Shown piece after piece: positions 1 to 64,000 of a DNA stretch of 64,000 bases. Both the position numbers and the translations under genes were made by a program. The stretch spans positions 1,341-65,340 of the forward strand of contig JAGLWU010000021.1 in NCBI GenBank assembly GCA_023133275.1. Reading direction: 5' to 3'. Under the pieces are notes generated by a model, which worked only from the letters and a program-made list of their open reading frames with translations, ran no database searches and had not been told where the DNA came from. The DNA is from Candidatus Moraniibacteriota bacterium (GTDB lineage Bacteria; Patescibacteriota; Minisyncoccia; Moranbacterales; GCA-2747515). Position 1 is the stretch's first letter. Each line of letters opens with the position of its first letter.

Positions 1-1683
1 TGACTATTATCAAATTCACCTCGCCCACGATTCACCGCACTTAATTCAAAAGTCGTTAAAATTCCCGTCGCATCAATTTTATTCTTTTCATAAAAATTCA
101 TTAATTTTGGTTGAATTGCCATCACACCATCACTTTCATATTTTTGAATAGCTGTTCGCATTTCTTTTATATAATTTTCATCCGCCTTTACATCGTTGTT
201 CAAAGTTATGATATATTTTATATTTGGATTTAAAAACGCCATTCTCATTCCAATATTATTAGGATTTGCGAAACCAGTATTTTTTTTCAAACGAATAATT
301 GAAACTTGCGGAAAATTATTTTTTATAAAATTAACTGAGTCATCCGTCGATCCGTTGTCCACTAAAATGATTTGAAAATTTTGATCCGTCTGACTTTGCA
401 ATGACTGAAAACAAGTTTCCAAATATTTCTTACCGTTCCAATTTGCAATCACAACTACCGTATCAATTTCTAAATTTTCTGATTTAACTAAATTAATTTC
501 CTGAATTTCATCAATTGCATTTTTCAAAAAGTTATAATATTCATTTTTATTTTTAGAAGAAGTAGTGTATTTTTGCAAAGCAGTTTCAAAAGCCTGTCTT
601 CCCATTTTTTCACGCAAATTTTTATTTTGAATTAAAGTGATTAATTTTTTATACCATTCATTTAAATCACTTGCAATAAAACCATCCTTTCCATCTTGAA
701 TAGATTCTTGAAATGTTTGTGTACCACTCACCACCACAGGATTTTTCACAATCGCTGACTCAAAAAACTTCAACTCAGATTTTGACTCACAAAACGGATC
801 ACCAACCTCCAACGGTGCAATCGTAACATCACATTTTGCTAATTCATGAAAATATTTTTCTCGCCTAATTAAAGATTTCCGAGTAATTTGATTCTCATAT
901 TTTTCAAATTTCTTACTTATTTCCAAAGCTCCCACGAGATAAAGTTGCACATTTTTATTTTCTTTCAAAATTCGCAAAAGCACATCCGACACCACAGCAA
1001 AATCTCGATCATGCGATTTGGAGCCGCTAAAATATCCAATAGTTATTTTTTCATTATTTTTTTTAACATTCCTTCTCGCAAATTTAGCATCTGATAAATC
1101 TTTTTCGGAAAGTTTATTTGGAATTACAAAAACTTTTTTATTGTATTTTTTTAATCGCTCTGCCAAATAAGTAGTCGTAGTAGTCGCAAATTTAACTGCT
1201 GAATTTTCTAACAAAAAATTATTTTCTTCATATTGTTTTTTTTCTAACTCTGTTAAATTTTTATAAGCGTTTGTTTTTTGAAATATTTGTTTTTCAAAAG
1301 TTAAATCATCAGTTTCAAAAATTATTGTTTTTTTATTTTTTTCTAATTTTGAAATAAATTTTTCTAACTTTTCTGTTTTTGTTGCATGATGAAAAATGAA
1401 GACTTGAAATCGTTTTGCTTGTTTTTGTAAAAGCGGACTGGATTGATGAATTATAGAAACTTTAAATTTTTGGTTTTTTAATTCTTCGGCAATGTGAAAG
1501 ACTCTGTGTAATGTACTTGCTCCAGAGGCGCCAGAGGCTACAAATAAAATTTCGCCTCGTCGCACCACCATCATTTTGGAAATTTGAAAAAGTCCTCGCA
1601 GAAACATGGATAATCCTGAGATCAAGCCTTCGTTTTTTACAATTCCAACAACTTTTCCAAATAGTATTGATATTATTTTCATG
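1..1683 (-). CDS. Bifunctional glycosyltransferase fusion: N-terminal GT4-like (glycosyl transferase group 1) half and C-terminal GT2 half. The 3' end runs off the window edge.
   Basis: ATG at 1681-1683 on the minus strand opens a reading frame that is still open at position 1. It translates as MKIISILFGKVVG...FVASGASGASTLHRVFHIAEELK, then a GT4-like segment (GYFSGSKSHDRDFAVV...). It ends with a GT2 signature, NFQIILVDNGSTDDSVNFIKNNFPQVSIIRLKKNTGFANPNNIGM (DxD and nucleotide-binding region). Confidence 0.7.
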
Positions 1684-1691
1684 ATTTTATT

Positions 1692-2234
1692 TTAATATTC
1701 TATTTTCAAATTTTTATAAAAACCCCAACTAGCCAAAACATGAACATGAATAATTTCACCACTTTTAATCTTTTTATCAATAATATTCTCCTGAACCCAA
1801 TGATTCAACAAATCCTCTTCAGTAGCATCTCGATTCCCTTTCAAATCAGCCACTTCCAAATCTTCCGCCAAAAATACATACATAAAAGATTTTGAACGTC
1901 GATTATTCATCAAATACTTACCAATTTGAGTCAATTTATTGCTCTTATAACCCAATTCCTCCATCAACTCCCTATTAGCACCGTCTTCAATATTTTCACC
2001 ACAAGGAACAAACCCACCAGGAAATTGATAAAGACTTTTTCTTATTGGATAAGAAAATTCTTTTTGCAAATTAATTTTGCCCTCTTCATTTCTACAAATA
2101 ATCGTTACACAATCACCTTTATCTTCAAATAATAAATATTTACTTTTCGTTCCATTAGGTAACTGAATATCATCCTCGATCAAAGTTAATCGAGAATGTT
2201 CAAATATCTTTTTAGAATTTAAAGTTTTCCACAT
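1692..2234 (-). CDS. NUDIX hydrolase
   Basis: Canonical Nudix box GGFVPCGENIEDGANRELMEELGY (GX5EX7REUXEEXGU). Compact 180 aa size. Confidence 0.85.
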   Translation of the reverse strand: MWKTLNSKKIFEHSRLTLIEDDIQLPNGTKSKYLLFEDKGDCVTIICRNEEGKINLQKEFSYPIRKSLYQFPGGFVPCGENIEDGANRELMEELGYKSNKLTQIGKYLMNNRRSKSFMYVFLAEDLEVADLKGNRDATEEDLLNHWVQENIIDKKIKSGEIIHVHVLASWGFYKNLKIEY

Positions 2235-2255
2235 ATTTTTTTAATTAAAAATTCA

Positions 2256-4220
2256 CTACTCAAAAATCTGTCTCCACAAATATCTAACTTGAGCACTCGA
2301 GCTAAATTTTGGATCACGATCTTTCGGTTTAAAAACTTTTCTATCATCCGTAATAAATTCCCCTTTCGGCTTCAATTCATACAAAGTCAAAGTCCCAAAA
2401 ACTTTTTTCTCCACGACATCCATCCCCACAACAAATTTCTCCAAATAATTTTTCGCATTAGATTGCGTACGAATAATAATAAAATAATTCCCCTCACGAT
2501 ATAAAGGCTTCAAATCACCTGAAATATGATCACGTGGAATATCACGCACATCAATCCGCTCCCAAAACGCCCGTTTAAATTCCGCCTGTGCATCCAAAAA
2601 AATCGGGTAATTATTTTCTTCATACTTACTGACCATATACTCAACAATTTCTTCCATCTGTTCCAAAGTCATTCGATTCTTCTCCTTCAAAATATGATCA
2701 GTTTTAATTCTCAAATCTGGATTACTTTTTGCCTGCGACAATTCATTGAAATACAAAAATACAAAAATTAAATTAGAAATTATAAAACCAGCAGTAATTA
2801 ACCAAATAATAATTCGCAAATATTTATTTTTACTTTGCGAAACAACTTTCAAAACCATTCCCCACAAAACTAAAACTAACGGACCGCTGAGCAAAAAAAA
2901 TCTCGGTGCTAAATCATAAGACAACGGAATGTATGCCATAAAATTAATCCCCAGCCATAAAAGAATTATTATTAAAAAGTTTTTTCTCTCATCTTTTTTT
3001 TCTTTCCAATAAAGATAAACCCCTGAAATTAAACCTAACAATAATATCACAAAAGAAATGATTCCTCTAAAAAATCCGTCTTTACAATCTTGATCACATT
3101 TAATATCCTTATCGCTAATTTGAGGCAATTCCGCTCGCTGATCGCCTGTTAAAATTAACCAATTATATTGTGTGTGTTCTCCACCATTTCGCACAAATTT
3201 TTCAAAAAGAGAGTGTTTATTAATTTCTTTTCCAGTTTCTGGATCAAGTATTTTTTTATCAGATTTTTTTAAAACAGCTGAAATAAAAGCCTTGTAATTT
3301 TCACCGTCAGTTTTAATATCGTTAATAATCAAAGGAATATTCAGAAAAATAAAAATCGCAATTGCTCCCAGCCAATATTTCAAAGCAATTTGTGGTCGTG
3401 TCCAAATAAGATAAACAACTGCTACAACTGGTGCAATCGTAAAAGCTAAAAAGTGCATATTACTCAAAAACGCCAAAGAAATACTTACCACCATCAACCA
3501 CCAACCATTTTGTTTTTTAGGATTATTTTGAAAATGATTAGAAACACTTTCAACTTTTTTTTCAATAATGTTTAAACTTTTTGCGACAAACCTTGTAAAT
3601 TTATTTTTGCAACAATCACTTTCTACAATAATTTTAAATTGCCTGAAAAAATTTAAAGTTCTACCTAAACAATTTTTATTCTTACTTGTAGCTTGCAATA
3701 AACTATACACAAAAGCTAGCATGAAAAAAGGCATTAAATTTGGATTCCACCCAAAGCGACTGTAAGTTACGAAAAAAATTGAGACTGAAAAAATTGTCAT
3801 CAATGCTAAAGAAATTTTTTGATTGAAAAATTCTCGCACAAAAATATAAAAAAGTGGAATGGTCAAAAATGAAAAAATTAAAATTAAGACAATGCTGCCC
3901 ACTGGAGTGTCGCCAAAAATTAATGCACTAACATATTCCATGTAATAAAAAAGCGGTCCTAAACGTAATGTTGTTTTGTCATCAGCAATGTCAGATCCTT
4001 TTGATTTAATCATTACATTCCCCGCTGCTTTTGGTCCTTGTAACGGAAGTTCGCCAACACCGTATTTTATCGCAGAATGGATAATTCGAAAATCTCGTGC
4101 TTGATCTAGCTGATAATGCATCCAGTCATTGAATTTGAATGCTCGCAAAAAAAATCCTAAACTTAAAATTACGATAAAAATTATAGCGATTTTATTTTTT
4201 TTGAATGTATTTTTTTTCAT
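2256..4220 (-). CDS. PMT/ArnT-type GT-C membrane glycosyltransferase (GT39/GT83-like), paralog 1
   Basis: Polytopic N-terminal half with the loop-1 acidic motif YQLDQARD. Basic Cys-containing insert (ESDCCKNKFTRF) and a C-terminal soluble domain. Clearly paralogous to 11723..13843 and 14626..16488. Confidence 0.65.
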   Translation of the reverse strand: MKKNTFKKNKIAIIFIVILSLGFFLRAFKFNDWMHYQLDQARDFRIIHSAIKYGVGELPLQGPKAAGNVMIKSKGSDIADDKTTLRLGPLFYYMEYVSALIFGDTPVGSIVLILIFSFLTIPLFYIFVREFFNQKISLALMTIFSVSIFFVTYSRFGWNPNLMPFFMLAFVYSLLQATSKNKNCLGRTLNFFRQFKIIVESDCCKNKFTRFVAKSLNIIEKKVESVSNHFQNNPKKQNGWWLMVVSISLAFLSNMHFLAFTIAPVVAVVYLIWTRPQIALKYWLGAIAIFIFLNIPLIINDIKTDGENYKAFISAVLKKSDKKILDPETGKEINKHSLFEKFVRNGGEHTQYNWLILTGDQRAELPQISDKDIKCDQDCKDGFFRGIISFVILLLGLISGVYLYWKEKKDERKNFLIIILLWLGINFMAYIPLSYDLAPRFFLLSGPLVLVLWGMVLKVVSQSKNKYLRIIIWLITAGFIISNLIFVFLYFNELSQAKSNPDLRIKTDHILKEKNRMTLEQMEEIVEYMVSKYEENNYPIFLDAQAEFKRAFWERIDVRDIPRDHISGDLKPLYREGNYFIIIRTQSNAKNYLEKFVVGMDVVEKKVFGTLTLYELKPKGEFITDDRKVFKPKDRDPKFSSSAQVRYLWRQIFE

Positions 4221-4255
4221 AGAAAATTTTAGTAAATTAATCTAATTATCTTCAA

Positions 4256-5833
4256 TTAGAAAAACTTTTTTATAAACCAATTATCACAGTCAACATCCAC
4301 TCTTGAATTTTCTTGAGTAACTTTAGGACAATCATTATCATTTATAATTTTGATGTCTAATGAATTCTCTATCTCAAAAAAAGGAATACTTACATTTTTA
4401 AAATTAATATTATTTATATCCTTTAATTTTACAAAAATTTTCTCTCCTTCAACCTGAATATTTTTAAATAATACACCATTAACTTTATTTTTAAATCCCT
4501 TAAATCTAATAATCGTCTTTTTCCCATTATTAATAATTTTAATATCACAAAACTCAATATTTCTCATTTCAGGCTCCTTAGTTGTTTCAGAGTCTTCACC
4601 ACCATAACGAAAATTTATTTTTATAGCTTCTTTATCAGAATTTTTAATAAGAATATTTCTAAATACTACATTTTCTATTATACCACTTCTACCAGCTTTA
4701 GTTTTTATTCTTAAACCGTTATTAGATTTTTCAACTATCAAATCTTCAACAAATACATTTCTAACATCACCAGACATTTCACTTCCAATCGTAACTGCTC
4801 CATGACTTTCTTCAACGATATTATTTCTAATCACAATATTTTCGGATGACTTGCCTACTCTCCAACCATCTTTATCCCTTCCAGATTTTATTACAATTGC
4901 ATCATCCCCGCTTCTAATATTGTTATTTTCAATTAATACATTTTTTGATGAATCTATTGCAATCCCATCAGTATTTGGAGCACTCGTTTCTATATTTACA
5001 TTCCGTATAATCAAATTTTCTGTATACAAAGAATGAATTGTCCACATAGGACCATCCTTAACAGTAACATTTTCAATTAATACATTTTTTGAATTATAAG
5101 GCTGTATGAAAGAAGTTCTTATATAATCATCAACTTTACCAAAAATTCTATTTTCTACTGCGACATCTTCCAAAAACATATTGTATAATCTTCTTTTTGC
5201 CTCAGTTTCCTTTTCTTTAAAATCATTCCAACCATTAGGATTATTATTTTTTTGAATAATTCCTTTTCCTGTAATAGCTACATTCACACAATCAGGTATA
5301 TATATCATGAGCGAAAAATTCATTAATTCCATCCCTTCATAACGAGTTTTTACAACTGGAATATAATCGGTTGGCTCTGAAGAAAAAGTAATTATTGACC
5401 CTTCTTCTAAAAATAAGTTAATATTACTTTTAAAGTGAATTGGACCATTAAGCAGCCATTCACCAACTGGAACTTTTACTGTCCCACCCCCTTTATTTGA
5501 ACAATCTTCAATGGCTTTTTTAAAAGATTCTACATTGTGATTTTCAACTTCACTGTTAATTTTTATAGCACCGTAATCAGAAATATTACAAATATTATTT
5601 GGAAATATTGGAGAACTAATATTTTCAACAAAATCAACGAAAGTTAAATCTATTTCAACATATTTACTGCTTAAGTCACTATTTAAATCAATATCTTCTT
5701 TTGTAAACTTATTCTTAGTATTATTTATAAAAATAAAACAAAGTAAGCTAATTAATACAATTATAAAGTAAACTAAATAATTGGAATTTAAAAATTTTTT
5801 AATTTTTTCTTTTAGCATAAAAAATTTAATCAT
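4256..5833 (-). CDS. Membrane-anchored GH28-like (polygalacturonase family) beta-helix glycoside hydrolase, paralog 1
   Basis: N-terminal TM anchor. All four GH28 signature segments are present: NTDGIAIDSS, SGDDAIVIKSG, ESHGAVTIGSEMSGDVRNV and RIKT. Also the CSNKGGGTVKVPVGEW N-cap typical of pectate-lyase-fold enzymes. Confidence 0.75.
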   Translation of the reverse strand: MIKFFMLKEKIKKFLNSNYLVYFIIVLISLLCFIFINNTKNKFTKEDIDLNSDLSSKYVEIDLTFVDFVENISSPIFPNNICNISDYGAIKINSEVENHNVESFKKAIEDCSNKGGGTVKVPVGEWLLNGPIHFKSNINLFLEEGSIITFSSEPTDYIPVVKTRYEGMELMNFSLMIYIPDCVNVAITGKGIIQKNNNPNGWNDFKEKETEAKRRLYNMFLEDVAVENRIFGKVDDYIRTSFIQPYNSKNVLIENVTVKDGPMWTIHSLYTENLIIRNVNIETSAPNTDGIAIDSSKNVLIENNNIRSGDDAIVIKSGRDKDGWRVGKSSENIVIRNNIVEESHGAVTIGSEMSGDVRNVFVEDLIVEKSNNGLRIKTKAGRSGIIENVVFRNILIKNSDKEAIKINFRYGGEDSETTKEPEMRNIEFCDIKIINNGKKTIIRFKGFKNKVNGVLFKNIQVEGEKIFVKLKDINNINFKNVSIPFFEIENSLDIKIINDNDCPKVTQENSRVDVDCDNWFIKKFF

Positions 5834-5845
5834 TTTAAAAATTAA

Positions 5846-7144
5846 CTACAAAAACACATTAATATCCTTATTTACAAAAATAACATAAGAAATAATTAAA
5901 GAAAGAACACCTCCGTAAACAATTTGATAATTCAACGATTTAGTCTTATGTCTCACAGTAATAAAAGTCAAAATCAAAGGAATAATATAATACCTAAATT
6001 CAAATAACCAATGCAATGAAAGAAATAAAAAGGAAAAAGGAATAATTAAAGAATATTTATTCTTAATAAATGGCTTAGTAAAAAAATATCCAATTGCTAA
6101 AACAAAGAGTGAATATCCAAATATTGAAAAAAATAAATTCTCCTGCAAATAATACAACACCCAATTGTGCATAAATCTAAGTTTCACATTATAAACATGC
6201 GGTTCCAAAACTAAAGTTCTAACAAAAACAAAATACCCAGTGAACATCAAAACTAAAGTAATTATTGATCTTTTTAAATCTCTAAAATAAAAGTTATAAA
6301 TCTTTTTAATATTAGAAATAACGACTGGAAAAAACATAAATGAAAATAATATTAGAAATCCATAAATATTCCCAAAATGAAGACTCATCGATGGATGTCT
6401 GGATTTATCACCTGTCGCTATCCCCTCATTGAAAACATAAAACATAACAAATAAAAACATAACCACAAAATATGATGCACTTTTAGAAATAAAATCCACA
6501 AGAAGACTCTTATTTATTTTTTTATCATTTTCAACAAAAATATCTAATGCCAATAAAGTCATTAACAAGCCTAACCACAATATATTATCCTGACGTACTA
6601 ATAAAGATAATAATAAAAATAAAGCCGACGCATCATAACGCTTATATAAATAAAATACAAAAGCAGAACTAACGAGAACTAATGACCAAACATCCGTATA
6701 AACCAAAAAAAACAACGGTGCTAAAGTTGGCACTGATAAAATAGCTAATATTGTTCGTTGATTTTGCTTAAGTTTTTTATTAGCAAAGAATAAAACAATT
6801 GGCAAAAGTAAAGCTAAAATAACTTGAAAAACTCGAAGCCATTGATCGCTTGGATGTCCTTTTTTTGTTTTATAATCAATAAAAGGATCTGCAATCTTTC
6901 CTATAAAAGCTAGTGTATAATGATAACCTGGTATTGTTGTTAGCTGTTTAACGGGTCTATTAGTTTCTCCTCTGAAAATTCTTTTAACTTGCAAAGTGTG
7001 AGAATTTTCATCTGTAAATCTACCAGGTGCTAATTTGTAAACATACATTGCCCCACCTGTAATTAAAATTAGTGCAATCACTAAAATTATTTTTTCTAAA
7101 TCATCTCTCATTATAAACTTTTTGATTTGCTCTATTTTTTGCAT
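5846..7144 (-). CDS. Polytopic GT-C membrane protein, ALG10/DIE2-like (GT59-like) candidate
   Basis: More than 10 predicted TM segments. The first luminal loop FTDENSHTLQVKRIFRGE...KQLTTIPGYHY matches the ALG10 pattern DEIFHxPQAQ...ITTxPGLY. Confidence 0.45.
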   Translation of the reverse strand: MQKIEQIKKFIMRDDLEKIILVIALILITGGAMYVYKLAPGRFTDENSHTLQVKRIFRGETNRPVKQLTTIPGYHYTLAFIGKIADPFIDYKTKKGHPSDQWLRVFQVILALLLPIVLFFANKKLKQNQRTILAILSVPTLAPLFFLVYTDVWSLVLVSSAFVFYLYKRYDASALFLLLSLLVRQDNILWLGLLMTLLALDIFVENDKKINKSLLVDFISKSASYFVVMFLFVMFYVFNEGIATGDKSRHPSMSLHFGNIYGFLILFSFMFFPVVISNIKKIYNFYFRDLKRSIITLVLMFTGYFVFVRTLVLEPHVYNVKLRFMHNWVLYYLQENLFFSIFGYSLFVLAIGYFFTKPFIKNKYSLIIPFSFLFLSLHWLFEFRYYIIPLILTFITVRHKTKSLNYQIVYGGVLSLIISYVIFVNKDINVFL

Positions 7145-7278
7145 GTTTTTAACTTTATTAATTATTTTTTCTAATTTTAAATTATTTTTCTATTTTATCA
7201 CATTCTGACATATTAACTACCTTACACGTTCTTATAACAAATTTTTTTACAAAAATGATTATTCTATAAAATTAGGTG

Positions 7279-8913
7279 TTAAATTTCTAATTTTTTATCC
7301 ATATTATTCTGTATCCACCTATAAACACTAATCCGTCCTCGAACTAATGATGAATCCGTAACTTTCTCAAAATTATCATCAAAATATTCTCTCGCTTCTT
7401 TTGTAATAAAATCCCTATCATTATCAGAAAAAACCACCCAACCGCTCGGATTTTCACTAACGATTTCTTTAACATATTCAAGAGTAATTTTATGAACTTT
7501 CCCCTCTTTCTCAATATCCTCCACGCTCCGCTCAGAACCAAAATCAAAAACAGGAATATCCAACTTATTATAATAATAATTCCGAAAATTACGAGTAATC
7601 ATTACGTCGCCCTTCTGATAATTTCTTTTCACATAATCAAAAACTTTCCTGTAATTTGGCGTGTCTGACGAAGAAGTTAAATGGTAAGTATTATTTTCTT
7701 GAAAAAAATAACTAACATTCAAAGTTAAAATTAAAAATATTCCAACAATAATTGACATCCATTGTTTTTCATTCAGTTTAATCTTTTTACTGAAAATTTT
7801 AATTGAACGAGAAGAAATTGTTTCAACAATAAATTTAGCTAAAACGAAAATTCCACTTGCTGTTAAAATTAAACCGAAACTTTGAATAAAGAAAATATAT
7901 TGAGGTCCAACATTTCTCGCCCAGACAAAAACTGCTGCTAACAATATTGCCATAAAATTTAAAAATATCCACAATCCACTTTTCGAGATTTCTTTTTTAC
8001 GCATTAAATACCACGATCCCATAAACATTAAAAACCACCCAACTACAGCATTCCCATAATTTAAACCAATATGATTAAAATAATTCCAATGATCCTCAAA
8101 GAAAACTAAAGTTTTTTTAAGCCATTCGAATTGTGTTTTCGCCGCTATAGAAAAAATCACAATAACAAAAATCATTCCCGTAACATAAAAAATGTAACGA
8201 TTTAATTTATTCTTTTTTCTGTATTCAACAAAAAATCTAATCAAACAATAGACAAAAATCGCCAAAGTAATATTTCCAGTCAATTGATGTAAATGTGCAG
8301 CTAATAATCCAAAAAATAAAACTGGCAACAAATAAACCCACCTGAAATTAAAAAAAGACTTAAATAAAGTTTTTGTTTTCTGTTTACTTATTTCTATAAA
8401 TTGAAAAATTGTCCAAGATAATATTAAAAATATCGGTGCAAACATTGAGTACATTCTGATTTTTCGATTTATTTCAATGGCTGGCACGCTCGTCGCCCAG
8501 AGAAATGCTGAAATTAGTGCGATCCAACGATTTTTTGTGAAACTTAATGTTACAAAATATAAAATTGCAATGGTAAAAATTCCCCACAACGCACTGACCA
8601 AACGAATTGTAAATTCTGTTGGTGGAAAATACTTAAATTTGTACAATTGACTAACTTGCCATCGGTAAACCCACGCTCTTTTGTCGCTTAATTTATTATC
8701 ACGGACGCTTTCTTGATTGTGATTGAAATCCCATGCTTGCCACTCTCCTAGTTTGTGATAACCGTAAGTTGCGTTTACGTCTAAAAATTCATCAGCGACA
8801 AATGAGTTTTCTCCTAAATTATATAATCGTAAAAATGATCCTAATATTATTACTGTTAATAAAGCAACGTAAATATATTTGTAATTTTTTAATTCGTTTA
8901 AGATTTTGTTCAT
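7279..8913 (-). CDS. GT-C membrane glycosyltransferase (PMT/ArnT-like) with C-terminal soluble domain
   Basis: N-terminal TM followed by an acidic loop FVADEFLD (the DE motif of GT39/GT83). Polytopic core of about 380 aa. C-terminal roughly 150 aa hydrophilic domain. Confidence 0.55.
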   Translation of the reverse strand: MNKILNELKNYKYIYVALLTVIILGSFLRLYNLGENSFVADEFLDVNATYGYHKLGEWQAWDFNHNQESVRDNKLSDKRAWVYRWQVSQLYKFKYFPPTEFTIRLVSALWGIFTIAILYFVTLSFTKNRWIALISAFLWATSVPAIEINRKIRMYSMFAPIFLILSWTIFQFIEISKQKTKTLFKSFFNFRWVYLLPVLFFGLLAAHLHQLTGNITLAIFVYCLIRFFVEYRKKNKLNRYIFYVTGMIFVIVIFSIAAKTQFEWLKKTLVFFEDHWNYFNHIGLNYGNAVVGWFLMFMGSWYLMRKKEISKSGLWIFLNFMAILLAAVFVWARNVGPQYIFFIQSFGLILTASGIFVLAKFIVETISSRSIKIFSKKIKLNEKQWMSIIVGIFLILTLNVSYFFQENNTYHLTSSSDTPNYRKVFDYVKRNYQKGDVMITRNFRNYYYNKLDIPVFDFGSERSVEDIEKEGKVHKITLEYVKEIVSENPSGWVVFSDNDRDFITKEAREYFDDNFEKVTDSSLVRGRISVYRWIQNNMDKKLEI

Positions 8914-8931
8914 AAGTTTAAAAATTAATTT

Positions 8932-9585
8932 TTATAATTTTCCTTCCCATTCTTTATAAAACTCATCTAAATATTGTTTCATAAATTCATGTCTGTGTTC
9001 AGCAATTTTTCTACCAGTCTCTGTATTCATTCGATCTTTTAATAATAAAAGCTTTTCATAAAAATGATTAACAGTTGTAGAGTTTCCTTTTTTATATTCT
9101 TCTTTATTCATATTGAGATTCGACTTTATACTTGGATCATGAAGAGGACTATTTATATATCCTCCATAATTAAAAGTTCTTGCAATTCCCATTGCGCCCA
9201 TCGCATCTAGTCTATCTGCATCTTGAACAACACCTAATTCAAGAGATTTAAAATTTTGAACATAACTACCTCCTTTGAAAGAGATATTATCAATAATCTT
9301 TCCAATATGATCAATAATCTCTTCATCAACATTAAGCGACTGCAAAAAATTTCTTGCTTTTTTTGGACCAATTGTCTCATCTCCATCATGAAATTTTGAA
9401 TCTGCAATGTCGTGAAGTAACGCACCTAATTCAACAATAAATAAATTAACTTTTTCATCTTTAGCGATGTGTTTTGATAATTTCCAAACACGATAAATAT
9501 GCCACCAATCATGACCGCTTTCAGCATTTTTCAATTCTTCTTTTACAAATTCTATCGTTTTATCTATTACTTTAGCTTTATCCAT
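8932..9585 (-). CDS. HD-domain phosphohydrolase
   Basis: Shows the H...HD...D metal-binding pattern: HDWWHIYRVWKLSKHIAKDE...LHDIADSKF...DADRLDAMGA. Confidence 0.8.
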   Translation of the reverse strand: MDKAKVIDKTIEFVKEELKNAESGHDWWHIYRVWKLSKHIAKDEKVNLFIVELGALLHDIADSKFHDGDETIGPKKARNFLQSLNVDEEIIDHIGKIIDNISFKGGSYVQNFKSLELGVVQDADRLDAMGAMGIARTFNYGGYINSPLHDPSIKSNLNMNKEEYKKGNSTTVNHFYEKLLLLKDRMNTETGRKIAEHRHEFMKQYLDEFYKEWEGKL

Positions 9586-9630
9586 TTTTTTAATAACTTT
9601 TTAATTTAATTAAAATAAATTTCTAAAAAT

Positions 9631-10614
9631 TTACTCAAATTCATTCTCAAAATCAATCTCTATTTTACCACCATTTTCCAAATCAGTGTAGAACATCTTA
9701 ACATCCATTTCTCCATCCTCAATAATTAATTCGTAAAAAGATCCTGGATATTCTAAACTTTTTTTAGTTCCTGTAAAAGAATAATATTTAACATCATTTT
9801 TTTCTCTGAAATAATTAAATTCAATATGTCCACTAAATATTGCCTTGACATTATACTTTTCAAGCAACTCTATTAAATGTTCTCCATTCCCCACAACTCT
9901 ATCAATTCCCTCACCTCTCCCCAAAGCAGGCTGATGTGTAAAAACAAAAACCTGTTTATCAGTTTGCAAATACGGTTCTAACCAAGTGAAAATATGATCA
10001 GGGATATGTCCACCAATCGAAGAATGTCCCGGCTCTGAAGTACTTTCATCAGGAAAAAAATTTGTATCCATAATTATAAAACGATAATCACCTTGATCAA
10101 TAATTTGATTTTCACTTTCTAAATTTAACGTTTCTCGAAATTGCGTTTTAGTAACACTTCTCAAATCATGATTTCCCACCACAAGATAAACTGGTGAACC
10201 AACTCTGCTCAATTCTTTCTTTACTAATTGTATTCCCATAATGCTGACAAAATCTTTATCATTAGTTCCCTCAACAATATCGCCTAAATGAAAAATTAAA
10301 TCTGGCTGGAATATTTTCATTTGTTCGTTAAATTCATTCAAAGGTTTTATGTTTTTTTCTGAAAGGTAACGAGGTGCGTCATCTGCTTTATTTTCTCGAA
10401 CGATTCTTTTGGCGTGAACGTGGGTGTCGGTTATTATTCCGATTTTTATGTCTTGTTGGGTTTTGATTTTTCGTTCCCAAATTGGTTTTAGTTTTGGTAA
10501 TGGGAAAAATCCTCGATGTTCGTAGTCGGGCGTGTCGTATTTATTGAAGTACCAAAGACTTGCTCCGCCAACTGGTATTAGGAATATGAATAATGTTAGG
10601 ATTATTTTTTTCAT
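9631..10614 (-). CDS. Secreted or anchored metallophosphoesterase (calcineurin-like)
   Basis: Signal/TM N-terminus. MPE motifs GIITDTHVH, HLGDIVEG, GNHD and GHIEF, in the order D-x-H, GD, GNH, GH. Confidence 0.8.
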   Translation of the reverse strand: MKKIILTLFIFLIPVGGASLWYFNKYDTPDYEHRGFFPLPKLKPIWERKIKTQQDIKIGIITDTHVHAKRIVRENKADDAPRYLSEKNIKPLNEFNEQMKIFQPDLIFHLGDIVEGTNDKDFVSIMGIQLVKKELSRVGSPVYLVVGNHDLRSVTKTQFRETLNLESENQIIDQGDYRFIIMDTNFFPDESTSEPGHSSIGGHIPDHIFTWLEPYLQTDKQVFVFTHQPALGRGEGIDRVVGNGEHLIELLEKYNVKAIFSGHIEFNYFREKNDVKYYSFTGTKKSLEYPGSFYELIIEDGEMDVKMFYTDLENGGKIEIDFENEFE

Positions 10615-10683
10615 GTTTTTTTGGTAATGTTTAATGTGTTTATTATATCATAGTTATGTTTTTTGTTTTTTTGGATAAAAAAA

Positions 10684-10720
10684 GTAGGCACTCAGAAATC
10701 TAAGTGCCTACATTATTCTT
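10684..10720 (-). terminator. Rho-independent terminator overlapping the end of ORF 10700..11266
   Basis: On the minus strand: GTAGGCAC-ttagatttctga-GTGCCTAC then TTTTTTTATCC. Confidence 0.5.
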
Positions 10721-11266
10721 CCTCCTTTTCCTCAGCTTTACACACCAAGGAATAAAAACGAAAAAATAAATCAATAAACTGCCAATAATTTTATACTCTA
10801 TGCTAAGAGCAATAAAAAACAACAGCCTCCCTTTATAAATCCAATAAAGAATCTTCCCTAACAATAGGAAAACGTTCTTCATTGTTGTTTTGACGTAAAT
10901 CACGCCGCTCCAGAATTTCTTCCAAACCTTCCTAACTTTCTCAAAAAAATCTGAAATCTTCTTTCGGATTTTTCTTATAATTAGAATTAAGGCTTTTATT
11001 TTTTTCTTAACTCTTTTCAAAAAATCAAAAATTTCACTCCAAAATTTTTTTATCATTAAAACTAAAATAATAAAAAAAATGAATGCAAAAAAATAAATAA
11101 ATATTTCTCTTTTAAAAAAGAAGATTAATACTCCTATCCCCCAAATAATAAAAAATATATTAGAATATTTTTTATGAAGATCTTCTTTCATTACATTTTC
11201 TCCTTCATTCAAGAGATTATCAATTAAAGCTGTCCCAAACCGATATTTTTTGATTTCCTGATTCAT
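10700..11266 (-). CDS. Hypothetical Lys-rich membrane protein
   Basis: ORF only. Low-complexity, hydrophobic segments. Overlaps the next ORF by 47 nt. Ends inside a terminator hairpin. Confidence 0.3.
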   Translation of the reverse strand: MNQEIKKYRFGTALIDNLLNEGENVMKEDLHKKYSNIFFIIWGIGVLIFFFKREIFIYFFAFIFFIILVLMIKKFWSEIFDFLKRVKKKIKALILIIRKIRKKISDFFEKVRKVWKKFWSGVIYVKTTMKNVFLLLGKILYWIYKGRLLFFIALSIEYKIIGSLLIYFFVFIPWCVKLRKRRKNNVGT

Positions 11267-11639
11267 AAGAAGAATCTACATAACATCCAGCGAAAAGAAG
11301 AGCTATAACGATAATAACCGCAATGACATAACGGATGTTTTCAAACATAAATACAATAGCCCTGAAAAAAAATTTAATGATTTTTCCAATGCCAACAAAT
11401 ATGGAAATTATCACATTTATCGTACCGATTATTATAGGCCAAATTTGAACAATAGCCCAAATAATTCCAATAAGCAAGGCAAATAATAATGCTTCTGGTA
11501 AAAAAATACCAAGTGAACATACTATAAACAACCCTATCAGAACAATATAAATCATTCCGCTATTATTGTCTACAAAGTCTTTATTTTTTGCCAATGCTTT
11601 ATTCATAGGCGGACCAAGTTGCAATTTATTGTTTTTCAA
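11220..11639 (-). CDS. Hypothetical small polytopic membrane protein
   Basis: ORF with 3-4 hydrophobic helices. No recognisable motif. Confidence 0.3.
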   Translation of the reverse strand: MKNNKLQLGPPMNKALAKNKDFVDNNSGMIYIVLIGLFIVCSLGIFLPEALLFALLIGIIWAIVQIWPIIIGTINVIISIFVGIGKIIKFFFRAIVFMFENIRYVIAVIIVIALLFAGCYVDSSYESGNQKISVWDSFN

Positions 11640-11722
11640 AATATTTCTCCTATAAATATTTTTAATTTAAAAGAACACAACAATTAATAATATATCCAAA
11701 CCCAAAAAAAGTCAATAGCGAA

Positions 11723-13843
11723 TCACCTCACAAAACACCCCTGCAAATTCCCACCACCCACATCACCAGCCCCAACAACATCATCCCCCAACATCAACAC
11801 ATACAATTTCAAAGTCCCAAAAGACCTCTCATCCACAATCATATGATTCACCAACATCTCATCATTAACATGCACCCCCGTCTTCTCCCGAACCAGCAAA
11901 TAAAAATTCCCACCCGAAACAATCTCTTTTTCAAAACCGCCCCGCTTTACATAACACAACAACCCCTCACCCTCACTTTTAGAATTAACCAAATAAAAAA
12001 TCGCCCGAGCATACCGATTATCACCCACCACAATTTTACCAACATCATTATTTCCGCTTTTATTTTCCGATTCCAAAATATAATCCGCCACATCCCGCAA
12101 CTGACTTAAAATAATTCTGTCCGACCTTTTTAAAACAAGATCCCGACTAGATTCAATATTTTCCGTTCTCGATAAATGCAATTCCGTAAAACCAATTTTA
12201 ATATTAAACAAATTTATCACTATAAAAATAATTGTTAATCCTATCGTAATAAATTTTCCAAATCTCCGAAAAACTTTTTCAATAAAATAAAAAACAGATC
12301 CCAGTAAAATCAAAAATGGCGGATACATAAAAAGAAAAAATCGTGGAGAAATTTGATAAGCTACCAAAATTAAAAACAAACCGCCCATCACTAACCACGG
12401 CAAAATTAAAAATATCGCCGAATGTTTTTTTCTGAACAAAGAGTTGCAATTCCTTGTTAAGTTTTTACAAAATTTCCTACTTCTTCTGAACAAGAGGTCA
12501 TGACCCCTTGTTGAAATTCTGAAATATTCCTTCACACGAGAGAATGAAAAGTTTTTTAAATAAATTCTCACAGCAAATAAAGTTCGCCGAAAAAATAATT
12601 TGATCGATTTTCTATCTCTGCGCAAACCACTTTTTTTATAAACAACATAAAAATTCCTTTTAAAAATATAAAAGAAAAAAGTCGCCAAAGAAATTAAAAA
12701 TAAAATTATTGCCAAAATTAAATAAAGTAATCTCTCCTTGCAAGTCTTATCACAAATCAAAGGAAAATAACCCTGTGTTTGTTTTTTAGTAATTAATAAA
12801 TCCCGACCATGCTGATCGCCCGTAAAAATCGTGAAGAAAAAAGTACTACTTTCTTGAAAAGCTCGAAAAGTTTTTTCCGCTAAATCATGTTTATCATTTT
12901 TATCTTCCGTAACTGAAGCAATTAAACCTTTCGTATTCTTCCCGCCAGTTTTGTACTCGTTAACAATGACTGGAAAAAATAAAAGGATAATTAAACTTAA
13001 TGAAATTAAAATCGTTTGCCAAGAAATTCGTATTTTTGAAAAGATAAAATAAATTATAAAAACCACAGGAAAACATAAAAACGCAATAAAATGAAGTTGT
13101 AATAAAATTGCTGTTGAAAAAATTGCGAGAATAAACCACCGAGATATTTTTTTATTTGCAAAAAATTTATTTACAAACCAATTCTTAAAATTTATTAAAA
13201 ATTTATTAAAAAAATTGTGCTTGCCGCACGGGCAAAATACCTTTTCACAATCGTTCACTGATTTTCCATCAGCTTTTTTAAAATTAAAAAATAGTTTTTG
13301 ATTGTAAAAACGTTTTGGCAAAATATCTTTACCTAAAAAATTTCCACACCGCAACAAAGAATACGCCGCCAACATTAACCAAAAAGGCATTGAATTTGGA
13401 TTCCATGCAAATCGCCCGTAAATAATTAAAAAATAAGAAAAAGATGTTATCGTGAAAAGTAAAAAACTAATTCTTCTAGAAAAAAATTGTCGTGCGAAAA
13501 AATAGGATAACGGAATTGTTAAAATTGAAAATAGTAAATCTGGAAATGCAACAGCAACTGGCAAAGAAGTATTTTGCCAAAACATATTTCTTGCAAAAAT
13601 CTTCGCAGAAAAAAATTGGAAGTAATAAAAAATAGGACCAAGTTGTAATTCTCGCCCTCGTGCTTGTGGACCGAGTAATGGCAAATCTCTCGTTCCATCG
13701 ATCGCATCTGAAATTATGAAAACGTCTCGTGCCTGATCCAATTCAAAATGCAACCAATCTGTAAAATGATAAGTTCGTAAAAATATTCCGACAATGAATA
13801 TCGCAATTGCTAAATATATTATTTTGTTTTTTGTGTTAAACAT
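11723..13843 (-). CDS. PMT/ArnT-type GT-C membrane glycosyltransferase, paralog 2. Carries in-frame repeat-element insertions.
   Basis: N-terminus FELDQARD...PLLGPQARG is paralogous to 2256..4220. At 706 aa it is longer than its paralogs. Two stretches match the intergenic repeat family. Bases 13219-13235 encode CPCGKHNFF, and 12431-12524 encode HDLLFRRSRKFCKNLTRNCNSLFRKKHS. Confidence 0.65.
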   Translation of the reverse strand: MFNTKNKIIYLAIAIFIVGIFLRTYHFTDWLHFELDQARDVFIISDAIDGTRDLPLLGPQARGRELQLGPIFYYFQFFSAKIFARNMFWQNTSLPVAVAFPDLLFSILTIPLSYFFARQFFSRRISFLLFTITSFSYFLIIYGRFAWNPNSMPFWLMLAAYSLLRCGNFLGKDILPKRFYNQKLFFNFKKADGKSVNDCEKVFCPCGKHNFFNKFLINFKNWFVNKFFANKKISRWFILAIFSTAILLQLHFIAFLCFPVVFIIYFIFSKIRISWQTILISLSLIILLFFPVIVNEYKTGGKNTKGLIASVTEDKNDKHDLAEKTFRAFQESSTFFFTIFTGDQHGRDLLITKKQTQGYFPLICDKTCKERLLYLILAIILFLISLATFFFYIFKRNFYVVYKKSGLRRDRKSIKLFFRRTLFAVRIYLKNFSFSRVKEYFRISTRGHDLLFRRSRKFCKNLTRNCNSLFRKKHSAIFLILPWLVMGGLFLILVAYQISPRFFLFMYPPFLILLGSVFYFIEKVFRRFGKFITIGLTIIFIVINLFNIKIGFTELHLSRTENIESSRDLVLKRSDRIILSQLRDVADYILESENKSGNNDVGKIVVGDNRYARAIFYLVNSKSEGEGLLCYVKRGGFEKEIVSGGNFYLLVREKTGVHVNDEMLVNHMIVDERSFGTLKLYVLMLGDDVVGAGDVGGGNLQGCFVR

Positions 13844-13887
13844 TTTTAAAATACAGAACCTTTAATTTTTTTATTAATTTAACAATT

Positions 13888-14619
13888 TCAAATTTTATAA
13901 CTCTCAGGAACACAAGAATTTATAAAGAGTTTCCCAAAAGAAGTTACTTTTATGTCACTATTTATAAAGACTCCTACTTGCGTTTTACCATCATCGCTAC
14001 TAATAATTTCCTGATTTCCATTTTGCCACACGCCTGCAATATTCAAACTATACAAGTGATCCATATAAATAAAAAAGTTCTCTGGAAATTGCAATTTATC
14101 AATGGGAAATTCATTTTTAATAATTTTTTTATTAAAAAACAAATGCTTATTATGATCAAACTCTGACTGTTGCCTTAATTTATATAATTGTTTCTTTTTC
14201 AAAAAATACAGGATTACAGCTTCATCATGAGATAATTGTTGTATAATTTTTGGAAATGCTGGATGAACTAATCCTTGTTTTGTTTTATCTACTGAATTAG
14301 CTAATAAATTTACAAACATATCACACAACAAAGTATTTTCATAAGAAAGTGCTAATCCTTCTAGTACTGGAACAACAATTTGAGGATGCCCCTTAATAAG
14401 ATTTTTTTCTTCTACTTTTTCTGCAATATTTTTCAAATATCTCTCCCACCTACTACGATAAGCTGCAACATATTCAACTGGTGCCAACAAAAAACGCCCA
14501 GCTTTTACAGTATTACCTAAAGCCTTCCCTATTTCCTTCATGGCAGGACTCAGTCCATCATCATAGATTTTTTCTACAGGAGCTTCTTCAAGTATTTTTT
14601 TAGTAATTTCTTCTTCCAT
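13888..14619 (-). CDS. Hypothetical soluble protein (weak resemblance to DUF4393/Abi-alpha-type helical proteins; unverified)
   Basis: 243 aa ORF between two GT39 paralogs. No TM and no catalytic motif recognised. Confidence 0.35.
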   Translation of the reverse strand: MEEEITKKILEEAPVEKIYDDGLSPAMKEIGKALGNTVKAGRFLLAPVEYVAAYRSRWERYLKNIAEKVEEKNLIKGHPQIVVPVLEGLALSYENTLLCDMFVNLLANSVDKTKQGLVHPAFPKIIQQLSHDEAVILYFLKKKQLYKLRQQSEFDHNKHLFFNKKIIKNEFPIDKLQFPENFFIYMDHLYSLNIAGVWQNGNQEIISSDDGKTQVGVFINSDIKVTSFGKLFINSCVPESYKI

Positions 14620-14625
14620 AAAAAT

Positions 14626-16488
14626 TTATTTAAAAATAAACTTCAAATCCCGCAACGAACATTTTGCCCTTTCCTCTATTCCCAATTCTAACATAAAACA
14701 CCTATTTACACTTACTTCATAACCATTATTATTCAACCTATTTTTTTCAACAAAGTTATCCTTATTTTTCAAATCTAACTCAATCAAAATCACAGTTCCA
14801 AAATCAATCTCCTCAACAATTTCAAATTTATCTTTTAAATCTTTCGGCAATTTCACTTTATTTTTAAATTTATCAGCCTCTCGCAAAAGAAAATATAAAC
14901 CCTTTCTATCCAAATTTTCAACATTAATTTCAGTAACTGGCAATTCCTTTTCAATTTGCAAAAGATATAAAAGTGAACGAATATGATACGGGGAAGAATG
15001 TACATAGATATTCGAAAATTCATTTTCATCAAATCTATTTTCAATCACATCAGTAATTTTTTTCCACTGCTTATTTGTAACTAAATAATACGGCTCCAAA
15101 ATAAATTCATTTATTTCAACATCTTTTTTATCATCATTATCAATCATTTTGAGCCAACTGAAAGATTGCCAAAAATTCAAAATTATTAAAAACAACATTC
15201 CCACAAAAATTATCTTTTTACCATATTTTGGAAAATACTTTTCAAATAAAATTATCGCAAAACCCAATAAAATAAACGGTACAAATAAAACAACCAGAAA
15301 ATAACGCGAATCAACATCCAGCGACAACGGATAAAATAAAAATAAATAAACTACCTGCCAAATTAACATTAATAAAACAAAACGATTTTTCTGAATATTA
15401 ATTTTAGAAAAATTATCTTTTAATTTAGAGAAATAATTTCTCGCAAAAAAGTAAAAACTTATCATTAAAAAGATAAAAATTAAAATTGCTTTAAAAATAT
15501 TATTTTGTAAAACGCTGTTAGAAAAATTCTTTGTCATCAAATCATTTAAACCATCACTACTCTCAACTCTAATCGGATCACTGATAAAATTTTTCGACAC
15601 TAAAATATTTGTATAAAATCTGGTGAAATTGTAAACATTCATGAAAGATTTTTTTGGCATCGTCGCTTGTTCATCTGAAGCATTTCTTCTGATAGTTGCC
15701 TTTAGAAATTCCTGTGTATTTTCTCCTTTGGTTAAAATGTCATTACAAATCAGAGGAAAAAATAAAAAAATACTCACTGATCCAAAAATCGCAAAATGTT
15801 TTAAAGAAATTTTTACTCTAGTAATTATAAAATATAGAAATAATATTATTGGCAATCCGATCAGTGCGACTGTGTGAAGTTGCATCGCCCAAGCTGTTGA
15901 AAAAGCGAATGGAATAATCCAAAAAGTTTTATTGTCTAAGTTTTTTAGAAGATTTTTAATTTTTAGGAACAAAAAATTATGACTTTTTATTATTTTAATT
16001 TTTTTATTTTCTGCTCGAGAATAACGTAAAAGAGAGTAGAAAGATAATACTAAAAAAAACGGAATTGAATTTGGATTCCAAGAAAAATATGTATATTCCA
16101 CTACAAAAAGTGAAACTGAAAATAAGGCAATGAGATATAAAGAAATTCTTTTTGAAAAAAATTCTTTGAGTAAAAAGTAAAATGCTGGGATTGTTAAAAT
16201 TGAAAAAATCAATTCTGGTAAAACCATTGAAAAAACACTCAAACCGAAAATTTTACTACTGATTAAAGCTGGTAAATAAAATAATGATCCTAAACGAAAA
16301 AATGTTCCGCCTGCTTTTGGACCGACTAGTGGAAATTCGCCGATGCCGTTAGTTAAAACTTTATCGATGATTCTGTAATCTCGAGCTTGATCGATTTCGA
16401 AAAAGATGTTGTTGCTAAAATTATAGGTTCGTAAAAATATTCCTACGCAACAAATTGCTATTAAAATTATTATTGTTTTATTTTTCAT
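14626..16488 (-). CDS. PMT/ArnT-type GT-C membrane glycosyltransferase, paralog 3
   Basis: N-terminus FEIDQARDYRI...PLVGPKAGG is paralogous to the other two. Polytopic. C-terminal soluble domain. Confidence 0.65.
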   Translation of the reverse strand: MKNKTIIILIAICCVGIFLRTYNFSNNIFFEIDQARDYRIIDKVLTNGIGEFPLVGPKAGGTFFRLGSLFYLPALISSKIFGLSVFSMVLPELIFSILTIPAFYFLLKEFFSKRISLYLIALFSVSLFVVEYTYFSWNPNSIPFFLVLSFYSLLRYSRAENKKIKIIKSHNFLFLKIKNLLKNLDNKTFWIIPFAFSTAWAMQLHTVALIGLPIILFLYFIITRVKISLKHFAIFGSVSIFLFFPLICNDILTKGENTQEFLKATIRRNASDEQATMPKKSFMNVYNFTRFYTNILVSKNFISDPIRVESSDGLNDLMTKNFSNSVLQNNIFKAILIFIFLMISFYFFARNYFSKLKDNFSKINIQKNRFVLLMLIWQVVYLFLFYPLSLDVDSRYFLVVLFVPFILLGFAIILFEKYFPKYGKKIIFVGMLFLIILNFWQSFSWLKMIDNDDKKDVEINEFILEPYYLVTNKQWKKITDVIENRFDENEFSNIYVHSSPYHIRSLLYLLQIEKELPVTEINVENLDRKGLYFLLREADKFKNKVKLPKDLKDKFEIVEEIDFGTVILIELDLKNKDNFVEKNRLNNNGYEVSVNRCFMLELGIEERAKCSLRDLKFIFK

Positions 16489-17113
16489 TCAATTCCCTTT
16501 CTATTTTGTGTTTCTCTACATCTTCACATTTTAACATGTCAACAATATCACCATATTCATAACAATTATTTTTATCTTTTGCATAATTAAGTTCATCATA
16601 ATAATCTTCAACAAGCTGAAAAGTTTTTGGATCAGCTCCTTCTATTATGCTAGTTACAGCGTAAACGTTATTTTTATCTATTGAGTAAAAATAATTCAAA
16701 GATTCAAAAGTGTTTGAATCTGCATTTTTTATAATTTTATCTTCATGGTAAACAAAATTTTTATCTATTGAATAATTATATTTTAAAGGTTTAAAAGTCT
16801 TTGCATCAGCTTCTTTTATTTTTTGCATAAAATAAGAATCTAATTTATTATAGTCTCTTACATAAACATTGCTTTTATCAACTGCATAATATTTATGTAT
16901 TTTCCTAAAAGTCAAAGAATCAGCTCCTTCTACTATTTTTTCATTATAATAAACACTACCATTTTTATACCCTACAAATTCTCTTCCAATAGAATAAGTA
17001 ATATTGTTTTTTATATTAATAATTTCTCTCAAATTATAATAAGCCAGTAAAATAAAAATAAGCCAAACTACAATTAAAACTATATATTTATACTTTTTTA
17101 AAAATTTTTTCAT
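16478..17113 (-). CDS. DKNYY-family repeat protein, N-terminally membrane anchored
   Basis: N-terminal TM. Four repeats of the form GADxxTF...(Y/L)xxDKNxVY: DKSNVYVRD, DKNFVYHED, DKNNVYAVT, DKNNCYEYG. Confidence 0.7.
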   Translation of the reverse strand: MKKFLKKYKYIVLIVVWLIFILLAYYNLREIINIKNNITYSIGREFVGYKNGSVYYNEKIVEGADSLTFRKIHKYYAVDKSNVYVRDYNKLDSYFMQKIKEADAKTFKPLKYNYSIDKNFVYHEDKIIKNADSNTFESLNYFYSIDKNNVYAVTSIIEGADPKTFQLVEDYYDELNYAKDKNNCYEYGDIVDMLKCEDVEKHKIERELNEK

Positions 17114-17162
17114 AAAATTACTCTAAATAATTATTTCAATCACTATACCCCGAAACACAAAA

Positions 17163-18188
17163 TCAATCAAACAACCACCCAAACAAACTAAATTTATTTT
17201 TCTCTTTCAAAACAAACTTATCAATATTTTCATTTAACTCTTTAATTTCTTTTTTATCTTCATTCAACAACTCAATCGAACCCTGATTTTCAGTCTGTCG
17301 CAACAACTCATCCAATTCATCAATATGATTTTTATAACTCTCAATTTTCCCATCCAATTCATTCAGTTTATCATAATCAGAACCAATCAAAAAAGTCTTC
17401 AACTTCGAACGATTTTGCACCGCTGTCTGAATAATTTGCCTATCGACCTCGTCCACTAAAAATTCATAATAGCCCTTTTCAATTTTATCCTCTAACGTTT
17501 CAGTTCTCAAAGCATTAAATTTCATCTCATCAGAAAATTTACAGGAGCTATGAAAATTACCCAGCTCATTGCCACGAATCAAATTTGCATTCATTTCCTC
17601 AATTGAGTCCGACCAATATTTTCCACCCGGCGATCCACCTCTCGGTCGAGTACAATTTATTCCATTTCTCTGATTATTTAAAATCGTATTATTGTTTATT
17701 TTAAATTCACCTGTCGCATCCGCATCTTTATAATATTGAAAAAGAATTCCGTTCGCCACATTGTTAGAAATAATATTATTAGAAATATCTATTTTAGTAA
17801 AACCCATCACAACTTCAATCCCACTTAAATCATTATTTTCAATTTTATTATTTGAAATTACGCCTCTTACATCATCTCTAATATCAATCCCTTCCTCAAA
17901 ATTATCAGAAATATTTGAATTGGCGATATTAAAATCCCTACCTTTTTTAATATAAACTGCTTTAGCTGTTTTCGTAACTTTAGAATCTTCCAAATTAAAC
18001 TGACCTTTTCCATCCGTCTCAATGCCAATTTTTCCCCCAGACACAATTATATTTTTGATCGTAACATTAGACCCATTACCAACCCATATATTTACCTCGT
18101 TTTTCAAATACGAATTTAAATACCATTCATCTCCTGATTTCTTTTCCAGAATTGACGAAATATTTTCTAATCGTGAATTACCCGCCAT
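17163..18188 (-). CDS. Right-handed parallel beta-helix repeat protein (NosD/pectin-lyase fold) with C-terminal coiled coil. The 5' end appears truncated.
   Basis: PbH1-type repeats (ISDNFEEGIDIRDD, ISNNKIENNDLSGIEV, ISNNVANGILF, ILNNQRNGINC). Lacks a signal peptide. Upstream, in frame but behind a TGA, lies a typical beta-helix N-cap (see findings). Confidence 0.6.
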   Translation of the reverse strand: MAGNSRLENISSILEKKSGDEWYLNSYLKNEVNIWVGNGSNVTIKNIIVSGGKIGIETDGKGQFNLEDSKVTKTAKAVYIKKGRDFNIANSNISDNFEEGIDIRDDVRGVISNNKIENNDLSGIEVVMGFTKIDISNNIISNNVANGILFQYYKDADATGEFKINNNTILNNQRNGINCTRPRGGSPGGKYWSDSIEEMNANLIRGNELGNFHSSCKFSDEMKFNALRTETLEDKIEKGYYEFLVDEVDRQIIQTAVQNRSKLKTFLIGSDYDKLNELDGKIESYKNHIDELDELLRQTENQGSIELLNEDKKEIKELNENIDKFVLKEKNKFSLFGWLFD

Positions 18189-18581
18189 TATTATTTTACC
18201 TTTAATAATTGTTTTTTCTCGATCTTCACCAATTAAATTAGCATCTGAAAAAATTATATCATCTTCATAAACACCGTTGGCAACATGAATATTTTTCGCT
18301 CCACCTCAACAGCCTGTGAAATTTTTTTAAAAGGTCATTCTTTACTTCCATCACCTTGATAAAAATAATTAATGTCTACATAACAACCCTCTCCATTCAA
18401 AAAACAACAACATTGATTTGCTAAAATTGTTTTTGGAAAAATATAAAATAAGCTAAAAAAAATTACAAAACACAAAACTATTTTTTTTATTCATAAAAAA
18501 TTATTAAATCATTTACTATTTACTCTAAATATACTAAGATTCATATAAAGACATTATCATTATATTAGAACAATAAATTTT

Positions 18582-20825
18582 ATGCAAACAATTCTATTAA
18601 AAGTTAAACCACTTTGGCTAAACATTTCTCTAACATTATCAATCACAATAATTTTAATCCACAAAATCGATTTATTAAATAATTTAAGATTTTTAAACTC
18701 ATTGAAAATATTTTATCTATTATTTTTAATTTCACTTTTTGGAATAATATTTTTAAAATTGTTGAAAGTTATAAATAATAAATCACTAATTTTACACACG
18801 CTTCCCACTCAAATTATTTTATTCATCGGAATTCATTCAACTGAAAATTTACATTATATTTTTAATTTACTCGTTGGCATATGGCTAATCTTCGGCGGAA
18901 TTTTAATTGTAAAAAAAATTACAAAACAAAATAATCACCAAAAATCATACTCAAAAAGTTTCACCAAACAAAGTGTATTTTTTTTAATTTTAATAATTTC
19001 TTGCCAACTATTTTTTGCACTTTATCAAGTTGACAAAGCACTTTACATCGATGAAAAACTCTGGACTTACAGCAAAGAAAAACGAATTGAAAAATATTGG
19101 AATAACATTTTTGAACAAGATTGGAAAAATACCCGACCCAGCGACAAACCTGGAGTAACTTTAGCCATCATTTCTGGAATTGGATTATTTTGGGAAACAC
19201 CTTCAGATTTTTTAAATATTGAAGAAAATAATTATTCAAAAGACGAATTTTTAAAAATGCTTTTCAGAATGAGATTGCCAGTAATTCTTTTTGCCTCACT
19301 AAATTTAATCATTTTTTATTTTCTGTTTTCAAAATTATTTAATAATAAAACTGGATTACTTACCACTACACTGATTGGACTTTCCCCGCTGTTGATTGGA
19401 ATAAGTCGAGTGATAAATCCAGACGCTTTCAGTTGGATTTTAATGTCGCTCACAATAATCACTTATTTCATTTATCAAAAAAACAACAAACCAAAATATC
19501 TCTATGCAACAGGAATTTTACTCGGATTATCTTTACTCACAAAATATATTGCCAATTTGTTAATTCCATTTTTTCTAGCAGAAATTTTCATTCAAACAAT
19601 TTTATTTAACGTAAACGAAAAAGATTTACCAAAAATTTTAAAGAAAAAATTTCTCAATTTTATTGAAATTATTATTTTAGCGTTAATCACTTTTTACATT
19701 CTTTACCCTGGAACGTGGGTCGCCCTAGACAGATTGTTAAAAGGAACATTGTGGAGTCAAGCTTTCGAACCATTTTGGAAACCGTTTATTACTTTCATAT
19801 TTTTATTTACAGTCGATTTATTCTGGCTCAACTCAAAATTTTTCTCTTCAATTATTCTAAAGCTCCAAAAATTTAAAAAAGTTTTATTTTTTTCTGTGCC
19901 AACAATTTTTACTTTTTCAATATTATTCACTCTATTAAATGTTTACACTCAAATGAGTTTTATCAATTTTGAATATTTTATAGCATCACCAAAAAGTGCA
20001 GGTGGCGAAAGTTTAATTTCCGTTTTTTTCTCAGGATTTTATAGTTTAATTTTCGGCATCACACCTTTAGTTTTCTTCGGACTTTTGCTAACTTTATTTT
20101 TTGTTTTAAGAAAAATTAAGAAAAATAAAAACACTCTAAAAATTAATTTCCAAAATTATTTCATCTGGCAAATATTGTTCTTCATTTTTATTTTTTATCT
20201 ATCTTCTGCATTCAGTGAAGTAGTTCCCATGGTTCGTTACCAAATTATAATTTATCCACTCACAATAATTTTAGCAACTTTAGGCTACACACAATTATTT
20301 GAAATGGAAAAACTAAAAAACTTTTCTAAAAAAATATTTCCAATCTTTTTACTTTTTGTTATTTTTACAAACTGTTTTATTTTATGGAATTTAAAACCTA
20401 ACTTTTTTAGTTACAATAGTTTTCTACTCCCGAAAAAATATATTATTAATCCAAAAGATATTGGCGATGGAAATTATGAAGTCGCTCAATTTTTAAATAA
20501 ATTGCCAAATGCAAAAAATTTAAAAATCTGGTCTGACAAAAATGGTATTTGTAATTTATTTATTGGAAAATGTTATTCTGTTGAACATCCTGAGGATTTT
20601 GAATTTCACGGTCCCGATTATGATTATTTTGTTATTTCTCGTGGGCGAAAAAGTAAGATTGTGAGATTGACTAATCAAAGACTTGACGGTAATCCTGATT
20701 ATGAATTGCGATTGGATAGACTTTATTTTACCGACAAAATTTTAAAAGAGTTTAACCCAGGTAATCGTAAGGTTAATTTTATTCGTGTAATTGAGAGTGA
20801 TGATGTGAAAGTTTGGGAAAAGTAA
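18582..20825 (+). CDS. Large polytopic GT-C-like membrane glycosyltransferase candidate with C-terminal soluble domain
   Basis: 747 aa with more than 12 TM. Acidic loop ALYIDEKLWTYSKEKRIE after the first TM cluster (a DE-type motif). C-terminal roughly 150 aa hydrophilic. Confidence 0.45.
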   Translation: MQTILLKVKPLWLNISLTLSITIILIHKIDLLNNLRFLNSLKIFYLLFLISLFGIIFLKLLKVINNKSLILHTLPTQIILFIGIHSTENLHYIFNLLVGIWLIFGGILIVKKITKQNNHQKSYSKSFTKQSVFFLILIISCQLFFALYQVDKALYIDEKLWTYSKEKRIEKYWNNIFEQDWKNTRPSDKPGVTLAIISGIGLFWETPSDFLNIEENNYSKDEFLKMLFRMRLPVILFASLNLIIFYFLFSKLFNNKTGLLTTTLIGLSPLLIGISRVINPDAFSWILMSLTIITYFIYQKNNKPKYLYATGILLGLSLLTKYIANLLIPFFLAEIFIQTILFNVNEKDLPKILKKKFLNFIEIIILALITFYILYPGTWVALDRLLKGTLWSQAFEPFWKPFITFIFLFTVDLFWLNSKFFSSIILKLQKFKKVLFFSVPTIFTFSILFTLLNVYTQMSFINFEYFIASPKSAGGESLISVFFSGFYSLIFGITPLVFFGLLLTLFFVLRKIKKNKNTLKINFQNYFIWQILFFIFIFYLSSAFSEVVPMVRYQIIIYPLTIILATLGYTQLFEMEKLKNFSKKIFPIFLLFVIFTNCFILWNLKPNFFSYNSFLLPKKYIINPKDIGDGNYEVAQFLNKLPNAKNLKIWSDKNGICNLFIGKCYSVEHPEDFEFHGPDYDYFVISRGRKSKIVRLTNQRLDGNPDYELRLDRLYFTDKILKEFNPGNRKVNFIRVIESDDVKVWEK

Positions 20826-20902
20826 AAAATTACGTTAGAAGAAGCTATAAACTTATTTAAATGGTATAATAAAAAAGATAAAAAATTTAAATCTAAAAAA
20901 TC

Positions 20903-22483
20903 ATGGAAAAACCTAATTTCAAAAAAATGAGCAAATCAAAAATCACTAAAGTAATCGCAATAAGTTTCACTATAATTTTAGCAACTTCAATCATTTGGAA
21001 AATCCTAAATAAAAAAACCACCGAAACAAATATTGATTTATCTTTTGTCCAAAAAGTAGAAAATATCACGCCCCCAACTTTTCCAGATAATGTTTGTAAT
21101 GTTGTTGATTATGAAGCAGTTCCAAATCTTACAAAAACATTAGAAACGGCACAATATTTGTCATCAAAAGAACAATTTGAAAAAATGATAAAAGGAGCTA
21201 AAGAAGGAGAAAAGCAAAATTTTCAAGCATTTCAAAAAGCCGTAGAAGACTGCTCAAATAAAGGTGGCGGGACAGTAAAGATTCCGGCTGGTGAATGGAA
21301 AGTCGGCGGACCAATTCATTTGAAAAGCAATATTAATTTACATTTAGAAGAAAACGCCGTAATTTCATTTTCAAGCAATCCCGATGACTTTTTACCAGTT
21401 GTGAAAACTCGATATGCAGGTTTAGAGCTGTACAACTATTCCCCGATGATTTACGCACTAGATTGTGAAAATATTGCCATCACCGGAAAAGGAACGATCC
21501 GCGGAATTACTGAACCAAATAATTGGAAACCTTTTATAAAAAATAAAAAGAAGGCTGAAAAACGACTTTACAAAATGGCAAATAATAATATTCCGCTTGA
21601 AGAAAGGATTTTTGGAACTGTGGAAGATTCACTGCGACCATCAATGATTCAACCTTACAATTGCAATAATATTTTGATCGAAGGAATAAAAATTGAAGAA
21701 GGTCCGATGTGGACACTCCATGTACTTTACACAAATAATTTAATTATTCGTGATTTAAATATTGAAACAAGAAGCACAAACAACGACGGAATTGTTATAG
21801 ATTCCTCAACAAATGTTTTGATTGAAAATAATAATTTAGCGACTGGCGATGATGCGATTGCCATAAAATCTGGAAAAGATAGAGACGGCTGGCGAGTTGG
21901 AAAACCGTCAGAAAATATTGTAATCAGAAATAATAAAGTTACCGAAGCTCATGCTGGTGTAGCGATTGGTAGCGAGATGTCTGGTGATGTACGAAATGTT
22001 TTGATTGAAAATTTGAATGTTGAACAGGCTGATCGTGGCATTAGAATTAAAAGTCGAGTTGGGCGTGGTGGCACTGTAGAAAATATTCTTGTTCAAAATA
22101 GTATTATTAAAAATTCCGGAAGAAAAGAACCCCTTCAAATTAATTTTGATTACGGATCAAAATCTACCCAACCAAAAACTAAGAAAAAACCTGAAATTCG
22201 AAATGTCGAATTTAGAAATATTGAAATTGATAGTGATGCAGAAAATGCTATTGAAATTGTTGGACTTAAAAATCAAATGTCTTCTATTTTATTTAAAGAT
22301 ATTGAAATTAAAAATACTAATCAATTTGTAAGAGTTGATAATGCTGAATTTATTAAATTTGAAAATATTACTGGCGTTTTTTTCAAAATGAAGAATTCTG
22401 CCAATCTTGAAATTGTGAATGATGCTTGTCCAAAAGTTGAACAGGGAAAATCTGAAAATATTATTATTGACTGTAAAAAATAA
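20903..22483 (+). CDS. Membrane-anchored GH28-like beta-helix glycoside hydrolase, paralog 2
   Basis: Colinear with 4256..5833 (CSNKGGGTVKIPAGEW; NNDGIVIDSS; TGDDAIAIKSG; AHAGVAIGSEMSGDVRNV; RIKS). N-terminal TM. Confidence 0.75.
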   Translation: MEKPNFKKMSKSKITKVIAISFTIILATSIIWKILNKKTTETNIDLSFVQKVENITPPTFPDNVCNVVDYEAVPNLTKTLETAQYLSSKEQFEKMIKGAKEGEKQNFQAFQKAVEDCSNKGGGTVKIPAGEWKVGGPIHLKSNINLHLEENAVISFSSNPDDFLPVVKTRYAGLELYNYSPMIYALDCENIAITGKGTIRGITEPNNWKPFIKNKKKAEKRLYKMANNNIPLEERIFGTVEDSLRPSMIQPYNCNNILIEGIKIEEGPMWTLHVLYTNNLIIRDLNIETRSTNNDGIVIDSSTNVLIENNNLATGDDAIAIKSGKDRDGWRVGKPSENIVIRNNKVTEAHAGVAIGSEMSGDVRNVLIENLNVEQADRGIRIKSRVGRGGTVENILVQNSIIKNSGRKEPLQINFDYGSKSTQPKTKKKPEIRNVEFRNIEIDSDAENAIEIVGLKNQMSSILFKDIEIKNTNQFVRVDNAEFIKFENITGVFFKMKNSANLEIVNDACPKVEQGKSENIIIDCKK

Positions 22484-22637
22484 AGTTTAATTAAAATTTT
22501 AAAAATATAGATTTTAACAAAAAGTCTGAAACTAAAAAAATTATAAACTTATCAAAAAAGTTTTTAAATAAACTAATATTCCCCATCAAATTATCTTATT
22601 GATTGCAGAAAAATTTATTGGATTTTCTAAATTAAAT

Positions 22638-24443
22638 TTATTCAACTTTGTAAATCAAAAAAGAAGTTCCAACTTGAGCAATCGGTTTATACTTTAAAGT
22701 CCAACGATAAGAATTATCATCTGACAGTTCCGAATTATAAATAGAGCCTTGAAGATGATTCACAGAAATAGCATAGTAACCTTTTTCAATCGGACGTTTA
22801 GAATCCCACCACTCAATAAATCTATCCTCGCCTAATCTATTACTTGGTCGATCACCACCAAAATAATGCACATGAATTTTATCAATTTCAGGATGTTCAT
22901 TTAAATATTTTTCAAGTCGTTTCAAGTCTTGCCCCCAATCAGCATTCGAATCAGTCATAATTTTATAACCATTTTTCGGACCGCCAACTGTTTGATTAAA
23001 ATAAGAAATATAATAAGGATAAGCCCAAATCACCTCAGTAATCATTAGCGAAATCATAGCAATAAAAACATAACGAATAGCAATAATTCCCTTTCCATTG
23101 ATTAACTTACTATAAATATTTACACAAACTCTGGCGGTAATTAAATAAATTAAAGGCATTATCGGAAATAAATGACGAAAACCAATATTTAAATTTCCCG
23201 TGATTGAAATGTAAAGATAAAAAATAATAAATAAAATAAGAGAAATTTCGGTAAAATTATGTAAGATATATTTTCGTCCGCCACTCAATGATTTTGTAAT
23301 TTTTTGCGAAAAAAGTTTTAAAATATCTTGATAAATTAAAATCAAGAAAGTGCTAATGGCAAAAACATAAAAGAAAAGATGAAATAATGTCTGTTTTGTT
23401 ATAAAAGCAACAGGAAAATAAGTAGGAAAAGATTGGTTAGCAACTTGTCCCATAAAATATGCACCATTGCCTCCAGCTACTCTATTTTTTACATACATAA
23501 CGCCGTACACATAAGTTCCCAACGATCGAGTAAGTGAATTTTTGTTTGTTAAAATTATAAAATTAAATGCTTGTTGATCAATAATTCCATCATCAGGATT
23601 TATTTTTGCGGGTGTGAGAGTGGAGAGAACTTCCGTCGGCATATTGTAAGTAAATGGAATATAAGTAAGCCAAATTACAAAAAATATAGTAAATCCTATC
23701 AAAATACTTTTCTTAAAATAATTCAAAATAAAACGAAATTTGTGATTTTCTATTTCAAATAATTTAAAAATTATAAAAGTAATCAGTAATAATACAAAAA
23801 ATATAACAAGAAGTATTGCTGAAAATTTTGTAATTTGGGCGATTCCTAGAGTGAGTCCAGTCAAGAAAGCATTTTTCCAGCTAGGATGCCGAACGAAAGA
23901 TAAAAAGAAATAAAAAGCAAAAACCATTGCAGCTGCAATTCCGATGTCAGTGGTAACTAAATGATTATGTCCTAAAATATTTGGATCGAAAACACAAAGC
24001 AAAAGTGCAAAAATCCCTGTGGCTGTTCCGCCAATTTTTTTACCCCATTGAAAAAGTAGAAGAGCAAGTCCGATTGAAATTAAAATAATTGGCAAACGAG
24101 CGAAAAAAGTAATTTGATCGACATTATTTCCTACTTCGTGAAGGAGGTGATGTCCGGCTTGCCATTGTTTGTATTCTCCCCACTGATTAGTTTCGTTCCA
24201 TAAATTTTGGCTAGTTTCAAAGTTTAAATTTAAAAATAATAATGGAATTCCTGAAAGAACTTTGACTAATGGTGGATGTTCAGGATTTAATCGGTAGTCG
24301 AATTCTGAAACGTAACTGTATCCAGCGGGAATGTGAGCGACTTCATCAAAAGTTAGTGAATCGTCGTTGGCTAATTTTACTGAAACGATTGTTAAAAAAA
24401 GTATTGCGAGAGTGATAATTATTTTATAATGCTTAGTGAACAT
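22638..24443 (-). CDS. GT39-type (protein O-mannosyltransferase-like) GT-C membrane glycosyltransferase
   Basis: Loop-1 motif TFDEVAHIPAGYSY matches the PMT FDEVH signature. Polytopic, with a C-terminal soluble domain. Start moved to the internal ATG (MFTKHYKIII...). The longer extension would overlap the neighbouring gene and its terminator. Confidence 0.7.
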   Translation of the reverse strand: MFTKHYKIIITLAILFLTIVSVKLANDDSLTFDEVAHIPAGYSYVSEFDYRLNPEHPPLVKVLSGIPLLFLNLNFETSQNLWNETNQWGEYKQWQAGHHLLHEVGNNVDQITFFARLPIILISIGLALLLFQWGKKIGGTATGIFALLLCVFDPNILGHNHLVTTDIGIAAAMVFAFYFFLSFVRHPSWKNAFLTGLTLGIAQITKFSAILLVIFFVLLLITFIIFKLFEIENHKFRFILNYFKKSILIGFTIFFVIWLTYIPFTYNMPTEVLSTLTPAKINPDDGIIDQQAFNFIILTNKNSLTRSLGTYVYGVMYVKNRVAGGNGAYFMGQVANQSFPTYFPVAFITKQTLFHLFFYVFAISTFLILIYQDILKLFSQKITKSLSGGRKYILHNFTEISLILFIIFYLYISITGNLNIGFRHLFPIMPLIYLITARVCVNIYSKLINGKGIIAIRYVFIAMISLMITEVIWAYPYYISYFNQTVGGPKNGYKIMTDSNADWGQDLKRLEKYLNEHPEIDKIHVHYFGGDRPSNRLGEDRFIEWWDSKRPIEKGYYAISVNHLQGSIYNSELSDDNSYRWTLKYKPIAQVGTSFLIYKVE

Positions 24444-24507
24444 ATTTTTGTTATTTTTTATTTTGTTAGTTTTAATTTGTAATTTAATTATAACATTGTT
24501 TTTTGTA

Positions 24508-24552
24508 AAAATAAAAATCCGTGCCAGCGATGGTTCCGCCAGCACAGATTTT
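24508..24552 (-). terminator. Rho-independent terminator of the zinc-ribbon gene
   Basis: On the minus-strand RNA the stem is CUGUGCUGGCGG-AACCAU-CGCUGGCACGG (with G-U pairs), followed by AUUUUUAUUUUU. Confidence 0.5.
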
Positions 24553-24747
24553 TTACCATATTTCTTCATTCCCATCTTCTGCGTTTACGCTACGTTTACG
24601 TTCATAACATACAGGACATATTTTTGTTTGAGGGATTTCTCCTCCCAAAAATATTCCCTCACATTTAGGACAAGTATAACTCGTAGCAGGTAACTCCTGA
24701 AAATACCCCCACCAAGTTACAGTCTCGCCTTTTTTATTTTTATACAA
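24553..24747 (-). CDS. Small zinc-ribbon protein
   Basis: CPKC...x17...CPVC. TTG start preceded by AGGAGA 8 nt upstream. Own terminator downstream. Confidence 0.5.
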   Translation of the reverse strand: MYKNKKGETVTWWGYFQELPATSYTCPKCEGIFLGGEIPQTKICPVCYERKRSVNAEDGNEEIW

Positions 24748-25051
24748 AATTTTATCTCCTATAATTTATAAATAAAAAAACATAAACAAAAAAACCGATC
24801 GATATCGGCTTATATTTACTAACAAGAAGTTTTAAAAAAGTATTTTTACAAACAAAAACAAGCCGACCTCTGATATGATCGCCACCACCAAACTTGTTTA
24901 TCAATTGTCTGTTTATTCAAATTCATAATACCATCATACACAACAAAAAAAATCTCGTCAACCCAACATAAACAAAAAAAGACTGATCTCCCGCTTGAGA
25001 CCAGCCTATTTTTACCAATAAAAAACAATAATCATTTTTTACAAACAACCT

Positions 25052-25378
25052 CTAGCCCCTACTAAAAACTAATCTCTCCAATTTAATCATTCTTTTTTCA
25101 AGAGCATTAAACTCATCTCGATCAACCTTTTCCGACAATTTATGTTTAATCTCAGTAACATCTTCCTGCAAAACATCAACCTTCTCTTCAACATTACCCA
25201 ATCTATCTTTTACTTCCACCATATCAGTTTTTAAAATTGAAACATCTTTTTCAATATTATTCAAATGTCTATTAGTTATATCATTCTGATCAAAAGCAAG
25301 CTGAACTGTGCTAGTTAAAGCTTCAATCATAGATCCAACTTCATCAATATTATAAGTTTTTTTATTTTCTTTTTTCAT
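25052..25378 (-). CDS. Small coiled-coil protein, hypothetical
   Basis: 108 aa. Heptad-rich with charged residues. No motif. Confidence 0.4.
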   Translation of the reverse strand: MKKENKKTYNIDEVGSMIEALTSTVQLAFDQNDITNRHLNNIEKDVSILKTDMVEVKDRLGNVEEKVDVLQEDVTEIKHKLSEKVDRDEFNALEKRMIKLERLVFSRG

Positions 25379-25527
25379 ATCTTTATTATAAAATATCTTA
25401 TAACTTATTTTATTTTCTCTTATGCTTATAATATACCTCTAATTAAAATAAAAGTCAAAAAAATAAAAGTAAATTTTAAAAATCTACTTTTATTTTCACA
25501 TTTCAATTGTATCTTTTTTACAAAAAA

Positions 25528-26559
25528 CTAAATTAAATGAGCTTTAATCATCAAACGCCTATCATTCGTACCAAGTGGCCAACAAGTCGTCAACGTCAAA
25601 ACCTGCAATTGAGTATTAGCAAAGATACGCGGATCATCATCATTAACTTCAAGCTTTTCACTCACCTCATATTCATAATTAAAAGTCTTTCCATTTTTTT
25701 GCGTAACCGTAAGCGTAATTTTATCACCAACATTTAAATTATTTAAATTTTGAAAAATAAAATTATAACTTCCTGCTGACCAAGAATAATTACTACTGTG
25801 CCCTGCAATGTAAGTATTTCCACGTTGACCCGGCATCGCTGTTTTCGGATAATGAACAACGCCACCCTCCAAATCTTTTTGCAAAGCATCCTCTGAACCA
25901 TCATTCGATAAAATCACAGGAGCATCAATACCAATTTTTTTAATTTTAATTTCCACTTTTGGACGTACAGTACCCAAAGCCACTGGATCATAACCATTTT
26001 CAATTTCAGTTAAATCATCGTAACCATCACCGTCTGTATCAGCTTTATTTGGATCAGTGCCATGAGCTTTTTCCAAATCATTACTCAAACCATCATTATC
26101 AAAATCATCTTCATTACGATTTTCGTCATCCAATTTTACAGTTAAACTTTCACTAGATTTTTCATCTTTAACTATTTGAGCATCATCTAATTTTCCATCT
26201 CCAGTTGGAGAATTTCCATTAACAATTTCTTCGCCATCTTTATACCCATCGCCGTCAGTGTCGTCGCTAAATGGATTGGTTAAATATAAATATTCTTGTT
26301 CCAAAGTTAATCCATCATTATCTGCATCAGCCTGTGCGTCTTCCATTGAACTAATTGAAATTTGATAACGATCTAACCAATACGGTGAAATACCAAAATT
26401 TTGTTCAGCTAATTTATCCATCAGTTGAGTTGTCGTTATAGTTGTTTTTTTGTCTGTTTTCATCAAATTCTGCATCCGAGTGATTCCGCCTCCGAAAATA
26501 AAATACATTAAACTGAATACTATGATGAAAATTATAATTGTTGGTAAATATTTTTTCAT
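25528..26559 (-). CDS. Sortase-family transpeptidase with N-terminal TM and thrombospondin-type-3-like Ca-binding repeats
   Basis: C-terminal sortase fold with His (YIAGHSS), Cys (LTLTTCWP) and Arg (RRLMIKA). Upstream region carries DADNDGLTLEQEY, DDTDGDGYKDGEEI and DFDNDGLSNDLE...DTDGDGYDDLTEIENGYDP repeats. Confidence 0.75.
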   Translation of the reverse strand: MKKYLPTIIIFIIVFSLMYFIFGGGITRMQNLMKTDKKTTITTTQLMDKLAEQNFGISPYWLDRYQISISSMEDAQADADNDGLTLEQEYLYLTNPFSDDTDGDGYKDGEEIVNGNSPTGDGKLDDAQIVKDEKSSESLTVKLDDENRNEDDFDNDGLSNDLEKAHGTDPNKADTDGDGYDDLTEIENGYDPVALGTVRPKVEIKIKKIGIDAPVILSNDGSEDALQKDLEGGVVHYPKTAMPGQRGNTYIAGHSSNYSWSAGSYNFIFQNLNNLNVGDKITLTVTQKNGKTFNYEYEVSEKLEVNDDDPRIFANTQLQVLTLTTCWPLGTNDRRLMIKAHLI

Positions 26560-26748
26560 TTAAAATAGTTATTGGTTTTTTAATACTAACCGTAAACTAT
26601 AGCATTTTAAATGTTGTTTGTCAATAGGTGTATAATTTTAGTTTCATCTCGCTATCATTATGCTCGAAATACTAATATAAAAAGTTTTTAAGAAATCTGC
26701 TTAACTAAATTACAATTTTTTTGTCAAAGAAAATTTTTAGATTTTTTT

Positions 26749-26930
26749 GTGCTCGTCGCACGGGCTTTTGAGGTTTGCCAATGGCAAACCACTACAGATT
26801 TTTAAACTCCCTCAGACATATCATTCCAGAAAATAACTTTATAATAAAATGGAAAAATTATTTATCCGAAATCTATATTTTAAGATTTAAGAAAATTTAA
26901 AGCATAACATTCTTTCAGAATAACACACTA
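26749..26930. repeat. Mosaic palindromic intergenic repeat element (modules A+F+C+D), copy R1
   Basis: GTGCTCGTCGCACGGGC (26749-26765). Palindrome GGTTTGCCAATGGCAAACC (26772-26790). ATTTATCCGAAATCTATATTTTAAGATTTAAGAAAATTTAAA (a near-identical copy is at 45568-45609). CATTCTTTCAGAATAACAC. Confidence 0.8.
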
Positions 26931-27008
26931 AAAAAATTTTGAAAAATCACAATCACTACCAAATATCTCAAATAAAGAAATTGAAAATAGTTAAGTCAAT
27001 GATCAAAT

Positions 27009-28157
27009 TTATTCCTCTTTTTTAAAAGTCAAAAGAAAAAGCCCAACAATTATTGCTCCCACGAAAATAATCAAAGTCATTGGCAACCAAGAATGTCTTG
27101 CAAAAAATCGATTTTCTTCTTCATCGCAAACATCTCCAATGCCGTCGACATCTTCATCTTTCTGATAACGATTTGGATTATTTGGACAATTGTCATCAGG
27201 ATTCAAAACCCCATCACGATCAAAATCATCACACGCATCTCCCCGATCATTTCCATCAATATCCTTCTGATTTTCATTAGCAATTAAAACGCAATTATCA
27301 ATTTCATCTGAAATACCATCCTCGTCAGAATCCGCTTTTTTGTAAATAGAATTTAAATTAATGGTAACATTATTAATTTTCAAAATATCTTTATTACTTC
27401 GCAAATTTGGCATTTCACCAGTTTCAACTTTTGTATAAATATCCGCATTGTAATAAATACTGTAAGACTTTTCAGAATAAGCTAAAAACCTAACAGATTT
27501 ATTAACTTGCTGTAAATCAGTCGGATTAAAACTTATTTCTCTAATTCGCAAAGGTTGCGAGTACTCTAATTCAATCTTAAAATCTTTTGCAAATACTTTT
27601 GGAAAATTAATTGTACTAGATTTCATCGGAGATTTAGCAAAAATAATTTTTTCAGCTTGACTTTCCTTGTCGTAAATAGAAATTTTAATCGTCTTTGGTA
27701 AAGCAACATATTTGTCAAAATTAAAAGTCAATGAAAAAGTTGAGACATTCTTGTCCGCAGAAATATTTATAGAAACTTTACTAATTTGTCCATCATCAGA
27801 AACAGAATATTCTTCAAAAGTATCTTTATTCTCATCCACTAATTGTGAATCATATTTACTTTTAAAATTAACTTTTTTAACTTCGCTTTTGGAAATAACT
27901 AAACTTGGCACAAATGAATTATCTGAATCATCCACTGTTGCCACGCTATTTAAAATTTCTTTTTCAAAATTTATCGGAACTTCTACCACTGTTGGCACTT
28001 TGATATTTTGTTTTGAAACACTTATTACAGATTGAAAAGATTCTAACGAATTTTCCTCCACTTTTTTATCATTAACATCACTTTTTTTATTTTCAGCTAA
28101 AACCAATGAACTGAAACTAAAAAATATCAACAAAAAACCTAAAAAAATTTTATTCAT
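27009..28157 (-). CDS. Secreted thrombospondin type 3 repeat (Ca-binding) protein with C-terminal LPMTL + hydrophobic + KKEE anchor
   Basis: Signal peptide. C-terminal DSDEDGISDEIDNC...DIDGNDRGDACDDFDRDGVLNPDDNCPNNPNRYQKDEDVDGIGDVCD (TSP3 DxDxDGxxDxxDNC repeats). Ends WLPMTLIIFVGAIIVGLFLLTFKKEE. Confidence 0.65.
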   Translation of the reverse strand: MNKIFLGFLLIFFSFSSLVLAENKKSDVNDKKVEENSLESFQSVISVSKQNIKVPTVVEVPINFEKEILNSVATVDDSDNSFVPSLVISKSEVKKVNFKSKYDSQLVDENKDTFEEYSVSDDGQISKVSINISADKNVSTFSLTFNFDKYVALPKTIKISIYDKESQAEKIIFAKSPMKSSTINFPKVFAKDFKIELEYSQPLRIREISFNPTDLQQVNKSVRFLAYSEKSYSIYYNADIYTKVETGEMPNLRSNKDILKINNVTINLNSIYKKADSDEDGISDEIDNCVLIANENQKDIDGNDRGDACDDFDRDGVLNPDDNCPNNPNRYQKDEDVDGIGDVCDEEENRFFARHSWLPMTLIIFVGAIIVGLFLLTFKKEE

Positions 28158-28198
28158 AAAAACGTAAATTTAAATTTTATAGCTACACAAATTTTTAT

Positions 28199-30076
28199 TT
28201 ATTTCTTTTTTCTCTCCAAAAAAACTGTGCTAATCAATAATCCACCGACAATAAATAATGTGATAATTCTCTGCACAATATCCATCTCCCAAAATTCCAC
28301 AAAGAATACTCGGGCAATCACAATTGCAAACAATAAATCTCCCACAATTCTCAAAGCCATATTACCACCTGTCTTTCCAACAACATAAAAATAAATTCCA
28401 ACTAAAGTATAAATAATCAAAGAAATCATTATGGCGATTTCAGTATTTATGTTAAAAGATAGACAAATTAAATGTGCCACGATCCAAACTAAAACAGTCG
28501 CATACATTCCTCCAATCGCCAAAAATGTTCGCAAAACAAATCTTTGTTCGATAGAAATTGACTTATTTTTTCTGGCTGAAAAATATAATATACTAATTCC
28601 AATTAAAAACGTTGCCAAACAAATATAAAATACTACAAATAAATTTTCAGAATTATTTAAATGACTACTTACAGTAGGTGTTGGTTCTTTAATTACAGCT
28701 ATATATTCAAACAATTCTGCAACATTGATTAAAGACATCACCGCTGGAATTCCAAAAATTAAAACGCTGGAAAAATTAATTGAAGGCAACTTTTTACTAA
28801 ATGATAAAGCTATCCAAAAGATAATTACTAACGTAAATTCTGTAATCAAAGCAATAGTTAATGCAAAACCTTCTAATTCAATTGCTGTTGCCGTTGCTAA
28901 TAAAGTTAACGAAACAACTGAATACATTGAAACAGGATGACGTGAAGCGGAAAATTTGTATAAAACGAAAGAACCAACTGCGAAAATAAATGCTCCCAGC
29001 AAAACAAACATACTTATCAAATCTTTAGGAGCTACCATGCCCATCCACATCAAGAATAATAAACCCGTCCCAGCTGAAACAAATAAGTCAGCAAAAGTAA
29101 TTTTTTTGGATGACATTAAAGCAACTACGTTTGCAAAATAGAAAACTGCTGTAAATATAAAAGAAAAAACTAAATTGATAGTATCCCTGTCAAATCCTTT
29201 AACTACATAAAAAATCAAAGAATAAATAGTTACTACAAAAAGTGAAATCACTGTTAAAGTTCGCCACTTAGTTTTATAAACTGTCCATAAAGTTCCTGAA
29301 GTCAAAACGAAAAGATAAAGAAAAAATGTATTTATTTCAATCTTACCTAAAACAAAAACCGGAACGATTGCCCCTAAAAGATAAGTTACCACGCCGAAAG
29401 AAAGATTTTTTTGTTTCATCGACATAGCTGCTAAAAATGTCACCACTAAAAGTGAAACTACAAGTGCCGCCTCCACAGGAAAAAGCTCATAAATTACTAC
29501 ACCTGAAATATTTGCCACTAAAACAGAAATGCCTCCGACAATCATTAATACATTTCCTTGGACTTTACTTTTGAACGAACGAAATGCTCCGATAATTAAA
29601 AGTACAATTCCAAAAAGCAATCCTAGAAAAATCCTTCCCTCTGGACTAATCCAATCATTTCGAAAAGTGTAAGACACAAACCAACCGATTGCCGAAATTA
29701 CCAAAAAAGCCCCGACTTTCATTGGCCAATCTTTCGCCAGCCAAATGAAAAACTTTGTGATAAAATCTTCTTCATATTTTTTCTCCACAAAATTATTTTC
29801 AGTTTCAAGACTCTTTTTAAGATTTTGTTGGATTTCGTGATATTCATCTTTTCCCTCATTAAATCCATCGCTAGAAATTGGTCGAGAAAGAAAACCTTTT
29901 TCAATATTAACGGGCTTCGTGAAATCTGAAATATTTTTAGTAGACATTTTACTTTCCGCAAAATTTTTTGCTTGTTTTTTAATTAAACTTTCTAGCTTAT
30001 CTATTCTGTTATTTAAATTAGTATAAATTATGATTATCATTACACTAACCATAATTACCAATATTACTCCAATCAT
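28199..30076 (-). CDS. Large polytopic membrane protein with N-terminal coiled coil (DUF2339-like?)
   Basis: 625 aa. TM1, then a coiled coil (NRIDKLESLIKKQAKN), then about 16 TM helices. Family assignment from memory only. Confidence 0.35.
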   Translation of the reverse strand: MIGVILVIMVSVMIIIIYTNLNNRIDKLESLIKKQAKNFAESKMSTKNISDFTKPVNIEKGFLSRPISSDGFNEGKDEYHEIQQNLKKSLETENNFVEKKYEEDFITKFFIWLAKDWPMKVGAFLVISAIGWFVSYTFRNDWISPEGRIFLGLLFGIVLLIIGAFRSFKSKVQGNVLMIVGGISVLVANISGVVIYELFPVEAALVVSLLVVTFLAAMSMKQKNLSFGVVTYLLGAIVPVFVLGKIEINTFFLYLFVLTSGTLWTVYKTKWRTLTVISLFVVTIYSLIFYVVKGFDRDTINLVFSFIFTAVFYFANVVALMSSKKITFADLFVSAGTGLLFLMWMGMVAPKDLISMFVLLGAFIFAVGSFVLYKFSASRHPVSMYSVVSLTLLATATAIELEGFALTIALITEFTLVIIFWIALSFSKKLPSINFSSVLIFGIPAVMSLINVAELFEYIAVIKEPTPTVSSHLNNSENLFVVFYICLATFLIGISILYFSARKNKSISIEQRFVLRTFLAIGGMYATVLVWIVAHLICLSFNINTEIAIMISLIIYTLVGIYFYVVGKTGGNMALRIVGDLLFAIVIARVFFVEFWEMDIVQRIITLFIVGGLLISTVFLERKKK

Positions 30077-30168
30077 ATTTTGTTATTTATTATAATTAAA
30101 TTTTTTTATACTGTTCATCACACACTTAAAATGATTTAAAAAAACATACAAAAATAAAATTTAAAAAA

Positions 30169-31128
30169 TTATTTTGTTAATTCTTTTTTTATTCTAACAA
30201 GTTCCATCGGTTCTGTAAAATTCAAATTTTCCTCGTCAAAAACTAATTCTTCATGTTCCGCACCTTGCTCAGCGAAATATTTAACAATCTCCTGAACACG
30301 ATATTCCGGAGCACTCGCACCCGAAGTCAATCCTAAAATCTTTTTATTTTTAAACCAATTTTCATCAATCTCCCCCACTTCATCAATCAAATAAGTATTC
30401 ACCCCATCATCTCGAGCCAACTCCGCCAAACGATTTGAATTAGAAGAAGTCTTTGAACCCACTACTAAAACTACATCCACATGTTTAACTAATTCTTTAA
30501 CTGCATTTTGCCGATTAGTCGTCGCATAACAAATATCTTCCGCTGGCGGCTCAATAACATTTTTATATTTTTGCTTAATCGCTTCAATAATTTTTTTAGT
30601 TTTATTTATATTTAAAGTTGTTTGAGTTAATATTGCAATTTTTTCATCAGTAGAATATTTTAAATTTTCCACTTCATCAATATTATCTATCACTGGAATT
30701 TGAACATTCATTTTTTCCGCCTCACCCAAAACACCCAAGCCCTCCACATGACCATGATGTCCAATGTAAATAATTTTAAAACCTTCCTTAATATATCGAA
30801 TTATTTCAATGTGAACTTTTGTAACCAATGGACAAGTTGCATCAATCACTTGAATATTTCTTTTTCTCGCTTTTATAAAATGTTCTGGCGGAGATCCGTG
30901 AGCACTAAAAATCGCCACTGTTTCTTCAGGAATTTCCGAAACTTTTTCTACTGTAATCATTCCTTTTTTTTCTAAATCTGAAACGACTGTTTTGTTGTGT
31001 ACAATTTCGTGCTTGACATAAATTGGCGATCCGAAAATTTTCAGGCAATCTTCTACTACTTTTATAGATCGAGTTACTCCTGCACAAAATCCTCGAGGCT
31101 TAACTGTAATTATTTTTTCTATGTTCAT
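30169..31128 (-). CDS. ispH: 4-hydroxy-3-methylbut-2-enyl diphosphate reductase (IspH/LytB)
   Basis: GFCAGVTRSIKVVE, HEIVHNKTVV, ATCPLVTKVH and the three conserved Cys positions of IspH. 319 aa. Confidence 0.9.
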   Translation of the reverse strand: MNIEKIITVKPRGFCAGVTRSIKVVEDCLKIFGSPIYVKHEIVHNKTVVSDLEKKGMITVEKVSEIPEETVAIFSAHGSPPEHFIKARKRNIQVIDATCPLVTKVHIEIIRYIKEGFKIIYIGHHGHVEGLGVLGEAEKMNVQIPVIDNIDEVENLKYSTDEKIAILTQTTLNINKTKKIIEAIKQKYKNVIEPPAEDICYATTNRQNAVKELVKHVDVVLVVGSKTSSNSNRLAELARDDGVNTYLIDEVGEIDENWFKNKKILGLTSGASAPEYRVQEIVKYFAEQGAEHEELVFDEENLNFTEPMELVRIKKELTK

Positions 31129-31295
31129 AAAATTATATTTTTTAAAATTTAACCTTTTTTATTATACTACATAATTTTACTGAATAAATTTATTTCACTT
31201 AATTTAAGTGATCAAAAGAAGAAGTCAAACGAAAAATTTTAAATTTAACTATGATATAATAAAATCAATCTAAAAAATCCTAAACAAAAAAACCA

Positions 31296-32117
31296 ATGAA
31301 AACCAATGAAAAAAATCTCCTCATCGTTGCCTTATTTGGAATAAGTTTTATCTTTATTTGGACATTTTCCAATTACCGAGAAATGAAACAAGAAAAAACC
31401 AAAATCGAAAACCAAAAGATCGAGAAAGAATTTATAAAAACCGAAAAAGAAACTGAAGCAGAATCACTCCCATCAATAACCCCAGCGAAACTAAAAATTA
31501 AAATGTTTAAAGAAAACCCCCCTCTGATTGTCGATACGAGAAGTAACATTCTTTACCAAAAAAGTCACATTCTTAACAGTATTCAATTAAACGATTTAAA
31601 TCCTACTCAAAATAATAAAAATATCGTTTTAGTTACCAATAATGAAAATGATTCCACTCTCGTTTCACTTCACAAATCCTTGACCAGTGCTGGTAATCAA
31701 GTTCACATACTCACTGGCGGACTCGATGCATGGAAAAATTCTGGCGGAACAATAATTTCTTTTGGAGATCCCGAATCATTCATCGATCAATCTAAAGTGA
31801 AATTAGTAGAACCTCGTGATGTCAACAAAGTTCGTACTGAAAATCCTGAAAATATACTTATCATAGATGTTCGCCGAGAAGGAAATTTCAAGAAAAGTCA
31901 TATCCCCAACGCAATAAATATCCCCCTTTTAGAATTAGAAAAAAAACATCGTGATATTTCCATGAAAAAAAATATTTATGTTTACGGAGCTGATGAATTA
32001 ACGAGTTTTAGTGCAGGCGTTATACTTTATGATCTCGGTTTTTTTAATGTAAAAACTATTAACGGTGGTTTTATCGCTTGGGAAAAATATGAGTATCCCG
32101 TTGAAGCTAACAAATAA
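31296..32117 (+). CDS. Tandem rhodanese-like domain protein with N-terminal TM
   Basis: Two rhodanese-fold segments (PLIVDTRSNILYQKSHILNSIQL; ILIIDVRREGNFKKSHIPNAINIP). No catalytic Cys in the active-site loop position (YVYGADELTS), so likely non-catalytic. Confidence 0.6.
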   Translation: MKTNEKNLLIVALFGISFIFIWTFSNYREMKQEKTKIENQKIEKEFIKTEKETEAESLPSITPAKLKIKMFKENPPLIVDTRSNILYQKSHILNSIQLNDLNPTQNNKNIVLVTNNENDSTLVSLHKSLTSAGNQVHILTGGLDAWKNSGGTIISFGDPESFIDQSKVKLVEPRDVNKVRTENPENILIIDVRREGNFKKSHIPNAINIPLLELEKKHRDISMKKNIYVYGADELTSFSAGVILYDLGFFNVKTINGGFIAWEKYEYPVEANK

Positions 32118-32150
32118 GAAGAATTAAAACTTTTTTGTAAAAAATAAAAA

Positions 32151-32325
32151 GTGCTCGCCGCACGGGCTTTTCTGAACAAGAGATTACAACTCCTTGTTGA
32201 AATTCTAAAATATTTTTGTTATCTAAATTTTCCGTTATTTAAGTTTACTGTCATTCTGAACGGATTTAATTCTTCACTACATAATTTTTATTTCATAAAA
32301 ATTACTTCATTCAGAATGACAAATT
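32151..32325. repeat. Mosaic palindromic intergenic repeat element (modules A+B2+C/C' inverted pair), copy R2
   Basis: GTGCTCGCCGCACGGGC at 32151-32167. TTCTGAACAAGAGATTACAACTCCTTGTTGAAATTCTAAAA. CTGTCATTCTGAACGG (32249) and its inverse CATTCAGAATGACA (32308). Confidence 0.8.
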
Positions 32326-32402
32326 AAAATACCAAAAAACAAAAAGAACTAGTTATAAAACTAGTTCCTGCAAAATCATAAAACCACTTATTTCAAAAGA
32401 TA

Positions 32403-32603
32403 CTATTCATCCTTTTCACTTGAATCATTTTTTATTTTAAGATGAGGATGTGTACTTTGAATAATTCTTTTATTCATCTTTCCAAATCTATAAGAAATTC
32501 TACCAGAAGTAATATCTCCTTCCCCAGATCGCTCATCATCAGCTCTCTGCAATTCCTCAGCATCACCTTTTAACTTTGACCAATAATTTTCAAAACTGCT
32601 CAT
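32403..32603 (-). CDS. Small hypothetical protein, translationally coupled to the upstream phosphatase gene
   Basis: 66 aa ORF starting 1 nt after the stop of 32605..35115. Charged, no motif. Confidence 0.3.
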   Translation of the reverse strand: MSSFENYWSKLKGDAEELQRADDERSGEGDITSGRISYRFGKMNKRIIQSTHPHLKIKNDSSEKDE

Positions 32604-32604
32604 A

Positions 32605-35115
32605 CTATTTTTTCTCTAATTTAAATTTTAAAACTTGTTTAGAAGTGTTAACAATAGCCGTTTTAGTTTTTTCATCTATCACAAAAGAAACAGCATTTTT
32701 AATATCATCATGAGTAAACTTATCCATCAATTTTCCCGTACTCTTATTAAATTTATAAATAGTAGCCTCTTCCTTATTCACCAACCACAAATAATTCATC
32801 CTCCCTCTAATATAAACTAAATCACCAACCTGATCATTTTCCAATTTAAAATTATTCTTTTTATACTTAAAAAAAGCCTCAATCTTTTTATTATTAGAAA
32901 CATAAATAGTTCCATTGATAGCAATATTTTTAATATTCGATGTGTCATACTCCTCCTTGAGCCAATTATTTCCCTCGCTAAAACCACCAACTTTTCGAGT
33001 ATGTCGAATAATACCATCATCAGTTACAACATAAAGATTCGTCGTATATGCACCGACAGTTTTAACATTTTTATTATCAATATTTAAACTTTGACTTTCA
33101 AACTTTTTAGAAACTGGACTGAAAGAAAATAATTTATCTTTATCTGTAAGCAAAAAAACTAAATTCAAATCATCCATTACAGTCGCATGTTTTATCGCTC
33201 CAGAATCAGTCGGGAGAGAATATTTAATATTTTCATCATCCAAAATAATTACACTATCTTTCGTAATCGCCACATCATATTTATTCACTTTATCCGCATA
33301 AATCAAAGCCACTCCCTTGTAAATCTCCTCAGGATCATTTATATTCCCCTCAATTTTAGGCTCCTCAACAACATCAACAGCTGGTGCATTTTCATTATTT
33401 TCTTGATTACTATTATCATTTTCAGTTTGAATATTTTCACTTTCTTCGGTTGTTAAATTTTGATCTTTATTTTCCGTATCATTTCCTTTATTATTTATAA
33501 AAATCAATGGAACAGCCAAAATTAGAGCCAACAAAGTTAAACCAATAATTTTATTTTTTCCACTCACTTTTTTCCAAGATTGTTTTGAAACAGTAAAAAA
33601 GCTAAAAGATTTTTTATCAACTGACGGCTTATTTTTTTCTTGTCTCGATTTTGAATGCACATTTTTCACTTTTGTAAAAAACTTATTTGAAATTCCTGTA
33701 AATACTTTTTTCAAAGAAATGGAAGTTTTTCCAAAAAAATTAATTATTCTACCTTGAGAAGATTGTGAACTATTTTTATCTTTAGTTAAAACTGAATTAT
33801 TTTTTTCACTTCGCCTAATTACGTCCAAACTAAATTTACCATCTTCACTATCATTAAACAGTTTTTCTTTTTTATTTTGAACAACATTTATTTTGATTGA
33901 TTTTGAATTACGCTCAATTCCATCTCGCACGCCTATCTCCTTTTTCAATTTGACAATTTCATCATTAACATTAGCTGGCATTACTGAATCAATTTGAGTT
34001 TTATTTTCCTCTTTCCGAGATTCTATAAATTTTTTAATTTTTTTCCTTACCCTTCTAAATTTCTTTTTAGTACCTTCCTTAATATTACGAGTCAAATCTT
34101 TAAAACCATCAGAAATTGATGACCATAATCGATTAGTCCCCTCTTCATCTTCTTCACCCTGCAAATAAATATGCCCTGTTCTCTTGTCAACATATTCACC
34201 CGCCTCCTCATCTTCCATAGCAGATTCAGTTTCATCGTTAATTTTTTTGTCATTTAAATTTTCTTCTTTTTGTTGTTGCTCTTCAATTTCACCCTCAAAA
34301 ACCTGAGCACTAAAAACATTATCAGGAATAGGCATTTCCTCTACTTTTTCCTCATTTGCTTCTTGAATAATATTTCTATTAATATTAACCTCGGCAACTG
34401 GGCTTATTTTTTCATTAATGTCGATTATAGAAGTAACTGCCATTTTACATTCATTGGTAAGAACAGTATTTATAAATTGAACAAAATTATCTCTCCCCAA
34501 TCGCAAAGCATTTCTCTGTAATTCATCAAAAGAAATTAAATCTAACAGCTCAGGTGAAGTAATAATAATTTTATCACCAGCCATCAACTGACCACTTGAA
34601 ATATCTATAAAAGTTTTCAATGGATGTTGTTTAGCTTCATCAGACGTTAACCCTTCGCTAATATCCATTATATTTTCTCCTCGCATCAGTAAAACTGCAG
34701 CTCCACCCGTAACACTAAAATACATATCCGTTTCATCAACTGCACAAACAGCACCATCAATTGATCCTAACCAATCAACATTTCCCACATTAGCAACTTC
34801 CGCTAAAGCTCGGTTGACTCTGTGAAGAGCTGTCTCAAAACTCTCAGCGATCCCTCGTTTCGGAAAAGCAAAATATTCTTTTTTAATTTCGGCGGTTAAA
34901 AAGTTTACTATATTTGCTGAAGATGCTGATGAATCACGAACGATAAAAAAACCTAAAAATGTTCCTAATTTTTTTTGAGTGAAATTAACGCCTTTATGTT
35001 TGAATTGTTCTACGTATGCTCTTCGTTTGGAATTTTGCACAACAAAAACATCGGATACTTCTGCATCTAATAAAGTGTTTTTTTTCTTTTGTGTTATTTG
35101 TTCATCTTTTTTCAT
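32605..35115 (-). CDS. Transmembrane PP2C/SpoIIE-like Ser/Thr phosphatase with acidic linker and extracellular beta-propeller-like domain
   Basis: N-terminal PPM-like core (DGAVCAVDETDMYFSVTGGAAVLLMRG...AGDKIIITSPELLDLISFDELQ). Long charged low-complexity linker. Single TM (KIIGLTLLALILAVPLIF). C-terminal roughly 300 aa beta-rich repeats. Confidence 0.55.
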   Translation of the reverse strand: MKKDEQITQKKKNTLLDAEVSDVFVVQNSKRRAYVEQFKHKGVNFTQKKLGTFLGFFIVRDSSASSANIVNFLTAEIKKEYFAFPKRGIAESFETALHRVNRALAEVANVGNVDWLGSIDGAVCAVDETDMYFSVTGGAAVLLMRGENIMDISEGLTSDEAKQHPLKTFIDISSGQLMAGDKIIITSPELLDLISFDELQRNALRLGRDNFVQFINTVLTNECKMAVTSIIDINEKISPVAEVNINRNIIQEANEEKVEEMPIPDNVFSAQVFEGEIEEQQQKEENLNDKKINDETESAMEDEEAGEYVDKRTGHIYLQGEEDEEGTNRLWSSISDGFKDLTRNIKEGTKKKFRRVRKKIKKFIESRKEENKTQIDSVMPANVNDEIVKLKKEIGVRDGIERNSKSIKINVVQNKKEKLFNDSEDGKFSLDVIRRSEKNNSVLTKDKNSSQSSQGRIINFFGKTSISLKKVFTGISNKFFTKVKNVHSKSRQEKNKPSVDKKSFSFFTVSKQSWKKVSGKNKIIGLTLLALILAVPLIFINNKGNDTENKDQNLTTEESENIQTENDNSNQENNENAPAVDVVEEPKIEGNINDPEEIYKGVALIYADKVNKYDVAITKDSVIILDDENIKYSLPTDSGAIKHATVMDDLNLVFLLTDKDKLFSFSPVSKKFESQSLNIDNKNVKTVGAYTTNLYVVTDDGIIRHTRKVGGFSEGNNWLKEEYDTSNIKNIAINGTIYVSNNKKIEAFFKYKKNNFKLENDQVGDLVYIRGRMNYLWLVNKEEATIYKFNKSTGKLMDKFTHDDIKNAVSFVIDEKTKTAIVNTSKQVLKFKLEKK

Positions 35116-35221
35116 TTTGTATTAGTCTACTTTAAATTATACAGAATTTTTTTGATCTTGACAAAGCCTGTTAATTATTTGAATGTTAAAAAATATAATA
35201 ATTAAATTGTAACATAAAAAA

Positions 35222-35256
35222 TTGACTTGACATAATAATAATAATATAAATTTACA
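35222..35256 (+). promoter_or_regulatory. Promoter cassette copy a: TTGACtTGACA + (AAT)4 + TATAAAT
   Basis: cTTGACAtaataataataatataaat. Same cassette at 44122, 52582, 57121 and 62421. Confidence 0.55.
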
Positions 35257-35300
35257 CTGGAGCTTTAGTTATCATACTAACTTTTACCAAAGAGGATGTT

Positions 35301-35645
35301 ATGAAAACATTTACTAAAACTGAATATTTCTTTCAGCAAGTTCTTTTGAGTATCAAAGAGTTAAAAAAAAGAACTTTTAGCCCAGGTATTAAAGTGACGC
35401 GTTTTTATGAAAAAAATAAATGTACAGGGATCTCGATGAATTTCATCGAGATAAATGGGAGGCATGAGGAAATAAAAGAAATTGAAGAAAGTATTGAAAT
35501 AAACTGTCCAATGAAATATTGGGAATGCAACAACGCATTTTTCAATTATCAAGGTTTTCATAATTCTCCAAATCGAAGTTATCCAAAATTTGGAAAAACC
35601 GAGGATGGAAGAAGTTGGGAATCACAACTTCAAGTTCCTATGTAG
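35301..35645 (+). CDS. Hypothetical small Cys-containing protein (cassette-driven ORF a)
   Basis: 114 aa. AGAGGA RBS-like sequence. Followed by the terminator at 35666-35707. Confidence 0.45.
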   Translation: MKTFTKTEYFFQQVLLSIKELKKRTFSPGIKVTRFYEKNKCTGISMNFIEINGRHEEIKEIEESIEINCPMKYWECNNAFFNYQGFHNSPNRSYPKFGKTEDGRSWESQLQVPM

Positions 35646-35665
35646 CTGACTACAACCAGCAAAAA

Positions 35666-35707
35666 GCCCGCAAACCTCGAAAGGAATGCGGGCATCTTTT
35701 ATTTTTG
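35666..35707 (+). terminator. Rho-independent terminator
   Basis: GCCCGCA-aacctcgaaaggaa-TGCGGGC followed by ATCTTTTATTTTTG. Confidence 0.7.
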
Positions 35708-35736
35708 AATCTTAAAAACTTTTTACTTTAAATTTC

Positions 35737-36924
35737 CTAACTAATTATAATCTTCCGAAAAAACTTTTTCCCAACTTTCAAAACTTTTTCATTGTCATTT
35801 TCAGAAATAATATATTTTACATCAGAAACTTTTTCACCATCAATAGAAACACCACCTTGTTCAATCTTCCGCCTCGCATCACCTTTACTATTTGCTCCAC
35901 CAGAATTAACCAAAAAATCTAAAATACTTTCACCATTTTTAACTTTAAATTTCTCAACATCATCAACAACATTCTTTTCAATAAATTTCTTTCGCAAAAA
36001 TTCCGTTTCGCCACCTGCAATTTTCTCATCATAATAAATAGAAATAATAGCTTGAGCCAATTTAATTTTCTGCTTCCGTTTATCCTCTATTTTTAAAATT
36101 TCCGCAACTTCGCCCAAATCAATCCGTGTACAATGCACAAAATAATCCTCAATAACATCATCAGGCATGTTCATAATTTTCTCACCCATCTCCCTCGCAG
36201 GATCCGTAAGATTAATCGTATTTCCCCAACTACTACTCATCTTCCGACCATCCATCCCAGAAATAATATTAGTCATTATAATATCTTGTGGCTCTTGATC
36301 AAATTTACCCTGCAAAGTTCGCCCCGCCAAAAGATTGAAACGCTGATCAGTTCCACCCAATTCAACATCCGCCCGCACAGCTACACTGTCATAGCCCTGC
36401 ATTAACGGATATAAAACTTCACGCAAAGAAACTCGCTTCCCCGCGTCTAAACGCTTCTTAATATTATCTCGAGAAATAAATTCATGCACAGAAAAACAAT
36501 CAGCATGTTCACCAATTTCTTTGTAACTCAATTTATCTAACCAATCTGCATTATAAACAACTTCAACTTTTTTAATGTCTAAAATTTTTGCCGCCTGTTC
36601 TTTATAGCTTTTCATATTTTCTTCAACCATTTCATGAGTTAACATTGGTCGCTCCGAATCTTTATCAGAAGTATCACCAATCACACCCGTCGCATTTCCA
36701 ACAAGTAAAACAATTTGATGACCAAGTTTTTGAAAGTCTAAAAGCTTAAGTAAAGGCACAGCTCTTCCCAAATGCAAATTTGAACTTGTCGGATCAATTC
36801 CAAATTTAATTCTCAATTTTTCTCCAGACAAAAGTTTTTTTCGTAAATTTTCTTTTCCAATAATCTCATCCGCTCCCCGCTCTAAAATTTCATCAACTTT
36901 TTTTTCCAATTCTTTTTTATCCAT
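35737..36924 (-). CDS. tyrS: Tyrosyl-tRNA synthetase with C-terminal S4 domain
   Basis: Class I HIGH-type motif (SSNLHLGRAV). KMSKS variant (KMSSS). GTDQ. C-terminal S4-like RRKIEQGGVSIDGEKV. Confidence 0.9.
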   Translation of the reverse strand: MDKKELEKKVDEILERGADEIIGKENLRKKLLSGEKLRIKFGIDPTSSNLHLGRAVPLLKLLDFQKLGHQIVLLVGNATGVIGDTSDKDSERPMLTHEMVEENMKSYKEQAAKILDIKKVEVVYNADWLDKLSYKEIGEHADCFSVHEFISRDNIKKRLDAGKRVSLREVLYPLMQGYDSVAVRADVELGGTDQRFNLLAGRTLQGKFDQEPQDIIMTNIISGMDGRKMSSSWGNTINLTDPAREMGEKIMNMPDDVIEDYFVHCTRIDLGEVAEILKIEDKRKQKIKLAQAIISIYYDEKIAGGETEFLRKKFIEKNVVDDVEKFKVKNGESILDFLVNSGGANSKGDARRKIEQGGVSIDGEKVSDVKYIISENDNEKVLKVGKKFFRKIIIS

Positions 36925-37008
36925 ACAATATCAATTAACTTATTTTCTAATTCGTAGAGACAAGGCATGCCTTGTCTCTACAGTCAAAAAACAATTCGAA
37001 TTACCAAT

Positions 37009-37584
37009 CTAATAATTTTCCACAAAAAGTTCAAAGTGAGCCTGCGAATGAGCACATGACGGGCATTCCTCTAAAGCATCAGTTCCCTCATGTAAATAAC
37101 CACAATTTTGACATTTCCAAATAACTTTCTCCTCCCGTTTAAAAACCTTTCCGTTCTCAACATTTGCCAACAACTTCAAATAACGAGTTTCATGAGCCTT
37201 TTCAACTTTCGCGATATTTCGCCAAACCATCGCAATATCCACAAAACCCTCTTCCTCCGCAATATCCGCAAAAGCTGGATACAATTCCGTCCATTCTTCA
37301 TTTTCACCTTCAACCGACGCTTTCAAATTTTCCGCAGTCGTTCCAATTTTTCCCGCTGGATAAGTTGCTGTAATTTCCACCATTCGCCCTTCTAAAAACT
37401 TAAAAAAACGTTTTGCATGTTCTTTTTCATTTAAAGCTGTTTCTGCAAAAAATACTGAGATTTGTTCAAAGCCGTCTTTTTTCGCCTGCTTTGAAAAATA
37501 GTCATAACGCATCCGAGCTTGTGATTCTCCTGCAAATGATTTTAATAAATTTTGCTCCGTCTGTGTTCCTTTTAAACTTTCCAT
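37009..37584 (-). CDS. rbr: Rubrerythrin
   Basis: Ferritin-like diiron four-helix region (EKEHAKRF...EGENEEWTELY...EKAHETRY). C-terminal rubredoxin-like CQNCGY...CPSC. Confidence 0.85.
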   Translation of the reverse strand: MESLKGTQTEQNLLKSFAGESQARMRYDYFSKQAKKDGFEQISVFFAETALNEKEHAKRFFKFLEGRMVEITATYPAGKIGTTAENLKASVEGENEEWTELYPAFADIAEEEGFVDIAMVWRNIAKVEKAHETRYLKLLANVENGKVFKREEKVIWKCQNCGYLHEGTDALEECPSCAHSQAHFELFVENY

Positions 37585-37663
37585 AGTTTTATTTTTTAAT
37601 AATTATTTTACTGTAATTAATAGTATCATCTCTTGAAAAATAAATAAAGAGAGAAAATTTCAT

Positions 37664-37692
37664 TTGACTTATTTTAAAAATTTAGTTATATT
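37664..37692 (+). promoter_or_regulatory. Canonical sigma70-type promoter for the 28-aa peptide gene
   Basis: TTGACT (37664-37669), a 17-nt spacer, then TATATT (37687-37692). SD AAGGAGG lies 6 nt before the ATG. Confidence 0.6.
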
Positions 37693-37726
37693 TACTTATC
37701 ATCAAAAAAATAAAAGGAGGCACATT

Positions 37727-37813
37727 ATGGATTTTGGAGAATGGATCCTGCTCACTGTTGCAACACCAATAATAGCGTACACACTGTATCGTGTTTTCAC
37801 TCTTAAAGGGTGA
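37727..37813 (+). CDS. 28-aa hydrophobic peptide (type I toxin-like small membrane protein)
   Basis: MDFGEWILLTVATPIIAYTLYRVFTLKG. Perfect SD. Noticeably higher GC than its surroundings. An antisense ORF-like frame on the minus strand. Confidence 0.5.
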   Translation: MDFGEWILLTVATPIIAYTLYRVFTLKG

Positions 37814-37916
37814 ACTCCTGATGAATGTTCCTCAGGTGAAGAACAAAAAGACAATAACGCATGAGTTGCCAGCAGTTTGTAACACATGCATTTTTTAATT
37901 TATTTTCAAAAAAAGT

Positions 37917-37960
37917 GCTCGCCACACAGGTTTTTAAAACTACAAGCCCAATTTAAACAA
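37917..37960. repeat. Repeat module A2 (GTGCTCGCCACAnnnnTTTTnAAAAnTACAAGnC), copy R3
   Basis: About 80% identical to 56090-56135. Confidence 0.6.
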
Positions 37961-38398
37961 ACTTAAGTCACCACTTAATTCACTCTTTATCAAACTTTCA
38001 ATATTAATATTATCAGCTAATTTTATATTAAAATTAAAAGTAAAATTATCTTTAGCCTCTTTATCATCTCTTTCAATACCTTCTATTATATCTACACCAT
38101 GAGCTATAACATGAATATTATAAAATATTTCTCTACCATCTTTTGAAAAAAAATTATAAGAAATAAATCCTTTTTCCTCAAGATATTGTAAAGAATTATA
38201 AAGATTATAGAAGTTATTATCAGATATAATTAATAAATCCTTTTCTTCATCTTTCAATGGCTCAAATTTTAATTCATCTTTATCATTTATGAATTCAAGA
38301 TCAAAATTTAAACTAATATCATTTTCAATCCCTCTTCTACGTTTACGTTCATAAAAATACAAAAGTAAATCACCCGAAATTTTCTTAATCGTTTTCAT
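37940..38398 (-). CDS. Hypothetical protein
   Basis: 152 aa ORF. No motif recognised. Confidence 0.4.
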   Translation of the reverse strand: MKTIKKISGDLLLYFYERKRRRGIENDISLNFDLEFINDKDELKFEPLKDEEKDLLIISDNNFYNLYNSLQYLEEKGFISYNFFSKDGREIFYNIHVIAHGVDIIEGIERDDKEAKDNFTFNFNIKLADNINIESLIKSELSGDLSLFKLGL

Positions 38399-38423
38399 AA
38401 AATCTAAATTATTAATTACAAAT

Positions 38424-39473
38424 TTATTTAATCACTAACTTTTCAATCCCCAGCATCTCTTCCCCAATCAAAAAACTCAACATCGCACCACCACCAGTCG
38501 ACACAAAAGAAATATCCTCCCAATAACCACTCTCCGCCAAAGCCTGCACACTCTCCCCACCACCAATCAAACTAAAAGCATCTTTATTCCCCGCTACAAA
38601 CTTAACCAATTCCCGAGTTCCAATATCATAAGGCTTTTCCTCAAATTTACCCATCGGACCATTCCACACAATCGTTTTCGCCTGCTCAATTTTTTCCCGA
38701 AAAAGCTCAATCGTTTTTGGACCAATATCCAAAGTTTCGCCCGTAAAATCCACTGGCAAAATAACCTTTTCCGAAAAATTAATCCCCTGTTCAATTGCTT
38801 CAACCGCCACTCGTCCACCAACCAAAACATAATTATAACTTTTTTCAAACATCTTAATCAAAGGTAATTTAGTCGCAATTTTTGACCCACCAATAATCGC
38901 CACCGCTGGACGTTTTTGTAAATTTTTAACTTTTTCTAAATTTTCAATTTCCTTTTGTAACCAAATTCCACCAAATGATGGAAGAATATCAGTAATTACA
39001 TAAAGAGACGCATGTCCACGATGATCAACGCCAAAAGAATCATTCACATAAATATCAAATGGTTCAGCCAACTTTTTTGCAAATTTAACATCACCTTTTT
39101 TCTCGCCAGAATAAAAACGAACATTTTCCAAAAGAATAATTTGATTTTCACCATTTTCAATTTCACCTTTCACTTTTTCACCAATACAATCATTCGCAAA
39201 AAAAACTTTTCTTTTCAAAATTCTTTCAACATCGTCAGCAATTTGTTTTACCGAAAATTCTGGTTTAATCTCACCATCCGGACGACCAAAATGAGTCAAC
39301 AAAGCAATTTTTCTCGCTCCATTTTCAATTAACCATTCTAAACTTTCTTTGGCAGCAAGAATTTTATGCGACTCAATCACATCACCTTTTTCATCAAGCG
39401 AAACATTAAAATCAACTCTCAATAAAACATTTTTTCCATTCACATCAGCGTTTTGTATTTTTTTAATATTCAT
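38424..39473 (-). CDS. pgk: Phosphoglycerate kinase
   Basis: N-terminal LLRVDFNVSL. Substrate-binding and hinge motifs. C-terminal IGGGESVQA...GGGAML. Start set at the internal ATG (MNIKKIQ...). The longer ORF would overlap dfx. Confidence 0.85.
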   Translation of the reverse strand: MNIKKIQNADVNGKNVLLRVDFNVSLDEKGDVIESHKILAAKESLEWLIENGARKIALLTHFGRPDGEIKPEFSVKQIADDVERILKRKVFFANDCIGEKVKGEIENGENQIILLENVRFYSGEKKGDVKFAKKLAEPFDIYVNDSFGVDHRGHASLYVITDILPSFGGIWLQKEIENLEKVKNLQKRPAVAIIGGSKIATKLPLIKMFEKSYNYVLVGGRVAVEAIEQGINFSEKVILPVDFTGETLDIGPKTIELFREKIEQAKTIVWNGPMGKFEEKPYDIGTRELVKFVAGNKDAFSLIGGGESVQALAESGYWEDISFVSTGGGAMLSFLIGEEMLGIEKLVIK

Positions 39474-39508
39474 AAATATTCTAAATTTAAAAAATTTATC
39501 ATTAAAAA

Positions 39509-39889
39509 TTATTTTATCGCTTTCCATAAACCATGCAAATTACAATACGCTCGAACTACAAAATCATCTGATTTGATAGCGAAAAATACCTCTGGCTGAT
39601 CACCAACTTTCAAAAAAACTTTCTGATTTTCACCACCAGCAATAATTTCAATCCACTCAATAAAATGATCCTCTTCCATCGGATGTGCCACTTCACCAAC
39701 TTTAATTTTAATTCCCCCCTTAATTTTTTCAACAACTGGAACATGCTTTTCAATCGTTGCATCTTCAATATTTTCAATCTGCAAATTCATCAGTTGATTG
39801 CAACAAACCAATTCCCCCACTCCAACATGATTAATTTGAACAATATTTCCACAAATTAAACATTTATAAACCTGATGTTTCTCAGTCAT
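39509..39889 (-). CDS. dfx: Desulfoferrodoxin (2Fe superoxide reductase)
   Basis: N-terminal desulforedoxin-like CxxC...CC (CLICGN...VCCN). SOR centre EKHVP...HPMEEDH...CNLHG. Confidence 0.85.
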   Translation of the reverse strand: MTEKHQVYKCLICGNIVQINHVGVGELVCCNQLMNLQIENIEDATIEKHVPVVEKIKGGIKIKVGEVAHPMEEDHFIEWIEIIAGGENQKVFLKVGDQPEVFFAIKSDDFVVRAYCNLHGLWKAIK

Positions 39890-39964
39890 ATTTTTATATT
39901 TTGAAAAATTACCATTTTATTATAACACAAACTTTTTACAAAAATTTTTAAATTATTTCCAATT

Positions 39965-40125
39965 GTGCTCGCCGCACGGACTTTTCACCATTTAACTTTT
40001 TTCGAAATTCTGAAACATTTCCGTAATATCTCTTGTCATTCAAATTACCTGTCATTCTGAACGTAGTAAATTTATTGCAGATAAATTTATGTAGTGAAGA
40101 ATCCCCCACAGAGAATCATAAAACT
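39965..40125. repeat. Mosaic repeat element (modules A+C+E), copy R4
   Basis: GTGCTCGCCGCACGGAC. CCTGTCATTCTGAACG. TTATGTAGTGAAGAATCCCCCACAGAGAATCATAAAAC (module E, also at 55949-55985). Confidence 0.75.
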
Positions 40126-40148
40126 TTAAAATTAAACAAAAAGTGAAT

Positions 40149-40865
40149 TTACTTCATCACCTGATTTTTCCAATCCTTCGGCATTTTCTCAATCGCATAA
40201 CGCAGAGCCGTTCGAGGCATAATTTTCTTATTTTTCAAAACAAAATCAAAAACTTCCTGAGAATAAATATTAGCTGCTTCTTTCAAAGTCCAACCATAAC
40301 CTTTTTGAACAAGATCGTCTTCATCTTGAATATCAATAAAATATTGCGAAACTTCAAAAATATTTTTTAAATAAATTTTTTCTTTTTGCTTTATGGAATG
40401 AATAAAAATAATACTCGCCGCCCGTCTCACCCAACGATTTTTTGACCTTCTCCATTTTTCAGTTTTCAATAAAAGTTCTGGAAAGGTAAAAATTAATTCG
40501 CCAAAAGCGTGCGTGCAAAAATCATCACATTTACTCCAAGTGTTTACATATTTTTTCAACCAATTTTCAAAAATAATAAAATCTGACTTTTTAAATTCGT
40601 CTTTTTTCTTTCTCGCCCAAGTAAAAGTGATTGTTGATTCTTCTAAATAATTTGATTTTAAAAGTTCTTCGCAAAGATTAAAAATTTCTTTTTTATTTAA
40701 ATCTTTTATTTTTTTCCAATGTTTGCTGGCAATTTTCCGCACAATTCCAGCACGCACACCATAAAGTTCAATCGGTTCTTTGAAAAATCTTTCTAAACCT
40801 TTCTTGTATTCTAAATCAATATTTTCTTTTAATTCTTTCCGAACTTTTTGTAAGTTTTTTTTCAT
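40149..40865 (-). CDS. DNA alkylation repair (AlkC/AlkD-like HEAT-repeat) protein
   Basis: Length and helical-repeat character. Motif region WVRRAASIIF...VQKGYGWTLKEAA is typical of the DNA_alkylation family. Confidence 0.55.
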   Translation of the reverse strand: MKKNLQKVRKELKENIDLEYKKGLERFFKEPIELYGVRAGIVRKIASKHWKKIKDLNKKEIFNLCEELLKSNYLEESTITFTWARKKKDEFKKSDFIIFENWLKKYVNTWSKCDDFCTHAFGELIFTFPELLLKTEKWRRSKNRWVRRAASIIFIHSIKQKEKIYLKNIFEVSQYFIDIQDEDDLVQKGYGWTLKEAANIYSQEVFDFVLKNKKIMPRTALRYAIEKMPKDWKNQVMK

Positions 40866-41127
40866 TTTACCTAAAATAATTTAGTTTATTTTAAACTTAG
40901 GACGCTTTTTTCTTTTAAAATAAACTTCTTCATCTAATTTTGGCAATTCAACAATACCTTTCTCTAACTCTACATTATTTTTCTCCTCATTATTATCAAC
41001 ATCAAATATCTTTCTTTGAATAAAATCTAATCTTTTTAAATCTAAAGTATTTGAAGACTTAATTGCAGCCACCATACTTTCACACAAATCTTCATTTGGA
41101 CTTATTTTAGCATAATCACTTATACGT

Positions 41128-41790
41128 CTATCGGAATCTTGACATTCGTAAATTTGTCTCGCCCCCCCCTTCTAATAATATTGGAACTTCTAGTTCTTTC
41201 CATCCAAAAGCATCTTTCCAATCATTTATTAATTGTTTGGAAAAATTATGCGATAGCTCATGAATCAAAGTTCCCTCAAAATTAGAAGCCTCTGGAATTC
41301 TATGAGGTTCAAAACTTTTTCCTGCTGGATAAATTTTTAATGAATTACACTTTTCCCAATTTTGCCCATTCATATCACTGCCAATATTTGGATTTATCTG
41401 CTGAATATTATCTAATAATATATATTTAATTTTTGACAAAGGATTTTCATCTTTCATTCTTGCAAATGCTTCGATTATATCTTCCAACTCTTGAATATGT
41501 CTACTTTCTAAAGTATTAGAAAAATTATATAATTCAATAGTACCAAAACTAGTTTTAATAATTATTTTTTCTCTTGGCTCACCTTTTTCTTTCCAGTAAT
41601 CTTGTAACCACCAGTTGTTTTCTTTTAATTTTTCAATAACTTTTTTCTCTATAATTTTTCTAGGATCATCTGCGTCAGAAAAAATTTCAATAACATTTAA
41701 ATCATCTTTGTCTTCAAAAACTTCCACTAGTTCTGGTTTGTATTTTTCTATAACTACATTTTCCATGCGTCTTTCTAAAATTTCATTCAT
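41128..41790 (-). CDS. Hypothetical protein with C-terminal HExxH (putative metallopeptidase-like)
   Basis: TLIHELSHNF near the C-terminus. A G8 homopolymer encodes GGG nine codons before the stop. Confidence 0.4.
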   Translation of the reverse strand: MNEILERRMENVVIEKYKPELVEVFEDKDDLNVIEIFSDADDPRKIIEKKVIEKLKENNWWLQDYWKEKGEPREKIIIKTSFGTIELYNFSNTLESRHIQELEDIIEAFARMKDENPLSKIKYILLDNIQQINPNIGSDMNGQNWEKCNSLKIYPAGKSFEPHRIPEASNFEGTLIHELSHNFSKQLINDWKDAFGWKELEVPILLEGGGETNLRMSRFR

Positions 41791-41804
41791 AAATCAAAAA
41801 TTAT

Positions 41805-44012
41805 TCATTTCCCCACAACCACAATCACATCAACCCCATACTTCTTCGCAACATCATCAGACTCCTCCAACCTAACCTCGCCATACCCACTCGAAATATT
41901 TTTAGCCAGCACCATAACCTCTTTATCCAAACCACTTTTATAATAAACCACCACACCCGCAACATTATTATTAGCATTAGCAGCAGTCTTAATTTGATAA
42001 TTTTTATTCTTAAAAATATTCGTCAAATCACCAGCAATACCAGATTTAGCACCACCATTTAAAACCTGAACTGAAATTTCAGATGGAATCACCAAATCAT
42101 TCGCATCACTCTCAGCTTTATCATTATCATCTTCAACACTTTCACTATCTGGATTGTTAGAATCAACATTCGATTGATCGTCATTTTCATTCGTCTTTTC
42201 ATTCTCATCAACTTCCTTTTCAACCTCATTATCAGTTTCATTATCTGTTTCCTCTTGATTATCTGACGCTAACAAATCATTAATGGAAGACTTATTCGTT
42301 GACAACTCATTACTCATTCCATACTGATAAAACCACCAAGCAACCAAACCCAACAACCCAATTATAACTACAATGAAAATTTTAATTTTAAAATTGATCG
42401 CTCGCACTTCATCTTGCATAGCATCATCAAAAGCATCATCGTCTTCATGCATCCACCTAATATCCATACCTCTCTTCGGTACACCACCATTCACAGATTG
42501 CTGTTGATTTCTCAAATCAATGTTGCGAGAAGATTTTTCTCTATTTAAATTTTCCGTTGATCTAACTGTTGAAGATTTTGTAGAATCACGAAAATTAGAC
42601 TCCCTATTATTCACACTCTTTCTTTCAGAAATATTTTGTTCAGCCATTTGCGAAACATTTTTACCATCTTCACCTTTTACATTAACTTTTATTTGATTTA
42701 AAAATGATTTTTTTTGAACACTTTTTTTACCCTGATTCTCGAAATAATTTTTGTTTTGCATAAACGTATTTTTAAAAACTTTTTTAGGTCTTGGTGGTAC
42801 CATTATAACATTTCCCGAGATTAATGTATACGGCGGATTTATTTTATTTTTATAAATCAACTCTTTCCAAGAAATTCCGTATCGGTAAGACACACTCATT
42901 ATATTATCGTTCTGTTTAATTTTATATTTAACCCAAGAAATTCCACCCACCACATTACTCAAATCCTCTTTTTTTCTCCACATCATAATTAAAGCAAAAG
43001 ACAAAATTAAAAGAACTGCAATAATTTCTCTCACAGGAATTATAAAATATGTAATTTTTTCACTAACAAACTCTTGAACTTTTTCTCCTTCACCCATTTT
43101 AATTCCACCTAATATCTCAACTTTACCAAACCACGGCATCAACACCTTAATATTATAAATATTACTTTCACCCGCTTTAGTTATCACATCCAGTTTGTAA
43201 AATTTTTCTTTATCAGAAGATTTTACTTTTACAAAAGTCTGATGACTTACTTCTAAATTATCATCACCGTCAACAACAAATTCAGCCAAATGTTCTTCTC
43301 TCCTACCCGCCTTCCACCAAGGAATAATATTAAACAAAGAAAAAGATCTTTTAAATGTAAAAGATTCAAATTTTACTTCACCAACTTCAACTTTTTCCAC
43401 TGGAATTTGATAAATTAATTTTTCTTGAGCTAAAACTTTATCATCATATTTATCTTCTAAAACTGCCGTAACGTATGCTTGATGATTTTGTGCATCCTGA
43501 GAAATTTTAATAGTGAAAGGAATGTGTTCTGACGTACCTGCTTTTACAGTTAACGTTGTACTTCGATCGCCCTCGCACCATTTTTTTAAAGCTTTGTCAT
43601 CAAAAGCCTTATCATTATTCGCTTTATTTTCATCGCATAGAATAGTAATATTACCACCATTATCTTTTAATAAATTTTGGTATTTTTCTGGCGGTGCATC
43701 GAAATAAAAAAGTGTATTAAAAAATAAATCATTACCTTCTTTCGCTTTCATTGTTTCGACTAAAGTGGTTTTTTCATCTGGAGCAATAAATAAGACAATG
43801 TCAATGTCGTCTTCGCTTTTATTGTGAACAATTAATTCTCCTGTGTGCTGACTGTCTGGCGAAACGGAAAAAATTAAATCTTTGAATTTATTGGTTCCTG
43901 ATTTTATTTCTATTTTTTCGTTTTCTGCGAGTGCAAAATTGTTATTTAGTAAACAGAAAATGAAAAGAAAAATGATGAAAGTATTTGAAAGATATTTTTG
44001 AATTTTAAACAT
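41805..44012 (-). CDS. Envelope protein with signal peptide, LysM domain, second TM, acidic linker and C-terminal LytR_C domain
   Basis: LysM (YKIKQNDNIMSVSYRYGISWKELIYKNKINPPYTLISGNVIMVP). C-terminal VQVLNGGAKSGIAGDL...VVVYYKSG...DVIVVVGK (LytR_C pattern). Confidence 0.6.
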   Translation of the reverse strand: MFKIQKYLSNTFIIFLFIFCLLNNNFALAENEKIEIKSGTNKFKDLIFSVSPDSQHTGELIVHNKSEDDIDIVLFIAPDEKTTLVETMKAKEGNDLFFNTLFYFDAPPEKYQNLLKDNGGNITILCDENKANNDKAFDDKALKKWCEGDRSTTLTVKAGTSEHIPFTIKISQDAQNHQAYVTAVLEDKYDDKVLAQEKLIYQIPVEKVEVGEVKFESFTFKRSFSLFNIIPWWKAGRREEHLAEFVVDGDDNLEVSHQTFVKVKSSDKEKFYKLDVITKAGESNIYNIKVLMPWFGKVEILGGIKMGEGEKVQEFVSEKITYFIIPVREIIAVLLILSFALIMMWRKKEDLSNVVGGISWVKYKIKQNDNIMSVSYRYGISWKELIYKNKINPPYTLISGNVIMVPPRPKKVFKNTFMQNKNYFENQGKKSVQKKSFLNQIKVNVKGEDGKNVSQMAEQNISERKSVNNRESNFRDSTKSSTVRSTENLNREKSSRNIDLRNQQQSVNGGVPKRGMDIRWMHEDDDAFDDAMQDEVRAINFKIKIFIVVIIGLLGLVAWWFYQYGMSNELSTNKSSINDLLASDNQEETDNETDNEVEKEVDENEKTNENDDQSNVDSNNPDSESVEDDNDKAESDANDLVIPSEISVQVLNGGAKSGIAGDLTNIFKNKNYQIKTAANANNNVAGVVVYYKSGLDKEVMVLAKNISSGYGEVRLEESDDVAKKYGVDVIVVVGK

Positions 44013-44121
44013 ATTTAAATAAGTTTATTTTGATAAAAAAATTTTAAACGACTTATTTAAATAATAGTTTATAAATTGCCTTTTGTAAATTTATTTAAAG
44101 TTTTAAATCAAAAAATTCTAC

Positions 44122-44150
44122 TTGACATAATAATAATAATAATAATAATG
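44122..44150 (+). promoter_or_regulatory. Promoter cassette copy b: TTGACA + (AAT)7 + GTAAAC
   Basis: cTTGACAtaataataataataataataatgtaaac. Longest microsatellite of the five copies. Confidence 0.55.
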
Positions 44151-44235
44151 TAAACTTAATTGTTAGTTTCTGATTAAATAATCAGAGTAAAAAAATTCTA
44201 ACTTTATTATTCTCTTTAAATAAATTGGAGAAAGT

Positions 44236-44373
44236 CATGAGAATGAAAGAAATGAGAGAATTAATCATTGTATTGCTTTGTCTATCAATACTATTCTTTT
44301 ATAAGGAAAACGATACTAATCCACCTAATACTACAACAAAAAAAATATTCAACTCTCGCACATCAAATAAGTA
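44236..44373 (+). CDS. 45-aa small secreted/membrane peptide (cassette-driven ORF b)
   Basis: MRMKEMRELIIVLLCLSILFFYKENDTNPPNTTTKKIFNSRTSNK. GGAGAAAG RBS. Terminator hairpin CCTAAAGCATA...TGCTTTAGG + T-run at 44380-44420. Confidence 0.5.
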
Positions 44374-44437
44374 AAACAAGCCTAAAGCATATAGATATTA
44401 TGCTTTAGGTTCTTTTTTATTAAAAAAGAAAAATTAT

Positions 44438-45400
44438 TTAACCTCTCAAAACTGCAAAAAGAATATAAGCCACATAAAGCAAAACAAAAAATATACCTTG
44501 CGATTTCTCCAAAACTTTCTTTTTCCCAATAAACATAAAAACAAAAAGAATAACGCTAACCAAAACTAAAAACAACGCATCAATAATATTATCCCCAGTA
44601 AACGCCAAATCCCCCACTGTTGCCGTAACACCCAAAGCAAAAAGAGCATTAAAAATACAACTACCCACAATTCCACCAACTACCAAATCAACATGACCTT
44701 TCCTCGCACCTATCGCTGACATAACAATTTCTGGCAAAGATGTTCCAATCGCCACAATCGTTAAACCAATTAAATTTTCAGAAATATTCAAAGAAACCGC
44801 GATCTCTGTCGCAGCTGAAACAACAAAATTTCCACCCAAAACTAACGCAAAAATTCCACCAATTGTATAAAAAATTGATTTAACTAAACTGATATTTTCT
44901 ATTTCATCACCATTCTCACCAGATTTTTCCACGCTTGCTAAACCAAAAGTATAAACAATAAACAAAATAAAAAATCCCAGCAGAGCCAAACCATCAATTC
45001 TAGTAATTACATTTTCTCCCACACCCTCAATAAATCGATCACTTCCAAAAATAAAAATCATTATCGCCGCCAATAAAGAAAAAGGAATCTCCTTCCAAAC
45101 CGTTCGCTTTTCAATCGATAACGGAACAATAATTGCCGAAATCCCAAGTCCCAACAAAATATTAATAACATTACTTCCCAAAATATTTCCAATAGAAAGT
45201 TCTGTCGATCCTTTCAAAACCGCACTAACATTTACAAATAATTCCGGTGCCGAAGTCCCAATCGCCACGATCGTCAATCCAACCACAAAAGCCGACATCC
45301 CCAATTTTACCGCAATCGACGCCGCTCCTTTAACAAAATAATCCGCTCCTTTAATTAAAATTCCAAAAGAAATTAAAACTATAATAATATTCAACAACAT
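44438..45400 (-). CDS. CaCA-family Na+/Ca2+ (K+-dependent) exchanger, YrbG-like
   Basis: Two alpha-repeats with GTSAPELFVN and GTSLPEIVMS. About 10 TM. Confidence 0.8.
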   Translation of the reverse strand: MLLNIIIVLISFGILIKGADYFVKGAASIAVKLGMSAFVVGLTIVAIGTSAPELFVNVSAVLKGSTELSIGNILGSNVINILLGLGISAIIVPLSIEKRTVWKEIPFSLLAAIMIFIFGSDRFIEGVGENVITRIDGLALLGFFILFIVYTFGLASVEKSGENGDEIENISLVKSIFYTIGGIFALVLGGNFVVSAATEIAVSLNISENLIGLTIVAIGTSLPEIVMSAIGARKGHVDLVVGGIVGSCIFNALFALGVTATVGDLAFTGDNIIDALFLVLVSVILFVFMFIGKKKVLEKSQGIFFVLLYVAYILFAVLRG

Positions 45401-45429
45401 ATTTTATTTTATAAATTAAAAATTAAATT

Positions 45430-45640
45430 GTGCTCGCCGCACGGGCTTTTCTGAACAAGGGGTCATAACCCCTTGTTTAACCCCTACAAAATTATACGAC
45501 CCCCCGACCTGTCATTCCGAAAAATATATTTTCTTTCAGAGCGTAGTGATGAACTAGAAAATAATTTATCCGGAATCTATACTTTAAGATTAAAGAAAAT
45601 TTAAAATACAATACACTTCCTAAATTCCGGATAATTTTTT
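45430..45640. repeat. Mosaic repeat element (modules A+B1+C+D), copy R5
   Basis: GTGCTCGCCGCACGGGC. TTCTGAACAAGGGGTCATAACCCCTTGTTTAACC. CCTGTCATTCCGAAAAATA. ATTTATCCGGAATCTATACTTTAAGATTAAAGAAAATTTAAA. ATTCCGGATAA is the inverse of TTATCCGGAAT. Confidence 0.8.
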
Positions 45641-45879
45641 AAGTTTTTCGTAGAAAAATTTAAAAAATTTCCAAAGTGACAAGAGGGAAAGCATCAGAAA
45701 AACTTATTAGGATTTCTGTCTGCCTGTTGCAATAGGTAGACTTCACTTCTTTATTTTTTCTTACGAAAAAATAAATCCGCCTATCTGCCAACAAAGGCAA
45801 GTTTAGAATGACATGAAGTTTCAAAGTTTTAAATAAAATTTAACAAAATCAATAACAAAAAACAACCTTTCCAAAAAAT

Positions 45880-47790
45880 CTACTCCTTTTCAACTTGCTT
45901 AATCATATCACGAACCCCTGCAAAATCAATTTCCTTTTTAGAATTAGAAAACTTTTTCGGCTCCATGTGTTGCATCTGAGAAAAATTCAAAGGCTTATCT
46001 TTTGAAACATAAACATTTTCCTTAACTTCCTCATTTTGATTCAAATTATCGCCAGTATTTTCCCCTTGCCCTTTTCTTGAATCACCTTTTTTAACATCAT
46101 CATTCTGATCTTGATTTTTAGTTTCTTTAACTTTAGCAACTGCCCTTTGATAATCTTTCAAACAATCCTTACAAAAAACTGGACGCTTTCCATCTGGTTT
46201 AAACGGAATTTCAATTGCCTCATCACAAGTATCACAATTAACTGGATAAAATTGTCGTTTAGGTTTTTGGACTTCAGTTTTTCTCTCTTCTCGAAGATCT
46301 CTTCGCTTTTCTGAAAAATTAGAATTTGAATTATCATTTGGAGTTTGTCGCGAAACCACTTTAGGCTTTTCATAAACTTTTCGTTCTGAAACTTGAGGCT
46401 TTGAAAATTTTGGAGTAAATTTCTTTGGTTTTGAATTTCTGGAAAAATCTCTGGTCTCTTTTACTCTTGAGCTTGAATATTGTCGATCTTCTCGTGAACT
46501 CGCCAAATCATCTTCTGATAACATCCCACTACTACGAGCAATTTTTTCCTCGACTTCTTTTCTAGGAGTTGCATATTTTTCTCGAGAAAGTTGAATAATC
46601 TGTTCCGTGCTATCTGATTCCAATCTTTCAATTGGTGGCAAAGTCGTCGCACTGAAAGCATCTCCAGCAATTCCATCAATCATCAATTTAAGATAAATAT
46701 TATACTTCGGCAAATTCACAATATCATTCATCATAAAAACTGGTTCAAATTCTTTTTCTAAAAATTCTGCATCAAACGCTCCGACCCGAAAAGAAACAAT
46801 CGTTCCCGCATTACCAAAAATAGCATCTCGAACCGTTTCATCCAACTGAGTAATATACTGATTCGCTAAAATTAAATTCAAGCGATATTTACGAGCCTCT
46901 GAAAGAATGTTCGCAAAAGATTCTGTCGCAAAGTTTTGAAACTCATCAACGTAAAGATAAAAATCTTTTCGATCTTCCTCAGGAGTGTCTACCCGACCCA
47001 TCGCTGCCAACTGAATTTTAGTAATAATCATCGCTCCAATCAACGCACTGTTATCCTCCCCAATCCGTCCTTTTGACAAATTCATAATGAGAATTTTTTT
47101 GTCATCCATTATTGTTCGCAAATCAAAAGCTGATTTATTCTGACCAACAACATTTCGAATTACTGGACTGGTCAAAAACTGTCCAACTTTATTTTGAATT
47201 GGAGAAATAACTTCTTGTAAAACACGCTCATTCCATTGCGGAAATTCGTCTACCCAAAAAGAACGTACTACTGGATCAGTGATTTTACTCGATACTCTTT
47301 TCCGATAATTTTTATCTACTAAAATACGCATCACTCCCAATAAATTACTTCCAGGATATTCTAAAAGTGCTAAAAGTGCATTTCGTAAAATATATTCCAA
47401 ACGAGGACCCCATGAATCTGCCCACAATTTTTGAAAAACTCCAATTAAGCCTGATGCAACTAATGGACGAAATTCTGGAGCGACTTTTTCCATCACGTTA
47501 AAAGCTAGTGGAAAATCTTGATCAGCGGGATTGAAATAAATTACATCATCTAATCGATCGCTCGGAATCATACTGATTAATTTTTCTGCTGTATCTCCAT
47601 GTGGATCGACAAAAGCTACTCCGTGTCCGTTGCGAATATCTTGAATTGCCATGTTTTCTAAAAGGTTGGTTTTACCCATACCTGTTTTTCCGATTGCGTA
47701 AAAATGTCGACGTCGATCATCGGTTTTTATTCCAAAGGTTGCTTCTTTGTTTCTAAAATTTGTTTTTGCAAATGCGATTACTTCTGACAT
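45880..47790 (-). CDS. VirD4/TraG/TraD-like (T4CP-like) P-loop ATPase lacking an N-terminal TM, with charged tail and C-terminal zinc ribbon
   Basis: Walker A AIGKTGMGKT. Walker B LYVDEFQNF. T4CP-type ANQYITQLDETVRDAIFGNAGTIVSFRVGAFD (cf. VirD4 AQSxxQLxxxYG...FLRxxD). C-terminal CDTC...x17...CKDC. Confidence 0.6.
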   Translation of the reverse strand: MSEVIAFAKTNFRNKEATFGIKTDDRRRHFYAIGKTGMGKTNLLENMAIQDIRNGHGVAFVDPHGDTAEKLISMIPSDRLDDVIYFNPADQDFPLAFNVMEKVAPEFRPLVASGLIGVFQKLWADSWGPRLEYILRNALLALLEYPGSNLLGVMRILVDKNYRKRVSSKITDPVVRSFWVDEFPQWNERVLQEVISPIQNKVGQFLTSPVIRNVVGQNKSAFDLRTIMDDKKILIMNLSKGRIGEDNSALIGAMIITKIQLAAMGRVDTPEEDRKDFYLYVDEFQNFATESFANILSEARKYRLNLILANQYITQLDETVRDAIFGNAGTIVSFRVGAFDAEFLEKEFEPVFMMNDIVNLPKYNIYLKLMIDGIAGDAFSATTLPPIERLESDSTEQIIQLSREKYATPRKEVEEKIARSSGMLSEDDLASSREDRQYSSSRVKETRDFSRNSKPKKFTPKFSKPQVSERKVYEKPKVVSRQTPNDNSNSNFSEKRRDLREERKTEVQKPKRQFYPVNCDTCDEAIEIPFKPDGKRPVFCKDCLKDYQRAVAKVKETKNQDQNDDVKKGDSRKGQGENTGDNLNQNEEVKENVYVSKDKPLNFSQMQHMEPKKFSNSKKEIDFAGVRDMIKQVEKE

Positions 47791-47799
47791 ATTTTTGTT

Positions 47800-48231
47800 T
47801 TAACTAAGGATAAAATTATTTAATAAATAAATTTCTAATTGTTTTATTAAAAACCCCAAACAAATCATTAAAGACAAAATAAAAGAATAAAAATAAGATT
47901 TACAGAAAAAATGTTTTAAATTTTTATCTTTATAGTCAACAAATAATAAAGATAGTGAACCAAACAAAACAATAGGAGATAAATAAAAAAATATTACAAA
48001 AAATATAAGCCCTAAATCCAAATAATTTATGAATTTTTCAATTGCAAAATTATTACAATACATATAATTACTATCGCTTCCAAATTCTAAATAACATCTT
48101 CCTTTTTCAAATGCAAAATTAAAAATAAATAAACTACCTAATGATAAAAGTAATCCTGTAGTATAAAAAATACTAATTATATTTAAAAGTCTCTTGGTAT
48201 TTTTTTTCTTAAGTCTTTCTTTAAATTTCAT
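47800..48231 (-). CDS. Small polytopic membrane protein (partner of the ATPase)
   Basis: 143 aa, 4 TM. Gene ends 9 nt before the ATPase start. Confidence 0.45.
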   Translation of the reverse strand: MKFKERLKKKNTKRLLNIISIFYTTGLLLSLGSLFIFNFAFEKGRCYLEFGSDSNYMYCNNFAIEKFINYLDLGLIFFVIFFYLSPIVLFGSLSLLFVDYKDKNLKHFFCKSYFYSFILSLMICLGFLIKQLEIYLLNNFILS

Positions 48232-48274
48232 AAAACAAAAATTTTAAAATTAATCAAGTAATTATACCCCAAAA

Positions 48275-49546
48275 TTAAGTCGTCGGCAAGTTAGTCGGGG
48301 CACCACCACGGCGAGCAGAAGAAAACTGAACACTCGGCGACACAATCGACATATCTGGCAAATGAAAAACCGTCGCCAACTCAGTCGTACTCAAATGAAA
48401 AGTTACCCCCGAATCATCCCGATCACGATACCGCTCCAAAATCCGCCTCATTCGAGAACCTTTCCGAGCATCAACATTCACATAATCCGCATAAGTCTTA
48501 CTTCTATCTACAGGAATAAATTGATTAGTATGATTATCTGAAAATTCTTTAAGCATCGCACTTGCTCCTGCCACATTAATCATTGAAAAATTTTCCTTAC
48601 GTCCAATGCAAAGTATTCTTGCCTTTACTGAAAACATCGACTTCGCAATATTTTCCTCCAAAGACGCAAGAGTTTGTTTTTCACCCGGAGTCAATCTAAA
48701 TTCAAGAGGTTGTTCATCAGTCGCTGGAGATTCTAAAGAAGAAAATTCCACTGGACCAAAAAGAGCTGGGAAAATATTTTTAACAATTTCCTTAACGTCA
48801 TAAAAAAAACGATCAAAAAAACCAAACTTTTCATTATTCTTTCCAAGAAATTCATCAACTGTTGTTTTCCCCCATTCATCAAACCATTGTGGTCTATCTG
48901 GCTGAACTACGTATTGTAACCAAAGATGCTGATTCGGTCCTAAAGTACTAATAATTTCCATATAATTTGCCAAAGGATCAATCATTTTCCCCGTAACATC
49001 CTCATCAAAATATTTATAAGTTTTAATTGGATAAGCATCATCTTTTAATAACGTCCAATCTGCTCCCCAAAGTGTCCACTCATCATTCGGAATTAAAGCA
49101 GGAATATTACCAGTATAATCATCCACCTGAAAAATTTCAACTCCTTGATATTGAGCGTACAAAGCACTTTCCACTAAATCCCGAAAAAAAGCTGGCGTAC
49201 GAATATAAAAATGAGCCGCTCCTTCAGACCCCACAAGTTCCAAACTAAAATAAGGATTCATTTTTCCTAAAGCATATTGAGCAAATTTATTCATTCCAGC
49301 ATCAGTCGCCGCCAATGCGTTAAAAAAACCTTCCATTATTTTTGGACTTTTTTCGACATCTTGAGGCGGAATAATTTCTAAAAGAATATCATTCTGCGTC
49401 ATCAACCAACCAATCGCTGCATGTCGTCCCCACAAATTTTTAAAAAGAAACCATGAAAACGTTGGTAAAATTAAAAACCAAACTTTTCCAAAAATTAAAA
49501 ATATTCGAATAAAAAAATCAAAAAATGACGATAGCTCGCTAAACAT
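48275..49546 (-). CDS. Membrane-anchored hypothetical protein (first gene of the ATPase trio)
   Basis: 423 aa. Two N-terminal TM, then a soluble domain. Same strand and tight spacing with the next two genes. Confidence 0.45.
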   Translation of the reverse strand: MFSELSSFFDFFIRIFLIFGKVWFLILPTFSWFLFKNLWGRHAAIGWLMTQNDILLEIIPPQDVEKSPKIMEGFFNALAATDAGMNKFAQYALGKMNPYFSLELVGSEGAAHFYIRTPAFFRDLVESALYAQYQGVEIFQVDDYTGNIPALIPNDEWTLWGADWTLLKDDAYPIKTYKYFDEDVTGKMIDPLANYMEIISTLGPNQHLWLQYVVQPDRPQWFDEWGKTTVDEFLGKNNEKFGFFDRFFYDVKEIVKNIFPALFGPVEFSSLESPATDEQPLEFRLTPGEKQTLASLEENIAKSMFSVKARILCIGRKENFSMINVAGASAMLKEFSDNHTNQFIPVDRSKTYADYVNVDARKGSRMRRILERYRDRDDSGVTFHLSTTELATVFHLPDMSIVSPSVQFSSARRGGAPTNLPTT

Positions 49547-49751
49547 CTATTTTTATTTTAATTTAACTTAAATCTAAATTTATTATACAACATTTTTAAC
49601 AATTAGTAGAGCCACAATTTGTAAAAACGTTTTACCAAAATGTTTCTACTTGTCTATTTTCAAAAAAACCTTATAATTAAATTATTCGTAATTTATATAA
49701 ATTTAAAAGTTACGAATTTAAAAGTTATAAAATAATTATTTTAAAAAAATT

Positions 49752-51050
49752 ATGAAAAAAAATAATCCAAGTCAGAAAGAAAAAGAAACAGTTTGCGTTG
49801 TAGGTTTAGGATATGTTGGTTTGCCACTAGCAGTTCGAACAAAAGAAAAAGGATATAATGTAATCGGTTTAGAATTAGATAAAAAAAAGATTGAATTAAT
49901 AAATAAAAAACAATCGCCGATCGAAGAAGTGTATCTTTATGAAAATCTTCCTAAACATCCGATTCGAGCAACAGACAATGCAAAGGAAATAAAAAAAGCA
50001 GATATCGTTTTAATCTGCGTACCAACGCCAGTTGATGAATATTATAATCCTGATTTAACACTGGTTCAAAAATCTTGCGAAATGGTAGCTAAAAATTTAA
50101 AAAAAGGAGCCTTGGTAGTCTTAGAGTCAACAGTAAATCCGGGAGTTTCCGAGGAAGTTGTTCATCCAATTTTTGAAAGTTTCGGACATAAAATTGGTTC
50201 TGATGTTTTTATCGCCCATTGCCCCGAAAGAATTAATCCCGGTGATTCAAAATGGAATGTAACAAATATTCCACGTGTCGTCGGAGCTTTCACGCAAAAA
50301 GGATTGAAAAAATCTGTTGAATTTTACGAGGACATAATTGATGGAGAAATTCGTCCGATGAAACATATCCGTGAAGCCGAAGCTTGCAAAGTTGTAGAAA
50401 ATTCTTTTCGTGATGTAAACATTGCCTTTGTCAATGAGTTGGCAAAATCTTTTGACGCCCTTGATATTGATATTAAAGATGTGATTGATGGAGCGAGTAC
50501 GAAACCTTTTGCGTTTATGCCTCACTATCCATCTTGCGGAATTGGCGGGCATTGTATTCCAGTTGATCCTTATTATTTAATTGAGAGAGCTAAACGTGCT
50601 GGTTTTGATCATAAATTTTTGCGAACTTCTCGAGCGATTAACAACTCTATGCCAGCTTACACCGTTGAACTTTTACAGGATAAATTAAATGAAGTGAAAA
50701 TGCCTTTAAATGGAACGAACGTTGGAATTTTAGGAATTGCTTATAAGCCCAATGTAGATGATGACCGAGAATCGCCTTATTATGACATTGTAAATGCTTT
50801 GGAAAAACATGGTGCAAAAATTCATTCTTTCGACCCGCACATTAAAGAAAAATCTTCAGTGAAAACTTTAGCAACATTATTAAAAAAATCTGATGCAATA
50901 ATTCTTGTTACTAATCATAAAGAGTTTGATGAGATCAATGGAAAGTTGTTAAAGAAAAATAAGATAAAAGTTATTATTGACGGTAAAAATACTTTGAATA
51001 AAAAAGATATAGAAAAAAATGGTGTTGTTTATAAGGGGATTGGGAGATAA
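49752..51050 (+). CDS. Nucleotide-sugar dehydrogenase (UDP-glucose/UDP-ManNAc/GDP-mannose dehydrogenase family)
   Basis: N-terminal Rossmann VCVVGLGYVGLPLAV. Catalytic Cys region (PHYPSCGIGGHCIP). Central and C-terminal UDPG_MGDP_dh domains. Confidence 0.85.
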   Translation: MKKNNPSQKEKETVCVVGLGYVGLPLAVRTKEKGYNVIGLELDKKKIELINKKQSPIEEVYLYENLPKHPIRATDNAKEIKKADIVLICVPTPVDEYYNPDLTLVQKSCEMVAKNLKKGALVVLESTVNPGVSEEVVHPIFESFGHKIGSDVFIAHCPERINPGDSKWNVTNIPRVVGAFTQKGLKKSVEFYEDIIDGEIRPMKHIREAEACKVVENSFRDVNIAFVNELAKSFDALDIDIKDVIDGASTKPFAFMPHYPSCGIGGHCIPVDPYYLIERAKRAGFDHKFLRTSRAINNSMPAYTVELLQDKLNEVKMPLNGTNVGILGIAYKPNVDDDRESPYYDIVNALEKHGAKIHSFDPHIKEKSSVKTLATLLKKSDAIILVTNHKEFDEINGKLLKKNKIKVIIDGKNTLNKKDIEKNGVVYKGIGR

Positions 51051-51070
51051 GCAAAGGAAATAATATCATA

Positions 51071-51101
51071 AGAGCAGGTTTTACAACCTGCTCTTTTTTT
51101 A
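51071..51101 (+). terminator. Rho-independent terminator
   Basis: AGAGCAGGTT-ttac-AACCTGCTCT + TTTTTTT. Confidence 0.75.
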
Positions 51102-51213
51102 ATATTTTTAAGATAAAATTATTTATTTATAAAAGCAATTCAACTTTCTATTTATAAAAATAAAATTAAGTTTATTAGCTTCTCAAAATATTGATTTTTA
51201 AATTTTATTTAAA

Positions 51214-52515
51214 CTATAATTTATCTTTATAATTTTTTGACCAATACATAACGTCATTTGCATAATCCACACATACCTTACGAGAAAGACGTGACCCACA
51301 ATAATATTTTCGTGCTGCATCGTATTCTCCACTTTTACTTGTAGCTCCATCATTTGCTAATTTTATTGCCATCGCCATTACACCATCAGTAAGACTCCAA
51401 GGATCTGCTGGGGAATGACCTGTGTATTTTTCAATTTTTAATTCATACCCTTGCCATGTTGTTGGTATAAATTGAGCCACTCCCATTGCTCCCCCATAAT
51501 ATTTTCCCTCTACACCACAAGAAACTTTTTTTTCTTTTGATTTATAATCTAAATCAGACATAATTCTTTTAAAAACAGGTATATCATAAGAATGCATATT
51601 AGCTTTTTTATAAGTACATCCACCAGTATAACGTCCCAGATCTGTTTCCTGAATTAATTCACCAAAAAGAAAAGCTTTGCGAACACCTGTTTTTTTACTA
51701 GCTATTTCAACTGCCTCCACAATATCCCCCGCTTCAACTGACTCACCCAACAAACCAGAAAGATCTGATTCAACAGCCGCCAATTTTGCATTCAATTCTG
51801 AAATTGTAGCATTTTTAGAAATTATTTGAGCTTGCGTTTGATTTTTTTCAGACACTAAAGAATTTTCTTGTTGCTTTTGAGACAATAAAAGTGTCTCTTT
51901 CTCTTTTTTTACATCTTCAATAGATTCCTTTTTATCTTGTGTAACACGCTTCGTTTCATTTATTTCATCAACTAAATTTAAAACTTCATTCCTCAAATTA
52001 TCAAAACTATCAGAAGAACCTAAAAACTTAGAATTTCCTTCATTCTTAAAAGCTAAATAAACTGCCGATTCATTCTGTTGATAATAAAAATTTCTCAGCG
52101 CCGAAGCTAATGCCTCTTGATAAAGTTTATTTTTTTGATTAAGTAATTCAATTTGTTTGTTGTGTCGATTAATTTCGTGTTCTTTATTTTTAATTTCATC
52201 TTTGGTCTGTTCTAAAGATTGTTGAGTAGAATTTAAAGATTGTTGAACGATGTTTAAATCTTTTTGTAAGTTATTTTTTTGATTTTCTTCTTTTTCAATT
52301 TTATCTTCAATTTTATCTTTTTTTTCTTCAAGCTCTTCTTCTTTTTCTTCCTCCTCTTCTTTTTTCTTCTCAAGTTCTTCTTTTTGTTCTTCAGTCAATT
52401 CTGTTTCTTCGTCATCATTTCCAGCTAATGAAAAATGACTTACATTCAAAAAAGTGATTGAAAATATCAAAAGTAAAAATAAAATATATTTTGTTTTTTT
52501 GTTTAAGTTTTTCAT
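51214..52515 (-). CDS. Secreted coiled-coil protein with C-terminal lytic transglycosylase (SLT_2/MltB-like) domain
   Basis: Signal peptide. About 250 aa E/K/Q-rich coiled coil. C-terminal GGAMGVAQFIPTTW (MltB AMGxxQFMPxT signature). Confidence 0.6.
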   Translation of the reverse strand: MKNLNKKTKYILFLLLIFSITFLNVSHFSLAGNDDEETELTEEQKEELEKKKEEEEEKEEELEEKKDKIEDKIEKEENQKNNLQKDLNIVQQSLNSTQQSLEQTKDEIKNKEHEINRHNKQIELLNQKNKLYQEALASALRNFYYQQNESAVYLAFKNEGNSKFLGSSDSFDNLRNEVLNLVDEINETKRVTQDKKESIEDVKKEKETLLLSQKQQENSLVSEKNQTQAQIISKNATISELNAKLAAVESDLSGLLGESVEAGDIVEAVEIASKKTGVRKAFLFGELIQETDLGRYTGGCTYKKANMHSYDIPVFKRIMSDLDYKSKEKKVSCGVEGKYYGGAMGVAQFIPTTWQGYELKIEKYTGHSPADPWSLTDGVMAMAIKLANDGATSKSGEYDAARKYYCGSRLSRKVCVDYANDVMYWSKNYKDKL

Positions 52516-52581
52516 TGATAAAAAAATTTTAATATTCTTAACTAAGTTCTATAATAACATGAATTTTAAATGAAAAAAAGC

Positions 52582-52606
52582 TTGACATAATAATAATAAT
52601 AATATA
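52582..52606 (+). promoter_or_regulatory. Promoter cassette copy c: TTGACA + (AAT)5 + ATAAAA
   Basis: gcTTGACAtaataataataataatataaaatg. Confidence 0.55.
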
Positions 52607-52722
52607 AAATGAAATATTACGATTTCTTAAATTAGCGATCGTAAATAGTTTCTTAAAAATAAGAAATAAAGTTTTTCAACGATTGATTTATTTTTCATAA
52701 ACAAATTCAATAGGAGTAAAAG

Positions 52723-53001
52723 ATGAGTGAAATAAAAAGAGTACTCGGAAATCCAGACATTATTTTCAGAAAAATGATAAAAGAAAAAGGACATGAGAGG
52801 CTTATAAAACTCGCCATTGTAACTTGGTGTCCTAATGAAGCTGCAAAACCAGTAGAATTTCAATACCAAATTGTAGGTGTCGCCGATGAAGAAAGAAATA
52901 GCATCTCTCTTAAAGGACGACTTGTTGATAATTATGATTTGGCAGAACATCAAGGAACCAAAGCCTTTAAGGCAATAGAATTAGCTCTGATCAATTCATA
53001 A
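52723..53001 (+). CDS. Hypothetical small protein (cassette-driven ORF c)
   Basis: 92 aa. AGGAG RBS 7 nt upstream. Two downstream hairpins. Preferred over the antisense ORF 52627..52953. Confidence 0.45.
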   Translation: MSEIKRVLGNPDIIFRKMIKEKGHERLIKLAIVTWCPNEAAKPVEFQYQIVGVADEERNSISLKGRLVDNYDLAEHQGTKAFKAIELALINS

Positions 53002-53093
53002 TGTGATTTGATTAGATTGAGAAGTCAGACCTCAAAAATCTGACTTCAGTAATTAAGCATTTCAAATTAATTTTTGGAATATTTATAGCTAAT

Positions 53094-53126
53094 AAAAAAC
53101 CACCAAATTTACTCGGTGGTTTTTTA
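53094..53126. terminator. Bidirectional rho-independent terminator between ORF c (+) and rplY (-)
   Basis: AAAAAACCACC-aaatttactc-GGTGGTTTTTT. U-runs on both strands. Confidence 0.7.
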
Positions 53127-53150
53127 TTTTTAAGAAGTTTTCAAAAAAGA

Positions 53151-53828
53151 TTATTTTTTCTCTTCTTTCTTTTCACCATTTTCATCTCCCTCAGGCACAT
53201 CTTCCGCAGCACCCTCAACTTTAGAAACATCAGCATCAACTTCCTCATCAAGAGATTCCATTTCAGCATCCGTTCGAGGCGGAGTTACCGAAGCAATCGT
53301 ATTTTTCTCATCAAGTAATAATTTAACTTTATCACCAACTTTAATATCACTAACAACAATATGATCTTCAAAATCAACAATTTTACTCAAATCAACCTCA
53401 ATTTCACTCGGCAAATCATCTGGCAAAGCCTCAACAACAACATGATCAAAACTCTTCACCAAAGTTCCACCTTTTTCCTTAACTGCTGGAGACTCCCCAA
53501 CAAAAACCAAAGGCACTTCAGCTTCTGTAGCTTCATTCATATTCACCTGAAGAAAATCAACATGCCTAATTTCATCAGAAACTGGTTCAGCCTGAAAATC
53601 ATGAATTAAAACATTCAACGCTTTTTCTTTACCAATTTTAAGTTCTACCACCGTATTTTTACCAGCTTCACCGAAAACTTGTATAAAATCATTTTTATCA
53701 ACCCAAACAACATTAGATTCCATTCCGACACCATAAACAATTGCAGGAATACGCTCTCCTACTAATTTACGCATAGGTCTTCCTGTTTCCTCACGTTTTT
53801 CTGCATTAAGCACTATTTTTTTACTCAT
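53151..53828 (-). CDS. rplY: 50S ribosomal protein L25 / general stress protein Ctc, with acidic C-terminal tail
   Basis: N-terminal LNAEKREETGRPMRKLVGERIPAIVYG. bL25 beta-barrel plus Ctc-type C-domain. Confidence 0.8.
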   Translation of the reverse strand: MSKKIVLNAEKREETGRPMRKLVGERIPAIVYGVGMESNVVWVDKNDFIQVFGEAGKNTVVELKIGKEKALNVLIHDFQAEPVSDEIRHVDFLQVNMNEATEAEVPLVFVGESPAVKEKGGTLVKSFDHVVVEALPDDLPSEIEVDLSKIVDFEDHIVVSDIKVGDKVKLLLDEKNTIASVTPPRTDAEMESLDEEVDADVSKVEGAAEDVPEGDENGEKKEEKK

Positions 53829-53877
53829 AATATTTTTTTAAAAAATTTACAACTGATTATTTATTCTACTTATTTTA

Positions 53878-54210
53878 TTATTTTAAATTACAAATATCGC
53901 CAGTAGCCCCGCTAAAATCATTAAGATATTCATACATATCGATAATGTCGTCATCTGACACAGGAGTAGCTCCAAAAAAGTTTTTTGCTTCTCTGGCATT
54001 GACATCGGTTAAAACACCCATGGTTATGATCCCCATTTCATTTTGGGTGATAAAAAATACTATGGACGCTAGACATTTTTCACACGACACATAAATAGCT
54101 GTACGAGTTTTGTCTCTGCCGACTGGTTCGTAAGTTAAATTGTCTCGTTGTGATCCGCACACGGGACATTTTTTTGGTATTATGCGATCGTATTCTCGTG
54201 AAATATTCAT
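53878..54210 (-). CDS. Zinc-ribbon-containing hypothetical protein
   Basis: CPVCGS...x24...CEKC. Confidence 0.4.
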   Translation of the reverse strand: MNISREYDRIIPKKCPVCGSQRDNLTYEPVGRDKTRTAIYVSCEKCLASIVFFITQNEMGIITMGVLTDVNAREAKNFFGATPVSDDDIIDMYEYLNDFSGATGDICNLK

Positions 54211-54282
54211 AAGATTATTTTAATATATTTACAGAAAAAAAGCAAATTGGAAACTAAAGAATTACGATTTAAGATTTATGAA

Positions 54283-54516
54283 TTATTTACTATTTTCATC
54301 ATTTTTTATTTTTGACTGCAAAATTTTAAAAACTTTTTTATTATAAAACAAACCTGGAAGAACAGTTAAAACACTCTCCGAATTTTCATCAGTGTATTTA
54401 ATCTTAATTCCAAAATGTGGAAGCTTATTTCTAGAAATATCTTTTATATCCTCGTACTTCAAAATTAAATTTTTAAAAGAAGATTTAATAATAATAAAAT
54501 CATCATAAATCGACAA
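54283..54516 (-). CDS. Hypothetical small protein
   Basis: ORF only. Confidence 0.25.
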   Translation of the reverse strand: MSIYDDFIIIKSSFKNLILKYEDIKDISRNKLPHFGIKIKYTDENSESVLTVLPGLFYNKKVFKILQSKIKNDENSK

Positions 54517-54712
54517 TTCTGCAAAAGAATCTTGAACCGAAGCCCAATTTCCAAAAATACAATTAACCCTATCCTTAAATAATGGTATTTTACCTTCTTC
54601 TATTTCTAAAAGTTTTTTTCTTCTAGAAATAAATTTATAAATAAAAAAATACTCCTATAATAACTAAAGATAATAATTCAAATAAAATTTCCATAAATAT
54701 CATTTTTAAAAT

Positions 54713-55798
54713 TTATTCCTCAATCTCCCGCAACTTCTCAATCAATTTCTTTTCCTTTCGAGAAAGTTTAGTCGGCACATCAACAATAACCTTAACCAAA
54801 TGATCACCTCGCCCAAACCCACGCAACTTCGGCACACCCTTCGAACGAATACGGTAAATCTCACCAGATTGAGTCCCTGCCGGCACTTTCATCTTCACCG
54901 AACCCTCAACCGTCTCCACATCAATCTTATCCCCCAAAGCTGCCTGAGCAAAACTCACATGAACCGTACTATTAATATCATCACCATCCCGTTCAAACCT
55001 CTCATCTCGAACAACAGAAATCGTAACCAATAAATCACCCGCAGGAGCACCATTTTCACCCGCCTCACCCTTACCGCCAACCGCCAATGTTTGACCAGAA
55101 TTAATCCCGGCTGGCACTTCTATTTTTTCAGCAACTTCTTCCTTATGTCGACCATCACCACCACACTGACTACATTTTTTATCAAAAGTTTTTCCTTTGC
55201 CTTTACAATCATGACACACAACATTTTGAGCAAAATTTCCCAACATTGTTCGCATCATTTTTTTAATTTTTCCACTACCTTTACAAGTTTTACAATTTTC
55301 TTCTTTACTCCCAACCTCACCACCATTCCCGCCACATTTTTTACAAACAATTGCCTTATAAAGTTTAATTTCTTTCTGAACACCAGAAATCATTTCCGCA
55401 AAAGTAATCTCCACCTCAACCTGAATATCTCGTCCTCGCGACTGTCTCCCACCGCTTCCACCACCACCGAAAATATCTGAGAAAATATCACCAAACCCCT
55501 CTCCGCCACCAAAATTAAATTCAAAACCACCATCTTGACCTCTAAATTGATTAGGATCAAAACCGCCACCCTGACCACCACCAGCACCGTTGAAAGTTTG
55601 ACCGAACTGATCATATTGCGATCTTTTTTGCTTGTCCGACAAAACTTGATATGCTGAATTAATTTCCTTAAATTTAGCCTCATCACCGCCCTTTTTGTCA
55701 GGATGATGTTTATGAGCCAATTTCCGATACGCCTTTTTAATTTCATCATCAGACGCTCCCCGATCAACTCCTAAAATTTTATAATAATCTTCTGCCAT
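54713..55798 (-). CDS. dnaJ: Chaperone DnaJ
   Basis: J domain with HPD ([14 protein letters not shown]). G/F-rich region. Four CxxCxGxG zinc-finger repeats. Start placed at [11 protein letters not shown]. The upstream extension contains repeat module A. Confidence 0.9.
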
Positions 55799-55828
55799 AT
55801 TGTTTATTTTAAAGTTTAAAAAATAATT

Positions 55829-55985
55829 GTGCTCGCCGCACGGGCTTTTCTGAAACAATGGATCATGACCCCTTGTTGAAATTCTAAAAATTTTCTGTCA
55901 TTTTTACTGTCATTCTGAACGGAATAATTTTTATAAAATAAAAATTATGTAGTGAAAAATCCCCCACAGAACACCACGAAACATT
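55829..55985. repeat. Mosaic repeat element (modules A+B1+C+E), copy R6
   Basis: GTGCTCGCCGCACGGGC. TTCTGAAACAATGGATCATGACCCCTTGTTGAAATTCTAAAA. TGTCATTCTGAACGG. TTATGTAGTGAAAAATCCCCCACAGAACACCACGAAAC. Confidence 0.8.
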
Positions 55986-56089
55986 CACTTTCCTCTTCAC
56001 AAGTTTACTACCAATCTATCATAAATAAAAAAAATTAGCAATCTCTATGTTCGAGTGCCAATTTATAGTCTATTTAAAAAATCAAAAAA

Positions 56090-56135
56090 GTGCTCGCCAC
56101 AGAAACTTTTGAAAATACAAGTCAATTTCATGATT
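56090..56135. repeat. Repeat module A2, copy R7
   Basis: GTGCTCGCCACAGAAACTTTTGAAAATACAAGTCAATTT. Compare 37917-37960. Confidence 0.6.
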
Positions 56136-56167
56136 TCAAAATATTTAAAAATTATATCTTCCTAATT

Positions 56168-57127
56168 TTAATTTTTAACATCCAAATAAGCCCTCCTAAC
56201 CGCCAAATTAATTTTTGTCGGTCGAAATTTAACATCCAAATAATTCTTAAGCTTTCGCAAAAATAAATAAATATTCAAATAAATTTTCCAAAAACCCTTA
56301 CCGTGTTTACGAAAAAATAAAATACCTGATAAAACTAACCAATAAATTTTCTGCGACTGATTTTCCTCGCTTTGCTCTTGATGATAAACTTTTGCACTCG
56401 GAACAATCAAATTTTTCAATTCAGCTTTTTTCACTCGCAAAGATAAATCTGCATCCTCATAATAAAGAAAAAAAAATTCATCAAATAATCCAACTTTCTC
56501 AAAAACTTTTTTACTAATCAACATCGCACAACCTGTTACATATTCTGTTTCTTCTACATCTGTGTAGGGAACGGTTTGAAACCGTTCCCTACCAAACACG
56601 ACTTGAAACCATTTCCTACCAAACAATGATATACAATCAAAATGTTCCGCCCTCATTTTCCACCAATTTATTTTTCCACCACAGAACCAAATATTTTTAT
56701 ATTTTAAATCTGAATAAATCACAGGACTTACTAATCCAATTTCACTTTCATCTTTAATAGAATCAATCAATTTTGAAATTGTGTTTTTTCGCACCAATGC
56801 ATCATTGTTCAAAAGAAAAACATAATCTGCGCTATTTTCAAAAGCAAATTTTATACCAACATTATTTCCCGCTCCGAATCCGAGATTTTTTTTGTTTTTA
56901 ATAAAATAAATTTTTGAAAAGTTTTTTTCACTTGAACAATGGGTTGCAACCCATTGTTCAGCTAGATTTAAAGAATTGTCAGTAGAATTATTATCCACTA
57001 AAATTATTTCTAAATTTTGATAATTTGAATCAACTACACTTTTAATAGTTTTTAGTAAATCTGTTCCGCCATTGTAATTTAGAATTATGACAAATATTTT
57101 TGGTTTTTTTGGAATTGTACTTGACAT
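56168..57127 (-). CDS. GT2-family glycosyltransferase carrying an in-frame palindrome/tandem-repeat insert
   Basis: KIFVIILNYNGGTDLLKTIKSVVDSNYQNLEIILVDNNSTDNS (GT2 N-terminus). DxD YYEDAD. N-terminus MSSTIPKKPK shared with 61255..62427. Confidence 0.8.
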   Translation of the reverse strand: MSSTIPKKPKIFVIILNYNGGTDLLKTIKSVVDSNYQNLEIILVDNNSTDNSLNLAEQWVATHCSSEKNFSKIYFIKNKKNLGFGAGNNVGIKFAFENSADYVFLLNNDALVRKNTISKLIDSIKDESEIGLVSPVIYSDLKYKNIWFCGGKINWWKMRAEHFDCISLFGRKWFQVVFGRERFQTVPYTDVEETEYVTGCAMLISKKVFEKVGLFDEFFFLYYEDADLSLRVKKAELKNLIVPSAKVYHQEQSEENQSQKIYWLVLSGILFFRKHGKGFWKIYLNIYLFLRKLKNYLDVKFRPTKINLAVRRAYLDVKN

Positions 57128-57145
57128 AATAATAATAATTTAAAC
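57101..57145 (+). promoter_or_regulatory. Promoter cassette copy d (TTGACA + (AAT)4 + TTTAAAC), overlapping the divergent GT2 start codon
   Basis: tggtttttttggaattgtacTTGACAtaataataataatttaaac. The GT2 ATG is the reverse complement of the CAT inside TTGACAT. Confidence 0.55.
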
Positions 57146-57197
57146 TTACTTATTGGTGATAAACTGAACATTAACAAAAACATTAACGGAGGTCATC

Positions 57198-57596
57198 ATG
57201 TCATCTGATTATCCAGAAATTAATCATAATCTCGGAGAAAACGGCTACGTCATCTACGGAGAAACATACTCCTCTTTCATTAAATATGAATATCAGCTAA
57301 TACTAGGTATGATATTTACTTGCTTTGTAAGAGAGGGTTCATGGTCATTGAAGGTGAAATGGTCAGATAAAATTATAGAACCTGGCCACATCTTAAATAC
57401 CACAGAAATCCCATTTATTGATGTATTATTTGATTATCCAGTTATTAATGATTTTCTTGGATCCCAACCTTATGTGCTTCATTGTTTTAAAAGTTATGGA
57501 TACAAAAAAATACTCAAAGAGATGGATAAATATCGATTGATCTCATATACTAACAAACCAACAATTATGACTATATATATATATCTCCTCACGTAG
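57198..57596 (+). CDS. Hypothetical protein (cassette-driven ORF d)
   Basis: 132 aa. GGAGG RBS 7 nt upstream. Confidence 0.45.
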   Translation: MSSDYPEINHNLGENGYVIYGETYSSFIKYEYQLILGMIFTCFVREGSWSLKVKWSDKIIEPGHILNTTEIPFIDVLFDYPVINDFLGSQPYVLHCFKSYGYKKILKEMDKYRLISYTNKPTIMTIYIYLLT

Positions 57597-57741
57597 CCCG
57601 ACTCTATTTTGAGAATTTCTTCAAAAGACCTGTAGATAAGAATCTCATTTTGGAACCTATCAGAGTCTAAACCTGCACAATGTTCACGCCACCAACAAAA
57701 ACAGGTCTTGCAAAATCATGCGGAACCCGTTTTTAAATTTC

Positions 57742-58116
57742 CTAACTCTTAATCCCCAACCTCTTTTTCGCAATTTTATATTGTTTAGAATTCAACTGAC
57801 CTGCCTCACGCATTTCCTCGATTTGCTTCAACATTTTTTCCTTGTCTTCCCCACCTTTCTGACCCATCTTCCCAAACGCCTGAGCAAAAACTTCTTTCCG
57901 TTTTTCAGGACTCATTTTTTTCAAACCTTTAATTGCCATTTTTTGCATCATTCCCAATTTTGGCATTCCAGGCATTTCTCCTGCCAAAATCTGATCAATC
58001 ATTTCATCTGAAATTTCTGGAAGTTGTCCTCCCATAAAATCTTCTGCCTGTTTTTTAACCTGCACTGGATCAATATTTTGATCTTTTTTCTTCTTAAACA
58101 AATCTGTTATTCCCAT
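57742..58116 (-). CDS. Small Met/Lys-rich hypothetical protein downstream of secDF
   Basis: 124 aa. GMPKLGMMQKMAIKGLKKM low-complexity. No confident family. Confidence 0.35.
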   Translation of the reverse strand: MGITDLFKKKKDQNIDPVQVKKQAEDFMGGQLPEISDEMIDQILAGEMPGMPKLGMMQKMAIKGLKKMSPEKRKEVFAQAFGKMGQKGGEDKEKMLKQIEEMREAGQLNSKQYKIAKKRLGIKS

Positions 58117-58148
58117 ATTTTTAATGTTAAATTATTAATTCTTAGTTA

Positions 58149-60770
58149 CTATTTCTTATCTTTCTTATATCTAAAAATGCTAGCAATAAAAGCTGTTGCC
58201 ACGAACATTGATGAATAAGTCCCTGCAATCACACCAACTAACATTGCAATCGCAAAACTCTGCAATGACTCACCACCGAACAAAATAACTGATACCAACA
58301 CAACAACCACCGTAAGCGAAGTATTCATTGATCTCGCCAAAGATTCATTCAACGAACGATTCAACAACTTCTCAAATTTTCCAGTCTCTCGTGTACGAAT
58401 AACATTTTCCCGAATACGATCATAAACCACAATCGTATCATTCACAGAATAACCTAAAATTGTCAGCAAAGCCGCAACAAATGGAATTCCAATTTCAATA
58501 TTGTAAAAATAACCCAAAAATGCAAATACTCCCAACACAATAATTATATCATGAGTCAACGCCAATACCGCTCCAATACCATAATTCCAAGATGAAACAG
58601 GAAAAGAAACTTTACGAAAAGCTATAGCAATGTAAATCAGAATAGCTATCACCGAAAGAATAATCGCTTTGAACGCCCCGCTTTTTAATTGTTCAGAAAT
58701 AGTCGCTCCGATAAAATCAGTTCGTAATTGCTCAGCCTGAGGATCGATTTCTCTCACTGCCGTTAAAACTCTTTGATTAAATTCTTCACTCGCTTGTTTG
58801 TATCGAATAATAATGTGATTATTATCACTCTCTTGCAAAGTAAAACTTTCATTGCAACCATCTTCACCTATGATTTGACAAACTTTTTCCGTATCTGGCA
58901 TTCCAATACCATCTGAAATTTTAAACTCAGTCAAAGTTCCACCAACAAAATCAATTCCTAATTTTAAGCCGAAATTTGAAAGTGCAAAAATACTTATTCC
59001 AATCAAACCAGCTGAAAAAATGTAAGTAAACTTTCTCTTATTAATAATTTGCAAAAACTTTTTTTCTTTAGCATTTTCAATTTCAACCTTTTTCTTAAAA
59101 CCAAAAATTAACCAAGTATTATTTTCTAACCAATCTCGAGAAATAAATTTAACAATAATTTTCACTAAAACAATCGCCGTGAACATTGAAATCAACACAC
59201 CAATAATCAAAATTAAAGCAAAGCCTTTCACAAAACCAGCGCCGATCATCATCAAGATGAAAGATGTAATAATCGTAGAATAATTACCATCACGAATAGA
59301 TGACCACGCACGTTCAAAACCTTCGTTCACTGAATATTTCAAAGATTTTCCTTTTTTCAATTCTTCCTTGATTCTTTCAAAAATGAGAATATTTGCATCC
59401 ACCGCCATACCAACGGATAAAATAAGTCCCGCAATTCCTGCTAAAGTTAAAGTAATTGCCATTCCTTGAGGCATCGTTCCTGAAATTTTAAAAATTGAAA
59501 CAATGGTCGTTGCATAAATCATCAAAGCTACTGCCGCCACAACACCAAATACTCGATAATAAAAAATCATGTAAATCATCGTCAAAATCAAACCGATCAA
59601 TCCAGCTTTCAGTCCCATAGCCAAGGATTCCATTCCCAATGATGCTCCAATACTCTGCTGTGAAACTAATTTAATTGGCACTGGCAATGCACCCTCATTC
59701 ATTCTTTTCACTAAATTTTTTGCCTCTTCAACCGTAAAATTTCCACTAATCACCGCTTGACCTGTTGTAATTTCATCGTTGACAACTGGTGCACTTATTA
59801 CTTCATTATCAAGAAAAATAGCTACCGTTTTTTCTAAATTTCGTTTTGTAATTTCTGCAAAAAGTTTTGTACCCTCATCATTAAATTCTAAACTAACACT
59901 TGGAGTACCTAATCCAACTCCGCCACCAGAAAAACTAACATCCGCTCGCTCCAAGTGTTTTCCATCCAAATCAGTCGCTTTATATTTTTCTGGAACTTTT
60001 TTAAAAAAATCTAAAGAATATAAAATTTTTGCTTTAATTTTTTTTTCTTCTCCCTCACCTTGAGTCTCTAATTTCTTAACAAGCAAATAACTTTCGTCTG
60101 TTTCAAGTATTCCATTGTACACAGAACCATTATTTAAATCATCTGAAAAAATAACATCATCAATAGAACTTGATAATTGTCCTTTTTCAAAAAATTGCAA
60201 ATCCTCATCAGAAATATTTAAACCAATCTTTGTATTTTCTTCATTGTAAATATCATCAAAATTCTCACCATTATTAATTCTATCCAAAACTGCTTGAGCA
60301 TTCTTTTTTACAAATTGCTCATTCACAGAAACATAAATTTTCTTTTCTTCCTCCAATTCTTCCTCAGTTTTTTCCTCTCTAAATTGTAAAAATGGAGTTT
60401 TATCAATCACATTTTTCACATCTGCAACATCCTCCGCTCCAGGAAATTCTACAATAAGAAAATTCTGATCACCACGTTTTGCATGCTGAACAACTGGCTC
60501 ACCAACACCATAAGCATTTACTCGCCGCTCAACAACCGCTTGCACAGAATCAATCGCTTCACCTTTTTTATCATCAGGAACTTGCGACAAATCCATTTCA
60601 TATTCAAGGTGTAATCCTCCCTGTAAATCAAGTCCCAAATTAATTTGAAATTTATCTAAACTCTCTTGAGCTTTCGCGGGTAAGTATGGTATTTTCGGCA
60701 CTGCAATTCCGCCCACCAATATTGCGAAAAGTACCACTAAAATAAACTTTTGTCTAATTTTCTTATTCAT
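58149..60770 (-). CDS. secDF: Protein translocase subunit SecDF (fused)
   Basis: SecD N-terminus (LGLDLQGGLHLEYEMD). Large periplasmic domain. Two 6-TM bundles. SecF start region GIDFVGGTLTEF. 873 aa. Confidence 0.9.
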   Translation of the reverse strand: MNKKIRQKFILVVLFAILVGGIAVPKIPYLPAKAQESLDKFQINLGLDLQGGLHLEYEMDLSQVPDDKKGEAIDSVQAVVERRVNAYGVGEPVVQHAKRGDQNFLIVEFPGAEDVADVKNVIDKTPFLQFREEKTEEELEEEKKIYVSVNEQFVKKNAQAVLDRINNGENFDDIYNEENTKIGLNISDEDLQFFEKGQLSSSIDDVIFSDDLNNGSVYNGILETDESYLLVKKLETQGEGEEKKIKAKILYSLDFFKKVPEKYKATDLDGKHLERADVSFSGGGVGLGTPSVSLEFNDEGTKLFAEITKRNLEKTVAIFLDNEVISAPVVNDEITTGQAVISGNFTVEEAKNLVKRMNEGALPVPIKLVSQQSIGASLGMESLAMGLKAGLIGLILTMIYMIFYYRVFGVVAAVALMIYATTIVSIFKISGTMPQGMAITLTLAGIAGLILSVGMAVDANILIFERIKEELKKGKSLKYSVNEGFERAWSSIRDGNYSTIITSFILMMIGAGFVKGFALILIIGVLISMFTAIVLVKIIVKFISRDWLENNTWLIFGFKKKVEIENAKEKKFLQIINKRKFTYIFSAGLIGISIFALSNFGLKLGIDFVGGTLTEFKISDGIGMPDTEKVCQIIGEDGCNESFTLQESDNNHIIIRYKQASEEFNQRVLTAVREIDPQAEQLRTDFIGATISEQLKSGAFKAIILSVIAILIYIAIAFRKVSFPVSSWNYGIGAVLALTHDIIIVLGVFAFLGYFYNIEIGIPFVAALLTILGYSVNDTIVVYDRIRENVIRTRETGKFEKLLNRSLNESLARSMNTSLTVVVVLVSVILFGGESLQSFAIAMLVGVIAGTYSSMFVATAFIASIFRYKKDKK

Positions 60771-60955
60771 ATTGTTTGTAATTTATTAAATTTCTTTGAA
60801 AAAAATTCTGCTTTATCATAAAACATTTTCGCAAACTATCTTTTGTAATTTTAACTAAGATGAATTTAAAAATATTTATCACACGATAAAAACAAAACTC
60901 GATAATTTCAAGCTTTTTTTATTCTACTATAAAAACTTAAGATTGTCATATTTTG

Positions 60956-61262
60956 TGCTCGCCGCACGGGCTTTTCAACAAAAGGTCATGGTCCCTTGTT
61001 GAAATTCTAAAACATTTTTGTTATCAAAATTTTAGGTTTGCCACTGGCAAACCCCTACAATTTTTTATCATTTAAGTTTCTTGTCATTCTAAACGGATTT
61101 ATTTTTTCTTTAGAAAAAATAAAGGAATGAAGATTCCCTCACGAAAAATCATTAAACTTTAAATTTACTAAAAGTATCAGAAAAACTTATCTAGATTCTT
61201 CACTTCATAAATTTTTTTACAAAAAATTTATTTCGTTCAGAATGACAGGAAATTTTAAAATT
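60956..61262. repeat. Mosaic repeat element (modules A+B1+F+C/C' inverted pair), copy R8
   Basis: GTGCTCGCCGCACGGGC. TTTTCAACAAAAGGTCATGGTCCCTTGTTGAAATTCTAAAA. GGTTTGCCACTGGCAAACC. TGTCATTCTAAACGG (61092) and inverse CGTTCAGAATGACAGG (61237). Confidence 0.8.
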
Positions 61263-62427
61263 TAATCTTCTCCTCCACAAACTCCAAAATTCTATCTTTA
61301 AAAACATCTTTATCAAACTTCTCCGCAGATTTTTTAATAATATTTTTATCATAAAAATTCTCATTATCCAAAAATCGTCGCACACCATCCGCCAAAACCT
61401 CAACCGTCGGAGCATTAAAAAACTCTCCCGTAACACCTTCCTGAACAATCTCCCTCGCTCCACCTTTCCGCAAAGCAATCACTGGCAATCTAGCATTCAA
61501 CGCCTCCACGCACACAATTCCAAAATCATCCTCAGACGGAAAAATAAACGCCCGAGAATTATTTAAAATTTTCTGTTTTACCTTTTCATCCACCCAACCT
61601 AAAATTTGAATATTTTTACCAGCAATTTTTTCTAAATGTTTTCTCTCCTCACCATCACCAATCACAATCAACGGCAAATTTAATTTATTAAAAGCTTTCA
61701 CAGTCAACACCACATTTTTATAAGTAGAAAGCCGAGAGATAATCATGAAAGGTTTTTTTGAGTTTTTTCCGCATCCTCCCTTTTCTGAACAAGGGGTCAT
61801 GACCCCTTGTTCATCAAAATAATTTTCTACAAATTCAACTGGTGGATAGATAATTTCTGAATCACGTCGATAATATTTAGAAATTCTCGCTTGAGTGTAT
61901 TTTGAATTTGCAATTAAAAAATCTGGTCGCTTACTCGCCTGTGCATCCCAAATCCGCAAATAACTTAAAATTTGTCGCACAATAAAATTACTTTTAAAAT
62001 TTTTATTTCGCTTTAGATATTTTTCATTTTCATCCCAAATAAAACGCATTGGCGAATGAATGTAAGCGATGTGTTTCGTGTCAACTCGAGTTACAATTCC
62101 CTTACTCCACGCTCCCGAACTGGAAATCACCAAATCAAAATCTCGCAAATTGTAAGTTTCCACTGCCGAAGCGTAAAAAGGTAAAAGCCACCGATGATGT
62201 TTTCGAATAAACTTTGGAAATTTTTGTAAAAAAGAAGTATGGATTTTTTTGTCTTCAAACATTTTCTTCATGTTTTTTTCGTCATAAAGCAAAGTGTAAA
62301 TCGGTGCTTCGGGAAATATTTCGCAAAGTGTTTCTAATACTTTTTCCGCCCCTCCTTGATAAATTAAAAAATCATGAACAAGAGCAATTTTTAAGTTTTT
62401 AGTTTTTTTTGGATTTGTACTTGACAT
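61255..62427 (-). CDS. GT4-family (glycosyl transferase group 1) glycosyltransferase with in-frame B1-repeat insertion
   Basis: Start at MSSTNPKKTKNLKIALVHDF (internal to the longer ORF). GT4 C-domain (AFIFPSEDDFGIVCVEAL). Bases 61779-61813 match repeat module B1 and encode EQGVMTPCSEKGGCG. Confidence 0.75.
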   Translation of the reverse strand: MSSTNPKKTKNLKIALVHDFLIYQGGAEKVLETLCEIFPEAPIYTLLYDEKNMKKMFEDKKIHTSFLQKFPKFIRKHHRWLLPFYASAVETYNLRDFDLVISSSGAWSKGIVTRVDTKHIAYIHSPMRFIWDENEKYLKRNKNFKSNFIVRQILSYLRIWDAQASKRPDFLIANSKYTQARISKYYRRDSEIIYPPVEFVENYFDEQGVMTPCSEKGGCGKNSKKPFMIISRLSTYKNVVLTVKAFNKLNLPLIVIGDGEERKHLEKIAGKNIQILGWVDEKVKQKILNNSRAFIFPSEDDFGIVCVEALNARLPVIALRKGGAREIVQEGVTGEFFNAPTVEVLADGVRRFLDNENFYDKNIIKKSAEKFDKDVFKDRILEFVEEKIKF

Positions 62428-62446
62428 AATAATAATATAAAATTCA
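62401..62446 (+). promoter_or_regulatory. Promoter cassette copy e (TTGACA + (AAT)3 + ATAAAA), overlapping the divergent GT4 start codon
   Basis: agtttttttttggatttgtacTTGACAtaataataatataaaattc. Confidence 0.55.
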
Positions 62447-62512
62447 ATATTAGCTAACTCCTCACAAAATTGAGGAAAATTGTTCATTTAAAGAAAGAGG
62501 GAGATATAAAAA

Positions 62513-62749
62513 ATGGAATTATTAAAAGAAACTATAACTAATACCTATTGGGAATCAGGAAAAAAGGGATTTATCGCTTATTTGTTCACATCTTTCAGCA
62601 TTATATTTCCGATTGTAATATGGTTAATTTCTTCTGAAATTTCTTCTGCAGAATCCTGTGGTATAGCGGGAATATCACTTGGCATTGGTTTGCTTTTATC
62701 CGCAACAATTATAGAGCAAAATATGTACAAAAAAGCGAAAGCTGACTGA
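62513..62749 (+). CDS. Small 2-TM membrane protein (cassette-driven ORF e)
   Basis: 78 aa. GAGGGAG RBS. Terminator GGCTATCTT-cctgc-AAGATAGCC + GTTTTTATTTTT at 62797-62831. Confidence 0.5.
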   Translation: MELLKETITNTYWESGKKGFIAYLFTSFSIIFPIVIWLISSEISSAESCGIAGISLGIGLLLSATIIEQNMYKKAKAD

Positions 62750-62796
62750 AAAAAAGTGTCATTCAATCAATCAACATCCTCGAAAGTATACTCCAA

Positions 62797-62831
62797 GGCT
62801 ATCTTCCTGCAAGATAGCCGTTTTTATTTTT
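62797..62831 (+). terminator. Rho-independent terminator
   Basis: 9-bp stem, 5-nt loop, then a T-run. Confidence 0.7.
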
Positions 62832-62859
62832 AAAAGTCTGTTTATCTAAAACAATCTAT

Positions 62860-63963
62860 CTATCCCATCCGCAAAACTTTTGCCATTAACTTCGCACAAC
62901 GATCCCAACTAAATCTCTTAATATTCTCATAGCCCCTATTAATAACATCATTCCGCTTTTCCTGATCACTAATCAAAACATGAATCTTCTCCGCAATTTC
63001 CGCTGGCACGTGAGGATCCGCCATCAAAGCACTTTCCAGAGCCGTCTCCTTCAACGAAGAATGATCAGAAGTAACCACTGGCACACCAACTTGCTGAGCT
63101 TCTAAAATCGGTAAACCAAAGCCTTCGTACAAAGTCGGAAAAACAAAAACCGAAGCATTTCGTAAAAAAGCCCACTTCTCTTGATCAGTCACAAAACCAG
63201 TCAAAAGAATATCATCCTTATATTCATGTTCTTCCAATTCCTCTTCAATATATTTCCAACCAAAACCAGTCTTTCCCGCTAAAACCAATTTATGAGGCAT
63301 ACGAAAATGAGTCTTTAAAATCTCAAACGCTTTTAAAATATTCACAATATTCTTCCGCTCCTCTAAACGCCCTACAAAAAATAAATACTTTTTTCTTTCC
63401 AATCCATTTCTTTGTAGTAAAATTGTATCGTAATGTTCCTCACTTTCGCAAACAGGATTCACACCTTCATAAATTACCCGCATTTTAGTTTCAGGTACTT
63501 TGTAATAATCAACCAAATCCTTTTTCGTATTATTCGAAACACAAATAATTCGTTTTGCCCACTTACAAGAATTTCGAATTCCTCGCCGCATTGTTCGATA
63601 CTCTTTTTTAGAATAAGCCTCAGGATAAATTTCATATTCAATTCCGTGAATAACCGTTGTTGTATTTTTTGGATGAATTGGCGGAACAATATGACTAGAA
63701 ATCAAAAGTCGATCTGGCCAATGAAAAAGAATTTCCCAAGAAAGTCGCCAATAAGTCCAAAACCGTCTCGCCGCCAATTCCTTAACCTCCCAATTCGGTG
63801 GTAAATTAAAATCAATATTCTCCTCAGTCCCTTTTCGCAAATACAAAATGACCTGTTCATCCAATAAATACTTTCTCAAATGTTTAATAAGTTGATAAGA
63901 ATATTCCTCAATCCCAGTTCGCTCATGAAGAAAAGCTTTCGAAGCATCAATCGCAATACGCAT
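62860..63963 (-). CDS. GT4-family glycosyltransferase
   Basis: EX7E-type motif region FFVGRLEERKNIVNILKAF...FPTLYEGFGLPILEAQQVGVPVV. Confidence 0.8.
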   Translation of the reverse strand: MRIAIDASKAFLHERTGIEEYSYQLIKHLRKYLLDEQVILYLRKGTEENIDFNLPPNWEVKELAARRFWTYWRLSWEILFHWPDRLLISSHIVPPIHPKNTTTVIHGIEYEIYPEAYSKKEYRTMRRGIRNSCKWAKRIICVSNNTKKDLVDYYKVPETKMRVIYEGVNPVCESEEHYDTILLQRNGLERKKYLFFVGRLEERKNIVNILKAFEILKTHFRMPHKLVLAGKTGFGWKYIEEELEEHEYKDDILLTGFVTDQEKWAFLRNASVFVFPTLYEGFGLPILEAQQVGVPVVTSDHSSLKETALESALMADPHVPAEIAEKIHVLISDQEKRNDVINRGYENIKRFSWDRCAKLMAKVLRMG

Positions 63964-64000
63964 ATTTTATTTTTATTATTTAGATTTATATATTATAGCA

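What the first reader, a model, noticed from the sequence alone, without database searches (positions are those of the whole stretch)
61779..61813. B1 palindromic repeat inserted in frame in a GT4 glycosyltransferase
CCTTTTCTGAACAAGGGGTCATGACCCCTTGTTCA is the same 12+12 perfect palindrome (AACAAGGGGTCA / TGACCCCTTGTT) found in intergenic elements R5, R6 and R8. It lies inside the GT4 gene and encodes EQGVMTPCSEKGGCG between the N- and C-terminal Rossmann domains. This is a second independent in-frame insertion of the same element family.
Basis: seen in the sequence. Interest (0 to 1): 0.75.

Follow-up and report, generated by a model that had tools for sequence, protein, structure and literature searches.

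The report
Tiny palindromic repeat inside glycosyltransferase hinge
A 28-base perfect palindrome from a family of tiny REP-like repeats found in many bacterial phyla sits in frame in the flexible hinge of a sugar-transferase gene of a Moranbacteria (CPR) genome, and sister genomes carry other repeat modules at the same hinge, so these normally extragenic repeats colonise this coding sequence again and again.

Summary
TGAACAAGGGGTCA|TGACCCCTTGTTCA (61786-61813) is a perfect 14+14 palindrome. It is read in frame as EQGVMTPCS in the hinge between the two Rossmann halves of a GT4 glycosyltransferase (Candidatus Moranbacteria MAG). The hinge is the only internal low-confidence segment of an otherwise confident structure model.

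The peptide is a lineage-specific indel. Of 120 orthologues, only three carry it, and each of those also carries the palindromic DNA.

Eight close orthologues hold four different repeat modules at this same site, and sister genomes hold different modules (98-100% bootstrap). The gene itself is under strong purifying selection (dN/dS about 0.1).

Two more genes in the window carry in-frame copies: a GT2 gene (an exact 10-codon insertion) and a GT39 gene.

The 24-nt core is not lineage-specific. Near-identical copies, without shared flanks, occur in more than 150 loci from over 10 phyla and in viral contigs. Most are intergenic.

A sister 28-bp palindrome in the window flanks a RayT transposase gene elsewhere, so the class is REP-like. 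No RayT was found for this palindrome itself.

Best reading: a REP-like nano-repeat tolerated in a permissive linker, the same phenomenon as Rickettsia palindromic elements. How it moves is inferred, not shown.

The parts
61786..61813 (.). B palindrome, perfect 14+14 (TGAACAAGGGGTCA|TGACCCCTTGTTCA). Read on the - strand as (D)EQGVMTPCS.
61769..61785 (+). CCGCATCCTCCCTTTTC, a diverged remnant of module A. Intergenic copies read CCGCACGGGCTTTTC directly left of B. On the - strand it encodes EKGGCG.
   Evidence: The homology to A is my reading of the alignment.
61753..61836 (-). Hypervariable interdomain linker of the GT4 protein (residues 198-225 of the 390-aa product). Residues 204-223 have pLDDT below 50.
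61255..62427 (-). GT4 (GT-B fold) glycosyltransferase gene, 390 aa. An upstream in-frame ATG lies at 62487.
12489..12512 (.). B copy (11/12 paired) in frame in the GT39/PMT_2 gene 11723..13843(-). Read as TRGHDLLF.
12435..12458 (.). Degenerate B-type copy (10/12 paired) in the same GT39 gene, 54 nt from the previous copy.
56933..56960 (.). B2 variant, perfect 14+14 (TGAACAATGGGTTG|CAACCCATTGTTCA), in frame in the GT2 gene 56168..57127(-). It is an exact 10-codon insertion, EQWVATHCSS.
45454..45477 (.). Intergenic B copy (11/12 paired), directly right of module A.
55854..55877 (.). Intergenic B copy (10/12 paired), right of module A.
32175..32198 (.). Intergenic degenerate B copy (8/12 paired), right of module A.
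60977..61000 (.). Intergenic degenerate B copy (8/12 paired), right of module A, in the spacer just downstream of the GT4 gene.
45428..45453 (+). Module A (TTGTGCTCGCCGCACGGGCTTTTC..), the usual left neighbour of B. Other copies next to B are at 32149, 55827 and 60953. There are 9 copies in the window.
   Evidence: family D1

Best explanation
The palindrome is one copy of a family of very small (24-28 bp) perfect-palindrome repeats of the REP type. In this Moranbacteria genome it usually sits next to a second module (A) in mosaic intergenic elements. One copy, together with about 17 nt of module A, now occupies the stretch that encodes the hinge between the two Rossmann halves of a GT4 glycosyltransferase.

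It persists because this hinge tolerates almost any sequence. The insert keeps the reading frame and is read in a stop-free frame. The resulting 15-20 residues form a disordered surface loop with no role of their own.

Shown here:
- membership of a repeat family;
- in-frame position in the interdomain linker;
- the segment is a lineage-specific indel;
- different repeat modules have replaced one another at this site in sister genomes;
- the rest of the gene is under strong purifying selection;
- equivalent in-frame copies occur in two other genes;
- the core sequence occurs in many phyla;
- a sister 28-bp palindrome is linked to a RayT gene.

Inferred, not shown, is the way the element arrived. 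One possibility is hairpin-dependent single-strand cut-and-paste by a RayT/IS200-type HUH tyrosine transposase acting in trans. The other is copying-in by gene conversion or recombination from another copy. Also inferred: the perfect pairing may be kept by arm-to-arm templated correction of the palindrome.
For: Family membership and statistics.

Frame and host gene. The insert coincides with the only internal low-confidence segment, residues 204-223, in a model with pLDDT 84 and pTM 0.84.

Indel status: linker length varies from 15 to 57 aa, and the B peptide occurs only where the B DNA is present.

Turnover at the site. Eight orthologues (75-87% aa identity) carry B+A (window), B+B2+A (L001), B (L007), module E (L002, L005, L006) or module X (L003, L004). 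E also occurs in window intergenic DNA at 61035 and 26772, and X recurs downstream of its own gene. The gene tree pairs win(B) with L003(X) at 98% bootstrap and L002(E) with L004(X) at 100%, with 0% support for grouping by linker type.

The gene is functional: dN/dS is 0.07-0.13.

Other in-frame copies. In GT2, EQWVATHCSS is an exact 10-residue gap in 13 homologues. At a second GT2 site the window carries palindrome F where L002 carries B. GT39 carries two B-type copies that its 68%-identical orthologue lacks.

Distribution across phyla. The loci share no flanks. My calculation gives about 0.3 chance hits in 596 Gb. Further copies: 35 viral stretches and 51 metagenome loci. Only 13-17% of copies lie in ORFs of at least 200-300 codons, against 58-74% of random positions.

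REP class. Five palindromes in the window have the same 28-29 bp full-palindrome layout, and three of them start with GTAG and end with CTAC. One of these, G (window 36954-36981), flanks a RayT-family gene on both sides in L223/L237.
Against: No RayT or other HUH transposase was found next to any B copy, or among 20 small ORFs of the window.

In this genome B lacks the GTAG tetranucleotide typical of REPs.

No target-site duplication, and no clean filled/empty pair, exists for the GT4 site, because every close orthologue has some occupant.

The two genic copies (GT4, GT2) are the only perfectly paired ones, while the intergenic copies pair 8-11/12. The B copies of win, L001 and L007 are 26/28 identical, although dS between these genes is 0.7-1.2. 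Simple neutral decay after a single old insertion cannot explain this. It requires recent re-insertion, gene conversion, or selection on the hairpin.

The linkers of two distant orthologues had no extra copies within 21 kb.
Confidence: 0.65

Rival explanations
1. The hairpin is kept in the linker because it does something in cis. It might pause the ribosome between the two domain-coding halves to help co-translational folding. It might be an RNA processing or stability site. Or it might be a DNA site for recombination or phase variation. On this view the repeat modules are recruited hairpin cassettes, not passengers.
For: The genic copies are the only perfectly paired ones in the window. The B copies at this site in three orthologues are far better conserved than synonymous sites. 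The adjoining A remnant has diverged while B has not. Every occupant of the close orthologues' linkers contains a hairpin: B, the 8-bp stem of E, and X. The mRNA around the site folds at -24.8 kcal/mol, z = -4.9. B and B2 differ by paired changes that keep pairing.
Against: Sister genomes hold unrelated sequences at the site. Some orthologues have linkers of only 15-17 aa. The same palindromes are mostly intergenic, in many phyla and in phage-like contigs. There is no terminator-like tail. Perfect pairing and paired changes can also arise without selection, through templated correction between the arms of a palindrome. That is established quasi-palindrome mutagenesis and rests on my own knowledge.
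Confidence: 0.15
2. The pattern reflects allele shuffling, not repeated insertion. Either an ancestral composite linker (B, E, X together) lost different parts in each lineage, or whole linker alleles move between related Moranbacteria strains by homologous recombination.
For: Linker type is incongruent with the gene tree. X and E share their 3' part, CCCTACG..GCAATGACG. X is 94.7% identical between L003 and L004, while the surrounding genes are 87% identical with dS 0.52.
Against: No orthologue has a composite with all modules. In L002, E has the orientation opposite to that expected from the intergenic A-B-C-E order. The same modules are dispersed elsewhere in these genomes, and B is also inserted in unrelated genes. 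This rival concerns the history of the site, not what the sequence is.
Confidence: 0.12
3. Assembly or annotation artefact, or a dead gene. On this view a repeat-induced chimeric join, or a pseudogene whose frame stays open by luck.
For: Palindromic repeats can mislead assemblers. The source is a MAG.
Against: Independent assemblies from other samples (L001, L007) show B at the same place and in frame. Synteny is conserved. dN/dS is 0.07-0.13 on both sides of the linker. All invariant GT4 residues are present, and the model is confident.
Confidence: 0.03

Closest known systems
Rickettsia palindromic elements (RPE)
   Same: Palindromic repeats that are inserted in frame into unrelated protein-coding genes of a small-genome bacterium and translated as extra surface segments. 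Several families exist, and many copies are also intergenic (review PMC10969869).
   Different: RPEs are about 100-150 bp and encode a conserved peptide of 30-50 aa. They are confined to Rickettsia. Here the unit is 24-28 bp (10-15 codons). There is no sequence relation to RPEs. The core is shared across many phyla, and one linker site is reused by different modules.
REP / REPIN elements mobilised by RayT (RAYT) transposases; BIME mosaics of E. coli
   Same: Short dispersed palindromes that can form a hairpin, mostly extragenic and combined with other modules in mosaics. Sister palindromes in the window begin with GTAG. One of them (G) flanks a RayT-family gene in L223.
   Different: Classical REPs are imperfect, species-specific and extragenic by definition (own knowledge). 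B is a perfect palindrome, lacks GTAG in this genome, and is nearly identical in many phyla. Half of its window copies are inside genes. No cognate RayT was found.
Small dispersed repeats (SDR) of cyanobacteria (Elhai et al. 2008, cited in PMC3116915)
   Same: Mobile-looking repeats of only 21-27 nt with no coding capacity and an unknown means of movement (own knowledge of that paper).
   Different: The paper is not in the held library, so the sequences were not compared. To my knowledge SDRs are described in cyanobacteria, nested in other repeats, and not as in-frame protein inserts.
Intragenic MITEs (ERIC, QMITE1, BOX) giving in-frame fusions
   Same: Non-autonomous repeats that are occasionally found inside ORFs and read through (PMC10969869).
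   Different: MITEs are 50-500 bp with terminal inverted repeats around an internal region, and they have target-site duplications. Here the whole element is the inverted repeat, and no duplication is seen.

Membership tests
GT4 glycosyltransferase (host gene) | N-terminal Glyco_transf_4 and C-terminal Glycos_transf_1 domains above the Pfam cut-offs | tested here: met
   37.2 bits against a cut-off of 28.5, and 94.4 against 26.4
GT4 glycosyltransferase (host gene) | GT-B fold: two Rossmann-like halves joined by a linker | tested here: met
   Model pLDDT 84, pTM 0.84. Best PDB matches are BshA, MshA, PimA, HepE and the GT4 enzyme BA1558, E down to 1e-16.
REP / RayT system | Short (about 20-40 bp) palindrome able to form a stable hairpin | tested here: met
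   28 bp, 12-bp stem in the fold, -12.4 kcal/mol as DNA, z = -5.4
REP / RayT system | Dispersed, multi-copy, predominantly extragenic | tested here: inconclusive
   There are 8 copies in 64 kb, of which 4 are inside genes. Across phyla only 13-17% lie in long ORFs, against 58-74% of random positions. The family is mostly extragenic overall but unusually genic in this window.
REP / RayT system | Conserved GTAG-type tetranucleotide at the 5' end | tested here: not met
   B here starts TGAAC. Smithella copies are often preceded by (G)TAG. The sister palindromes F, G and H do start with GTAG.
REP / RayT system | A cognate RayT (Y1/HUH) gene flanked by the same palindrome | tested here: not met
   None was found next to B in 1.75 Mb of held loci or in the window. 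It is met for sister palindrome G (L223). The whole source genome could not be searched.
Rickettsia palindromic elements | In-frame insertion into ORFs, translated as an extra segment at a permissive site | tested here: met
Rickettsia palindromic elements | Element of about 100-150 bp encoding a conserved family peptide; Rickettsia lineage | tested here: not met
   The unit is 28 bp (30-45 nt inserted), and the host is Moranbacteria.
MITE | Terminal inverted repeats around an internal segment, with a target-site duplication | tested here: not met
   There is no internal segment. No duplication is visible at the GT4, GT2 or GT39 sites.
Intrinsic terminator | GC-rich hairpin followed by a T/U run | tested here: not met
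   0 terminator-like sites in 60700-62600
Known RNA families (Rfam) | Match to a curated covariance model | tested here: not met
   No gathering-level hit in the window. Around the site there are only chance-level hits.
Cyanobacterial small dispersed repeats (SDR) | Sequence identity to SDR1-8; nesting inside other repeats | not tested
   The paper is not held.

The most novel reading that the evidence does not exclude
B, F and G would be members of a set of fixed 28-bp palindromes ('nano-REPs') that circulate horizontally among bacteria of more than ten phyla and their phages. They would be written into DNA, coding DNA included, by a hairpin-specific mechanism that prefers sites already holding a hairpin. 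A protein linker could then act as a landing pad where hairpin cassettes are exchanged. That would be an undescribed, ultra-small class of mobile DNA that generates linker diversity in CPR proteins.
Probability: 0.25. Interest if true: 0.8.

Novelty: new variant of a known kind. Interest (0 to 1): 0.6.

Why it matters
REPs are, by name, extragenic. In this small CPR genome, 28-bp palindromes of that class are translated inside at least three glycosyltransferase genes within 64 kb. One hinge has been re-occupied by different modules in sister genomes.

If this is general, such repeats are a steady source of linker and loop variation in CPR proteins. They would also be a source of spurious shared peptides ([25 protein letters not shown] and the like) that can mislead homology searches and gene calling.

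The near-identity of the core in distant phyla raises a testable question. What enzyme or process maintains and spreads a 24-28 bp palindrome? Candidates are a broadly transferred RayT, or templated self-correction of the palindrome.

Tried and rejected
- Rfam, at gathering thresholds and permissively: nothing.
- Literature searches for the sequence itself, for CPR plus palindromic in-frame insertions, and for GTAG..CTAC palindromes: nothing relevant. The Elhai 2008 paper is not held.
- Curated phage and plasmid collections: no exact copy.
- Metagenome scan with the exact 28-mer: 0 hits. The 24-mer gave 51.
- Clustering of all ORFs near 117 pan-bacterial copies: no recurrent neighbour and no transposase.
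- RayT searches, by phmmer with E. coli RayT and by a family HMM, against all held loci: two clear RayT-type ORFs, neither flanked by B. A third, weak hit (L199) lacks an HUH motif and is not flanked by B. A related-loci scan of viral contigs found no B-flanked RayT.
- Test of whether the linker DNA of distant orthologues is repeated nearby (L161, L162): no extra copies within 21 kb. That their linkers derive from repeats therefore rests only on the look of the peptides and on my own recognition of them.
- Alignment of the intergenic spacer next to the gene with its L001 counterpart, to find clean module gains and losses: the spacers are largely non-homologous.
- Rejected readings: internal terminator, chance palindrome, assembly artefact and pseudogene.
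Full report
OBSERVATION. The palindrome AACAAGGGGTCA/TGACCCCTTGTT (61788-61811) extends to a perfect 14+14 palindrome, TGAACAAGGGGTCA|TGACCCCTTGTTCA (61786-61813). With up to 3 mismatches the 24-mer occurs 4 times in the window, against 0 in 100 shuffles. A slightly degenerate pattern gives 6 hits, and two more degenerate copies appear in the repeat families. The other copies carry 1-2 or more mismatches, so this one is not simply 'the same perfect palindrome'. The copy at 12489 is inside an ORF rather than intergenic. As single-stranded DNA the 28-mer folds at -12.4 kcal/mol (z = -5.4). The surrounding 76 nt of mRNA fold at -24.8 kcal/mol (z = -4.9).

HOST GENE. The palindrome lies in ORF 61255..62487(-). 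From the ATG at 62427 the product is 390 aa, 100% identical to a protein that NCBI names a glycosyltransferase of a Candidatus Moranbacteria MAG. Pfam finds Glyco_transf_4 (residues 45-217 of the 410-aa ORF) and Glycos_transf_1 (244-381), both above their cut-offs. An AlphaFold model built on 23 orthologues is confident (pLDDT 84.3, pTM 0.84). Its only internal segment below pLDDT 50 is residues 204-223, FDEQGVMTPCSEKGGCGKNS, which is the insert. The best matches of the model among solved structures are GT-B/GT4 enzymes: BshA, MshA, PimA, HepE and BA1558. Outside the linker the gene is under strong purifying selection, with dN/dS 0.07-0.13 against seven orthologues. No terminator-like site lies in or near the gene.

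THE SEGMENT IS A LINEAGE-SPECIFIC INDEL, AND MORE. In an alignment of 23 orthologues the stretch between ...IYPPV and KPF/KYF is the one hypervariable region. A pattern delimited the linker in 89 of the 120 orthologues, and there it is 15-57 aa long. In the rest, including the eight closest, the pattern found no anchor. The peptide EQ[GW]V..[PH]CS occurs only in P0001 (window), P0003 and P0008.

I fetched the DNA of the seven closest orthologues (75-87% aa identity, conserved synteny) and read their linkers:
- Window: B plus a diverged piece of module A. The genic sequence is ...CCGCATCCTCCCTTTTC|TGAACAAGG..., where intergenic copies read ...CCGCACGGGCTTTTC|TGAACAAGG...
- L001: two palindromes. 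One is B with a single mismatch. The other is a perfect variant, B2 (GAACAATGGGTTGCAACCCATTGTTC).
- L007: B with two mismatches.
- L002, L005 and L006: a different hairpin module, E (GGTTTGCCATTGGCAAACCCCTAC). E also occurs in window intergenic DNA at 61035 and 26772.
- L003 and L004: a third module, X (..GAGATTGCCACGTCTCTC..CCTCGCAATGACG). A second copy of X lies just downstream of the gene in L003.

A gene tree made without the linker pairs win(B) with L003(X) at 98% bootstrap and L002(E) with L004(X) at 100%. Grouping by linker type has 0% support. The occupant of this hinge has therefore been exchanged repeatedly.

CONSERVATION PUZZLE. The B copies of win, L001 and L007 are 26/28 identical, although dS between these genes is 0.72 and 1.21. 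By my Jukes-Cantor calculation, neutral sites would be about 54% and 40% identical at those distances. X is 94.7% identical between L003 and L004, at dS 0.52. In the window the two perfectly paired copies are the genic ones (GT4, GT2), while the intergenic copies pair only 8-11 of 12 positions. A single old insertion followed by neutral decay is therefore excluded. What remains is recent re-insertion, gene conversion from other copies, templated arm-to-arm correction of the palindrome, or selection on the hairpin.

OTHER GENES.
- GT2 gene, 56168..57127(-) (Pfam). It carries B2 at 56933-56960. EQWVATHCSS is an exact 10-residue gap in 13 homologues, including one that is 65% identical, and is shared only with the L002 orthologue. 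At a second loop of the same gene the window has another 29-bp palindrome, F (GTAGGGAACGGTTT.g.AAACCGTTCCCTAC, 56564-56592), where L002 has B (EQGVMTPCS).
- The 706-aa ORF 11723..13843(-). This is a GT39/PMT_2 protein, about 70 aa longer than its orthologues. One loop holds module A in frame (EKVFCPCGKHNFF), as in some orthologues but not all. Another loop holds two B-type copies that are absent from the 68%-identical orthologue L160. The stretch between them is read in a shifted frame.
In total, four of the eight B-type copies in the window are genic.

THE FAMILY IS NOT LINEAGE-SPECIFIC. They come from Trueperaceae, Smithella/Syntrophaceae, Ignavibacteria, Kapaibacteria, Chloroherpetonaceae, Leptospirales, Spirochaetota, Hyphomicrobiales, KSB1, Calditrichaeota, Thioploca, Gastranaerophilales and Moraniibacteriota. 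My calculation gives about 0.3 chance hits in 596 Gb. The flanks are unrelated.
- The dominant form is AACAAGGGGTTGCAACCCCTTGTT (127 of 154 non-redundant copies). It is usually extended to GAAC...GTTC, and often to AGAAC...GTTCT.
- The main centre variants (TGCA, CATG, TATA) are all self-complementary, and the half-changed intermediates are rare.
- The TTGCAA form has no stop codon in any of the six frames. The TCATGA form of this window is closed in one frame of three. Both statements follow from reading the sequence directly.
- Copies are mostly intergenic: 13-17% lie in ORFs of at least 200-300 codons, against 58-74% of random positions. 14% abut the stop codon of an ORF of at least 100 codons, against 3% of controls.
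- The family also occurs in 35 viral-contig stretches, for example between structural genes of a Smithella prophage-like contig, and in 51 metagenome loci with GC 0.30-0.57.
- It is absent from curated phage and plasmid collections and from Rfam.

WHAT CLASS OF ELEMENT. The window holds 16 strong hairpins, against 1-4 in shuffles. Five of them are full palindromes of 28-29 bp: B, B2, F, G (GTAGAGACAAGGCATGCCTTGTCTCTAC, 36954-36981) and H. F and G also occur verbatim in unrelated viral contigs.

I searched all ORFs of the 1.75 Mb of held loci with E. coli RayT and then with a family HMM. This found two clear RayT-type genes and one weak hit.
- The gene in L223/L237. NCBIfam REP_Tyr_transpos gives E = 3e-12, below the cut-off. 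Its homologues are named 'REP element-mobilizing transposase RayT' by JGI. It is flanked by the G palindrome upstream, directly after its stop codon, and again 280 nt further on. This is the defining arrangement of a REP/RayT pair.
- The gene in L112. NCBIfam gives 109.5 bits, above the cut-off of 80. It is flanked by a different palindrome, with B 340 nt away.
- The weak hit in L199 lacks an HUH motif and is not flanked by B.
No RayT was found next to B itself, among 20 small ORFs of the window, or among the proteins neighbouring 117 B copies. B thus belongs by architecture and by company to the REP class. Two defining features, GTAG and a cognate RayT, were tested and not met.

MECHANISM. 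The best-supported account is a passenger model. A REP-like nano-repeat, here with part of its usual neighbour A, entered the one place in the gene where almost any frame-preserving, stop-free sequence is tolerated, or replaced the previous occupant there. It is translated as a disordered loop. The means of movement is inferred: RayT-type single-strand cut-and-paste, or gene conversion or recombination from other copies. The main rival is that the hairpin is selected in cis, as a translational pause between domains or an RNA or DNA site. The unexpectedly good preservation of genic copies gives that rival some weight. The diversity of occupants, the short linkers of some orthologues, and the mainly intergenic, multi-phylum distribution argue against it.

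COMPARISON AND NOVELTY. Functionally this is the phenomenon described for Rickettsia palindromic elements (PMC10969869), but with an element five times smaller and unrelated in sequence, in a CPR bacterium, and with reuse of a single site by different modules. It is not a member of the RPE, MITE or terminator classes. It resembles REPs and the cyanobacterial small dispersed repeats. I found no paper in the held library that mentions the sequence, or in-frame palindromic repeats in CPR. I rate it a new variant of a known kind, with interest 0.6. The more novel reading is a horizontally circulating set of fixed 28-bp palindromes with a hairpin-targeted insertion mechanism. The evidence does not exclude it, and I give it a probability of about 0.25.

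Noticed in passing
window 56933-56960 and 56564-56592 (GT2 gene 56168..57127, - strand): Two in-frame 28-29 bp palindromes in one GT2 gene. B2 is an exact 10-codon insertion, EQWVATHCSS, absent from 13 homologues. Palindrome F (GTAGGGAACGGTTT.g.AAACCGTTCCCTAC) sits where the L002 orthologue carries B instead.
   Followed up: yes
window 12395-12679 and 13215-13242 (GT39/PMT_2 gene 11723..13843, - strand): This 706-aa ORF is about 70 aa longer than its orthologues. Module A is read in frame (EKVFCPCGKHNFF). Two B-type palindromes, 54 nt apart, are absent from the 68%-identical orthologue. The stretch between them is read in a frame shifted relative to the orthologue, whose frame would hit TAG/TAA here.
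   Followed up: partly
window 36954-36981; L223 12792-13841: The perfect 28-bp palindrome GTAGAGACAAGGCATGCCTTGTCTCTAC in a window spacer is identical to the repeat that flanks a RayT-family transposase gene in an unrelated viral-database contig. It also occurs verbatim in 15 viral-contig stretches.
   Followed up: partly
window 10684-10711: Another GTAG...CTAC palindrome (GTAGGCACTCAGAaaTCTAAGTGCCTAC) in a spacer.
   Followed up: no
window 12435-61811 (all eight B-type copies): The two perfectly paired copies are the ones inside genes (GT4, GT2). The four intergenic copies pair only 8-11 of 12 positions. The sample is small, but this is the opposite of what simple decay of genic passengers would give.
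   Followed up: partly
window 32234-32321, 40035-40127, 55893-55985, 61067-61104, 61195-61258: Another repeat module (..TGTCATTCTGAACG.. AT-rich hairpin ..GTAGTGAAGAATC..) occurs in both orientations in the same mosaic spacers. Fragments of it are visible next to B copies in other phyla (for example L014, L111).
   Followed up: no
Linkers of 120 GT4 orthologues (proteins P0009-P0120): Many linkers read like translated generic bacterial repeats: HCHSERSEESR, VILSEVKQSEESR, CHSGLDPESR..ILKQVQDDK, PLLPLGEGARRADE, LIRPSGTFSRGEKG, VERGTWNVE, SKFKIQNSK. This suggests the hinge collects repeats throughout Moranbacteria. Two tested loci showed no extra copies within 21 kb.
   Followed up: partly
L084 2180-2821: A 1372-aa ORF of a Kapaibacterium MAG contains tandem in-frame units built from half-palindromes (LNKGLQMSD x3, then NKGLQPLV). 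L101 shows similar 24-nt tandem arrays of half-sites.
   Followed up: no
L171, L173, L174, L181, L185, L191, L197, L198, L202, L204, L210, L213: One groundwater metagenome (Hainich H41) has many contigs of GC about 0.55 that carry the TCATGA form as GAGAAC...GTTCTC. Several copies are inside long ORFs, read as TRGHDPLF or EQGVMTPCS.
   Followed up: no
window 16619-16792: An 87-bp tandem duplication (71% identity) next to the start of a DKNYY-family ORF (16478..17113).
   Followed up: no
window 13888-14619: An Abi_alpha (abortive infection) family gene lies directly next to the GT39 gene.
   Followed up: no
window 60771-61254 vs L001 2984-3600: The spacer between the GT4 gene and secDF is a mosaic of modules A-B-C-E-D in the window. 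It is almost entirely non-homologous in the 81%-identical (protein level) orthologous locus, so spacer content turns over very quickly.
   Followed up: partly
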